In this document: positions 1 through 64,000 of the stretch, piece by piece
Layout of the letters: the number at the start of each line of letters is the position of its first letter
Numbering within the stretch: the stretch's first letter is position 1
DNA from: Rhizodiscina lignyota
Taxonomy: Eukaryota
Assembly: GCA_010015805.1 (NCBI GenBank)
Contig: ML978137.1
Location: 248,001 to 312,000, forward strand
Length of the DNA stretch: 64,000 nt
Reading direction: 5' to 3'
Program-made: the position numbers and the translations under genes
The notes under the pieces: model-generated
Databases searched by the model: none
The model's input: the letters and a program-made list of their open reading frames with translations, nothing else
Told to the model about the DNA's origin: nothing

Positions 1-9
1 CAACCTTCG

Positions 10-2599
10 ATGGACAGCTCCCCACCTCGCTACAGCCTGACATTCGCCCAAAGCTCCCCGAACCTCTTCACAGGCTATCGAACCACCAATACACGCAACG
101 ACAGCAGCTCGTCGGACGTTGCAAACAGCAGCAGTCCATTTCAGCCACCGCTGAGGAGAGGGATTAGTGATAGTACATCTGCAGCCCGCCACTCCGGTGC
201 GAACCAGTCGCGTCCGCAGACCGAGGGCAGCAGTGGCGCAGATATCGAAGGTGCGGGAACACGCGAGACATGGATGGACTTTTTGAGAGGCACTGGCTCG
301 GGAGATCACTCTGGGAATAACAGCTCTCTGCCAGTGCCGTTTGATGGTTTTGGTAGCGGCGTGAACTCGGATCGGTTTGACGTGGACCTCGCCGACTGGA
401 CTGGCACCGGTACCGGAAACCTCTCGTCGAACGTTTATAACCCCATTCCTCCAACTTCTTTACACGGCTTCAACGACTTTTCACCTTCTGCCGCTCCCGC
501 GTTTCTCGGACCTTCGGGACTGAACTCGTCGCTGCGTAGCAGAGCGGGACCACCTTCTTCTCCGCGGACAGCACGATTTGCATCTATTCCTTCTGAAGGC
601 AGCGCGGGTCCTTCTATCGCTACGAGACATCTCCAAGCCGATCGAGACCGGGATCGGAAAAGGCGGTTAACCGATACAACGCCGAGCGGCCGAGAGGGAG
701 GCGGAAACTTCAATACCAGCTTCGCATCAGCGTCTGGAAGTGCATTTGGACAAGGAACCAACATGTCTGGTTCCACAATTATTGATTTAACATCTTCCCC
801 CGACACGCCAAGGAGGAGCAGTGTCGGTAGGAGAGGGAGTGGAAGTGGTAACGTAGGTCCAAGGAGAACATCAAGCTCCGGAATAAGCGGCTCAGGGCCC
901 GGTATGAGGGTGGAAGTGCCTCCGCGAAATGGAAGTGGAAGGTCGAATCAGAATGAAGATGATGAGAGGAGACCGAGCGATATCGTGCTTCCTCGATGGC
1001 AGCCTGATTCCGAAGTGACAAAATGCTTTGTCTGCGGGAATACGTTTGGCTTCTTTTACAGGAAGCATCATTGCCGGTAGGTCTTTTATCCTTTGGCTTC
1101 TGTCCTGGAAGTATAAGAACTGTTACTGATGAGTATCTGGCAGGAAATGCGGTCGTGTCGTCTGTGCAAATTGCTCACCTCACCGTATCACCATGCCTCG
1201 ACAGTTCATTGTCCAACCTCCGCCGGTCATCGACCTTACAGATGACCTGGATGGCAGCCCGAATCGCACCAGCGTATACGCAAATCCAGCTCTCGGCGGT
1301 GGTGCTGAAGTCCGGGTCTGCAATCCTTGCGTTCCGGATCCCAACTTCAGTCCTCCGCCGCAAGATCAGCCACCAGCATATCAACCGTCTCCACTGCAGA
1401 ATTTCCTGCAACACGATCCATTCTGGGACGCAACTCCAGAGAGCCAGAATGGACACGGAGGACAGCAGCAAAGCGATCCATTTCCACCTACTGGAGGTTT
1501 ACAGCAGCCATTGCTTCCTGTGCCTCGGCCACCACCACAGCCTGGAGACATCTTCCGCGATAGGAGAATTTCTTTCAACAATCCGACCACCACTGCTGAT
1601 TTGTGGCCGCCGCCTGGATTTAACGCGCCTCAAGGTGCCACGTTTGGCCCGAATGCAGGTATTCCTACATCACGTCCTCCACAAGGCTTCATGAGTCCTC
1701 CAGTGTTCAACGATCATCTTGTTGCTCCGCGGACATCTTCACGCTCTCATCGCTCGCATCACAGCACTGGTACTGTTGGTGCGAGTGCCTCCGCAACCAG
1801 TCCCACGCAGCCATTGCAATCGGGCTATCGTTACCGCTCACTCCTCGCCCCGCTTCCGCCGGACCCTCCACTTTCTGCCCCTCCTCTTCCAGTGCCTCCA
1901 AGAGGTATGCGCCCACCACCACCTCCTCCGCAGCGTCAGCCTCGCCGCCAGATTGCAGAAGAGGACGAATGTCCTGTCTGTAGCATGGAGTTGCCCCCGA
2001 AGGGACCGAACGGCGAGACTGCAGACAGAGAGAGACATGTTGAAGATTGCATTGCGTCGCATTTCGTTGGTAGCAGCAGTAGCTCGCAGCCTCAACCGGC
2101 TAGCACAGCAACAACTGATGCTCGGCCTGCTGGATCGCGTCCAGGACTGCTCGGGGCGCCTGCGAGCGCACTCTCAGGCGCATCGTCCTCTTCTGCGCCA
2201 TCTGCAGTGTCGCCATTTGCGAACCAGCATGCCACAGGACGAGTACGCGCTGGATCTTCGGCTGCGGCTGCAACGGGCGGGGGAGATCATCAACCAAGAC
2301 GTCGCAGGGCAACGGGGAATAGGATGCTTGTGTACACAGCTACCGAAAAGGACTGTGTTGGTGAGGACGGAGAGGCTGCAGAATGCATAATCTGCTTTGA
2401 GGAGTTCGAGCCGGGCGTGGAGCTTGGGAGGTTGGAGTGTCTTTGCAAGTTCCATCGGGTGAGTTGTTATGCCCTATTCCTTATCTCGTTGAGATGTCAG
2501 ACAGAACTGCTAACGATTGTTCGCCTACAGACTTGTATTAGACAGTGGTGGGACACCAAAGGCGTGGGAAGCTGTCCGACGCACCAGCTTCATGAGTGA
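10..2599 (+). CDS. FYVE-domain / C-terminal RING-H2 E3 ubiquitin ligase (Pib1-like); exons 10-1076, 1144-2458, 2531-2599
   Basis: Splicing GTAGGT(1077)..CAG(1143) rebuilds the FYVE signature WQPD..CFVC..FFYRKHHCRKCGRVVCANC..VRVCNPC. Removing GTGAGT(2459)..TACAG(2530) gives RING-H2 CIICFEEF..RLECLCKFHRTCIRQWW..CPTH. The start ATG is close to the window edge. Confidence 0.9.
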
Positions 2600-5500
2600 A
2601 GGGGTGGGATGGGAGGAGACATCACACCGTATGGCGGGAATCTCGGTTTCGGCGTTTATGATTGATACCACTGCGTTTATCTCGGCGGAGCGTTCGTTAT
2701 GATGGTCGTCTTTTGCATATCGATGCCGGCGTTGCGAGAGGCGGTCGGCCGGCCACAGCGTTCTGGTTTAGCGACTTCTGGATATGAGGTATTTACGGCG
2801 GCGAGGTTGCAAGCACTTAATGCCATGAGTCGTGGGTTACTGTTTTCTCCATTCTCATTAGTAGAAAGAGCGGTGGAGAAAGAAATGTGATGGTTTTCAT
2901 ATGGTCTGAGACGGTGTTCCAAAGCCCAGTCGAGTATGGACGCCTCAAGGCTTCGTCCACACCAAGCTCGCTCTCCTTCTGTGTAGAATGGGAAAGGTGA
3001 ACAAGAGCCTGGGAGAGGAAAAGTAGGTCTGCTTCCATATCGCGTTGCTGTGTCAAGGGCTGCTCAAGCTCGCTCGCCCTCTCCTCCTTCGTTGAGTGGA
3101 ATAAAAAATAAAAAATATGAAAGAGCTTGGAAGAGAACAATATCCCTCCCTCCCTGTCTCGTTGCATTGTGAGGAACCAGTTAGTGTGTTGCGTATAATG
3201 CTTCAGTACTAGTTATCGCGTGGGGAAGGATGGGAGAGAAAAACAAAAGAGATTTCAAAGCATATACACCACAGGTGGTGTGGAATACTGGCGGCTAGCA
3301 GCGGCTGCTGTGCCGCTGTACCGCTGTGAGAATTATTGCCAATTTCCTTAGTAACTATATATTCAACTTTTAACTTTGCTAATGCAACAGTGGAGTTATC
3401 CCATCTTTGGTAAATACTAGTTAACTAACTTGATTCGGAAATATTTAGATGTGCTCTGGTTCGACTCTCGCAGCGACGGACTCGTTTCATGTCCTTTTCC
3501 TCTCATTTTCCACCGATTCACAAGCAGACGGTACTTGCGGGGAAAATGGGAGGGAATGCTTTAAACGCAAGGTTGCTTGAACTTGAACTATCACACCTAA
3601 TTAAAGTAAGAATCACCACTCATAAACCAACCCAATGACTGTCTCTTCCATATATGCCCCAAGTCGTAGCTGCTGTACTTCTAAATCGAAATATGGGTTC
3701 GCCCAGTCGCTAGTACATCCAGCATTAATCGAAATATTGGGATATATGGCTGATTCATAGGGCGAGTTTGATGAGGTTAAACCTCATTTTTTTTGTCTTT
3801 TTCTCCACCATGTCTTGTCTTTACCTTGAAGTGGCATGGAGTTGCGCAACCTTGCTGTCGCTCATACTATGTCTCACTCACCAAACACTTGATTATTTTT
3901 TTTGCGCCCGACAAGCCCCGCGTTCTTCAAAGGCAGCAGCCCACGCCCACACGCAATTTCTGTTCTGCGTCAAATCGCTAAACTTTTCATTTCAACAGCA
4001 CTTGGTGGTTGCTATCGCGCGCAGCGAATTCACTCCAACGACGCTTATTTGTCGCAAACAATTTCTTCATTTAATGCTGCCTCCTTAATCTATTCTGGCA
4101 GGAATTCTTTTGCACAGATTGTCTAAATTGTCCAATTTATGCGCCTTTGCATGGCTGTTTGCTGCCAGCTGCTCTTGAAGACGTTGACTTTGAGTGAAGC
4201 TAGCGTCCGCGCCGCGCGCCGCATGCCCCACAAGCCACAACTTCTGGAACATCTCAACAACGACAAATCTTGAGTGCTCTAGACTTTTCATAGATCTACT
4301 TACGGCTCTTATTAGCACTGCAGTACATTTTTCAATGCCCTTTACTCCCTTGTGGTTGTTTTTGAAGCGTCCGACCGAGCATTCTGGCCAAGACCTGCGG
4401 CGATGGGCTTCCGGAAACAGCTCAAAGCTTTCCTTATTCGGAACGCATCCTGACTCCCAAGGCTCCTGCATTTACGACCAAGTTTGGAGTAAAATCGAGA
4501 AATATATACGATGCTAACATTCATGAGGCAGTGCGCACTCGTCGATGATGTTAAGACGCGCTCCGTTCCTCAATCGAGAAGCGACAATGTGAGAACAGCT
4601 CCCAATACCTCGGAAGAGATGGACTGTGGGGCTACAGTTGCGCAACTGACAGATGAATTGATCGCGCGCGATCAAGTTTATGGACTTCGCAGTTCTATTA
4701 ATCGTATCTGGAGCTCTTTCCTCGACCTAAATGGGCCTTCTCTTCGGCCTTGGGTACGTTCGAGGTATACTTCACCACCAAAGTTACTTACGAGACGCAG
4801 TTACCAAGCCTCTTCCCTCGCTACAACCTTGCGCTATCAGCACCGTCTCCTTTGGTGCCTACGGCTACCTTATGCTACGTCCTCGGCGTTGTTCATGACA
4901 TTTACCGATTCCCGACCGATCATAAAGTTGAAAACTTCGCAGTTCACAGCGATTGATAATATCTTGCCTTCACCACCACTCTCCTTGAACTATATCAAAT
5001 CGGTATCTTCTCTGAAGATGCCACCGCATTCGCCGGATTGTTAACGACGCTCAAAATCCCGTTGGCATCACTGAGATCGAATGCGACATATTATACGTCC
5101 CCACAACGCACCTCAAGCCAGCGGCTGACATATCAGGGCCTTCCATCATTTGGGAGACGGACATGAGATGCTACATCGCGGATCAGGATGGCAATGTCAT
5201 AAAGCCTGCGATAGTCCAGAAACTCATCATGATGTCGAAACGGTTCATCAGCCCGAACAGTCCGACAATGTTGCAGCACAAACAACGCGACTCACCACCT
5301 TTCGCATTAGTCACCTGTTTCCTATCCAACAATGATCAAAGTGTGTCTGGTGAGTCACAATCCTTGGACACAAGGTCGGCGAGCTCGCTTCGACAGACGT
5401 GGTGCCACAACTTGCGGCAAGTGGTACGACTTATGACGATCTTGTCATCAACGTAAGGGCTACTATTCACGCTGCAGTCTATTTCTAGGCAATGTCATTC

Positions 5501-6131
5501 TTAGAATCTACCCATCTGATGTGAACAAAGAGTCAGTTGTAGCAACTGGAACCAACAGCTCCCCCAGTAGTATGCTAATTGAGCCGATTGCATTAGAGTT
5601 TAGCAGGTCATAGAAAGATTACAAGCCCCCGTATGTAAGAACGAACAATAGAAATACGAGAATATCGTCAGCAAGCAAGGAGTTAGCAGGATTCATGTTC
5701 ATGGAGGCGCTGAGGATGCGCAACCGCAACTTACAGTAAGGTAGTCTAGCAAGTCACGGGTGACATAGAGTAGAAGACGCACCCAGATAGACAGAATCTT
5801 ATATGATTAGATTAGAAGCCATCTAACTCAATGAATTTTATCACTAATAAATATTTAACTTACACATGGAACACTTCAGAGTTCTCCCGAAGGAGAATAT
5901 GCAATGTATTCGTTCAGTTGAGCGTTGCAAGTCATTGTACGAAATTATAAAATCCGTTACAGAGAGTCCAAGTCATCCTAACTGCAACTCTTCCTCCCGT
6001 CCTTTGTCTATTAAATTCATTTGGCTCTTTTAGATCGTCGGCATCCTGTGCTCCAAAGCGGCGCCAAGGCTGGCCGCACTTCAACTTCAAAGTGAACTCG
6101 AAATTTGATATTGCTGAACAACTCGCCCACC

Positions 6132-6778
6132 ATGTCTTCCATACGCCCAATGACGGCAATGGACCTTTTTTACTTCAATCCAACGAACTTGGATCATCTC
6201 ACGGAGACTTACAATGTCGGGTTCTATCTGGAATACCTCTCCAAGTGGCCCGACCTCTGCCGCGTGATCGAAGGGCACGACGGGAAGATTGAAGCTTACA
6301 GTAACTCGCCCTCACCTCACTTTACTCAACCTCATCTCAACTTTCTGTACTAACTTACTTTAAAGTCCTTGGCAAGCTCGAATCCTCCCCATACCCATGC
6401 CCAAATCCGCCGTACTCTCCCTCTACAACCGGCAAAACCGATCCCAACTATCTCCCATGGCACGGCCACGTCACTGCTCTCACCGTCGCTCCGGCTGCGC
6501 GGCGTCTAGGTCACGCGACAATGCTTACCGAGGCGCTCGAGAAAGCGTGTGATGATGCGAACGCGTGGTTCGTGGATCTCTTCGTGCGTGCGGAGAACAA
6601 GGTTGCGCAGGACCTCTACAAGAAGATGGGCTACTCGGTTTACAGACGCGTGGTGGGCTACTACAATGACGAGGCAGACGCATTTGATATGCGGAAGCCG
6701 CTGAATCGGGATAAAGAGAAGGGCACGGTGAGGGAGGATGGCGAGAATGTTGCGGTTGATCCGAATGAGGTTTGGTGA
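6132..6778 (+). CDS. NAT3: N-terminal acetyltransferase NatB catalytic subunit (GNAT); exons 6132-6300, 6366-6778
   Basis: MSSIRPM..NLDHLTETYNVGFYLEYLSKWP and, after splicing, ILGKLE..WHGHVTALTVAP..RRLG..FVDLFVR..YKKMGYSVYRRVVGYY..DAFDMRKPL are Nat3/NAA20 motifs. Confidence 0.95.
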
Positions 6779-7276
6779 GGATGGGAGAGAAGGTCGGTCA
6801 TTATCGGTTCGTTGAAAAAAATTAATGCATCCTCACACTTGGCAGGAAACTTTTTTGAAGATATTGGAGGCTTCATATCTCAACACTTGCTGCATCACCT
6901 TCACATCATCGTCGATCTTGACGAGACTCACCTATTGACCCAACTCCACGCAACCATGGCAGAATCGACCGCATCATATCTACGGATGAGTTGAAGAGAC
7001 AGATTAAGATGGCAAAGAGCATTAAAGTTGCCGTTGCACCTCTCGAGCAGCTCCAGGCAAGAAGCAGAAGGCCAGCAAAACTAATTTAGACCCCGGCTTC
7101 GGTTCACGAACAATCGCATTCGAGGCATGATAAAGCTGCATTCCACCAATAACCCGAATGCGTGGCCTCATGAGTTCAGGTCATCACTGGAATGTCTAAA
7201 TTCGTTAAGAAGGACGAGGCACTCGCACCAAGAGAAAAGACCATCGCATTAGAGGCAGGACTTCTTCAAGAAGATC

Positions 7277-7338
7277 ATTTCCTTTTGCCTTTTGGCTTAG
7301 ATCAAGTGTAGTACTTGTCCTTTTCAGTGGCATTCCTG
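7277..7338 (+). pseudogene. Short U2 snRNA 5' fragment (degenerate)
   Basis: TTGCCTTTTGGCTTAGATCAAGTGTAGTA (7285-7313) matches fungal U2 stem I plus the branch-point recognition sequence. It continues as CTTGTCCTTTTCAG..CTG (decayed stem IIa), then similarity stops. Confidence 0.8.
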
Positions 7339-8062
7339 CTCTCGTCGAACACCCTCATGGCCACCGCCGCACTCCACGTACGTCAACCTTCATTTCTGGT
7401 TACCGACTCGAGTATACAGAACTCACGGCCTCTGATGCACTAACTGGATGGTGCATGTCCGTTCTTAGTTGGTGGAGTGATTTGCCTGCTTATTTGCGAA
7501 AACGAACGAGACATTAATCTGCCACTTAACTCGGTGAGCCTTGGATCGTCGCAGACTTTACAGAGGGAATCCCAAGTCAAGCGATGGAAGTTGTGAGGCA
7601 ATGTACACAACCTGGAAGTGAAAAGACTTGGCAAGCGTTTGCGGTTACGCGACATCGACCGGAATTCAATTAGCCACCATACAACAGTTCTAGTCGTCTA
7701 TATTTCGGGCCTCCGGACGCTGGGATAGCACTTCATCTTCCGTTTACTGGCTTCTCTAGATCAAGCAGCATCGCGACCCGTCTGCCGATGATGCCGCCTT
7801 CTACGAGACATGGAATCTTTCAGCCAGTGCGCTTCATTGTAGCAGTGTGCTGGCTTGTGTCATCTCTTTCGGCTATCGCTACTCCTGCACATGAACGATG
7901 AAACCTCGCTTCTCGCTTATTGATGACCATGTTTCCATATCCCCGCTGGCGCTAGATCGGATACCGTTAAAACTGGCTCTGCCGAGATCCGCCTCATCAT
8001 TCTCTTCCGTCTGCGAGAGCATTCAGCCTGGGCTGCTCATGAGCGCTGTCTTTCCGCCGTCA

Positions 8063-8277
8063 TATTCGGCAGAAAGCAACACTCGTTGCGAGCTCTCGTT
8101 GCCTTTTGGCTTAGATCAAGTGTAGTATCTGTTCTTTTCAGGTCAATCTCTGAAACCAGACTACGGACTCTAATTCAAGATTAATCGTATTCTTGTACCC
8201 GGACAGGTCTCCTCTGTGCACGCGTACGTCTTCTCCCAGTGTCGCCGGTATTCGCAAGAAAGAAACACTCGTTGCGA
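8063..8277 (+). repeat. Direct repeat flanking the U2 copy (8063-8091 and 8249-8277), TSD-like
   Basis: tattcggcagaaagcaacactcgttgcga vs tattcgcaagaaagaaacactcgttgcga (26/29 identical; the 21-nt core has 1 mismatch). Confidence 0.85.
8091..8252 (+). ncRNA. U2: U2 snRNA-derived sequence, near full length but 3'-truncated (probable retropseudogene or variant U2)
   Basis: GCCTTTTGGCTTAGATCAAGTGTAGTATCTGTTCTTTTCAG is followed by an intact stem IIa (TTTCAG-GTCAATCT-CTGAAA), a IIc complement AGATTAATC, a degenerate Sm site (TATTCTTG) and stem III/IV-like sequence ending at CCGGTATT. Confidence 0.85.
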
Positions 8278-9777
8278 CAACAGCACAGCTAAGGCCTGGC
8301 ATGTCGCTGACTTACGTTTCCAGGACTCTGATCTCCGGCTTTTGGGCGAACAACCCGAGGAGGTCGGATCGACGTCGAACGCAGAGACAGGCACGCAGAA
8401 GTCATGGATTCAGTCTGTCCGACAGTCAATTCGCCTCCAATTGCTACTGGCCAACCACGCGTTGTTGAGTCAGTCCAACCAGTTTCTGGTGAAGCAACTC
8501 AGGGTTCTACGCCGCAGCCGCGCACTGCAGAGACTGTAGAGACAGTCCCAGCGGCGTAGGACGTATGCGAATACGTATGGGCATTGCCTCTTTTCTTGAT
8601 AGCGACAGCTTGTACAGCATCGGGAGGACATTGTTATTGAGCCTGGGATTGGGTCTGGTACCTCCGATCCAAAGTCTCAAATCTCCTTGTGCACGGTAAG
8701 CTCCACAGCGCCGGTACCTTTCGCTTCGGTGGACTTACTAACTGCTCAGTAGGGCGTTACGCTTAGCAGTGAAGATTCGTCTGAGCTCGCGTTTTGCTAG
8801 TTGAAAACTATTCATAGTTTGACTGCGAAACGTTGAGGAGCGATCTCGAGGCCGCTCATCCCACGCCCGAACAGGCTTGCGATATTGTACTGAAGTCGAC
8901 TCAATGATCCTCTACGACCTTATTAGTCCGCCTGAATGCGCGCACCGGCATGCTCTTCTTTCTGGGAATCACGCCATGATCCTCTCAGCGACTTCAGAAG
9001 AGCATTCGTATCAGACGCTACCTGCTGGTTCCGGCGAATACATACTTCACATGATCTCCTCTATGTTCTAGGGCCGGCGTATAGAAGCGATTGTCTAGTA
9101 CGGTGCGGACAGCCGTGAATGCGTGGATCGAACCATACCTCTCAAGTAGCTACGCCATACAATGATGGTGCTTAAGGAAGATGTTGAGATACTGTGGCGT
9201 TTCTTAAGCAACGAGGATCAGCGCCAGCGTAAGCTTTTTGCCGGCTTTCATCCAAATGCCAGGTGGAGTGAAGTTGGAACTCGAAGCTGGTGCCACAGTG
9301 CCACAGATCGATGTGAGTTGCTTATATCAAACAATGGATAGCTTGCTGATGGGCACACAGAGTCTAAATTAAAATTACATTCCAAGACCAACTGCCCAAC
9401 AGCTGCAGGATCTGTTTGCCTTGCACATATCGGAGATGGGGCAGCAGAAGCCGTGGCTGATATATGTTGACCTGAAAATGCAGCCCGACACCTGAATAAG
9501 CATGTCTCGCACAGCGGAGCCATGTAATTCTGATCCTTCTGTCTACGCCCAAACCAGATTTTGTCCTGCAGTCTCAGTCGCCCGAGACACAAGGTGCTAC
9601 GGTAGATGATAAAATACAGAATCTTCCTGACACTAGCGTTACATTGTTGCGGGTGCCTTGGGCTCGACAAGGCCTGAACCTCTTCCTCAATTTTCAGCGC
9701 CGCTACGATTTAAATACATTCCCAACTCATTTAAAGTGAGTGAAACCACATCGCAAGAAACCCGTTCAACGCACGAT

Positions 9778-10572
9778 ATGGAAAGCGACAGAGATTACCG
9801 GTTAATACCCCCTTTGAACAGATACCATAGATTCCCTGCTTGGTATCAGTCCTGGCTCGTCCAAGGGTTGAATCGATCGCCCGAAGTAAAGAGCGAAACT
9901 GTACTCTTTGTAGTATTGGGAGCATTTCACGGTTTCCACACTTCTTCTCCGCGAGACACTCCATCCTACCCGCAATCACTGGAACAGTTTCAGAGCCTGA
10001 ATGTCCACTGGTATGATAACTCTGTCAGTGGTGCTCTTCCGCCGAACTCTCCGCATCCTGTCGGAGAATTTTTAGACATTCGCCACGATGAGATCTTGAA
10101 GGACGTCCTCGTTGCGATCAACGCAGCCGGCCTCGTCACCATAAGCCACATAATTGGTCGGCCTCCAGCTGCACCAGGACGCCTCCGACGTCGAGCGAGC
10201 GTGGGAGGGTGGTGTACTCCCAAGGTACGAGATGCGCTGGTGAAGTATGGGCATTGGAGCAACGGAGCTGGCGCGATCGAGGCGACCGAGTTCTCCCCCG
10301 ACGAGTTCGGCTTTGAGCATGAAGACACTGGAAGCGTTCCTAGGGAGAAGTATCTCATCCCATATCAAGGACCTCTGCAATTGGAGCTCTCGGACCCGGA
10401 AAAGGCATGCTTCGTAGGTGTATTCGGGCCTCCGAATTGCAGCAATACATGGTTCTGGGTTGATGTCTGTAAGGCGCTTGGTGTTGACGCTGAGCTGGCA
10501 GTAATTGCGGAATCAAAGATGGAGAAGCAAGAGTACAATAGGGACAAAGATGACAAGAGGAACAGTCCTTAG
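9778..10572 (+). CDS. Intronless hypothetical protein (~264 aa)
   Basis: Long stop-free ORF with first ATG at 9778 and a globular-looking composition. No confident family assignment. Confidence 0.65.
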   Translation: MESDRDYRLIPPLNRYHRFPAWYQSWLVQGLNRSPEVKSETVLFVVLGAFHGFHTSSPRDTPSYPQSLEQFQSLNVHWYDNSVSGALPPNSPHPVGEFLDIRHDEILKDVLVAINAAGLVTISHIIGRPPAAPGRLRRRASVGGWCTPKVRDALVKYGHWSNGAGAIEATEFSPDEFGFEHEDTGSVPREKYLIPYQGPLQLELSDPEKACFVGVFGPPNCSNTWFWVDVCKALGVDAELAVIAESKMEKQEYNRDKDDKRNSP

Positions 10573-10726
10573 CATGTCTGCACTTGTGCGGACCCAGATC
10601 AAGTGGAGAATTTTTTTTTATTTCAGTGCTTTTTGATCTGCTTAGGTTGAGTGGAGATATCTAGTCGAACGCCTGGAGTCAATAACCTTCCTTTTGTCGC
10701 GAAACTAGGCGAGGAGGGCGTGGATT

Positions 10727-12000
10727 TTACTTCGCCATCTTCTTCTCCGACAATTTCCTCCACACCTCAATCGGTTGATGCATGTCATTCAGCCTCTTCT
10801 CCGAGTCTTCAACCCCCTTCTGCCACCTCTCATAAGCATCATCGTAGAAGCTTTGAACAGCATCGTCAATATTGTTTTGCTCGACGCCGACTTTCAGGCT
10901 TTCCGCCAACTGCACGCCATCCAGGAGTCCATGGTTTCCTCCTTCGCCAGCAAATATGGGCATGGCGTGTACTGCATCGCCAATGAAAACGACGTTCGAG
11001 TCGATACGTTTCTGAACTAGTTCGCGAGGTACGCGCAAGCTCCTCATGGGCCAGTGATATAGAGCATCGTTTCGGATTCGATCCTCGGAGAGAAGCCCTT
11101 TGAACGGCTCCGCCAGCGCAAGACGCACATCCGTCACAGCAGACACCATCTCCTCACTCGATGCTACGGATGTGCGCGTCGATTCCTTTTCAGAACTTCC
11201 GTGGAAGCCAGGACGGGAGTACATCCAACTGTAGTCCACGGTTTCTGGGGTGTGCTTGACAACCTGCAGACCAATGATGCATTGGTTTCCGACTGCCACG
11301 AGTGCGTTCGATCCCTCAACATAGCCACCCAGCTCATGATTGTACTCCGAAGTCGGGACTCTTCTTTGGCCCATGTATACGGTGGCAGGCAACAAGACTG
11401 GTTCAGCCTCTGGCTCAAGTTTTGATCGGACTACAGATAAGTAGAGTCAGCTTTACAAGTTTTTGTGCTCATCTCATAGAGTGTACCTGTGCTGCGAACT
11501 CCATCAGCGGCCACCAAAAGGCGTCCTTTCATCATTTGCCCGTTACTGAAGACGGCCGTCACCGAATCACCATCGAGTATGACGTCGGTGAGCTCACACT
11601 CGAAATGGACCCGATCGGGACTGAGACGTCGCACGAAGAACTCCCGCAATTCGGTTCGGTTTGCCCTGAAGAGTTTGCCCTCATTCGTCTGCAATGCCGG
11701 CAGTTTCTCTCCAGTATGTGCATCCCGTAGCATGATCTGCAGATAGCCATCACCTCCAACAGCTACGTCCGTCGCCACAGCAGCTCTAAAGTCTTGCTCA
11801 TCTACGCCGAGAGCGTTCAGGAGGGGTTCGAACGCCCACCACCGTAAAGTGATGCTGTAGCCCTGAGAGTGGGAGCGCGGCAGGGTGTCGAAGATGTGGA
11901 ATGGAATTCCACGATGCTCTAAGAGAGACGCAAGAGAAAGGCCAGATATTCCCGCCCCGATGATGAGGACGGGCAAAGGTTCATTGGTGACTGCAGACAT
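10727..12000 (-). CDS. FAD-dependent monooxygenase (group A, aromatic hydroxylase-like); exons 12000-11487, 11430-10727
   Basis: IIGAGISGL (GxGxxG), LVAADGVRSTVR (DG motif, completed by splicing) and IGDAVHAMPIFAGEGGNHGLLDG (GD motif). Confidence 0.92.
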
Positions 12001-12633
12001 CGGAAATATTTGGAAAGACTTTGGAATAAGGAGAAATGGAATCTGAATGTGAGTAAAGGATAGCGGACCGAGTCTACTTCACCTTTATAGCGGCCACCCA
12101 TTCCGCTCCGGAGGGCCCGCTGTCTGTGCATTGTGCACAATCTTCATGGACGCGCGTATTGCAGTGACTCAAGCTCAGAAATGAAACCATTTCTCGCTGT
12201 TTATGGTGACCATGACGAGCAACATCGAGATATTCAGGAGCAAAAGGTTCTGCGGATACAAGATAGATCCGTACCGATAGAGCGCCGGGGATTGCCCGGA
12301 TATCTTCCGAGCAGCCTCGTGAATAGGTACACGCCGTGACGCCGAAGGAGCGGTGAAGTTTGGTCCGATTCTTAGCTCCGTTGATATATGATTCGTGTCC
12401 TGATAAGGTTAAACGATGACAAATTTGTTGATGTGTTTGGGAATGCATCAGAGTTATTCTGCTCAAGCTTACCGGCCTGATTGACTAAGGCACGTCCCTA
12501 CTGAAGCTAACGGGAGAAAACAAAAGGTTCGACAGTAACATACAATATCATATTCATTTTATCTACGAGCATGTTGTGTTTACCAACTCATTCTATCAAC
12601 AGCGACTTTTCCTCGTAGGGGTTTCGCGCATAT

Positions 12634-14524
12634 CTAGTACGCGTACCGGAAAAGTGGGCTGCGGTCACCCAGTGCCAAGAGCTCGGATTCAGTGTATTTG
12701 GCACGGATCTCCTCTTCAGTCATCCTGTCGCGCTTGTCGTTGATCCTCTTGTATGCCCAACGAAGGACCAAGGCACATGTCGCACCCACGATCATGATTG
12801 AGAAACAGAAACCATAGCCGACGTAGTAGTGAGGCTTCATCCTGTCAAGATAGATATTTGACCCAATAAGGCCGCCGCCAAGATTGCCCATGGAAACCAA
12901 GAGTCCCATACCGACAGCGCGTTTGGAAGAAGGCGCAAGATTGTTTGCTGTTTGGAGTGCCAAGTCAGTGGGCCTGTAACACGAGATACTCTAAGAGGTC
13001 AAGGACTGGAATTGCGAGAGTAGACTTACCAATGAAGCCAAGGGTAGGAATGAGACCCGAATAGATGCCGGTAGCCGCAGGGAAGAGTAGACCGTAAGTA
13101 AGGCCAGGTAGACCTGGATGTGGGACAAAAATGAGTGCAAGGAAGCCTGCGGCTCCGAAGTAATAGGCGGCAGCGATAACGTATGCGCGAGTCTGATATT
13201 TATCGGAGATCCAAGCGCAGAACAGAACTCCAAGGAGTGCGCAAAGGTAGATCGGTATCGTCATCAGTTGCTAATGTCGATGTCAGCACAAGATTCTTGT
13301 TTCGATTCTAAGGCTCCTTACGGCGTTCGCGGCAGAATAGCCGAGTTCAACAATCACAGATGGAACTGTATATGTAAAGCTTTGTTTTGTCAGATAGAGA
13401 ACTCATTGACAAGGCTGCACACTTACCCGTAGACTGTGACACTGTTGGCCCACCAAGTGAGCACAGCAACCCAAATCTTCCACTCTTTCATTGCAGACCA
13501 AAAGTGGGCCATGGTGATTGGATCCTCGTTTGTCACACGGCCACGCCCCGATCCGGTCTCAACCTGAAGTCGGCTGATAATAAACTGCCGTTCGACCTTG
13601 TTGAGGAACTTGGCATTCAGTGGGCCGCCAGGGAGAGTAAAGAGAGCGATGCAGCCGATGACGACTGTCGCAATCCCCTCGAGAATAAAGATCCTTCATC
13701 GAAAGTCAGTGGGTGCTGCGAAGATGTTTTGAAAGAAAACGTACCATCTCCATCCACCAAGGCCTGAGACCCCATCCATTTTAGTAATCGCAAAAGCAAG
13801 TAGTCCAGAAAATGCGCCAGACAGAGAGGCGCCAAAGTAAAATATGGCCATCCGGAACTGTACTTCGTATCGCTTATACCACAGGGTAAGCAAATACGTT
13901 GCGCCGGGGAACAGACCAGCCTTGTAACGTTAGTCTTTTCCTGCGCAATGAACTGAGAAGGGCGCATACCTCTGCAACACCAAGGAAGAATCTGGCGGCG
14001 TATAGTCCTTCCTTACTTTGAGTGATACCCATGAGAGTCATAATGACACCCCATGCGACCATTATGCCAGCGATCCAGAGACCAGCCGGCACTAGCTTCA
14101 AGAGCATGTTGCTGGGGACTTCAAAGAGAGAATAGGAAACGAAGAATGTTGTCAAGGCAATGTTATAATCCAGGCCAACGAGTTTCAGATCTTCAGTCAT
14201 TCCCGCAATCTTTGCATTTCCGACTGGAAAGCGTTAGCAACTGAACCCGCACGCAAGACTGGCGGAAGGGAAAAGCTTACTGTTACTCCGATCAAGGAAC
14301 GCCATCAAGTACAATATAGTCAACTGTGGGACTAACAACCAGTCTACCTTCCTTAAAATTCTTTTTTCTTCCGCAGGACTCAGCTCAACGAGAGCCAACT
14401 CGGTCTCTTCGAGGTCGGTGATGTGTCCATGTTTCATAACAAGGTCATCGATCGTGTGTCCTCCATGTTCTCCGGGCACCTCCTCGAGGTGGTGCTTCTC
14501 GGTTTTTTCTTCCATCATAGCCAT
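12634..14524 (-). CDS. MFS transporter, anion:cation symporter family (Dal5/Tna1-like), multi-exon
   Basis: ILRKVDW..LYLMAFLDRSN|IGNAKIAGM, LFEVPSNMLLK, ARFFLGVAE|AG, WYKRYE..R, GLGGWRW and the C-terminal LGDRSPLFRY. First introns: 14280-14224 and 13969-13921. Confidence 0.93.
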
Positions 14525-14840
14525 GATGAAAAGCGAACAAATTGTCCAAACTGAATATTACAAAGGACAGGAGAGAGAGAGAGGGAAGAGAGTCACCAGC
14601 CGGTCGTCAGGAACTTGGTCAGACGGAAATCATCGCCTTTATGGCACCGAAGCCCTGAGCCCGACGACTCGTGTACACCATACCACGATAGTAAACACTG
14701 CGGAGAACCATGGCAACTCCACCTCGGCGGTTTTCTAAGCAGGTGAGATCCTGGTCGACGGTGGTCGACGGTATCTAAAGCCAGCTAAGGATTGCCAGTT
14801 TGCTTGGGCCTAGACCCTTGGAGGCTTGGCAAGGATTAAT

Positions 14841-14885
14841 CCGGGGAAGCTGGGGAAGCTGGGGAACTCTAAAGGAGACGTGGGG
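14841..14885. promoter_or_regulatory. Cluster of four SYGGRG (CreA/Mig1-type) sites upstream of the MFS gene
   Basis: CCGGGG, CTGGGG, CTGGGG (tandem GGGGAAGCT units) and GTGGGG lie about 320-360 bp upstream of the transporter start. Confidence 0.4.
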
Positions 14886-16641
14886 ATCGAGCCGAACTTT
14901 CACACCAACTTTTGAATGTTCGCCGAACAGATGTGGGTCAGACTCCTGGCTACGTTTCCTGACTCGTTGACCCACCCAGTAATGATTGGGCATGTGCCCT
15001 CGTCATGTTCTGGGCGCGTGGTAGATACTTAGCCTATTGGCAGCGGCGTCATCTGGCCATCCTCTTGAGCGAGGAACAAATGAACGTTAGACCGCAAATT
15101 GAACTCGATTATGGAAAAGTGACGATGCGTAGATTACGAACGGCCAGAAGCCCGAAAAAGACTACGAAGTAGGGCCGGTGCTACAGGCGGATGGCTGACG
15201 ACTTGCTTGGTCTCTTCTTAGGTGGTGCCTGCCAAGGGGCGGCTGAGCAGTTCGACGGCGAAATTCGGCGGAGAAATCGTGAACAAGGCGGAAATAAGTA
15301 GTATTCTGCTCTAACGGATGTTGTAAAGCCGCGGACTGGCGCGGAACGCAGCCTTTTCGGCGATTCTTGATGGAATGAAGCTGTCTTGGTCAACCACATC
15401 GTGAGATCGATGCGGACGAAGCTTCCCCAATACGACCGGGCCGCCAAGCCAGGCATAAGCCGACGCACTCCGCAAGCTGCACCCCAGAGCTACCCCAGAG
15501 CTAGCGCTGCATCGATGCATCCGCGATGAAGTGATGGACGTCCAACATTCCAGCCAACATGCGTGGACGCTAGCGCCAGTCACTCACCAAAGCCACGGCT
15601 CGGTTGCGGTGATTGACCCGATTGTCTGGTTCCATTCGCGATTCTACATCAACAGGATCGAACTGGGCACAAGCATGAGCAGATAGGTGTGTGGAAGCTG
15701 AGAGTGTGCGGAGTGTGCGCCGTGCCTAGAATCTCAATCAGTAGAGAAGGCTGCCGAAGTGGCTGCGCGAGGTTGAGCCGCAGTGGAGCCGAGCCAGCAC
15801 GGCCATGCCCACGTGGCTCCGCACTTTGCTACCTTATCACAACCACGCAGCACTAAACACGACTCGTCAGACCGTCGAGACCGTCTGGTACGATATCACG
15901 CGTACCAGCTTATCAGGGCTGCACTAGGCCCGGCGTTTATGGTCATTTCGCCGCTGGCGCCAAAATGGTTTGGAGCTGAGACACAGGGGCGCGGCCAGAG
16001 CGTCTGCATTTGCGCTCAGGGGACCAGTACCAGTCCACCTCGTGGACGATGACTCTGCTCCTCCAAAGTGTACAGAGGGCTTCTGCTTCAAGGCGCCGAC
16101 TTTGCCATCGCTTCCTACATATGTATATCCATCTCTTTCATGACTTTCATTCTGCCGCTATTTCTAGCAGTTTAGCATCGCGTGAGAATTGTTCCACTTT
16201 ACTGGTTTTAGACGCCGTCTGAGGGAGACCTGAAACCCGCAACGCAACACGCCTCTGCCATTGGGCCAACAAGCTTGCACACTGATGGAAACATCACAAA
16301 ACTGATCGTCCTTTCTCTCTCCCGTACGCGCAATGGTAGCAAGTCCCAAGACCCTTTAAACCTTACCCTGCCCGTCTGGTGAAGTAAGTGAGATTGCCCT
16401 TTCTTTCCTCTCTGCGTCAGTTGCATCACATCATTCTCGACGACGTTCTTTACACGCTTTAATATCTCGCACTCTGCATTTACTTTCAACCGAGACCTCA
16501 ACAGCGCACGCAGGCTACGAACGCGCTCTCTCACCTTAACTGTCTGGCACACTCCGAAATCGTCGACCGATCTCCCGCTCTCGTCCGGATAGCTGCCCGG
16601 CATTACCAGTTCGACAGCGACGCACCTCATCACCAATCAAA

Positions 16642-16872
16642 ATGTTCGAAGTTCTCAAGCCAATTCTCACGCCGGAGGCCCTGCGACTCATCCAGCAGAA
16701 ACCCAGTCTTTTCTTCGGAGCAATCGCCTGGTTGCTGACCATCATTTTCCTCTGCGTCGTGTGTTGGTACATCAGTTACGCTACGGGCAAGGCGTACAGG
16801 AAACCCAAGGACAAGAATGCCCCATCAGGCATGACAAAGCTGCTCGGCAAAATCCCATCCTTTAAGAAATGA
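16642..16872 (+). CDS. Small single-pass membrane protein (76 aa)
   Basis: Good start context (CAAAATG), one hydrophobic helix (LFFGAIAWLLTIIFLCVVCWYI) and a Lys-rich tail. Confidence 0.6.
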   Translation: MFEVLKPILTPEALRLIQQKPSLFFGAIAWLLTIIFLCVVCWYISYATGKAYRKPKDKNAPSGMTKLLGKIPSFKK

Positions 16873-17168
16873 ACATGGAACGACGGACATGGAGGGGCTT
16901 AAACGGAGGAGAAGATGACGAAGACGGCAAACTTGCTACACAATACCAATACTCTTAGGCGCACGGGAAGGCGCGCGGGAGTGTATCATATGGAACCTTA
17001 CACGACGATCTACCACGTTCTCTTATAGAATAGAATGGCATTTTTCTCATCGCTACTGGTTGGCCTTCTCAAATAGCTAATTCAGATTCATCCTCTTTTC
17101 CACTCCACTCTTGTATCTATTGTTGCTCCAGCAAGATCATGTGGTAACATCCGAAGCAGAAGGTGCGT

Positions 17169-18353
17169 TCAGAACCTCGCCAATGCAGCCAGGTCTCCGC
17201 CTCTGACAGGAAGCCCAAGCTGTTCTCCAACGCGCTCAGGCACATACTCGTCTCGCGCTTTCACAGCCATCCAGTCCTCAAAAGAAACATCCCTCGTCTG
17301 GATTGCCGGGTTATGACCAAGCCGCTCTCTTCCATCTCTCAAATGCTCAATCATCTTCCACTCCGGAGCGGTCTTGCCGTCGGCACGGCACAGAACGATC
17401 ACGTACGCGGTTCCGTCTACTCTGATTGTGGAATGCAGGAAATCCTTTCCTGGCGGTGCTGGCATATTATGCGCCCATCCACGGAGTCGCCAAACTATCC
17501 CGGGCATGAGCTTGAACAGAAATGTTCGACTGACGGCGTGACTCACCCAGCTCACATAATTGTGCTAACCCAGAACTTTCTACAGACCGAGTCGATATCA
17601 ACGATGCCCCTGAGGGATCCCCAATAGCTTGCTTGACATTCGAATACGATGCAGACCTTGTGTTGGCAATCTGTACATCACTATGAGCCAAATTGGCATG
17701 CTGGAGAGCCGTCGCAATTGCGGTCTTGACTGCAAATATTTCGCTGCCAGGATTTCGAGAGTATATGGGACCGACCAGCTGTGACGAGGTGATCAAGATG
17801 GACGAGTCTTTGGCGTACGCATGAGACATGAGAAAATTGTGTGAAACGAGGATAATGGCGACAGCGGCAATCTGTAACTTGTCAGATGTCTGTAATGACG
17901 ACAAGTAACTTATCTTACGGCGCCTGTACCTGGGTATCATTTGTTTCCGCATGGCATCCTTGTGGCGGCTTCTGCATACTCTTGTCAAACTCTACACAAT
18001 AGCAGGTGTCTTTGGCAATGCTCTTGAGAAAATACCTTGTCGAATCCTACCATCATCGTACAATTTACTTGACCGGATCTGATAGGTTGACTTGCTAAAA
18101 ACAAACCCGAATGACAATCCACCTCACTAATGGGAGCGCCCGTTCTGCCAAAGCTTTCAATGCTGGATCTGAGAACCTTAACATTATCGTCAATGAAACC
18201 GGCAAAACAGTGATTGACATCACCATAAGTTATGCCCGCATCCAAAAGTGCTTTCGTTTCCGCCGAGACGACGTGCTTTTGAACGGTGGCAGCTGAGCCG
18301 CGCCCTTCGAAGTACGACAGGCCAACGCCAGCTATGTATACTGGCGAAGCCAT
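17169..18353 (-). CDS. Divergent SCP2/SCPx-type thiolase-like protein, about 4 exons
   Basis: N-terminus MASPVYIAGVGLS..TKALLDAGITYGDV..FGRTGAPI, plus GLAQLCEL|VWRLRGWA (joined across a GTGAGT..TAG intron), are SCPx-thiolase motifs. The protein ends in -ARF. Confidence 0.75.
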
Positions 18354-18455
18354 TTTTCTGTCAAACTATCGTTCTACACTCATCCCTCTGCTTCATCAGC
18401 TTTTTCAATCGACATGAGCACTCCACATAAGCTCACACAAGACCTCGCCGCTCGC

Positions 18456-18643
18456 CCTCGGAATGATTATCCCCGCAAAACCTCCCTATCTACCCGGCAT
18501 ACCCCACCTAATGCTTCAAAGTACCGCCTTTTGCGGAGCCGCATCTTATAGTATCAATTCTAAATGGAAGGTTTCTACAAGGTTTGCATTAATATTGTCA
18601 TTAGATGTCCCACGGTCTGGACGATAATCTACTGTTCCCTCGG
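18456..18643. promoter_or_regulatory. Two CCTCGG (FarA/Ctf1-type) motifs in the divergent promoter
   Basis: CCTCGG at 18456-18461 and 18638-18643, between the thiolase-like and acyl-CoA ligase starts. Confidence 0.45.
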
Positions 18644-18757
18644 CTGTATGTCTCTCACCGCAGTCGGCCGAACGGCATCGTAATATCTTACTTTCGACGA
18701 CGTCTGAATAAATAAGCCAATTAAAGATTTGGCTTGAATTCGAATTGCACTCTAAAC

Positions 18758-20799
18758 ATGGTCTCCAAATCAAATGAAAATGCGGCCGCTCAGGCAGCAA
18801 GACCTCTGTCGATTGTATATGGGCCATCAGCGCCTGTGCCACTTTACATGACATTTGGCCAGCTTCTTGACTACCATAGTAGAGTCAGAGGTGACCGACC
18901 GGCAGTGATATCGCATCCACAGAACATCACCCTATCATTTCGACGACTACAGGAGCGCAGTCTTCAATTGGCAAGAGCAATGGCACATGATGGCGTTAGG
19001 AAGGGTGACTTGATAGCCATCGCTATGGGCAGTCGGGTTGAGTACTTTGAGGTATCTCGATTTGACTTCTACGACAGAATATGGAGTCTGACAAAGAGTC
19101 GAAATGTATAGGTCTTCTTCGCTTGTGCATATTTGGGAGCCGCCGCTGTCTTGCTAAATTATGCTTATGCGGAAGCCGAGATGGTGACCCTCCTGAAAAT
19201 CATTGGTATGACGATGACAACCACCATATCACTCATCGATGAAATTATGATAAACAATTTTGACCTTCTGCAGGCCCCAAGATGTTCTTTGCTCCCGCTG
19301 GCTTCGCATACTACGACTATACCAAGCTAATCCCAAAGCTCGACAGAGAAATACCGGAGTTGAACAAGTTCATCATTCTGAAAGACATTGCTGGAAAATA
19401 TGAGTTTTCAGAACAGCTGCCGAAATACGTATATTATGAAAATTACATGCGGCAGTTCGAAGGCTCGGCTGAAGCGCTTCTCAAAGTCGACATCTCACCG
19501 CACGACATGGTCAACGTGCAGTTCACTTCCGGAAGTACGGGATTGCCGAAGAACGTTGCGCTTTCACACTACAACATTATGAACTGCGGGAGATATATTT
19601 GGCAGCAGGTGAGAATGACCGATCAAGATCGGGTCTGTTTGCCTGTTCCACTGTTCCACAGTTTTGGGATGATAGTTGGTGAGTGAGATGCCATGATACT
19701 GAAATGCAGATATCTCATGCGGCAACAAACAGGCGTTAGCTCCAGCACAGTCGCTGGCTCCGCTCTCGTACTGCCAAGCGAAATCTTTAATACAGAAAAG
19801 ACATTGGAGTGTATAGAAAAGTACCGCTGTACCGCCGTATACGGAGTACCTACCATGTTCGTTACGGAAATGGGCCATAAGGATTTCGAGAAAAGAGACA
19901 GATCGTCTATCAAGTATGAGGACACCGATATTCGAAGCAGTCGCACCCTTGGGCTAACTTGAATGTGTTGCCGCAGGTTCGGAATAATAGCCGGTGCAGC
20001 GATGCCTCCAGAGCTGCTTAAGCGTATCGTTGGCAAATTCCCGATTCCACGCCTTTACACATGTTGGGGCATGACTGAACTTTCGTCCTTTGTGACCATG
20101 ATGCACGAGACGGACCCCTTTGAAAAGCGGATACAAACCGCCGGCCGCCTCTTCCCGAACTACATAGGGAAGATCGTGAAACCCAACACCGGCGAGGTTC
20201 TGCCATGGGGCGACAGGGGTGAGATAGTCATCAGCGGGCCGGGCCAGATGTTAGAGTACATGCGCGACAAGAAGAAGACGGACGAGACGTTGCGGTATCA
20301 CCAGGAGGATCTGCTACCAGAGGGTGTCGGAGGCCTCGGGGACGGCACGGTACTGCGCAGGTGGATGCACACCGGCGATGAAGGCTTCCTGGATCCGGAC
20401 GGGTATTTTGTGATCTCGGGGCGAATTAAAGACATTGTGATTCGTGGCGGAGAGAACATCTCGCCGATGGAGATTGAAGAGCGATTGATCGAGCACGACG
20501 CCATTGCGCAGGCTTCAGTCATTGGTGTGCCGGATGAGAAATACGGCGAAGAGCTCGGTGCGTTCGTCGAGTTGCAGCCCAACTGCTCCAAGCCGAGCGA
20601 TGACGAGATGAGGTCGTTCGTGCGCGAGAAGCTCGCGAGGTTCAAGGCGCCGCGATACTTTTGGTGGATAGGAGGAGAAGACAAGGCGATCCCGGAGGAC
20701 TGGCCGAAGACGGCGAGCGGGAAGATCTCGAAACCGCATTTGAGGGAGCTTGTTAAGGGTATGTCTAACCCACCTCCTGAAGAGCCGGCAATCTCATAA
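18758..20799 (+). CDS. AMP-dependent acyl-CoA synthetase (ACSF2-like), multi-exon
   Basis: QFTSGSTGLPK P-loop, PVPLFHSFG, YGVPTMF, WGMTE, MHTGD, GRIKDIVIRGGENI and PKTASGKI. Confidence 0.93.
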
Positions 20800-21508
20800 T
20801 TAGACCTAGATTTGAAGTTGTAAAATTGAGACTGTAACAGTCAAGGTCCATGAGCTCTTGCACTGCAACGCATGTGAGACTATCTCCGGGATCTCAATTC
20901 TTCGCTCTCGGAAATGTATATGCGCCACAGCTGAACAGCTGCGCAATTATCATCGTTTACCTGTTCATTTCTTGAGTGCATGTGAGGTTGTCAGGTGAAT
21001 CCTTACATCACATTTCAGAGGGGCCGGGGGACAGCCTGGGGCACCAGAATTCAGGCAAACAAACACATGTACCACATACCATTGCAACATATTCCCCAAA
21101 ACTTTCCGCCACCGCTCCCCTCTTCTTCTGTTCAAATGCCAATGCACTGTATCTCTCCGACAGTCTGTTCCCGGTATCGTGGATAAACCATCACCATGCC
21201 TTCTTCAAGAGGTACCTGGAATAACGATGAGCCAAGCCAAATTAAATGCAAGAGGTCGAACAGTTGGGACTCCGAAGTCGTCGTCTTCATTGATTCAATA
21301 GATCGATTGTATCTCGAGGCCAAATCAAAGGTGGAGACGGTCAAAGCTATTTGGGCCCAAAATATCTCAAGATAGTATCGAGAATGACCGATGGAACAGC
21401 ACAAGCAAGGAGTGAGATTCCCATCCATCAGACAGGGAACAAGCAGCATATATACGTAACCTCGGAACCCACGAAGTCTAGCGGGAACGACAAATATTTA
21501 GAATACCT

Positions 21509-21836
21509 CGCGACGGTGGATCTCAACAAGCTCGGCGCGGCGTGCACAGTGAAGCGCTTGGCTCGAAAGGTCACAAAACTTCATGTGTTCGGTCGCTTCC
21601 TTGAGCTGCGGGATGTTGGAGGCGACCGGCTCGCTGTTGAGCAGTGTGAGTGTCGGGAATTAATACTCTTGCAGCTAGGTTATGGCGTCCCTGGCGGTCT
21701 CGTTCCGTTGAAAGTAGCATTCGTAGTGCATGTTCCAGTCATAATATTCGCCTTGTTTTGCGTTGCACAGCATGTAGAAGAAAGGATACCACGTCGAAAA
21801 CGATCGAAAGTAGAAGTACCAACCGTTTCGAGAACC
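21509..21836 (-). pseudogene. Exon-like remnant of an unidentified gene with two in-frame stops
   Basis: Between a TGTAG acceptor and a GTATTC donor, the frame reads SRNGWYFYFRSFSTWYPFFYMLCNAKQGEYYDWNMHYECYFQRNETARDAIT*LQEY*FPTLTLL..VEIHRRE. Confidence 0.35.
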
Positions 21837-22239
21837 TACACTTTTAGAGAGGCAGTAACTACCTCCAGAATTTTAGTATCGAATCCCTAGCTACACTGCT
21901 TCATATCGGTGGGATCTGTGCTATCAGTCGCTATGAAGCAACTAAAATCCCACTCACCGAGAGAAAAAGAAAAGAAAAAGACGGCCGCAAATCCAGACCA
22001 CGCCTCTTTCCGATGCCCTGGGAAAGGCCATTGACGCAAGTGTGGCGACTGAATTGACGACGAGTCAGAACTGCAGAACCCATGCGTAACCAGAGACTCA
22101 GCTGACCCAAAGTCCATTTTGCCAACCCCTTCATCCGCTGTTCATTTGCTCTATGCTGATGTCGAACGCTTCATGTGCGCACTGGATGCATATAATAATG
22201 CTACTAGTGAACAGTGTGATAAGTTCCAGATGTTCCATC

Positions 22240-23622
22240 TCAGGAAGACTTATCGACTACATCGTCTTGACCAACTGCGATGCCGGTGACGGAACCACTA
22301 ACATCACCCAACACTGTCTCCCCTTTGTGACCTCCAGTGAACCCATACTTGGATAGTGTTGCCATCTTCTCTTCCGGGCTCACTTCGTTGTCCGAGTACA
22401 CAAGGCGGGTATTCTTGTCCTTCTTTGACTTCTTGTCGGTCTGCGCGTCCGTTGCAGCGTGCGTGCCATTGCTCGTACCCGCCTGTGTCTGATTTGCAAC
22501 ACTCGAGATAAGATCGTCGACAGAGGTTGCATTGCCATCTGGAGGTGGCTGTTGGCCGTAATGTGGTGGGTAGCCGTTTCCAGGTTGTCCTCCAAAGTTG
22601 GGCCTCTGCGGAAGACCTGCGACGTTCGGGATGCTTGGTTGGCGCTGTTGATGGTTGTGGAATGGGAGAGGTGGCGATCCAGCAACATACTGTGGAGGTG
22701 GAGCGCCTGGGAAGCCGGGTTGGAATGGGGGTGCACCTGGCTGCGGACCGGGGAAGCCACCTGGGTATTGGCCGTTGGGAGGGCTGAAGCTTTGTCCGTG
22801 AGGGGGGAAGGGAGGCTGCTGTCCGTAGGGTGGCTGGAAGGGAGGTTGAAATGGCGGTTGCTGGAACGCTGGTGGCGCAAAAGCACCAGGTGGAGGGCTC
22901 GCCTGCGTAGGCTGCGGTGCCGCCGAGTAGATTAGCTGGTGGCGAACTATCTGAACCTTGGTGCAATAAGAGTAGTAACTGATCTGTCAAACTTATATAG
23001 ATAGAACTTACATAGGGTCCTGGGGATTGGCTTTGACCTGGGCTCTGCGCTGCGCCCATCGGTGTTCCATCTCCAGTACTTCCAGGAGCATCGGTACCTG
23101 CCGCCTTGCGCGCTTTGAACTCTGCGAGCCGCTGCTTCAGGGAAGAAGGATCTTCCAACTTAGGGCGCTTGGGTGCATTATCACCATTCTCTCCTGGAGG
23201 GGGGTTTCCTGTCGCCTTGTGCCTCTCCGCTTGCTGTTCGTAGAATCGTTTAAGAACGGACTGCTCATGCTGCAGTTTGATGGGGTCGGGAACACCCTCC
23301 ATTCCAAAGATCTCGTGCTCAAGTGAGCTGCGCCCGTCCACAGCATTCTCAACGTGCTCGAGAGTTTCCTTGTGGACTTGGTTCATGTGAACTGCGAGAC
23401 CTTTGAGAGTGTTAGCATTAACAGTAGCTCCAATGCAATTGCACGGGCGCAAGCACCTCCTGCGGTATTCAATCGCCTTCCGCATCGATCGCACTTGAAG
23501 TGCTTCGCCTTCTGATGAGAGATCAAGATCTTCAAGTCGTCAAAGTCGCGCTCGCAGTAGTAGCACCAAGGCCTCGCGAGGACATCCTCCACGTCTGGGT
23601 GGCGGCGCTTCTTCTTCGTCAT
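22240..23622 (-). CDS. ZNF207/BuGZ-like C2H2 zinc-finger protein with Pro-rich region; exons 23622-23457, 23400-23012, ~22911-22240
   Basis: RPWCYYCERDFDDLKILISHQKAKHFKCDRCGRRLNTAG|GLAVHMNQVHKE, EIFGMEGVP, and C-terminal LVYSDNEVSPEEKMA (GLEBS-like), the last in a frame absent from the ORF track. Confidence 0.92.
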
Positions 23623-24992
23623 TCTCGTCTCAGCTAGGTAGGATCAGGTAGGTGTTAGTGTGTGTGCACGAGAAGTGAGTTGTCGAGTTTGGTGTTTTGG
23701 TGTCGGTGATGTTTTGGAGAGAAGGAAAGTAAAGTCGCGCTCTACGAGCTTAAGAGGCCAAGAAGCGTTAGCTCCGCCGAAACGCTAGCGTTGCTGACTA
23801 AGGGAACTATTCAAATATTCATTCACATCACCTCTACCTGCATGGAACTTGTCAATGAGGTTGGCGCGTCACGGCCACTGCACCTGTCGAACTTCATCGA
23901 ACTTGCACTGTGTATATGCTCTGCCACCCTCCTCGATGATATTCGTTTCACACCGTGGTGGAATGGCATTAAACACTGTAATGGCCACCGCTTGAGCGCG
24001 TACAGCATCGCCGGACTTTCTTCCTACCGGCTTCAATTCCTCCCCTCAATCGGGTTCTATTTTGCAAATATTCACGTTAGGGGATATCTTTCAACTGAAT
24101 TACATGGGCCTCTTGCTGTCTGCTCTGCCGTCGAGCTAATTGTCTCATTTTTGGCGCAAATTGCCTTCAGCTCTATCACGGATGAAAGGATAGAGACACA
24201 AAGCGCTAGCAATTACTGAGCAACACAGTACTCGACTACTCCATCCACAGGAACCCTACGAGTTCTTCTCTGAAGAGCGGCGTTTCCTTTCTGCATTTTG
24301 CAGGCGGTTGCGTCGTGGGTCGAAATACTACCATCCACCCTTGGTCGATGGCAACGTTGCTAGACTGATGGCCCTTCATAGTTCACTGCTTGCTCTCTTC
24401 TAAAGGGACAATGGAAGATGGTGACTCCTGTGCGCCTACATCACTACTTCTCAATCATCGACATATGTCTGTTGGTCTACGACTACCTAAGTTTAAATTC
24501 AAGGGTCAACTTGAGTCAATGAGCTTTGTGCCCCTTTGAACCACTGTACTTTAATTATATTAGCTAGAGAAGCACAACATTCATATCAAACCTAAAGATG
24601 ACCACACCAATTGCTCGTTCGCGTGGCGGAGTTGCTCTGGAATCTTTGGGTGGAGACTCGTCTCCGGGAGGATGAGCCTGGAGTGCGTTGCAGCTTGTTA
24701 TGTAATGATTAAATGCAATTACTAGTACCCATATCTAAGTATGCGGCTATTAACTATTACGCATCCATTGTTTCTATCTAATATATTGTCCGCGAATGTT
24801 GGGAATCAACCAGTTAACGCCCGAGGAAGTCACTCGACGCCACTCGAAGTGTGGCTGACAAATGCCAAGCATCGCAGCCTTCGCGCATTTCAAGAGCCTC
24901 AATCAACAGTCCACACCTTTAATCTTTCACTCACCTTTTGTTGATCCACAAACAGTTCACATTCCTCTAGAAGGAAAACACAACTACACAAC

Positions 24993-25622
24993 ATGGCGAA
25001 CTACCTCGCCTCCATCTTCGGCACCGAGCAAGACAAGGTCAACTGCTCCTTCTACTACAAAATCGGCGCGTGCCGCCACGGCGACCGCTGCTCGCGCAAA
25101 CACGTCAAACCTTCTTACTCGCAGACTATTCTCCTCCCAAATCTCTACCAGAACCCGGCCTACGATCCGAAGAACAAGATGAACCCGGCGCAGCTGCAGA
25201 ACCACTTCGACGCGTTCTACGAAGATATCTGGTGCGAGATGTGCAAGTACGGCGAGATTGAGGAAGTCGTGGTGTGCGACAACAACAACGACCACCTGAT
25301 TGGCAATGTGTATGCGCGGTTCAAGTACGAGGACAGCGCGCAGGCGGCGTGTGATGCGCTCAGTTCGCGTTGGTATGCTGGACGACCCATCTACTGCGAG
25401 TTGTCTCCTGTAACGGATTTCAGAGAAGCGTGTTGTCGCTTGAACAGCGGAGAGGGATGTGTAAGAGGTGGCTTCTGCAACTTCATCCACAGGAAGGAGC
25501 CCAGTCCGGAGCTTGATAGGGAGCTGGAACTCAGCACGAAGAAGTGGCTGAGGGCGAGGGGAAGGGACGAGAGGAGCGAGAGCAGGAGCCCAAGTCCAGA
25601 ACCGACCAGGAAGAGATATTGA
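24993..25622 (+). CDS. U2AF1: Splicing factor U2AF small subunit (U2AF35/U2AF23), intronless
   Basis: MANYLASIFGTEQDKVNCSFYYKIGACRHGDRCSRKH (CCCH), a UHM, and ELSPVTDFREACCR..CVRGGFCNFIH. Confidence 0.98.
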   Translation: MANYLASIFGTEQDKVNCSFYYKIGACRHGDRCSRKHVKPSYSQTILLPNLYQNPAYDPKNKMNPAQLQNHFDAFYEDIWCEMCKYGEIEEVVVCDNNNDHLIGNVYARFKYEDSAQAACDALSSRWYAGRPIYCELSPVTDFREACCRLNSGEGCVRGGFCNFIHRKEPSPELDRELELSTKKWLRARGRDERSESRSPSPEPTRKRY

Positions 25623-26110
25623 AGAGTCCATGGAACACTTCACGACAGCGGTGAGACCCACAGGACTTATTACTCACTGAAACTCGCAGACTACTCTAAT
25701 GGATACTTAATCACAGAGCTAGACTAGCATTGCGTCCTCGCGACTGCCAACACTCTTCAGAGAAATTCGTGTTCGCCCGGAGAAACTGGGTACATTAGCA
25801 TTGAACGGCGAAGGGCGCCCGGTATCAGAACTTCAGGATTGTGTATACCAAAATTGGTGATGGTTGCTTAGCATAAATTACATTTGACTATTCAGGTTGT
25901 CGTTTTACTCGTATATCTTCGTGAGTGTTTGACTATGTGAGCGTCGTCAGATGTGGCTACCTGCGACAGTCCGACCAAGACCTATCCACCCGTTCACCAT
26001 ACGTCAGCGAACCGAACCATCTTCCAGAGCAGCGTCCGCCTGTGACTGCTCGCTCAGTGCCCGTCCAACCCTTTCATAAACCATCCAATTCATCATCTCA
26101 TCCGCCATCG

Positions 26111-26555
26111 TCACCGCCCAGTTCCTCCCATGCCATTTCCCTGTCCCGTCCCTGGTATCGGTGTCACCGTATTCGCCGCCTGCGCCGCACTCCCACGACC
26201 ATCGTGTTTCCCATCCAGCAGCCCACTCGTCTTCAGCCATAGCACGACGATAACCACACCCGCGACGAAACCAAAGAAACACATCCAGAACAGCCAACAG
26301 ATGCAGGTCCGACGCTTGCTTTTCTTTTGTTGTCGTTCGAGCCATGATTCACTATACAGAGCAGTTAGCCTTGCGTTGCATGCTCCACACAAGAGGCATG
26401 GTTGGGACGTACGCGTGCTTCAATTGTGGCCGTGAACGAGAGCTCGATGTGCTTTCAGAGGACGAGGTTGCGGGCGCACCGTCTGCATGTTCTTCGTCGA
26501 GATGAACGGCCATTGAGAAGCGCCTCCAGAAGGATGGATCGCGGACCACGGCCAT
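26111..26555 (-). CDS. Small conserved fungal single-pass membrane protein; exons 26555-26413, 26351-26111
   Basis: MAVVRDPSFWRRFSMAVHLDEE..LKHA|ESWLERQQKKSKRR followed by a TM helix. The intron is GTACGT..GCTAAC..TAG. Confidence 0.8.
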
Positions 26556-29359
26556 GGCGGCTAACGAGGCGCGCCGCTAATATGCTTGTTTCCTCTTTGG
26601 GCTCAGGTTTTAAACTCCACACTTCCTCCAATATCAACGAATGGGGAGAGCTGTCCACAGGTGTCGCGAGTTGAGTTGGATCTGCTGAGTTCAATGTTTG
26701 ATCGTGTAAATGGACCGATGGAGGAGAATAATTCTCGGGTGACAACAGTAGCTATATCGTGAAGCACGCGGAATGAGGCTATTCGGAGCAAATGAGCCGG
26801 GGTCGTGGAATGCTTGACGCCAGAGGAGGCGGGTCTGGTGGCCTTCTCAGGAATGCGAAGATTCTGAACTGGATCGGAGATCTTGCTATGAAACGAGTGA
26901 CAATAAGAAAGGAACGCTCTATTCAAAGGAGTGTGATGCTCTATTAAAGACGCGAGATTTTGTCAACAGCCGTGAGAAATCAAATGAAAGGAACAGTGCT
27001 TGAAGAGAGACGAAAGACAAATACTTGAATCACCCCCTACGCTGCCCATGGCATGGCATGAACGTCGCACAGTCCCACGTTTTCCCAGCGCAATCACTGA
27101 TGATTTCCACATGGCCTATCTGCGAAAAACGTGAGTGGCCCAGGGATTGTTTCGAAACAGCATGCGGGACGTTGTTCGATTTCGATGAGTTTAATTTACG
27201 CCTATCAGCTCATCCAATCAGCGCTCTCGGGTGGGAGGGTACATTCCTTGCCCTCATAAACGGGAGTGGCTTGAGCGACACAAGCCTCCCCTGAACATCC
27301 CACTGAAAGCAGGTTCTTACGTTGCGGCAATGCTTCTGGAAGCAGAGTGGTGCGTAGCGCTGAAATGAGGCTGGTCAAGAGGTGGGTAGGGCTTGCTGAG
27401 AAGATCTTCAGAGGCGCTCAGGAGCTACGATTCCAGCTGGCGGCGAACGCCTCTGAATCTAAAGACTTTCGATCTCCACCATCCGCCACAGCGACATTGT
27501 ATTAGAGTTCTGCTTCATGATACAGTCGCACTAGATGGCCTCCAGTTTCATTCAAGTCAAGTATACTATATCTTCATTGACAAGAGATTACCAGAGCTCC
27601 ATTTCGTTTTTTTCTCATTACTAGTCTAACTTGGCCTTCCATATCATCAAATGCATGATTGGGGAACCGAAATGCTAGTCCCTATCGTCTTCGGTCTATC
27701 TACGACCAATACACTGAATGATCCTGGTAAATATCGAACGCCAGAAGATCGTCCAAGGATGCGCAAACTCGTTTTCCACTGCACCAAAGTGATCAAGAGA
27801 GCATGCAATCTGCAACGAGAAAAGGTAGAGTAGCGGCTTTGCCAGATTTGCAGTTCCAGGAAGTGTCTGGATTATGGAAGGCATCCGTTTGCGCTTATCA
27901 AACGATTCGCAAGGGATCCTACTTCAACCTCTCGAGTTCTTTGACCTGAAGGGACTAAAACCCTCCCAAGACGCATGGCACCTGTCATGGACAAATGGCC
28001 TTCTCTGTAACCTTCATATGTTGAAGTCGCCAGAGCTCGGTTGTACCACGAGTTCACCAAAGTGATTCATCCCCGCATAACATGACGAGCTCTCTAAGGT
28101 CATTAGCGGCACCGTAAGTTAAGCTTCTGGAGGAGACAGCGCCATCTTCCACCTGTATTGCTAAAGGCTCCTGTATAGAAGGCTTCATGCAGTATAACCC
28201 TAAAATCCATTTAGTATGCGCAAGACCTTTGTCTTTGGAGCTGTAATCGAGCCGAACACCCGACCTTCAGGTCGCCAGTTTCAATCCCTGGGTATCATTG
28301 TTGAAAGCCTGCCATCGAAATAAGCTCTTAACAACCCCCCGAAAGGTTGGCTTCGGAAAGGTGGAAATACTAGGATAATGGAAAGATGCAATTGCTACCT
28401 TGATAGGCTGGAGAATTTAATCTGAATATGTCTAGTAATATTGACAATCGGAATAGAGCAATACGATAAGGTACGAAAGAATGACTGTGACGACTGATTA
28501 GAAATGGATACGAAGACAATGTTAAGTGTGCGAGATTTATCGCTTCCGGCTTCAAATCGTGCCAACTGTCCGGTGACAGTTTCTGCATGAATGAGCCATA
28601 CATGAGGCCATCCAAGACGTGATGAAGATGCGAAAAATGCGGAGATGACGGGACTTTTCAAGGTGGGAATCCCGGCGTTAGCGTGTGGCGGCCACGTCTC
28701 GGAGGCGCAGTGCGGCTTGTGGCCTCTGATTCGACGCACCCGCACGAGCTCAACGTCAAAGAAAATTCAGGGAGCGATTTTGTCGCAGGCAGCACCTTTG
28801 TATAAAGAACTCCTCGACAATCTCGAGGCCTCGAGAACAATAGGAGGCCATCCCGTGCGACAGGAACGACTCTGCCCCACAACCAGCTCCGCGCGCTGCA
28901 CATCCCCTGCAGGTGCATCTGCATATCTTGGAAGCTTGCAGTGTCCCTGACAAGCAGGCCGATCTCGAAAAATTGGCGGTGAAACACCATCATAATTCGC
29001 CCATCGCCGCACCTCCTACATCACTCCCCGCTCTTCCTCCAACAGCACGGGGACGAACACTGCATGCCTGCGTAGTTTCAACACTCAATGGCTGTGCTAT
29101 CACAACTTTCGACCGATCAATTCCCCTGCCCTCCTCCTTTTGCCGTTACAACCCGGATTTCAAAGCTAGCGGCCAACTTCTAGGATAACGACGTTTCAGC
29201 GCGCTCCTCGACGGATCTGGGTCAGCAGTATTACTGCGACACTAGACTGACGCTCTAAATCGCGAGTTTATATTCGGCGGCGAATAAACCCTCAACTCGA
29301 TTGCAGCAGAACTCGCCTTTCACCAAGTATCACAAAATATCACATAGATTCTCAACACT

Positions 29360-32300
29360 ATGCTGGGATCCTCACTTTTGCCGCGTCGATGGCGGACAGA
29401 GGGAGGCGAGCGAGCTGCTGGGCTTCCTCGCTGGTATAACCGACATATCACACCTGTCCTCCAATTCGTCTCGAGTCGGGCGTGCACACATCCCATTCAC
29501 ACAATCGTCTTCGTGGCGCTTCTTGCTAGTACGACATACGTCGGACTCCTCGAAACAAGCCTGTTCGACAGACCGATACATGCTGGCAGCGCATTGGGTA
29601 AAGCAGATTTCCATACCTTGATGGTGGGCAGCAAGCAGCTTCGAGCTGGCCCACAGACAGGCTGGAAGTGGCAGACGGAAGAGAATAGTAGCATTGCTGC
29701 GGTAGATGCTGGCGTTGAGGTAATTAATTCTATCAAGATATTTGCATCCATGCTGATACTGTAGTCCTCGCAGAACCTCGCTCTCCTAACCTTCGTCTTT
29801 CCCGATTCTTCACCGAGCTCTCCCCAGAGTGCCCCTCCTGCACACCATGTGCCGGTTCCAGAGAACTCGTCTGCAAAGCTCCTCCCTCCGTCGTCGAACC
29901 CGTTATCAGGCATCTCTCACGATACCACATTAGCATATTCTCTTCCCCTTTCTGAAGCGCCAAGCTTTCTAGAAGCGGTACAAGAAATTACTGCTGCAGA
30001 AGAGGATTTGAATGGACGCCATATACCGGGAGACGAGACTCTGGAAGAGCGAAAATGGATTATGAAAGCAGTCAAAAACAATACGAACAAGGCTGGAAGC
30101 TTGACAAGCTGGTCTCGTGATGCATGGATTGCTTTCCTTGACCTGATCAAGAATGCCGAGACATTGGATATCATCATTATGGTCCTCGGATACCTCTCGA
30201 TGCATCTGACATTCGTATCATTGTTCCTGTCCATGCGAAGACTTGGATCCAATTTCTGGCTTGCGGCTACAGTCCTCTTTTCATCCGTTTTCGCATTTTT
30301 GTTCGGCCTCACAGTGACAATGAAGCTTGGAGTTCCCATCAACATTGTTCTGCTTTCCGAGGGACTTCCATTCTTGGTTGTTACGATCGGCTTCGAGAAA
30401 CCGATCATATTGACCAAGGCAGTTCTTTCGGCGTCTCTTGACTATCGTCGAAAAGCCCACGCTCAAGGTGCATCCGACAAAACCGACGCGCAACCTTTCA
30501 ATATTCACGACGCAGTGCGAATTGCCGTCAAGGAGCGCGGATACGAAATTGTTCGCGACTATTGCGTCGAGATACTCATATTGACAGCTGGTGCAATGTC
30601 TGGAGTACAAGGCGGACTTCGACAGTTCTGCTTCCTCGCAGCGTGGATATTGTTCTTCGATTGCATCTTGCTCTTCACATTCTACACCGCAATCCTCACT
30701 GTAAAACTGGAAATCAACCGCATCAAGCGGCATGTGGCAATGCGTAAAGCACTAGAAGACGACGGCGTCAGCAAACGAGTGGCAGAAAATGTCGCTTCCA
30801 GTAACGACTGGCCAAACCTGACTCCAATGGAGGTCGAAGATGCAAAATCACAGGAGCGCACGATCTTCGGCAGAAAGATCAGGGCCAGCAGCATTCCGAA
30901 GTTCAAAGTCCTAATGGTTTCGGCGTTCGTTCTGATCAACTTGCTGAACGTATTCACTATTCCATTTAGGCATTCATGGAATCCTACGCGCGCAGTGCCA
31001 GGTTTGTCGAGCGTTGTCGCCCAGCCTCCAATGGACCCATTCAAAGTTGCAGGAAACGGACTAGAGAACATCATCTCAACATCTAAGAAGTCGAGCACTT
31101 CGGTCCTGGTCACTGTGTTCTGTCCCATCAAGTACGAACTCCAGTATCCCTCCATCCATTACGCTTCTCCTATCGGCTCTGCTGGCAACGGCCTGGACGT
31201 GGAAGCAGGCGATCTCTTCGATGGTATGGGCGGTAGAGTTGTGGAAGGTGTATTGAAGAGCTTGGAGGATCCAGTCCTGAGCAAGTGGATTATCGTTGCG
31301 TTGGCCATGAGTTTAGTCTTGAACGGTTATTTGTTCAATGCAGCTCGCTGGACGATCAAGGATCCATCACAGCCGCTACCACCCCCAAAGGCGAATGAAG
31401 TACAAGTCCCACCTTCGAACCCACCCACTCCCCCCAATGAGCCTGCATCAAATGGCCGTCCCAGACCTACTGCCACCCGACAGCAACCCCCGGAACGCCC
31501 ACTCAATGTCGAGAAGCTCGACGCACAATTAGAGCAAGCAGCTTCTGACAGATCTTTTGAAGACTGTGAAAGGATATTGAAGGAAAAGAAAGCTCCGAGC
31601 CTCACAGACGAAGAACTTGTCAAGCTGGCGCTTAAGGGCAAGATTCCAGGTTACGCGCTTGAGAAGACGCTTGAAAACAAGACTCGCGCAGTGAAAATCC
31701 GACGGGCACTCGTATCGCGTACACATGCCACGAGGCAAACTTCAAGTCTCCTTGAAACGTCAAAGGTACCATACGAAAACTACGACTACGATCGTGTATT
31801 CGGAGCGTGTTGCGAGAACGTCATTGGATACCTGCCTCTTCCGTTAGGTGTTGCTGGACCGTTGATGATCGATGGCCAAAATTACTTTCTCCCCATGGCG
31901 ACAACCGAAGGTGTTCTTGTAGCAAGCACTAGTCGAGGCTGCAAGGCAATCAACGCCGGAGGTGGAGCAGTCACAGTCGTCACTGGAGACGGCATGACTC
32001 GTGGACCTTGCGTCTCCTTCGACACACTCACTAGGGCTGGAGCTGCGAAGCTGTGGCTGGATTCAGCCGAGGGTCAGAAGGTGATGCGAGACGCGTTCAA
32101 CTCCACTAGCCGATTTGCGAGGTTACAGACAATGAAGACGGCTCTGGCTGGCACATATCTGTTTATCAGATTCAAGACCACGACTGGCGATGCGATGGGC
32201 ATGAACATGATCTCAAAGGGTGCTGAACACGCCTTGAATATCATGGCCACCGAAGCTGGCTTCGATGACATGATTATTATTTCCCTTTCTGGCAATTATT

Positions 32301-33042
32301 GTACCGATAAAAAGCCTGCGGCCATCAACTGGATCGACGGACGTGGCAAGAGCGTTGTTGCTGAGGCCATCATTCCTGCCGATGTGGTTAAGGGCACTCT
32401 CAAGACCGACGTCGCCTCGATGATAGAGCTCAACGTGAGCAAGAACTTTATTGGCAGCGCGATGGCAGGTAGTATCGGCGGGTTCAACGCGCACGCAGCA
32501 AACGTCTTGACGGCGATGTTTCTCGCAACCGGCCAGGACCCTGCGCAGAACGTCGAGAGCAGCCAGTGCATTACCATAATGAAGAAGTAAGCCTCATATC
32601 TGTGACCCACGCGCTCTTATATCATCATAACACTAACACGTTTTTCAGTCTCAACGGCAATCTACACATCTCCGTCTCGATGCCGTGCATTGAAGTCGGA
32701 ACTCTCGGCGGCGGCACCATCCTCGAACCTCAGGCCGCCTGCCTCGACCTCCTCGGCGTCAAGGGCTCCCACCCAACTAACCCTGGGGACAACGCCCGCC
32801 AACTCGCTCGCATCATCGCAGCTGGCGTGCTGGCAGGTGAGCTCAGCTTGTGCTCTGCCCTTGCGGCGGGACATCTTGTCAAGGCACACATGAGCCACAA
32901 TCGCAGCGCGGCGCCGAGTCGAGCTACGACACCTGGTCCTGAGTCCCAGAAGGAGAATATGCCGCAGTTTCAGAGGGGCGTGCAGACGCCGACGACTCTG
33001 GCGATGACAAGCATGAAGGATGCGGGGAAGAGTGAGCGGTGA
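29360..33042 (+). CDS. HMG1: 3-hydroxy-3-methylglutaryl-CoA reductase (class I); exons 29360-29719, ~29765-32586, 32649-33042
   Basis: HPIH N-terminal motif, a sterol-sensing domain ([15 protein letters not shown]), and catalytic motifs [45 protein letters not shown] and HLVKAHM. Confidence 0.98.
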
Positions 33043-34084
33043 TAGACATAGAATGTAAAGAAGAGAAGAGGCAAAGTGGGAGATGCTTTGTCTCCGGCGT
33101 AGGAAGAAAAAGTATGGCTCACGCCTGCAGACAGTACATACAAAGAGCTCTGTTTCTGTAAATATGTATAATCACAGCACATCACTATATTATGCTGCTG
33201 GTGCCTAGAAGTTTTTGCTGATAAAGTTTAGTTTAATCAAGGCGGAGCCAAATCAATTCATAGTTTACTCCATCTTCTGGACTTACTCTGCCACAAAGTC
33301 TTTATGGTGTGTTCATGCCAATGATTGCTGTGTAACTGAGCCGTGAATAAGCAAAATAGGTATGCATCCATATATCACGTGAGCGAGTCGTTAAGATTGC
33401 CCTTCCATTGCAACTTCTTTTCTTCCCCAACGCCCATATTATACAACATTCGCTCCCTCACTTCTTTGTCAACCGTCACGCCATGGCATGCATTTACACA
33501 TTCGAGGATGTCATCGGAGATGCGATTCAGGCAGCTCCTGAGTCAAGAATACGATTCAGCTCATCATGGCGTTCCTGCAGCTCGCCAGAGACGGATCAGG
33601 CAGGACCCAAGCATTTGCCAATAAATGCAGCCCGCGCGAAGAAGCAAGACCTATCCATTAATTGCGCTGTATTGATCCGCATGCCTGGTCCGTCTACTTC
33701 GCATCAGCTTTGCATCTCAAGCTTCCTCCTACCTGACTACAGCACGAAATACAAATCTAGCCATGGTCCGCCGTGCCGCCACCGTACGCAGTTCGGGCGG
33801 CTGATGACCATTCTCTTTCAGCAGGCTCAACGTGCTCTCCGGCCATCTCTGTGACTGGCTCAATTCCGCCTTAGCACTTCTTCCATGAAATCAGGCCTCT
33901 GTGCTGAACAGTGTCTAGTGTAAACGAGCGGATCAAGGGAGTGGGGTGCGCCTCGGGATGGTCTTGTTCCTGGATCAAAAGTTCGCACATGGCGATCGTA
34001 TTTAGTTGATTCCATGCCCAAAAGCCTAGAGATTCCGAGCTAGGGGAATATATTTCATCAGTATTTTTTATTTTCATTGCAATA

Positions 34085-36023
34085 ATGAAGTCCTTTACAC
34101 TCATTATAGGCGCCGTCGCTGCTTCGATTTGGACAGTTTCTAGCACCACAATCGCCGAGATCAATGGCAATCGATTCATCTCTCCATTGAACGGCCAAAA
34201 TGTTACCAATGTGACCGGACTGGTTACAGCAAAAGGCCCAGCGGGTATCTTCCTGCGATCAACGAAGCCAGACAAAGACTCCACCACCTCTGAGTCCATC
34301 TATGTGTTCAATGGCACAAATCGCGTTAGCCCAACCATCACCGTTGGCGACATTGTCATGGTTGATGGAACTGTGTCCGAATTCCGTTCTCAGTCTACTT
34401 ACGTCTTCTCGACAGAGATTGACAAATCTCACAACATTCGGGTTGTCTCGTCTGGAAATAAGGTCAAGCCATTGGTCATTGGACAAGACACCACCAAACC
34501 GCCGACTAAGCAATTCTCATTTTACGATGACGGCGATGTTTTCGGCTTGCCTAATGATGTAGCGAATCTCTCCGCCGCAAATCCCAAACTGCAACCCACG
34601 AAATTTGGCATGGATTTCTGGGAGAGCTTGACCGGAGAACTCGTAACAGTGAAGAGCCCTGCTGCGATCACGAAACCGAATAGTTTTGGTGATACATGGG
34701 TCACTGGCACTTGGCCTGTCACAGGGAGAAATGCGCGTGGTGGCTTAACCATGACCGACGGCGGTAAGACATGTGATCTGTGAGCAAGATATCCCCGAGC
34801 TGACGAAATAAATAGACGCAAATCCTGAAGCCATTATTATCGGAACTCCGCTTGATGGCACTGACAACCCCGACAGCACGGTCGTTGGCGATAAGCTCGA
34901 AGACATCACTGGAGTTGTACAAGCTGTTTTCGGATATTACTACATCTTGCCTCTGACGGCGCTCAAAGTCAGCAAGCACAAGAATCCCGCTGAGCCAGAT
35001 CCAGCAAGTTTCAAAGCAGGAAAGACATGTTCCGGCTTGACATTTGGCCAATACAACGTGGAAAACCTGACTCCAACCGTTGCGCATCTGAATCCAGTCG
35101 CGTCGCACATTGTGAACTTCCTGAATAGCCCGACTTTGATGTTCCTGCAAGAGATCCAGGATGACAATGGAGCTACAGATAATGGAGGTACGTGTTCAAT
35201 TGCCATGTTCATTCCTGTCATGAGTGCTGACAATTCTTTAGTTGTGGATGCTAATACCACCTTGGCAACTCTTGTCAACGCCATCAAGGCTGCAGGAGGG
35301 CCGGCGTACTCCTTCGTCGACATCGATCCCATCAATGATCAAGACGGCGGTCAACCTGGTGGAAACATCCGTATCGCCTACCTTTATCAGTCGAATGTTA
35401 TTCAACTTCACAATCTGAACCCTGGAAATGCCACTCAGGCCAATGAGGTTCTTCCTGGTCCCGAGCTCAAATACAACCCCGGCCTCATTGACCCCCTGAA
35501 CACCGCTGCCTGGCAAAGTAGCCGCAAGCCTCTCGCTGCAGCGTGGGAAACTGTGGATGGCAAGAACGTGTTCTTCACGATCGACGTACATCTCACGTCA
35601 AAAGACGGCAGTTCTTCCATCGAGGGCGACCCGCGTCCTCCCATCAACCAAGGAGTCCAGCAACGTCAGAACCAAGCCGAAGTGACGGCAGCATTTGTTG
35701 CGGACATTCTTACGGAGGATTCCAAGGCCTCCGTGATCACCGCGGGTGATTTCAATGAGTTTGCGTTCGTGCAGCCTCTTGAGACGTTCGTATCAAAGAG
35801 CGGGCTCTTCGACTTGGACGAGGTGGTTGGGCGTGACCCGAAGGAGAGGTATACGTACATCTTTGATATGAACTGTCAGCAGCTAGATCATATGTTTGTG
35901 AGCAAGAGTCTTAGGAGCGGAAGCAAGTATGAGCATATCCATGTCAATACTTGGACTACAGCGGCCGGGCAAGCATCGGATCATGATCCGTCTGTTGCGA
36001 AGCTCAATGTTTGTAAGAAGTAG
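34085..36023 (+). CDS. Secreted endonuclease/exonuclease/phosphatase-family protein; introns 34764-34815 and 35188-35241
   Basis: Signal peptide and an OB-like N-terminal region, followed by YNVENL, LQEIQDD, DGGQPGGNIR, SRKPL, AGDFNE, LDHMFVS and SDHDP. Confidence 0.93.
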
Positions 36024-36323
36024 GCAACGCGTGTAATTCTAGATATCTATTCTAATTAGATGTATATCTGACCCTGGTTCCAACTGTCTTCTGCCCACAA
36101 GCTGCCAGACTTCCACGTGTCATTGTCGCGTTGAACTCCCCATATTTTTTCCATTTTGGGAATGGCCTCAAAATGACTCCCTTAGACATGAGTTGAGCTG
36201 CATCATACAACCAGTGAACTTCTCTCGGACACCGTTTCGTTTCCCTCTCAATTTAATCCGGTTCCCGCGCTCTCGATATCTCAATCAGACTATTCTTGCG
36301 TCCGAATACTCTTCTGTGGCGCA

Positions 36324-37200
36324 ATGCCTGCGCCAATTCTGCCTTTCTGGCAAGTCAATGTACCCCCTTCACTCCGCGAACAAGAATGTCCGGAATACCT
36401 CCTCGACATCAGCGAGAAAGACAAGCGGATCATAGGCACTCCCGATGAAGACTTCCGACCAATGCCATGGCCCGTGGTGAAGGACCTGATCCGTACGTGT
36501 TTTCCGCTGTGTCGACCAAAAGATGCGAGGCTGAGCTACCGCTGAAGGTACGAACCGCATCGATCTCTTTGAACGCCGACCTACCGACTTGCGTAAATAT
36601 CGGCAATACACGCACAAATTGGCTCAAGACTATGGTTCGGTGATGAACTTTGTCCTGAAGGAACGGCTGCAGTGGACAGATCTGACTCCTCGAGGAGCGC
36701 CCTTCACCATTCCAGGTCTGTTTCCCAGACTACCTCGCTTCACGCCACAATCTCCCAATTGCGCAAGTGCTGATTGAGAAATTCGACCGTTATAGACGAT
36801 ATCAAGATCCTTTACAACGATTGGCCTTACGGCATCGACTCGTCAATCATTCATCTAGTAATATGGACAAAGTTCGATCTTGAAGAGGATCCGGAAATTG
36901 ACGATCTCACGCCCGCAGCGCGTGAGGAGATCAATACATTTGTTGATCAGACATTCTGCACGAAAGTTCCACCCGAGGATGTATGTTGTGCATTTCCTCG
37001 TCAATCCGAAGGGGACCTTTCCGCTAATCGGCCAAAAGGTTGTTTGGTTCAAGAATTGGCGCTCGTTGAAGAGCGTCCACGCCGTAGAACATTTCCATGT
37101 CATGCTACATGATCCGGACATGGAGTTCATCAAGAACATCACGAATAGCGACGTTCCTTTGGCCGCAAAGGTTGGTATCCAGAACGGAAGCCATCAATGA
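36324..37200 (+). CDS. DUF3605 / GIG1-family (N-acetylglucosamine-induced) protein, multi-exon
   Basis: LPFWQVNVP..CPEYL, DIKILYNDWPYGID..HLVIWTKF, and WFKNWRSLKSVHAVEHFHVML. Confidence 0.88.
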
Positions 37201-37941
37201 GGTGAATGTCCGATTCGAGAGGAATGGCTACTAATAATGCGATGTACGACGTGAAAGATTTTGAGTAGAGATAGAACAACCATAGAGAGGACGAGACTTC
37301 AGTGGGCTTCCTACAATGGTGCCATATACCATCGAGGCTAGTAGATGGACCTGTCGACGTTCAATTGGCTCGTCAATTATGGATGCAGCCCTATTTACAG
37401 CTTTTCAATTTTTTAATTGGTGGTTTAAGTAGTTATTGCTCATGCTCTGATTCCCTTGGTGGTCGATCCTCTCTTGTACGCGGCACACCCTGAACCAAAC
37501 TGCAACAAGATCAGACACTGGCCACTTTTCTTCCAGCTAATCTAGCTAATTATGAGAAGAGAGTATTCCAAGTGTCTTCGTCAACTTATATCAACCCTTG
37601 CTAATGCACACACTAGCGTCGATAAGCGAGTCATCCCGGCTGGCTCACCTGCTGACTCGCCGGCTCCTCTTCTCCTTCGATAAATAGCCGCATCGATCCT
37701 TTCGCTTCGTTTCATTCGGCATTGGCCCACTCGAGTAGTTAGGCGCTTTAAGGCATATGCAACGATACTGCAAATGCGATGGCCGCAGTTCTCCAGCGTT
37801 GTGGCGCATTTGGATAATGGTACACGGGTCATCCTTCAAAGCGCCAAAGACGAGCTGCCAGCTCTTATTTAAAGAGAACCGCGAAGTCTAATGTGAGTAT
37901 TAAGGTAATTTTTGGCTTTCACAGGTCCTCCAACAGTAGAG

Positions 37942-39598
37942 ATGGAGGTCTCGAAGACGGCGTCCGGCGTGAGCGATTTTCTTCCTGCCCTCTCCTCCTC
38001 TAGAATCCTGTTGTTTCTTACGGCTTATCTGTGCTACTGTGCTTCAATTGCATTCTATCGGTTATATTTGCATCCCCTTGCAAAATTTCCAGGACCTCGC
38101 CTCGCCGCAGTTACTCTTTGGTATGAATTCTATTACGACGTTGTATTGCGTGGCAGATATACGTGGAAGATTGATGAATTGCATAACGAATATGGTATGC
38201 GGAAGTCCTCATAAATAAGAGTTATCCTTGATAACATCTCTTATAGGTCCCATCATTCGTATAAACCCTTATGAGCTGCATATTCGCGATCCGAGTGCGT
38301 ACGACAAGATCTATGCAGGCTACTCCGCGGGCAAGCGCGACAAGTGGCACTGGTCTGCAAAGATGTTCACAATCCCAACTTCCATGATTGCAACCGTGCC
38401 GCATGACCATCACCGCCTACGACGAGGGCTCCTATCCTCCTACTTTTCCACTCGCTCTGTGACTGCGCTAGAGCCAATGATTCGTTCTGCGGTTAACCGA
38501 ATGTGTACGAATATTCAAAAATATCATGAGACAGGCCAGCCTATGCGAATCTCGGACGCCTTTGCCAGCTTGACAATGGATGTGATCACAGAGTATACAT
38601 TTTCATCGAGCTACCATTGCGTGGACAGTAAAGACTTCGAAGGCGGCTTAAGATTTGCGGCCTCGTTCAAAGCCGCTACCCAGAGTAGTCACTTGGTCAA
38701 GCAGTTTGGCTGGTTGATACCAATGCTCAAAAGTATGCCATTGTGGCTCGCAAAGCTAGTTTTTCCTCCAATTGTGCCCCTGATTGAATTTGAACTTGTA
38801 AGTTCTCCCATTCCGCACATGTGAAGAACCCTTCTAATCATTCTGATCAAGGAAATAACCGATCAAGTTCTCCGCACACAAAGAGACGAGATCAAAGGCT
38901 CAGATATGCATCTAACGGTCTTTCAAGAGCTGTGGCAGAGCGATTGTGACCCCTCCGAGAAAACTACTCAGCGCCTTGTTAACGAAGGGCAGAGTATCGT
39001 TGCTGCTGGGATGCTCACAACGCACCACTTCCTGGAAACAACCACGTTCCTCATACTCTCGCACCCTGAAGTTCTGGAAAAACTTCGAAAAGAGCTAATT
39101 GAAGCTATGCCAACTCCTGAGACAGAGTTGAGCGTTGCGCAAATCGAAAAGCTACCTTATCTCGCTGCAGTCATAAAGGAAGGCCACCGCAAATCCTACG
39201 GGGTCATGCATCGTCTTCAGCGCGTCGACCCAGAGAAGACGATTGAATACAACGGCTTTGCCATTCCCCCAGGGACACCGGTGGGAATGTCTTCGAAACT
39301 CATGCACGACGACCCTTCAATCTTTCCAGAGCCCGAAAAGTTCGAACCGGAGCGGTTCTTGAGATCCGACGTCGAGCGTCTCGATAGATATCTTGTCCAC
39401 TTCAGCAAGGGAACGAGGATGTGCATAGGCTTGAACCTTGCCAATGCAGAGATTTGCCTCGCTTTGAGTTCAATCTTTCGGCGACTTGATTTGGAGTTAT
39501 ACGAGACAACATGGAAAGAAGACGTGGAGACTGCGCATGACTTCTTTGCTGCGACACCTCGCCAGACCTCGAAGGGTGTCAGAGTCCTTGTCAAATGA
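37942..39598 (+). CDS. Cytochrome P450 (trichodiene oxygenase-like family); introns 38195-38246 and 38798-38851
   Basis: [35 protein letters not shown] (ExxR), FEPERF and the heme motif [10 protein letters not shown]. Confidence 0.95.
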
Positions 39599-40161
39599 AG
39601 ATTCTGCTGCGGCCACAATGAGCATATGTGCGCGTTCGACGAGGAATTGGGATGATTGAAGCAGACTGGTCATCTACCGTTCGGCTGCTTTCCAGTCGGC
39701 CGACAGTCCAACAACAGATGAGAACAGAAAGAGATGGCATTTCTACTTGCACTAAAGTCGATGGATGCCTCAAATGTCACTCCTAAATTCGGATTAGATC
39801 TTTCGCTTCAGCTCCCGCCCATCCTTGGAAATCAATGGTGTTGGGGCCAAAACAAGGAAGACCTGGCACAATACATGTGAACGCCGGCAAACCACGGCCA
39901 TTCTTAATTTCAGTCGAACCGTACTGCTGTGGCACGGGAAATATTCTTTCGCGGCCAATCTAACGGTCTCATCTGCTTCCCGGCGTCAACGGCATACTCA
40001 GGAATACCGTACCTCACCTTCTATACACGGGCACAGTCAGCATAGCTACAGCCAGGTATAAAGCAGAGTGTCATGCAATGATCATTTTCTCATTACGACA
40101 AGTCTATACTCCAGGACAGTCGTATTTTGCTCTCCTGCTTCAAGAACACTTCTTGTCAGCC

Positions 40162-40480
40162 ATGAATTTGGGGTATTTCCTCCCTCTTTGGCTCCTCGTC
40201 GCCACCTCTGCTCTCGCTTCCCCATTTCTCGACGAAAGATCTGTCCTTCCACCTGTATGTTACAATCAAAGCTTCTGTCTCTCTCTTTATCCGAGACTGA
40301 TTACCCTGATTCGTCTAGCCACCTGTCGTCGAAGGAGAATGCAACTTCCCCAGTCCCGGCTCGTCCACTGGACAATGTGTGCTTGATAATGGGTCGACTT
40401 GTGTTTGCAGCCCAACTTATCCGTGCACTAATCGACAGAATGAATGCTCGCTAGCTGAGGGGCTTTGCCGATGCTCTTGA
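40162..40480 (+). CDS. Small secreted cysteine-rich protein, 84 aa, 8 Cys; exons 40162-40254, 40319-40480
   Basis: MNLGYFLPLWLLVATSALASPFLDERSVLPP|PPVVEGECNFPSPGSSTGQCVLDNGSTCVCSPTYPCTNRQNECSLAEGLCRCS*. The intron is GTATGT..CTGAT..TAG and TATAAA lies about 105 bp upstream. Confidence 0.85.
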
Positions 40481-41463
40481 AGTCCCAACCGCGGGGACAG
40501 CTAAACGGGCAGTTTTGGAGGCCTGCGAAAGGACTATGAGATCAAACACGAGATAGTTACGACTACGAACAGATCGAACAGCATTGATTTCTCTGTACAA
40601 TAGACATAAATACTCACAGGGCTGCATAAATGGCACTAAACGACGCTAATCTCTTTGGGAGTATGATTATTTAGTGCCTCGTGCGGAATAATTTCTTCCC
40701 AGAGGCATCAAGTTAAGTCCAAATCCCTTGCAATGATGTCTACTTGATGCATAGCTTGAGTAAAATCGATACGTTGAAGGTGCACTATAATAGTATTGCT
40801 GTATTTATTCCGCTTGGTTTGACAAAGGTCTTTGTCCTCTCAAACCGAGTCCGAAGGCCAGGTTCAGGAACAGCAGAAGCCAATGCAACACCATTGTCAC
40901 CAGATCTCTGACACGACCTACAACCATTCCAATATTAATTCTACTCGGAGCCGCGATTCCGCTTCCGTACCATAAAAGCAACTCCGAGGTCTTGGAAATG
41001 GCGAGGTCCCACTCACGTGCATCGAGTTCGCCCGATTCGGAACATCGTCTCTATCAGCAGCCTCTTTCGTCCGCCAATTGCCACCGGCTATTTCACGACC
41101 TCAATCTCGCGAAGAACAATCGTGCCATTGTTCCCTTCTCAGCAGCTTGCGCGCTGCGCAGTCAAAATGACTAAGCCCCGTTCCATCTCCACGCCGTCCA
41201 AAAACTTCAGCTTGCCAAGCGCGGCCCGCATCTATCGTGCGAATGCGGCACCTTCGAGATGCCACAGAGAGCCCATGAAAATGCGGAGACGATGGAGGTG
41301 CGGCTTGAGTAATCTACGGGGGTTACAGGACACGTCTAATATATTTGTCTCTCAACTCTCTTTTGCGGAGTTGGCTTTGTGGCCCGTCTCTCGTACATTG
41401 CTTTGATACCTAGACGTTCCATCTGCACTTCCAGTCATCTCAATTCTTCTTCCTGTCAACAAA

Positions 41464-42915
41464 ATGTCTTCAGACCAATCTGTGGAACACTACGATCTCA
41501 TATCCCTCGGCTCCGGAGAGGCCGGCAAATTTATCGCCTGGACGTACCGAACAGAGCATCCGGACTCCAAATGCGCCGTCATCGAGCGTAAGTGGCTCGG
41601 TGGTTCTTGCCCCAATATCGCATGTTTGCCCAGCAAGAATGTCATCTACTCTGCCAAAGTAGCCCATGAAGCTGCGGAGGGAACGGCGTTTGGCCTGCCG
41701 TACATGGCTGCGGAGAGCAAGGTCAATATGAAATCGGTCATTGCCAGGAAGAAAGCGATGATTGATGGGCCTGGTGGGTTGATGGACGTTCACAAAGGGA
41801 ATTTCAAGCGCACGGGGGCCGAGCTGGTGTGGGGAGAGGGAAGGTTCATTGGACCGAAGACGATTGAAGTTGTAGGCTCGGATGGGAGCAAGAGAGTGAT
41901 GAAGGGCGACAAGGTGGTCATCTGCACGGGATCCCGTGCGAGGATCGATGACTCTGTGAAAGGATTGAAAGAGTCAAAGCCCCTTACACATATTGAGATG
42001 CTTGACTTGGAAGAGATCCCACGCCATCTCGTGGTGCTTGGAGGCGGATATGTGGGGGTGGAATTAGCGCAAGCCTGGAAGCGGTTCGGCAGCGAAGTGA
42101 CTGTTATCGAGAAACACGAGAGGATTCTGAAGAATGAAGATGAAGACATGGTCGAGTTGCTTACTGACATACTGCAGAGGGAGGGCGTTAAATTCTCAAC
42201 TGACACCACCATCACCGAGGTGACTGGAACGTCAGGAGATGCCGTCATACTCAAAGGCAGAACGACATGCGGCGCCTCTGTCGAGATAAACGCATCTCAT
42301 ATCCTTGTCGCAGCTGGCCGGACGCCCAATAACGATACAATGGGCGCAGAGCAGGGTGGTATTAAGCTTACGTCTCGAGGCTTCGTGGACGTCGACGAGT
42401 TCAACCGCGCCTCGGCAGATGGTGTCTTTGCGGTCGGCGACTGCGCGGGCTCGCCGAACTTCACGCACGTTGCATACGACGATTTCCGTATTGTGCGAGA
42501 CTTCCTTTCTGGCAAGATAACACCCGAGACGGACCCCCAGCGGAAGTCTGGAAGGCAGGTGCCTTGGACACTGTTCACCGCGCCGGAGATGGCTCACGTT
42601 GGGCTGAGAGAGCACGAGCTCAAAGCGCAGGGCATCAAATATCGAGTCGGGAAGCTCCCGATAGCAGCGTTCCTGCGCACGCGGACACTGGGCCCCGGCG
42701 AGACAGAAGGAGTTGCAAAGGTAACGGTGGGCGAGGATGACAAAATCTTGGGATTTACGGTCCTTGGAAGTGGAGTGGGTGACTTATTGCCGGTGGTGCA
42801 GCTGGCTATGAAGTTGGGCGTGAAGTATACGGAGATTAGCAATCTGATCCTCACGCATCCGACGTTGAGTGAGGGTCTGGTGTTCCTGTTTTCCGCTGTG
42901 CCTGAGAGGAGTTGA
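41464..42915 (+). CDS. Class I pyridine nucleotide-disulfide oxidoreductase (MerA/RclA/Lpd-like), intronless
   Basis: LGSGEAG, redox disulfide GGSCPNIACLPSK, LGGGYVGVE, AAGRTPN, FAVGDCAG and HPTLSEG. Confidence 0.93.
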   Translation: MSSDQSVEHYDLISLGSGEAGKFIAWTYRTEHPDSKCAVIERKWLGGSCPNIACLPSKNVIYSAKVAHEAAEGTAFGLPYMAAESKVNMKSVIARKKAMIDGPGGLMDVHKGNFKRTGAELVWGEGRFIGPKTIEVVGSDGSKRVMKGDKVVICTGSRARIDDSVKGLKESKPLTHIEMLDLEEIPRHLVVLGGGYVGVELAQAWKRFGSEVTVIEKHERILKNEDEDMVELLTDILQREGVKFSTDTTITEVTGTSGDAVILKGRTTCGASVEINASHILVAAGRTPNNDTMGAEQGGIKLTSRGFVDVDEFNRASADGVFAVGDCAGSPNFTHVAYDDFRIVRDFLSGKITPETDPQRKSGRQVPWTLFTAPEMAHVGLREHELKAQGIKYRVGKLPIAAFLRTRTLGPGETEGVAKVTVGEDDKILGFTVLGSGVGDLLPVVQLAMKLGVKYTEISNLILTHPTLSEGLVFLFSAVPERS

Positions 42916-43775
42916 ACTTGAGGCGCGGCGTGAGAAATGTACGGACATGACAGAACAAAGACGAACGAAATTTCACTGTTGTGCTCAGTACAGGCCGCCA
43001 TGCATCTATCAGCGGAGTTTCTATCGCTTGAAGCCCTTATAGATCAGTTAGCAACAAAGTCGCGGTAAAAGCATATCCGTCGTTCGATATGATGCGAGGA
43101 GGAGGAGTGACAATGCTCGCTTACCTGCTGCAGTCAAGCTTTTGCTAAGCTTTGAGGCGGACGCGCGTCCCATGTCCCCGACGCCTCGGCGCTGCACCCC
43201 TATTCAATTTCCACCACCTCCTTCGTCACCCTCTTTCGATCGCCTTGCTTGCGTGTCTCTCGCTCAAGAGGTAAAGTGGGTCGACGCAATCGGTCTGTAT
43301 GTCTAGACACGCTTATATCAAGATCAATGCAGCTAGAGCACGACGCAAACCTCACTAAGACGGCCAGCTGAAAGGGTGGCGCCACAGGACGCGTCTTCTA
43401 GCGACGATAGTGTGGGTCGAATGAAACGGAGCGTCGAGCGCACGCCGCTCCGGGATCGTTCCAACATGCTCTTCCCCACAACAACGTCTGGCGCGAGGGG
43501 ATGATATCAGCGCTTCCCCTGCTTCAAGTACCTTCCTTTGCGCATCTCGAGCGCTTCAATCATCTCTCGCTTTATCTGCTCTGCGACCTTGTCCTGCTGC
43601 GCAAGCCTTTATCCCCCGTATCGGAGCTCGCGTGCTCACTTTCCTGATCGCATCATCCCTGAAAATCTTGGGATGGTCCGCCCTCAGACGTTGTTGAAAC
43701 GTCCGACGCGCTGACGTGCTGGTTTCCACTTTCACCACCGCTGTCCTGACCAACACCAAGACGAACGCACATTCA

Positions 43776-45001
43776 ATGTGCACGCTGACATGGCGCTTCA
43801 CATGTCTACTGTTGTTGCTCCTTATCGCTCTAGATGGCGCTCGCGCGCTGCCCACGACGTCGAGACTTATGGTGCCCGTGGCGATAGATGAGCGCGCCGG
43901 TGCCGCTCGGGCAAAGAGTTGGAAGAGGAGTGCACCTTTTGAGATGGTCCGGACGAGGTTGTCGGAAGACTTTAGTGGTGTGGAGGGAGATGATATGGAG
44001 AAATACTTTCACGAATCCACTGTATGTCTACCGCATAGCTTCCTCGAATCGTCTCATATTGGAGTTACTGCCCACAAAGCCACGGCAGTAGTGTATCAGA
44101 CGCAGCATGCTAATTACACTCTTGAACAGTTCCATCCGCATTACGACGGCCGCTTCGCTGACGACACTCTGCCGGAGCACTTACGACATGTCGCCCTCAC
44201 ACATTTGGTACAGACGTATCTATCTACGATGGCCTCTCTTGGCGCGGAGACATGGCTCATGCACGGCAGTCTGCTTGGGTGGTGGTGGAACCGAGAGATC
44301 ATGCCGTGGGATAGCGACATCGACGTCCAGATCAATATGGACAGCACGAGATATCTCGCCGCCTTTCACAATATGACCGTCCATCACTTCCGGCTTCCGC
44401 CCACAGATGAACCGAGGGAAGGTGCTGAAGAGGGACAAGAGCTAGAATGGGGCTCGAGAGACTATCTTCTAGAAATCAACCCGCATTATCGGAACGATAG
44501 TACGGCAGACAAATTGAACGTCATCGATGCACGATGGATCGATACGGACACCGGGCTGTTCATCGACATCACAACGTTAAGGCCTAATTGGACTGCAAGA
44601 GCAGAAGGCATCGACGGCGCGATGATGTGCAAGGACCGACACCACTATCTTGAGCAGGACATTTTCCCGTTGAGAACTTCGACGTTCGAAGGGGCTCCGG
44701 TGAAGATTCCATTTGCTTATAGCGAGCTGCTGCAGGAGGAGTACGGGCCGACAGCACTTACCCAGACGGTTTTCCAGGGGCATGTATTCGAGGAAGGGAG
44801 AGGTGAATGGAGAGGCATGTAGTAAGTTTTCGCGCATCTCAGATTGCAAAAGGATGTGGAACTGACAGACCTCACAGTATGAGCGAGAGACTAGCCGAGA
44901 AGGAGTTTCTTAAAAATGCCAAAAAGCATTCCGCCGCCTCCAAGACGCGTTATCGGACGGAGAAAGAGAAGCATGAGGCCATCTATGGCGTACCTGGGTA
45001 G
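43776..45001 (+). CDS. LicD-family phosphotransferase (Mnn4-like); introns 44022-44129 and probably 44822-44877
   Basis: Signal/anchor, KYFHEST|FHPHYDGRF, TWLMHGSLLGWWWN..MPWDSDIDVQ, NVIDARWIDTDTGLFIDIT and DIFPLR..FEG..EEYG. Confidence 0.9.
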
Positions 45002-47117
45002 ATACATTCGATGTTTGTAGACATTAGCGCTGGCGTTGGCGGCTTCTGGTACATATTGCATTTACAACACTGTCGTATGGGATGGATATGAAATTCAAAA
45101 GGTACACTAGGAATGATCTTGTTGTATATTATGGGAATGTACAGTACATAACTGATGGGAGCATATCCTAGAAGAGGGATGTTCCAGAGACGGACCTTGA
45201 TATTAATACCACAAACGTATCAGTCATAACTTTACCACCGGCGTAGAAACCGCTGTCTTTTGGTGGTTGGAGTATGGTTGCAACAGGAAGTAAGGAGAGA
45301 TTTGGGGGCATCTGGATTCGAGGCTGATGGAAAGACCACGAGTGGCTCAAATCCGGGGTGAGTCCGAGATGGTGATGGAGGCTTGAAGCCACAAAGCTTG
45401 ATATGTATGGGAGGTTATTGAGCCATCTTTGAAAGGGGGCCGCTTACCTGCAGTCTATGAGACATGTATATTGTGCCAGAATACCTGTGCGTTCGATCGT
45501 CGTATCTGCGCGCCATCACTTTGACAATGCCAGAAGAAATCTCCATAGGCGATTCACGTACCCTGCAGACTCCAAAGATAACGGGAGATTCTTATCGCAA
45601 CTATCTACGTTTCCCAGGGCTGAAGACCCTAGATCGTAGGTTTGAGACGGACGATCTCTTGTAAACTGCTTCATCAAACGGCCGCCCTGCATACATCCAC
45701 ACCTATGTACTCTGAAAATACTTCCGAGAAGCGCTCCCCAATCGCTAGGTTGGGTCTCGAGACAGCATCTCGAAGCGCTGACTCATTCCGAAATGGCAGC
45801 CTACTCTAAATTCCATCCAAGAAGATTTCGAAGGTGCTATTTCGAGCGAGAGAAGGTCGTGTGGTTCTCGAAGTCCCGGTATCTGGAGAGCGGGGGCTTT
45901 TTGGCGGTTCGCGCCGTCCAATCCGCTTCGTTGCGCACCAAACAAAGAACGTCGTGGAGGCCCACATGAAACACGGCACCCCTTCACCACCACTACCTTC
46001 AATCATCCTCCACCCGCGTCCATCTTCCGCGACATCGACGCACGGAGAGGTCGCTTGTCACAGAAGTGGTCGTGTGCGACGGAGAGAAAGCTTCTCGGCG
46101 AAAAGCAGAAGGTCTCAGATCGATTCTACCGCGAACCTCAGCGCCACACAAACATCGGCCACCGCTTTGGCCTCGATCCACTGACCCTGCAAAAGCCTGT
46201 GCGACTCGATGCCACTCCGACAACTCCAGTGTATGAGCAGCTCTGTTACGCGTGAGCAGGCGCGACGCTGCCGAGTCACTGCTTTTGATCCAGCGTGACA
46301 GTATTCAGGGAGGCTGTATCACCACCCTGAGTGGAGCAGAATTACCCAGGCCGGCTAAGATCGGTGCTCTTCATTCACCCAAGATTAGTGTTGAGAGCTC
46401 TAACACACGTTTGGCCGCCGCGATAAACGCCCAGAAGGCAAGATATTTCCAAACACCACCTGCGGCGCATGTCCGTGTCACCAGCGCGCGCGGAAAGAAA
46501 CGCCGCTTTGACGTTTCTGCCAAAATCGACTCGGAATGGCCCATTGGTCGTGGCTGCTTCCAGACTCCCCTACATGCTTCTCTACTCTGTCAGAGCGTTG
46601 CTGTGCTTGGCGATCCACTGGAATCTGTGCCTCGATTTTGGTGAACGTATTGCTCATAAGACCCCGCGCATACCCTTTGCTGCCGCGATAACGCGCAATC
46701 GCTCTGGTACGGTGGATCATGTGGCATTTTCATCGCTGCAGGACTTTCTTTTATCTGTAAATTTGGACAATGCTATTGTTCTTCACTTTCTCTCCTTCAG
46801 TTCACTTCTTTGGGCAGGCTCCCTTGCCATTATTCTTTCTTTGTTCTATTGTCACCATTCACATTGATTTGACAATAAGACCAGCCACTGCCGACTCACC
46901 ATACTATTGAGTGCATTCTTGCTATATTCTAGCATCTAACGATTTCTACGAAATTCCCCTTCCTTTATAACCTGCGACGTCTGCGACGAACAGCTTCCTC
47001 CCTTTTCCAGAGATATCGACATCTTGCGGGCTCAAGACAATTCGACATTACGACACCATTGCTTTAAAGATACCCGATAGAACGTTTATGACCTTCTCTC
47101 GACAGCTCTCCTTCAAG

Positions 47118-48440
47118 ATGCTCGTCACGACTTTGGCACTCCTCTCCTGCCTCTCCGGCATCAACGCTCATTCATGGGTCGAGCAGATGTACGTCATCAA
47201 GGATGGCAAGTACACTGGTAATCCGGGATACATGCGTGGCTACAACCCTCGCGGTCCCAGCTTCACCGACTCTCTCAATCAGAACCTCGTCCCCGCGCTA
47301 TCGAGCGGGCGCCTTCGCATCAGCGACGCCGACCCGATGTGCAAGTCCACTCAGCAGACATCGAACCAGACATCTGGCTACCCCAAGCTGAATGCCTCCC
47401 CAGGCGACATGGTCGCCCTCCGCTATCTCGAGAACGGTCACGTCACCCTCCCACAGAACCAGATCGGCAAGCCAGGCTCTGGCGGCACTGTCATGATCTA
47501 CGCGACATCACAGCCGAAACAAAATGAGAAGTTGACAGACGTTCTGCAATGGACTACAAATGGCACTGGCGGTGACAAGCGTGGGCAGCTTCTCACGGTA
47601 CAGAATTTTGATGATGGCCGCTGTTACCAGATCAACAGCTCCCCGATGTCTACCCAGCGCCAACAGGAGTTCCCCAACAAGCCTGCGGGTCAACCAAGCG
47701 CACCAAATGAGGAGATGTGGTGCGAAACAGATGTCCAGCTGCCTTCCAATATCAGCACGAACTCCGATCTGACACTGTATTGGGCTTGGCAGTGGAACAC
47801 GGCATCTGGCGCTGATCCGGGCATACCTAATGGCAAGGACGAGTGGTACACGAGCTGCATGGACGTCAACATCGCCGCACAGGGTCAAATCTCAAAGTCA
47901 AGTGTCAACCCTCCAAAAAAGCTGCTGGTCCAAGATCCGCAGCAAAGCGCCAACCCGCACGCTCAGCAGCGCTCCCAGAACATGACACTACCTGATGGAG
48001 GACCTGACGGCGGTGACGGCAACTTGGCCAACGCTGCTCCTATTTCCGGTAGCTCCTCTGGAGCAGCTGCTCCTGCGACTTCTGGAGGTGCTTCCTCCGC
48101 TCCTGCGGCCTCATCCGCCACCTCCCCTCCGTCTGCACCCTCTCCATCAGCCACGAGCATCTCCAACTCTCCAATGTTCCCTGGCCTCACTAGCGTCGCA
48201 CCAATTCCCTTCCCAACGAACGGCATCCCGCAGGTTCCTGCATCTCAGGCCCCTGCATCTCAACCCCCTGCATCCCAAGGCCCTCCATCTGCTGGCTCCA
48301 TTGGCGGCACCGGAGGCGCTCACACAATGACGCTCACGCAAATCCTTACCGTCACGTTCAAGGGCAAGCGCAGCATCGAAACGCGCACCGCGACCGTCTC
48401 GGATGTCGCAGCTGGAAAGCGCCGCAACATTTTCTCATGA
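47118..48440 (+). CDS. Secreted His1 protein with LPMO-like motifs (HSWVEQ family) and a Ser/Pro/Ala-rich tail
   Basis: Signal peptide ending ..GINA directly followed by HSWVEQ, then GYMRG, LRYLENGHVT, FDDGRCYQ, CETDV, YWAWQW and EWYTSCMDV. An alternative start lies at 47088. Confidence 0.8.
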   Translation: MLVTTLALLSCLSGINAHSWVEQMYVIKDGKYTGNPGYMRGYNPRGPSFTDSLNQNLVPALSSGRLRISDADPMCKSTQQTSNQTSGYPKLNASPGDMVALRYLENGHVTLPQNQIGKPGSGGTVMIYATSQPKQNEKLTDVLQWTTNGTGGDKRGQLLTVQNFDDGRCYQINSSPMSTQRQQEFPNKPAGQPSAPNEEMWCETDVQLPSNISTNSDLTLYWAWQWNTASGADPGIPNGKDEWYTSCMDVNIAAQGQISKSSVNPPKKLLVQDPQQSANPHAQQRSQNMTLPDGGPDGGDGNLANAAPISGSSSGAAAPATSGGASSAPAASSATSPPSAPSPSATSISNSPMFPGLTSVAPIPFPTNGIPQVPASQAPASQPPASQGPPSAGSIGGTGGAHTMTLTQILTVTFKGKRSIETRTATVSDVAAGKRRNIFS

Positions 48441-49271
48441 GCCACGGCATTCTAGCGTCGGCAGGCTTTCTTCATGGATGGTGATGTCAGAGTTTTGACT
48501 GTTTCCTGTTTCTTCGGCGCATCTGGCGGAGTTCAAAACGGAAAGCTTGGGACATGTTCTGTTCTGGGACATGGGAAACGGGAAACGGAACGGCGATCCT
48601 GGGCTTACAACATGTTTCTGCATAGCGGTGGCGCGTTTGGACTTTTCCTCCTTTGAGCATTTTGAAATTGTGGGCCCTTTTTTTCTCGGGTTGCGCTGGT
48701 TCCGGGCAAACATTTGAACCAGGTCTGGGGAAACGAAACATGGGTTCAATGAGTACATATGATAGGATGATAAATTGAGAATATCATACAAATTCTGGAT
48801 GAAAAAATTATGTCCTTTGATGAGAGTGATTTGTACCCTGATGGTGATACGGAGGAGAGCTAGTCTCCCGCGAGCGAACAGTCTTTTGAGCGCCACTGTT
48901 ACAAGCCCATGCGCGACCAGATACAAGGAGTTCATCTTCAGGGGAACAAGAAATACAGGGCGATGCTTATAAGCCATATCTCTCCGTCTCTTATGTCTTT
49001 GGTGTTGTCTTACAGACATGGAGCTAGTACACTGGCAAATCTCCCTCCACTTGCCGCTTCCTGAAGAGTGTTCCGTGCCCTGCCAGCACAGCACACTTGG
49101 CAATTCAGGACGACTCAATGGAGTCGGCCGAGGCAGTGTTTTTCTTCTTCTTTGCAGCTTTCACTGCAGCTTCTTTCGCCTGACGAAGGCTCTCCCGCTC
49201 TTTGACATCAGCATGTTGTTTCTTTTGTAGCACAATTTCTTTTAACTTCTCCTCTATAAAAGACTTATTAG

Positions 49272-49820
49272 CTATGCGGCCAGATACAAAGATTTGTAAA
49301 GACAGAAGTGGCAGTCAGTACCTGCGGTTTCCTTATTGCTACCGAGTAAGCCTCCAACCAAAGTATGGGCCATGATTTCGCGCAAAATTGCCATCTGATA
49401 TGCTAGATAGATAAAGGCTAGCATGTATTCAGAGGTCTCCGGGAGACGATATCGAAACAGCTTCAAGTACGCATGGATGCCATGCCTCCACATACGAGCC
49501 GGCATTGGGTACTTCAGCGCCAGCCTATCCAATTCGGAAGGAGAAGGGTGCTGCAACAATGTTTGCAGAGATTCCACCGTCTGGCCATGTTCGTTGGCGG
49601 TTTCGGATTCAGATTCGCCACAACAAATCGCTTTCATAGCTTCGTCGATAGGAACACATTCTGTTCCGACCATAGCAAAGTCATTATAGATGACCTTATG
49701 CCGGCTCTCCACATGCATGTACAACATTGGCCACTGCGGAGTGTAACGAAGCTTCAGTGGACCAGGAGGTAGAAACCGTCGGCGCAGCTCTTGAATATAC
49801 ATACTCTCGAAATCGATCAT
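49272..49820 (-). pseudogene. Truncated copy of a fungal Est1/SMG-like TPR protein segment
   Basis: QHPSPSELDRLALKYPMPARMWRHGIHAYLKLFRYRLPETSEYMLAFIYLAYQMAIL matches the conserved block of this family. The usual continuation (W.ECLGDL.RYRMAIE) is absent. Confidence 0.65.
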
Positions 49821-51299
49821 TTTATAAGTAGAACTTCCCAGCGTTTGGTGATTCTAGAGATCTGAGACTCAAAAAGGTGGGAGCAGTCAACGACGCGATT
49901 ACAACGAGCTTTGGCACAAGGCTCCGTGCCTGAACACTTGAGAAATCGACAACATGTACCATGTAACTGAGTTCAAAGGGATCGAGCGTCGGCCCAAGTG
50001 GTGCGTCCCGTATTGATAGTGATTAAACGGGTGTGCGGGAGCAGAAGTGACGGTAAAAATCTAAAAATCCTTGAGAGTGTAGGCTGAAATTCCGGAACCC
50101 TCTCACAGCCACCATCGCGTGCATGATCCGGTGTAGCTGTGATCCAGTAAAACAGGTCCGAAGGCGCCTAAGACAGCCTGATGCAGCGAGCCGCATGGGA
50201 AGGAAATGGCACGCCTCTCTTGTACCGTGAACGAATACCAGATCGCGACAAAAAATGAAAGGGTACGGGCAGATTGGATCTTTGATGGGCAATTTTCCAG
50301 AACCAGCCATGAGACGGAGCATGAGATGTTGATTTTCTATCGATCTTTTTCGTTAGGATACCCGCTGACCGACGTTAGCGTCATTACTCCCCTCCAGAGG
50401 AAGAAAGACTCGTATTGTCTGTCTCTCAAAGACAAAGCTACATTGAAACATACCAGATGAAGGTTTGCACTGACTTGCGTTTGACTGCGGCTCCAAACAT
50501 TCACTTTCGGAGTGTGTTGAAGCGCGGCTCCAGCCAGTATATGTCATCACCCTCGTAGTTACAGTCACATCAACGGTAAGTAAAGCGTAACTGGCGTAGC
50601 AAACAATGATAGGTCTCATTCTATATATACAGAAGACGTGAAGCATGGATAAAGTTTAGGGTTCAAGATCTTCATTCCGAGATTATGTACGCTTGTCAAT
50701 CGTTGTAGACTTTGTTATAGTGAAAAGTACTGGCGGGTTCACGTAGGGTTTCTCACCACGTAGGGACGGACGTTAGTAAGTTTATATTTGAGGCTGTTAG
50801 GGAGTAGCTTACTGGGCCTGCCTTGGAAGATTTGCTTCTCGTTGTGGTGAAAAAGGGGTGCCGTTGCATGCCTCATACACTTACGTGAAACTGGCTCCTT
50901 CATCGTATGGCGGGATCTGTGGTCCTCATACGTACAGCCTGCAAGCCTCACGACGAGCCAGTCTTGCATTTCCGATTGACAGAAATACCCGTTAAAGGCA
51001 TTACTGTTATGGTATTCAGGGATTCTATCCGAAATCCAAGGTTGAAGCTATAAGTCTCACGATAATATGTCAGTCACGCACTGCCAACCAGCAGTCCGGA
51101 AAGGTCTCCATCTGGAGGTATACGAGCGATATTTTTAATCGGATCTCTCACAATGCACAGCATCAATGAATAAGATATGTTTCGGTCGAGTAGAGTGCAA
51201 TTCCTAGTATTGCCACAAGTGGCGGGAAAAGAATTGTACATATGCTTCCTCGTGGGGAAGACGCGCTTCTGTGCGCAATTGAAGTTCTCAAAGTTCTTG

Positions 51300-52195
51300 C
51301 TACTCAAAGAGATCGTAGCATGCTCCATGGAGGTCGTGCTCCCTGATGAAGTTCTCCTTCAAGTACGTGAACAACTCTTGACCTCTCATAGCTGGTACCG
51401 CCAGCACGCCACTCTCAATGCGCTGGAACAGCCATGAGAGCTCCAGTAGTTCTTCGTACTTTGGGGAATCGTCCCCCTCGAAGATCTCACGGAGGTAGTC
51501 GCAGAAGAAGTACGCCAGTGTCAGATTCTGTGTCTTCATCTGATCGATGCCCTTTTGCACCTCTCTGCAGAGAATATCGAGCTCATATCGGTCGTCTTCC
51601 GCCTGTTCGTGGCGTTCCAGCCACATCTCATAGTCGTCTTCTCGGTCATACTCCTCATCCTCGGGGTGCCTAAGTGAAGCGTAATATCTTTTTGTGAAGC
51701 AGAGTGAATAGATGTAGAGGGGAAGCATACGTGACATGTTCTCTGTATGGCGGCGGGGGATGCGGCGAATACAACGGGGGTCCTTCTTGAGATGCCGTTT
51801 CCTGCGCCGATTAGTCTTAGCCTTGACTTTTGATATCCTATTCAACTTACATTGCCTACGTTTCCACCATCCACTTGGACATGGTCTCCGTTTTCGCCAT
51901 CCGCTTCGGCATCGTCTGTGTTTGCCATGGCGACCGCGAAGACTTGCTCACCCTGGGAGACGACGTCGTCGAGCTTGTCATGTCGATGGAGGTGTGGGCC
52001 ATTCCAAGCATACAGACGGGCCTCGAGCATTTCCTCATTAAGCAGGCTTTGCTCTTGAGCTCGCACCCGCAGAGACGTCATCAGGTCATCTACGCTCCTT
52101 GCCGTGTCCATAGGTATGATGAATGAATCCTGGCTATATTCATCGTCCTCATATTCCACAGCGAGATGGACCATGTAGCGTTTGATGGTAGCCAT
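51300..52195 (-). CDS. Ubl/Par3-HAL-N-like domain protein, paralog A (~261 aa); exons 52195-51851, 51801-51731, 51669-51300
   Basis: Canonical introns (GTAAGT..CTAAT..CAG; GTATGC..TAG) join two track ORFs in frame. Domain, then PPLY/PPPPY, then an acidic helical C-terminus. Confidence 0.8.
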
Positions 52196-52779
52196 TGTTG
52201 TAGGACCACCGTTTAGCAGGGAAATGTTGTTGTTGAGAAAGTTGAAAGAATTTTGAAAGATGTTGTGGGTAATAACGCGCTATGCTGGCACATGACGCGA
52301 CACGTTGCCCGAGCGACCACCCCACACTTAGATAACTTCCATACGCGCTGTTCTGGGAAGCCGGAGTCTTAACCATCTCTCATTTTCTTATAAGTGATTA
52401 TGTGTGTGATGAGGGATTTATTCCCCAACGATGACAACGTGGCGGAGTTGGAACGATGTTGGAAACCGATATCACAAGTCAGTCTCATACTTCAACGTGA
52501 ACGAGACCATCTCCAAGAGTAGATTGCGGGGCCATGAATTTAGAGGGGGAAATTCTATGTGCAAGTCTTCATAGTGAAGCTATGTGCTACTGCTAGGTAC
52601 TTGTGCTCTTTCCTTTTGTCACTTGAAAAGTTCAGGATCCTGTGTGGATCCAACCGAAATCGATCATGTCGTCGTATGCGCCACAGAAATGTGAATTGCA
52701 GCTGCGCATCAGAATACCTCCTACTCTGTCTCAGATGGCTCAGCACAAGAATGAAGTTGAGGAGAGCAAATCAGTCCTC

Positions 52780-53812
52780 CTACAACTTAACATGGTGAGC
52801 CGTCTGCGCCTTCTTGCCCTTTCTACCCTTCTTTTCTCTTTCCTTCTTATCTCTCTTCTTGTTCGCCTTCAGGTTGTTCTCTAGTTCTTTGGCATCATCA
52901 GTGTCTTGGATATTTCCGGCATCCTCAGTGCTCTCAACCTCCGCCTTCTCAACTCTCTTGAAGATGTTGAGGAGACCTCCGTGAAATCCATGCTCCGCCA
53001 TGAACTCCACAATCTCATCATCGGTCATGTCGGGTAGATCTGGCTTCCTGGCCTCGAGATCATCCTTCAACGCGAAGACGCGGGGAAGGAAATCAAGTAT
53101 CCAGTAACGTTTGAGATGGAGCAGATGATAGCCGATCCAATTGCGGATTATGACACCAGTCTTGCCCTTCAATCCCAGATGTTCTAGAAAAGGGTCCAGA
53201 GTAATCTCGCGTTCGATATACGTCAATACTCCGTCGAGGATGTCAGGGGGAGTTTCCTCGATGTACAGGTCGATGAGGGCCTCGTCGTACCTAGTATTCT
53301 CGGTCAGTTTCATACAACTTGATTATGAAATTATGAGGTTAGGTTTAAACGTACGCGACGTACAGTGAACCCGTGATGAACGATCGATTCTTGCCGTCCG
53401 CACGGACTTCACCGCCATGATGATGAGGGCTCTGTATTACGTTAGCCCGTGTGCGCGATCGGAATATTTGCTGACTTACGCAAGGCCGGGTAGCGTAGGG
53501 GCTCATAGCGAGACGCGCAAGCGGACAATTTCTCGCAATGTACGCCCAGATCTCCTCCTTCGCGGGATCGAGGACAACGGTAGACAAAGTGTCACGGTTG
53601 TACATGGACGGGCCGTCGAACGTATTCAAGTAGAGAGTCAAGCAATGCCGCATCTTCATGGTGCCTTGCTCGACAGCCCGGAACTTGATTTCCCTGACCA
53701 AATCATGGACCGGAGCACTCGGGTTGAAGGGAACGATGATCCTGATTTTTTGATCGTCTGGTTCGGGCTTCTTCTCGAAGAAGTTGATGATGTATCGGTG
53801 AGTGTCCGCCAT
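52780..53812 (-). CDS. Ubl/Par3-HAL-N-like domain protein, paralog B (~303 aa); exons 53812-53480, 53431-53364, 53290-52780
   Basis: Same intron phases (0, 2) and middle-exon size (68 vs 71 nt) as paralog A. Helical C-domain with a Lys/Arg-rich end. Confidence 0.8.
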
Positions 53813-54178
53813 GATGTTCGTGCTGTTGCGGTGTGGAGGTGTTGTGGTTAAGAGAGTTGAGAAGATACTCAAAAGTTTTGTGCGTGATGGCGTCACGCGT
53901 GTATTACAGCCGGCGGGAGTGAAGCGAAACCCAACAGGATGAGTGTTTGGAGAGAAACGGAAGCTTAAAGTTTAGTCTGCTCTTCACACAATCCGCACTG
54001 ACCAGGATGTCCCGCTAGCTATGCGAATTAGAAGGGGACAGAAGAGTGAATTAAAAGACACAATGTCGACTGCTCCAAATATGCGAGAAGACACTAGCTC
54101 CACTGCTTGCCTTTTAATCGTTCTCATCTTTTTCACTGCCTCCAATGTCAACCGTAACAATGATGTTCATTCAGCTAC

Positions 54179-55031
54179 CTATTGTCCATGGATACCTGTG
54201 AGTTCTTCGAACGGAGCATAAGTTATACCATGATATGCTGTCTCAATAACAGTCACCCGATTCGCGTCTAATACTTCGGGCGGCATCTGCCCTAGGCGTC
54301 CCAGAATCACTTCCATCTGGTCCAGGTCGCCGTAAGTTAGCTCGGGGAATCCAGGGTGGTCATTCAAGATGTCGCGGTAAACGGCGCGAAAGTCATGTTG
54401 AGTTTTGAAGACGTTGTCGATGAGATCTCGTATCTCGTCCTTCCGTTGAGGCAGCTCCGAGATTGGGCGGCGTCGTGGAGTTGCAGTGCGGGAACTTTGA
54501 GATGAAACCTTTTGCTTTTTATGATATGATACTGCGGTCTCTGCCTCGATAGCATCGTCGAGATGCTTTGAAGGTGTGCGCGTTTGCTGGGGGTGACCTC
54601 GCCGAAGCCGCTTCCTTGGCCTTGACGGTTCAGAGTCTGGTTCGCTCGTAAGATCGATTACTTCCTGTGATTGTTTAGCAATTGCAAGGCTGTTATCTGA
54701 CAATATAGCTCACCGTATCCCGTTCAGAACTAACGCCTTCTTCACTTTGGCCATGCAGAGTATCCTGGAACACGGCAAAGATGACTTCCGTAGCAGGTGT
54801 CACCACTACTGATGACAGCTTGTCTCGTGGTGAGATGAACGGGCCGCCAGCGCTGCCAAGGCGAAGCTTGAGGTTGCCTTTGTTGATCAGATGTTCTTCG
54901 ACGGCTCGAGTGCGGATCTCTTCGAGGAAGGTGGATACAAGTGCATCGGACTGAAACGGAACCAGGAGAGAGATATCGTTTGGTTCGCCTGATTGCTGTG
55001 CATTCACGATCGTAATCGTGTACCGCTCCAT
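54179..55031 (-). CDS. Ubl/Par3-HAL-N-like domain protein, paralog C (~267 aa); exons 55031-54714, 54664-54179
   Basis: Phase-0 intron GTGAGC..CAG after the domain. The tail starts EVIDLT..RPRKRLRR. Confidence 0.8.
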
Positions 55032-55404
55032 GTTGAGCAGGGAGCAAAGGAATGGTGTTAGTGTGGTGGGCAAGTTGTGGCAAGATAAGCGCAGGATGAA
55101 GGGCAGAAAGTATTATAGAGCTAAGAGGTGAAACAGGGGGAAATAAACGTTAGAATGATGAAGTAAATCCCAGACGTCTATTCATCTAGCAGCATACCCT
55201 TCACTGCCGGAAACCATGTGAAGCTTCTGATTCAAAAGCGATAGCTTCACTCCTCAATCCCCCCAGTTCGCCATTTGTATCACCTAAGTGCCTTGTCATT
55301 CCATCTGACGACTATCCCGCCAAGTCCACTAACACGGCTCAGGCTCTCCACTTCCTACTGTGCGGGAGATGATTCGGTTTCGCGCGTGCATGGTAGGCTA
55401 CAGC

Positions 55405-55870
55405 TCAACAACTGTTTTTGGCAGTATTATCGGGTGGTTCCGCCTCATCACTAGGACGAGGAGAGAGACCAATCTTGCCAACTCGCGAAGCCTGTGCCAG
55501 ATTAGGACACTTATTCTACCATGGTGAATATTTTGAATGAGCATTTCCTGCCGCGCAATTCGGCGAAGAGGAAAATTGAGTAAGACAGGTGCAGGCATAC
55601 CGTAGTAGCAAAGATCTCATATCTTACAGGCACACCGACGATATCTGCGAGGAAATCATTCTCCCAGACAAGGGGTCCATCTTCGCAGCCAAGACGGAGA
55701 ACGAAACGGTCGTGCTTTGTGAGGATGCCTATTTTGACTGCGCGAGACTGAACTTCATCGTGTAGCTCCTTGAAGGTTCGGTTAGGATAGAAGGAAATCA
55801 TCATAGAATCCTTCACCACGAATGCGTTGTCTTTGTGGACGATGAAGTTAACTTTGTATGGCTCCCGCAT
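55405..55870 (-). CDS. Ubl/Par3-HAL-N-like domain protein, paralog D, essentially domain-only (~118 aa); exons 55870-55601 and probably 55491-55405
   Basis: MREPYKVNF..ISFYPNRTFKELHDEVQSRA..LRLGCEDGPLVWENDFLADIV..EIFA with a phase-0 GTATGC donor. The acceptor choice is uncertain. Confidence 0.7.
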
Positions 55871-58800
55871 CGTGCTAGATAGAGAGTTGAGGAGCAGAGA
55901 GAGGGATGGATTCATGCACCGTTTAACATAGCAGCGGTCTGCAACAAAGAAGCTCGGTAGGCCGCGTTAGTCCGCCAGAGATGGATAGACTAGGTCCCGC
56001 GGATCCGCTATTATATCGGATCATTAATGTCGTTGAGTGCAGGAACGGAAAGCGTGTATTGACCGACAGATGGCCGCGCTGAGAGATCAAGGCCGCTCTC
56101 GTTTGGATGTGGCCGTTCTCGTTTGGATGTGGACTTCTGTCCCATCCCACAGGACACTTGAATTAACATGCCATTACTACCAATGCTCTTAATTCCAGAA
56201 GAAGCTTGGTCTTCTCACTCGTCCCGTTAGCACTAGGTGTGCCCATCGTTCACATATTTGTGACCGTGCCGTATTCACGACATAGGACGTGCAGATGCAG
56301 TTCTGCGGCACTCAACTTGATATCAAACGGCAATAAGCTGTATGATATCATGTTGTCTCGCGAAACTGCATCATGAGCCCCACGGTGGGCTGTCCCATAG
56401 GATGAATCCTGTCTGGCCGGAGCTGCTTGATTCAGGGTTATCCAGCTACAGCACACCATGGGTTACCCATTGGTGTCCTTTTGCTGCGATGTTCCTGGCT
56501 GCAGGGTCCTGCCGACTGTATCAGAGCCTCCGTCGGTGAAAGTATGTGCTTGGAGCGATAGTGAAGGTTTCAGGGATGAGGGGGCCGACGACCTCGTCAA
56601 CTAAGTTCTCCTATGCGAATAGGTCAGCGAAGTTGTCTAAGCATGCACGTATCGGACGAAGTCCTTACAGAACTGAGCATATGCGGCGACTGACAGAGAT
56701 GCCTTGATACAAGTCACGTCTCCAAGTCCCGTCTCGGAGAGTACATGGATTTGGGAGTAGACAGGTTTCTCCCATGCCGAAGTTTCCCCCACTCATCACC
56801 ACTTCTGCAACTTTTGTCCAGCTACAGAAAAGTCTCGATGAATTCAGTATGGATCCCAGACAGTGTGTACGATTTCCAACATGATCTTCAATACTCTCCC
56901 GGCAGAGCTACGCTACATAGGTGTCTATGAGTTCGCCTTTCCCAACGACGCCGAATGAGTGCATCCCCGTCCCGGGCGGCATACAATAATGCGGCTCGTT
57001 ATTTCATTAGGTCTCAATTGTCTCGAGTAGGTCGATGATTACACCTGAAGTGCCTAGCTATGCTCTATGCCACGTTAGAGACAGCTTTCTTCTGCCATTA
57101 CTCAGTCAGGATCTATCACGACGCCCTTCAAGTCTGTTATGAGACAAGCTAGATGCGTACGTAAAAGACCGTATTCGCATAGCTGGTGAAAGAAGTATCT
57201 CGCGTGATGCCAGAACTGCTAGTTTGAGCTGTAGTGGAAAGGAATGCTGTGGACCTTCGATGGGCGTGGTAATTGACACAACTCGGCATGGAAGTATCAC
57301 TGCTGTATATCTCAACACGCCAAGTTCCTCAATGAGCTCCGAGGTGTCTGCAAAGACGCATAGATGATAAGGTCGACCTCGCCCTCGTGCCGCCCAAATG
57401 CACAACCTCCGTACAAGTCAGCCCAGTGACTAGAACGTACTGTGATGACTGAAGTCTGATATTTCCTGCGGCATCTTGAAGCAACGATAAATCCAAGGCG
57501 ACTCAGAAACAAGGCAATTATGTACATGCACGTCAGCCCCGCCAATTCAATTCTGTAAAAACCACCAATCGGAAGTAACTTTAGCTGCAAGGAGGACGAA
57601 TAGAAAATACAGACCCACTGAATATTTCCACATGACCTTAAGAGCACTCATTGGTGGTAACTGGGCGAAAGTCACATTCGCGGGGCGTATCAGAACGTGA
57701 TGCATTTGCGAACGAAGGGGGACAGTCGGGCGTATATTTCAGTGGAGCTCAATGTACTCTGCCTGGCAAAATAATCTCATCCGATATCGCATTTTATCAT
57801 CCTGACTGACTTGTGAGCAAGGCAAAAGGCAACTGGGTTCCAGTGAACATGTTCCGGACTTCGCGACTCACGGTCAGAAGGTATCGAGAGGGGAATCCTG
57901 TGAATGGGGCGTAGAAGGCAGAATGAATAAATTCCTCGACAAAGATCATCGCTTCCATCCATGATCTCTTAGCTGATTCGTGCTTGCTTCGGTATTGGCA
58001 AGGCTCTTCGCGGTTGTCACTGTATTTTGGTCCTTCCTGTGAGAGTCATGTCCAGTAAGACAATATCTGAAATGTGCGCGCACAACCGATGCTAACGCTC
58101 TACTAGGCTCTTGCAGGTCCTTAAATTGTACACGAAAAGCAATTCCATACTTTTACTTTTGCGACTATCGTAAGTTTCGTGAAGTTGTTTTAGTTACCCA
58201 CAATAGTGGAGTATATGCTAAGCGTCCATTTCGACAGACATTTGCAGTGAGTGCAATTGCTCACGCGAGCGATGGAACGGGAAGAAATTCTGCAACTATC
58301 GTAAGTATATGATCGATCTGATCTACATTGTATCGAAGCCCATAGCCCTTACTCGAGCTAATCCATAGCTTTGTCAGACTGTTCCGACTCAAACATCTGT
58401 CGGTGGGATGGCATTGAAAGATGCGACATGAGACGTAACAGTCCAAGCCACTTTTGTGGATCTCGTATGTGTATTGCACATTGGAAACAAACTTGGGGGC
58501 CGAGAACTATGTGAACTAATCCGGACCGTACAGATATCTGTCTAACCAAAAGATGTACGTCGAAGCGGAAGCCTACCGGCGACTATTGCGGGAATCGTAA
58601 GTAGTATCTTGGAAGGGATTCTGCCGACACAGGGATAACTTCGTTCTCCAGACACCTGCAATCGCCCTGACTGCAAAGCGGAGAAACACGAGAGTTATGA
58701 TTATTGTTCAGATCGTAGGTAGTGAGCAATACTGGTGTGAAATCATATGCTAAGCCCGCCAGACTGGTATCAGCCATGGAAAGATGAAGGAAAGAAATTG

Positions 58801-60025
58801 ATGAAGAAGGGAATAAAGAAGGGCCTACAGAAGTGCCTTGAACACTTCACCGATCGAAGCCAATCACACGACTACGACAGTAATAGCGGGGAGATAGATG
58901 AAGTCTCCGAGGATGATAACCAACAGAACTTATATCGATATGACCGAAACAGTACTTCTGGATACGATGACCAGCATGAAGGTCACGAGTACAATAGCTG
59001 GCATAGAGAAGATAGATATAATAATCGGCAGATACAGTATGAGTATAGAGGGGATCAGAGATACTACGAGTATTACAGGGAGTGAACAACGGCGCCCATC
59101 TTCTGAGTAGCTTGAGGCTTTGATGAACGTCGTTAACGTTGCCAAGAACAGGAGAACCTCTCGGCAACATGACTCGTGCGTAACGGATTTCGTGTCAGTG
59201 CCAGGGTGCTCGAGCGTTCCGCGCCACTCTAACCAACGTTTATGCTTGAACAATCCAAGATAGTCGAGTCCAGACCCACAGAATGTTGGTACCTACGGTG
59301 CGTTTGTTGCAGCTATGTATCACGGACCATCTTCCCCGGATTAGCACTGCACTAAAAGCGGCAGCTGAGTGGATACCTCTCCACAAGGGCAGTACACGTT
59401 CAGCAGCCTCCAGCAACTTCTAAACTGCAACTACAGGCACTTGGGCAGTGGACTAAGTCGAACAGGTGCTCAAGCCTCCGCCGAGACTGGTCTAGCTGTC
59501 TTCTAAGCGTAGACTACGGTTAGAAAGATTACCGGCTGTACGCTGGTTCCCATTATTGCTCCAGAATCTAGAGCACCGTTATTCTAACCTCAAGAGCGTC
59601 GTAGTGACGTTGTCCTACATTCTAGAGTACCGTTGTTCTACAAAGCGTGTCTCCTTCAGCCTCGACTTGCCACCTGTATCCGCTGCAACGCCCTTTTCAC
59701 CCAACTGCCTCTCGAATTGGAGAAAGTTGCCTAGTTGCTTTATGGCGAGCCAGGTTGCTAGATACGTCAAATCTCAATGGGGCGGTCCTTGCAAAGTGAG
59801 AGCATTGTGTTTACATAAATTTCCTTGTCCTAGCGGAGCCGTGCACTAATCGTAAAAGGCCATAGATTGATAGCGCAGTGCCAGTAATGCAACTGGTAAG
59901 GTATCATACATGTAAATAAATTCGTCCCTTCGTCAAAATGCCATGTTCGTAACGCATCCAATTGGGATACACAATTTGCCTGCTCATTACCGTGAGAAGC
60001 CGAAGCAGCACTGAAGCCAGTCGGA

Positions 60026-61117
60026 CTAGCTAGTCGATCCGACATCCAACACACTGTCCACGCGTGACTCGTGTTTGCACAGTCTCCCTTCAGATTGATG
60101 TCTCTTTCTCAACTCCAAGAAATGTCCAACAACACTTCGGACCTGCTCGTCAAACCCAGTAAACTTGAATTTAAATGCCCACTCGGTTTCGCTTGTGTCC
60201 ACTTCCATCTTAACGGTGTTTACTTCCCCGGATTTCGGTAAGGGCGCGTCCGGGAAATCTCTCTCAACAACGGTTTGGACGTCGTTCCAATGTGATGGTT
60301 GGCTGAGTACGTAGCTTCTGTTGCTCGGAACGTCCCAGTCCAATGCGCGTACGTGGGCCATTGCAACGTCCTCGTTGTGTACAGTGGCGCCGATGAAGGT
60401 CTCGAATGTTTGGCCGAGTGCGATCCCGAGCACAATACCATTTGTGCCGTTCAGAGCTTCCCTGGGACATGTTGCAAGGTCGTTCCGCCCTTCAATGAAG
60501 GAGGGATGAAGATATGTGACGTCGAATGAAGGTGCGTTCATGTCCATCCATAACTCGGCGGCTTGGAGTGCCGCGACTTTCGATGCTGCATACGCTGCGA
60601 ATTCAGAGGGATAAGGCCCAGTGTCCAAAGGGATACGATCTGTCGGTAGAACTGGCGCAATGACTTCGTCCTGGCCTTCCAGAACCTCAAAGGGAATGAG
60701 TGCCGAGATCGAGCTTGTGATCACGACACGTCGGACACGGCCGCTGCGTTTCGCGGCCTCCAGGATGCCTAGGGTGCCAGCAACGGCTGGACGAATGAAG
60801 TAGTCACCATAGACTACAGCGTTCACCTTATTTGATGTTGCCAGAGGAGATGCGATGTGAATGATGAAGTCGCAACCGCCCACGACCTTGTCAAACGCGC
60901 CGGATTCGGTGATGTCTGGGACGATTACAATATCAAGGCGATAGCCTGGAGAGAGCGCTATGACAGAAGGGTGAGCTCGTATAGATGCTGCTTTTTGTTC
61001 TGATCGAACGGCTGCGCGGACGCTGTAGCCTTCCCGGAGCGCATGGAGAAGCGTTTGAAACCCAACGTGACCGGTCGAGCCAGTCAAGAGAATTGTGGGC
61101 ATAGCGTCGATGGCCAT
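60026..61117 (-). CDS. Extended SDR / NAD(P)-dependent epimerase-dehydratase (aldehyde reductase II, Gre2/Ari1-like), intronless
   Basis: LLTGSTGHVG, IIHIASP, PAVAGT..IL, RVVITSS, YAASK and VHNEDVAMAH. Confidence 0.93.
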   Translation of the reverse strand: MAIDAMPTILLTGSTGHVGFQTLLHALREGYSVRAAVRSEQKAASIRAHPSVIALSPGYRLDIVIVPDITESGAFDKVVGGCDFIIHIASPLATSNKVNAVVYGDYFIRPAVAGTLGILEAAKRSGRVRRVVITSSISALIPFEVLEGQDEVIAPVLPTDRIPLDTGPYPSEFAAYAASKVAALQAAELWMDMNAPSFDVTYLHPSFIEGRNDLATCPREALNGTNGIVLGIALGQTFETFIGATVHNEDVAMAHVRALDWDVPSNRSYVLSQPSHWNDVQTVVERDFPDAPLPKSGEVNTVKMEVDTSETEWAFKFKFTGFDEQVRSVVGHFLELRKRHQSEGRLCKHESRVDSVLDVGSTS

Positions 61118-64000
61118 TTGTGGGGTATAAGGTTGGGTATCACTTTTAAAGAGCGATAAAATAAAGCGCAAATAAGAGAATCAAAGACAATTGATGTTGA
61201 GTCAGTGAGACTTCCATAAGGACAATGGTGATATAAAAGGTATTGATGAAATGTTGTGTTTCATTATGCTGCCACTACGAGTCTAGAATTTCATGCATCT
61301 CCGACGAAGGAAAAGGCCGTGCAGTTGAATTATGGATACATTGCGACGTGAGTACGCGGCATTGAGACTGCTTACCGACACGGCCGGTGAGTTCTATGGT
61401 TGCGGCTATCCACTAATGTCCCATGAATTTGCAATTGAAGCACTAACTCTCCAAGTTGTTAGAGTCGAGGATAGTGAAAGGCTGAGAGGTGTTCGTACCC
61501 AGATGTCTCGTTAGCCACAAGCCATGTCTCATTTAGGCCTAGATCGGTAATGGCACGGTGCAGTCCCACGCACTTGACGATAGAGTATTCTAGCGCTTGA
61601 TGTTAGCTGACGATGTTAGCTGGACCATGGCGCATCGCAGTACAAAAAGAGGTCCTTGCTCCCCTATCGTGAGGAGTCACTACTATCCGTATACGGTGTA
61701 TGCGCCGTGTCTGCATCTATAGTGTGTGGTTCAGGCCCAATAATCTGGATAAATGAATCTGTACGATCGCTTGTAGTGCCATAGCTGTAGCCTACAGACA
61801 ACCACACTAAGAACGCTGTGGCTTTGTGGGGTGAGTGCACGGCTTTGCTGTAACCAATACATTAATAGTCGCACAACGCTCGCCTTTCAGAACAGCGCCT
61901 CGGTCGGGTTGGCTTTGTGGAGAGGTATCCACTCTGCCTTGTAGGTTTAGAGTCCTCGTTTAGCGTATTGTCCGCCAGGCTAAGGCGAAGGTAGCTGAGT
62001 GGCATCCAGACCCTTTGAAAAACGTATTTGGAATTTTATAGTTACTGCTGTGAGGCCAGCTCGGCGGCATGCCCACTTGATGGTGAAGTATCGAACACTA
62101 GCATAAGAAGCTCAACGTTAGCACGCTACACGTCGAAACATACATCTCTGAGGAGAGAGAACAGTAGTTGTGAAAGTACGAAGGGTTTGTATTCAGGTGA
62201 GCGAGAGATCGCGGTAAAACTCCGGTGTAGCGCACGCTCGCTGAAGTGGACATTCGTCTCTTATTTTTCCATCGTACCTCTCAAGCTGGGCAACAGAATT
62301 GATCTTCGGAACCAATGATCAGTAAAGACATTTGAAGATGTGGGGGGCAACGGAAAGTCGAGAAACTGTGAATATACCCGCCTTACTTCAAATTTCCTTG
62401 TCTGAAGTGTAATAAGTATCATTCAGTTCGAGCGTTGTCGAATTCAAAGAGCGAAAGAGCACGTGAGGTTTCTTTTGATGCCAAGGTTTCGCCTTCTCCA
62501 AGACGATCAAACGTTGGCGGGATCTACACGGCAAAGGAAAGGGGTGATCCATGTTCAGCCGATGAGTTGGCAGAAGCCTTGAACGGGGGTTGCAGCGTGA
62601 CAAGCCAATCACACTGCATACAGACGATGTAGGGTTCGGATCGAGGCAAACCGCCCGACAGCCTCAGTCCAATGTAAAGACAGAAATAGCCTCCGAGCAA
62701 AACCTCACCTGCACCTGCCTGACTCTGAATCTGACAACGAAGAAGGGTCCAAGTGTGGAAGAACTTGTGTGGAAGCACGATAAAGGAGGAGGTGGGGTCT
62801 GTCGGTGTGATAGGCATGTATTGTATAGGGGACGCTGCAGTAGGACGACTGTGAGACTTCCAATGATCTTTTGATTTTCGAGAACGGCAGAAGAAGACAA
62901 TGGTATGGCAAAAGCGTTACGCAACGTGCGCTTGCCAGCATTGCAAACGGCCAATGTGCATGGGTTGGGGCAGTTGGTGCATCGTGGGCGTGATATTGTC
63001 GAGTCTGGCCACGAGGGGTGGCTCGGTGGAGACGAGAGAGCGATTGCCACAGCGTAGTCGAAGTGAAGAAGAAACTGTTCTGAAACAGACTGTGTACATG
63101 TATGTAAAAGCGGTGAAGAGAGACGAACTGGCGCACGGCGGGATCGTGACATGGGCGGCGGGTAGCCCAGTGCAACCGGCCGCGGCGCGAATCAAAGGTG
63201 AAATTGGCTCCATTGCCTCCATTGCACAGCTTCGCGCTCGCGGGACTGAGGCTCAGAAGCGACGGGTGTGTTCGACGAGCGGCCAGTCAGACGGGCGCAA
63301 AGAGGGCAGAGCGAAATCCAGGTTGCCGCTCCTGTGAGAAAGGTGGTTTGCGCAGGCTGGGGTGCCAAGCCAAGACGTGTGCCAGCATTCACAAAGTTCA
63401 ACATCAGCTCCACCAAGTATCGAGCTCGCCACTCCAAACTTCCCATCTCGCAACAACGTCGCCGTGGGCTCATTGCGCGCCCGTCATTTTCACTGCAACC
63501 ACTTGTCCTCTGGCAATTGGCAAATGACGACAGCGCACGGCGGCCGCTTTGCGTGAGGTGGCTGGTCCGATCACCCAACCTCTCTTCCACAACTCAGCCC
63601 GCAAGCAACGAGCCCGGGCCACAGATCTCTTCCAACATCTCTTCTCTCATCCCGGAGAGGATCACACCTTCTACCTCCTCATCGGATAGCGTGGGTGAGC
63701 AGCGTCGGTACCCGCCAACTCTCCACTTTCGTCGACGAACTGCTAACGCTGCCTGATTCTTGCAGCACGCTTGCAGCTCGACTGCTGTGTAACTCGAGCC
63801 TGCCCTCACGCCTGTTTACTTCTGAAAAGTCGCATCACCCTGGTTCGACCGTCAAAGCGTCGAGCTCTTCTCGCAAACAACAGACGCTCGTCTAAGCTGC
63901 CTCTCATGTCTCGAGTGGCACAGCGAGCGTAGAGAGCTTCACGATGGGGGTGGGTGACCGACGACCTCCTCCTCTACCAGCCCCAACGGAAACATCATCC

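What the first reader, a model, noticed from the sequence alone, without database searches (positions are those of the whole stretch)
51300..55870. Tandem array of four diverged genes sharing an exon-encoded Par3/HAL-N-like ubiquitin-fold module fused to unrelated tails
Seen: four adjacent minus-strand genes begin with a ~85-90 aa domain of shared pattern, [RP]Y.[IV]...[IL][VI]P[FM]....V..L..E[IV]..RA......L.L...[DN/G]GP.....D.L..[VI]V....E.[IV][FW]A, although pairwise identity is low. In all four, a phase-0 intron follows the domain, and A and B also share a ~70-nt middle exon and a phase-2 intron. The tails differ completely: acidic helical (A), helical plus basic (B), SIM/NLS-like plus helical (C), almost none (D). 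Knowledge: the pattern resembles the Par3/histidine-ammonia-lyase N-terminal beta-grasp domain (Par3_HAL_N_term/DUF3534), and the Par3 N-terminal domain self-associates front-to-back like PB1/DIX. Inference: a fast-evolving, lineage-specific modular system in which a common polymerising or heterodimerising adaptor assembles different effector tails, with D as a possible decoy or cap. This is reminiscent of non-self-recognition or signalosome loci.
Basis: partly seen in the sequence, partly recalled or inferred. Interest (0 to 1): 0.82.

Follow-up and report, generated by a model that had tools for sequence, protein, structure and literature searches.

The report
Four tandem fungal Par3-like UBL genes
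A wood-dwelling fungus has four neighbouring genes that all begin with the same small ubiquitin-like docking domain, a distant relative of the chain-forming head of the animal polarity protein Par-3, but end in unrelated tails; their function is untested.

Summary
Four minus-strand genes at 51300-55870 each open with a ~90-aa homologous domain: 6 of 6 pairwise BLASTP comparisons are significant (E 3e-15 to 8e-5). The window has no fifth copy.

The Par3/HAL-N call is right at family level. None of the four domains hits Pfam alone, but 25 of 58 aligned family members hit PF12053. The family profile finds only Par-3 N-terminal domains among all PDB sequences (E 2.6e-4). AlphaFold models of B and A are beta-grasp.

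New context: in other Pezizomycotina the domain usually heads giant uncharacterised U-box + VWA + E2 proteins. The window copies belong to a divergent side clade that has lost the acidic loop shared with Par-3. The tails are orphans.

Caveats: the public annotation fuses D and C, which I judge a probable artefact. No RNA data exist. Polymerisation, decoy and non-self-recognition roles are untested, and the neighbourhood is ordinary metabolism. This is a moderately interesting new variant of a known domain family.

The parts
51300..52195 (-). Gene A (public protein P0007, 261 aa, KAF2093639.1). Exons 52195-51851, 51801-51731 and 51669-51300. It has a UBL head, a disordered Pro-rich linker carrying PPLY and PPPY, and an acidic helical tail.
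   Evidence: AlphaFold model: residues 1-95 at pLDDT about 95, linker 100-147 at pLDDT below 60, helices from 148 onward at pLDDT 60-80.
51926..52195 (-). Par3/HAL-type UBL domain of A
52780..53812 (-). Gene B (public protein P0006, 306 aa, NA57DRAFT_81140). Exons 53812-53480, 53431-53355 and 53290-52780. It has a UBL head, a helical tail and a Lys-rich C-terminus.
53537..53812 (-). Par3/HAL-type UBL domain of B
   Evidence: AlphaFold model (pLDDT 83.6). Fold searches.
54179..55031 (-). Gene C read from its own ATG. Exons 55031-54714 and 54664-54179. Exon 2 opens with VIDLTSEPDSE (SIM-like) followed by RPRKRLRR (NLS-like), then a helical tail.
   Evidence: The own start is supported by the family N-terminus MERY.
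54768..55031 (-). Par3/HAL-type UBL domain of C
55405..55870 (-). Gene D as a separate small gene (my model, 118 aa). Exon 1 is 55870-55601, followed by a 109-nt intron with a CTAAT branch site 14 nt before the AG, then a terminal exon 55491-55405 (28 aa). The public model instead splices 55601 to 55025.
55601..55870 (-). Par3/HAL-type UBL domain of D, the most divergent copy

Best explanation
This is a tandem array of four same-strand paralogous genes in the Dothideomycete Rhizodiscina lignyota. If the public D+C fusion is real, there are three genes. Each protein starts with a ~90-aa ubiquitin-like beta-grasp domain of the Par3/HAL N-terminal family, encoded by exon 1 and closed by a phase-0 intron.

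Shown:
- The four heads are homologous.
- They fold as UBLs.
- They are divergent members of a Pezizomycotina-wide family. In that family's long members, the domain is the extreme N-terminus of giant proteins carrying U-box, VWA and E2 (UQ_con) domains.
- The tails are orphans.

Inferred:
- The head is a protein-docking module, not a conjugated modifier. It sits at the N-terminus and is followed by more protein, so no free C-terminal Gly-Gly is exposed.
- It tethers different tails to a common partner. The tails are A (acidic helices plus two PY motifs), B (helical plus a Lys-rich end), C (SIM-like plus NLS-like plus helices) and D (almost nothing).
- The most likely partner is the UBL head of the mainstream family members (the giant E2/E3 enzyme), or ubiquitin/SUMO machinery.
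- The array probably arose by repeated duplication of promoter plus exon 1. The phase-0 boundary would let new downstream sequence be captured as tails. A and B are whole-gene duplicates whose tails have diverged beyond recognition.
For: Homology of the heads:
- 6 of 6 BLASTP pairs are significant.
- The window holds only four copies.

Fold:
- B model: pLDDT 83.6, beta-beta-alpha-beta-(alpha)-beta.
- A model: domain pLDDT about 95, same topology.
- All top fold matches are UBLs.
- Par-3 NTD 4i6p_A scores Z 10.1 (rmsd 2.0, 75 aligned, 20% identity) and Z 10.4 (rmsd 2.2, 78 aligned, 18% identity).
- Par-3 NTD 2ns5 is the best single-domain Foldseek hit for A (E 2.8e-4).

Family:
- A profile of the four copies finds 125 proteins at E<=1e-3 among 1.84 billion representatives.
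- Of 41 longer hits scanned, 11 carry U-box, 7 VWA, 6 UQ_con and 7 PF12053 at 20.7-23.8 bits.
- The named hits are hypothetical proteins of Zalaria, Dothistroma, Cercospora, Aureobasidium, Cercophora, Apiospora and Dactylella.
- 25 of 58 aligned family members hit PF12053, best E 6.9e-7.
- The family profile against all PDB sequences returns only three Par-3 NTD entries as significant (E 2.6e-4 to 8.7e-4); the next hit is E 0.41.

N-terminal position: the domain starts at the N-terminus in 102 of 119 non-window members.

Exon-1 module: the intron after the domain is phase 0 in all four genes. In addition, 45 of 71 short database 'proteins' of the family carry a 'VS' read-through signature after the domain, against 18.1 expected from shuffled tails.

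Orphan tails: no Pfam hit, no homologues for B or for the A tail, and no similarity to 124 other family proteins.

Linear motifs were read directly from the translations. The PY motifs lie in a linker that AlphaFold leaves disordered.
Against: - No binding, expression or phenotype data exist, so the docking role is inference from family and position.
- None of the four domains reaches Pfam's PF12053 threshold alone (0 of 4).
- Fold searches cannot separate Par-3 NTD from other UBLs. 136 chains and 114 chains score Z>=8, with kindlin F0, talin F0, ISG15, SUMO and Get5 tied.
- The window clade has replaced the acidic loop residues that link the family to Par-3. At the column aligned to Par-3 D60, 54 of 58 mainstream members are acidic against 0 of 7 in the window clade. 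At the D62 column the figures are 41 of 58 against 1 of 7 (mapping). The binding surface may therefore differ from both Par-3 and the giants.
- I could not check whether R. lignyota has a giant family member, because no genome is held.
- The PY, SIM and NLS assignments are short motifs seen by eye and could be chance.
- The clade that unites the window copies has only SH-aLRT 84 on a 98-column alignment.
Confidence: 0.5

Rival explanations
1. One reading: the heads polymerise head-to-tail like the Par-3 NTD, PB1 or DIX domains. They build a mixed filament or signalosome that displays different effector tails. D acts as a cap or decoy, in a non-self-recognition-like system.
For: Family-level homology is to the Par-3 NTD specifically. 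That domain forms head-to-tail helical filaments through charged patches, and V13D and D70K make it monomeric (review PMC5583741, passages read). The hydrophobic residue and proline aligned to Par-3 V13 and P15 are kept in the family (alignment; P nearly invariant).
Against: The acidic loop aligned to Par-3 D60/D62 is lost in all four window copies and their three nearest relatives in the alignment (0 of 7 and 1 of 7 acidic). No NACHT, NB-ARC, HET, HeLo or transposon domains occur among the 32 neighbouring ORFs scanned; the neighbours are HMG-CoA reductase, P450, a pyridine-nucleotide-disulphide oxidoreductase (Pyr_redox_2), LicD, DUF7492 and an epimerase. I scanned 32 of the 61 stop-to-stop ORFs of at least 150 aa, so small genes were not covered. 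D's status as a separate tail-less gene is itself uncertain.
Confidence: 0.15
2. These are classical UBL-domain adaptor proteins, like Rad23/Dsk2, Get5 or BAG1. The head docks on a UBL receptor (proteasome, Sgt2-like co-chaperone or Hsp70 system) rather than on other copies of itself.
For: The Get5/Mdy2 UBL is the top Foldseek hit for B (3zdm_C, E 2.3e-4, TM 0.64). Rad23, Dsk2, BAG1 and Ddi2 UBLs score Z 9.3-9.9. An N-terminal UBL with a variable tail is the standard layout of that class (general knowledge).
Against: Sequence profiles link the family to Par-3 NTD only. No ubiquitin-family Pfam model (PF00240) or other UBL chain reaches significance. No UBA, BAG, STI1 or other client-binding Pfam domain is found in the tails.
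Confidence: 0.12
3. The array is evolutionary debris. It consists of exon-1 duplicates of a family gene that picked up random downstream sequence, is weakly or not expressed, and has no selected function.
For: The tails have no homologue anywhere searched. The ESM Atlas models of the full-length public proteins that include the B and C tails have low confidence (mean pLDDT 0.51 and 0.49). The heads sit on long branches (A 1.07, D 1.39 changes per column).
Against: All four heads keep the family's invariant core (Y, R, G-P, D, L, V) and fold confidently. All reading frames and GT..AG splice sites are intact. B has a 48%-identical relative (P0008) in another assembly, and A groups with P0021 and P0024. 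The copies therefore predate at least one speciation.
Confidence: 0.15
4. This is a structural rival and is independent of function. D and C are one gene encoding a tandem UBL-UBL protein, as in the public model KAF2093641.1, so the array has three genes.
For: The public annotation joins 55601 to 55025 with a canonical GT..AG phase-0 intron. Several giants show a faint second UBL-like signal just after the first (domain E 0.39-8.9).
Against: - The intron would be 575 nt, against 48-64 nt for the other five introns, and it has no CTRAY branch site near its acceptor.
- It skips an in-frame ATG that gives C the family's canonical N-terminus MERY. The consensus is MERYTV, and 102 of 119 members start with the domain.
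- None of the 119 non-window members has two copies of the domain.
- A 109-nt intron with a CTAAT branch site, followed by a 28-codon terminal exon, gives D its own stop at 55405. That leaves about 370 nt before C's ATG, the same spacing as between C and B.
Confidence: 0.25

Closest known systems
Par-3 N-terminal domain (CR1/NTD; PDB 4i6p, 3zee, 2ns5) and Pfam PF12053 Par3_HAL_N_term
   Same: Both are beta-grasp folds. Both sit at the extreme N-terminus. They share a P-containing beta-2 strand and a G-x-(I/L)-L-D-x-x-D-x-L-x-D-V loop at family level. These are the only solved proteins the family profile finds.
   Different: The window copies fail the Pfam threshold individually. They have replaced the acidic loop residues. 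They come from a fungus, not an animal. They have no PDZ domains, and self-assembly is untested.
Giant uncharacterised Pezizomycotina proteins with an N-terminal UBL plus U-box, VWA and UQ_con (E2) domains, e.g. Dothistroma septosporum EME39358.1, Cercophora newfieldiana KAK0652494.1, Cercospora zeina KAM3414997.1
   Same: They have the same N-terminal domain family (E 1e-4 to 3e-11 to the window profile). The domain is at residue 1 in both.
   Different: The giants are 950-1635 aa with E3 and E2 catalytic domains. The window genes are 118-306 aa with orphan tails, and they lie on the other side of the tree from all 14 giants.
UBL-domain adaptor proteins (Get5/Mdy2, Rad23, Dsk2, BAG1)
   Same: They share the layout of an N-terminal non-conjugatable UBL with a variable C-terminal part, and the fold is similar.
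   Different: There is no sequence-level relationship, and the tails carry no UBA, BAG or STI1 domain.
PB1 and DIX head-to-tail polymerising modules
   Same: They are beta-grasp-like folds used for oligomerisation. Par-3 NTD was described as PB1-like (title of PDB 2ns5; review PMC5583741).
   Different: No PB1 or DIX Pfam hit was found. Neither appears in the fold-search lists shown, which does not exclude them.

Membership tests
Pfam PF12053 Par3_HAL_N_term | Each protein matches the family HMM at or above the gathering score (21 bits) | tested here: not met
   0 of 4 window domains list PF12053, even at E<=10.
Pfam PF12053 Par3_HAL_N_term | Transitive or profile homology: close relatives match the HMM, and the family profile matches Par-3 NTD | tested here: met
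   25 of 58 members of alignment A3 hit PF12053 at E<=0.01, best 6.9e-7. 7 of 41 longer relatives score 20.7-23.8 bits. The A3 profile hits only Par-3 NTD chains in the PDB, at E 2.6e-4, 3.3e-4 and 8.7e-4.
Pfam PF12053 Par3_HAL_N_term | Beta-grasp fold superposable on Par-3 NTD | tested here: met
   4i6p_A scores Z 10.1 (rmsd 2.0, 75 aligned) and Z 10.4 (rmsd 2.2, 78 aligned). 2ns5 gives Foldseek E 1.3e-3 and 2.8e-4. These scores are tied with many other UBLs, so the fold alone is not specific.
Pfam PF12053 Par3_HAL_N_term | Position at the extreme N-terminus of the protein | tested here: met
   The domain begins at residues 1-7 in all four genes. The same holds in 102 of 119 other family members.
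Par-3 NTD functional class (head-to-tail polymer) | Salt-sensitive self-association into filaments through complementary charged patches | not testable with these tools
   This needs SEC-MALS, cross-linking or EM on purified domains. The sequence shows that the acidic loop aligned to Par-3 D60/D62 is not conserved in the window clade.
Ubiquitin-like beta-grasp superfamily | beta-beta-alpha-beta-(alpha)-beta topology with a mixed sheet packing one helix | tested here: met
   DSSP of the models gives E5-12, E23-29, H35-49, E59-62, H76-79, E87-91 for B and E4-14, E20-30, H35-48, E56-61, H75-78, E85-90 for A. Only A and B were folded. C and D are inferred by homology.
Conjugatable ubiquitin-like modifiers | A C-terminal Gly-Gly exposed at or near the end of the domain | tested here: not met
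   The domains end in ...IFA/IWA/VFA and continue into linkers and tails, with no GG.
Fungal non-self-recognition / NLR-associated loci | A NACHT/NB-ARC, HET, HeLo or amyloid-motif partner gene in the cluster | tested here: not met
   None was found among 3 tails and 32 neighbouring ORFs scanned against Pfam. The 32 are a subset of the 61 ORFs of at least 150 aa. Small genes and spliced genes may have been missed.

The most novel reading that the evidence does not exclude
The small UBL proteins are dedicated partners of the giant U-box/VWA/E2 enzyme found across Pezizomycotina. The mainstream head polymerises head-to-tail like Par-3 through its acidic loop. The window clade swapped that loop for aromatic and basic residues, and so became one-sided hetero-partners. 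These would cap or seed the enzyme's polymer and bring in PY-, SIM- and NLS-bearing tails. Together this would be a fungal 'polymerising ubiquitin-ligase signalosome' with an expandable set of exon-shuffled adaptors.
Probability: 0.12. Interest if true: 0.75.

Novelty: new variant of a known kind. Interest (0 to 1): 0.42.

Why it matters
Par-3's N-terminal domain is a textbook animal polarity oligomerisation module. This analysis shows that a related UBL is widespread in filamentous ascomycetes. There it sits at the head of large, unstudied E2/E3 hybrid proteins, and one lineage has spun it off into a tandem set of small proteins with new tails.

If the heads do pair or polymerise, this would give a tractable fungal system for studying how head-to-tail UBL assemblies are capped, diversified and coupled to ubiquitin or SUMO pathways. 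It would also be a clean example of exon-1 shuffling across a phase-0 intron creating new genes.

If they do not, it remains a useful correction to the public annotation: a D/C fusion, 'hypothetical protein' labels, and the UniRef name 'peptidylprolyl isomerase' for the giants.

My searches found no paper on the fungal family:
- 'Par3_HAL_N_term': 0 papers.
- 'PF12053' or 'DUF3534': 2 papers, on other subjects by their titles.
- Two searches on the U-box/VWA/E2 architecture: nothing on these proteins, judged from titles and abstract starts.

Tried and rejected
- **RNA evidence.** The look-up of sequencing runs listed no RNA holder. The one run laid (X1) is DNA: a single 104,003-nt contig identical over 51000-56200. 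It is probably the source itself. Expression and splicing therefore stay untested.
- **Complex prediction.** Two copies of the C head gave 'no answer' (score 0.00, controls not run). This is not evidence either way.
- **Whole-genome search.** No genome is held for this window. I could not look for further copies or for the giant family member in this fungus.
- **The search for homologous proteins.**
  - Full-length B found only itself.
  - The A tail found only itself.
  - The family alignment with 'longer' lengths found only B, because 8000 word-sharing candidates crowded the search. These are weak negatives.
- **ESM Atlas.** The B and C tails gave no usable feature hit, and structure TM was 0.37 or lower.
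- **The search for related loci on metagenome contigs.** I dropped it, so synteny in other organisms is untested.
- **Possible tandem pairs elsewhere.** P0008/P0009 and P0021/P0024 each share a contig length (2187 and 4146 nt). This hints at tandem pairs elsewhere but does not prove it.
- **Tail homology.** There are marginal local matches only: A/B over 16 aa with the pattern F..EH..HG....[LI]F, and B/C over 36 aa. None survives phmmer. I rejected these as evidence of common origin, although A and B share exon architecture.
- **Upstream DNA.** Only a CT-rich 14-nt box is shared by B and D. The alignment of the four leaders is weak.
- **PB1, DIX and BAG readings.** No Pfam support. The BAG1 row has rmsd 23 and is not meaningful.
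- **Papers.** Feng 2007 (PMC1888665) and Zhang 2013 were not held. The exact Par-3 interface residues beyond V13 and D70 could therefore not be mapped.
- **Earlier findings of this scan.** Nothing was found.

Full report
**1. What is there**

The window looks fungal: it has short GT..AG introns and 50% G+C. Three public proteins returned by the searches are encoded letter for letter in this stretch. They are named as hypothetical proteins of Rhizodiscina lignyota (Dothideomycetes, Aulographales):
- P0007 = KAF2093639.1 (gene A)
- P0006 = NA57DRAFT_81140 (gene B)
- P0005 = KAF2093641.1 (D exon 1 joined to C)

The genome appears in the search listing of the '101 Dothideomycetes genomes' paper (PMC7082219, listing only).

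On the minus strand, four first exons start at 52195 (A), 53812 (B), 55031 (C) and 55870 (D).

**2.

The four N-terminal stretches align over about 90 residues with 11 invariant columns. All 6 of 6 BLASTP pairs are significant, from 3e-15 (B/C) to 8e-5 (A/D). A profile of the four finds no further copy in any six-frame ORF of at least 30 aa in the 64-kb window; the next best hit has E 0.06.

A script that searched for GT..AG exon chains reproducing the public proteins found one solution each:
- A has exons of 345, 71 and 370 nt, with introns of 49 nt (phase 0) and 61 nt (phase 2).
- B has exons of 333, 77 and 511 nt, with introns of 48 nt (phase 0) and 64 nt (phase 2).
- C has a 49-nt phase-0 intron.
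- D's first exon ends in phase 0.

The tails are unrelated by sequence. BLASTP shows only two short marginal matches and phmmer shows nothing.

**3. Three genes or four?**

The public model fuses D and C through a 575-nt intron whose acceptor lies two codons inside C's own start. I think this is probably wrong, for four reasons:
- The other five introns are 48-64 nt and have CTRAY branch sites. The long one has none near its 3' end.
- The fusion discards an ATG that gives C the family's canonical N-terminus MERY (consensus MERYTV).
- In 102 of 119 non-window family members the domain starts the protein, and none of the 119 has two copies.
- D can be closed by a 109-nt intron with a CTAAT branch site 14 nt before the AG, followed by a 28-codon exon ending at 55405. 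That leaves about 370 nt to C's ATG, the same spacing as between C and B.

No RNA run was available to settle this (see Tried and rejected). I give the fusion 0.25.

**4. What the domain is**

Pfam finds nothing in any of the four heads. An exhaustive HMMER search with the four-sequence profile against 1.84 billion representatives gave 125 proteins at E<=1e-3, 10 at E<=1e-10 and 3 at E<=1e-30. The top three are the window's own proteins.

I judged five hits to be repeat-protein false positives:
- Three (P0026, P0059, P0126) carry ubiquitin-family or Calx-beta repeats by Pfam.
- P0028 has no Pfam family.
- P0123 has only sub-threshold Pfam hits.
- Four of the five showed only weak repeated per-domain hits when re-scored.
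- P0123 fell out altogether when re-scored.

The rest, plus two cluster mates, make 119 non-window members.

Evidence that this is the Par3/HAL N-terminal family:
- An alignment of the four heads with 54 short members (A3) shows a clear signature: MERYTV ... LLVPF ... R ... LRL ... GP.LD..D.L.DV..DP..E.IFA.
- 25 of those 58 sequences hit Pfam PF12053 Par3_HAL_N_term at E<=0.01, best 6.9e-7.
- 7 of 41 longer relatives hit it at 20.7-23.8 bits; the gathering score is 21.
- The A3 profile, run against all 177,635 distinct PDB sequences, returns only Par-3 N-terminal domains as significant: 4i6p 2.6e-4, 3zee 3.3e-4, 2ns5 8.7e-4. The next hit is at 0.41.

It is visible only through intermediates.

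**5. Fold**

AlphaFold2 models of B (four-sequence alignment, pLDDT 83.6) and of full-length A (65-sequence alignment, domain pLDDT about 95) both give a beta-beta-alpha-beta-(alpha)-beta beta-grasp.

Fold searches return ubiquitin-like domains throughout:
- Par-3 NTD 4i6p_A is at Z 10.1 and Z 10.4, with the highest or near-highest sequence identity in the lists (20% and 18%).
- It is tied within one Z unit with kindlin and talin F0, ISG15, SUMO-like, Get5 and others.
- Foldseek ranks Get5 UBL first for B (E 2.3e-4).
- Foldseek ranks Par-3 NTD as the best single-domain hit for A (E 2.8e-4).

The fold confirms a UBL. The Par-3 assignment rests on sequence profiles. C and D were not folded; they are covered by homology only.

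**6. Where the family lives**

Of the 119 non-window members, 74 are 160 aa or shorter, 31 are 161-899 aa and 14 are 900 aa or longer.

The long ones are giant proteins with the UBL at residue 1, a U-box around residue 650-950, a VWA domain and a C-terminal UQ_con (E2) domain. Among the 41 scanned, U-box occurs in 11, VWA in 7 and UQ_con in 6. The named ones are 'hypothetical proteins' of Zalaria obscura, Dothistroma septosporum, Cercospora zeina, Aureobasidium pullulans, Cercophora newfieldiana, Apiospora saccharicola and Dactylella cylindrospora. These span Dothideomycetes, Sordariomycetes and Orbiliomycetes. UniRef's automatic name for them, 'peptidylprolyl isomerase', has no support in the Pfam scan.

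Many of the short 'proteins' are probably first exons read through into an intron. 45 of 71 carry 'VS' (GTRAGT read in phase 0) a median of 14 residues after the domain, with a stop about 10 residues later. Shuffled tails give 18.1 expected. This suggests that the phase-0 intron after the domain is a family-wide feature and that exon 1 is the module.

**7. Where the window copies sit**

I built a maximum-likelihood tree of 122 domain rows (IQ-TREE quick search, LG+G4, 98 columns). In it, the four window copies fall on one side of a branch (SH-aLRT 84) together with four database sequences:
- P0008, sister of B (support 94; 48% identity)
- P0021 and P0024, sister of A (support 83)
- P0041

All 14 giants lie on the other side. 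Support is modest, and I dropped the false positives, duplicates of the window proteins and one partial hit (P0090) beforehand.

This side clade has a diagnostic change, mapped through the alignment:
- At the column aligned to Par-3 D60, 54 of 58 mainstream members are acidic, against 0 of 7 clade members (S, Y, H, W, G, Y, N).
- At the D62 column the figures are 41 of 58 against 1 of 7, with R, R, H in C, B and A.
- The following Asp is invariant in all 65.

This explains why the window heads miss the Pfam threshold. It also means that their surface differs from both Par-3 and the giants in the very loop that ties the family together.

**8. Tails and motifs**

No tail has a Pfam family, a homologue (weak negatives), a match to any other family protein or a usable ESM Atlas neighbour.

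Read directly from the translations:
- A's middle exon encodes PPLY and PPPY in a linker that AlphaFold leaves disordered (pLDDT below 60 over about 100-147). A helical acidic region follows (pLDDT 60-80).
- C's second exon opens with VIDLT followed by SEPDSE, and then RPRKRLRR.
- B ends in a Lys-rich run.

From general knowledge (recalled, not tested), PPxY is the ligand of the WW domains of Rsp5/Nedd4 ligases. (V/I)(V/I)DLT followed by acidic or Ser residues is a SUMO-interacting motif of the PIAS type. Basic clusters act as nuclear localisation signals. These are hints, not findings.

**9. Surroundings**

Pfam scans of 32 neighbouring ORFs show ordinary genes. The 32 were drawn from the 61 stop-to-stop ORFs of at least 150 aa in the window. 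The hits were FYVE, GNAT, AMP-binding, CCCH zinc finger, HMG-CoA reductase, P450, a pyridine-nucleotide-disulphide oxidoreductase (Pyr_redox_2), LicD, DUF7492 and an NAD-dependent epimerase. No NACHT, HET, HeLo, transposase or RIP-like AT-rich block is seen; G+C is 0.44-0.61 across 46-62 kb. The 'non-self-recognition locus' analogy has no support from context.

**10. How it most likely works**

Shown: a tandem set of homologous N-terminal UBLs of the Par3/HAL family with orphan tails, in a family whose long members are E2/E3 hybrids.

Inferred:
- The head is a docking module rather than a modifier. It has no C-terminal GG and is always followed by more protein.
- The array diversifies what is docked.
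- The partner is most plausibly another UBL of the same family (the giants' head) or ubiquitin/SUMO machinery.

Par-3's domain self-assembles head-to-tail through charged patches, and V13D and D70K make it monomeric (review PMC5583741, passages read). Loss of the acidic loop in the window clade argues against a plain copy of that mechanism. It is compatible with one-sided hetero-pairing, which is my most novel admissible reading (probability 0.12).

Origin: A and B share a three-exon layout with the same phases. They are probably whole-gene duplicates with fast-diverging tails. The phase-0 boundary after exon 1 would allow the head to be joined to any phase-0 downstream exon.

**11. Verdict**

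The domain assignment is confirmed at family level. The functional story is untested, and its immune-like flavour is unsupported.

I rate this a new variant of a known domain family, not a new kind of system. The giant UBL/U-box/VWA/E2 proteins, which appear unstudied in my searches, may be the more interesting lead. Interest 0.42.

Noticed in passing
relatives, not in the window: P0071, P0106, P0111, P0113, P0115, P0121: Giant proteins (1335-1635 aa) from seven named Pezizomycotina genera combine an N-terminal Par3-like UBL, a U-box, a VWA domain and a C-terminal E2 (UQ_con) domain in one chain. All are annotated as hypothetical. UniRef auto-names them 'peptidylprolyl isomerase', and the Pfam scan does not support that name. 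About 700 residues between the UBL and the U-box have no Pfam family.
   Followed up: partly
window 55026-55600 (-): The public annotation (KAF2093641.1) treats this stretch as a single 575-nt intron fusing D to C. The stretch contains a good short intron, a 28-codon exon with a stop, and C's own ATG.
   Followed up: yes
window 53354-53368 (-): Gene B has two GTACGT donors 9 nt apart at the end of its middle exon, and both are in frame. Either gives a phase-2 intron. The products differ by three residues.
   Followed up: partly
window 56091-56130: A tandem direct repeat of a 20-nt unit (95% identical) lies about 220-260 nt upstream of D's ATG. Its meaning is unknown.
   Followed up: no
relatives P0008/P0009 and P0021/P0024: The closest relatives of B and C come from a 2187-nt contig, and the closest relatives of A come from a 4146-nt contig. 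In each pair both proteins are seen on one contig of identical length, which hints that tandem pairs of this side clade exist in other, unnamed organisms. The contigs could not be fetched.
   Followed up: no
relatives P0012, P0017, P0025, P0075, P0084, P0091, P0122: A faint second match to the UBL profile (domain E 0.39-8.9) lies just after the first domain, at residues ~100-200, in several longer members. The giants may carry a second, more diverged UBL.
   Followed up: no
window 29765-33042 (+), 38219-39598 (+), 41407-42915 (+): Ordinary metabolic genes lie upstream: HMG-CoA reductase with a sterol-sensing domain, split over two ORFs by an intron or frame change; a cytochrome P450; and a pyridine-nucleotide-disulphide oxidoreductase.
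   Followed up: no
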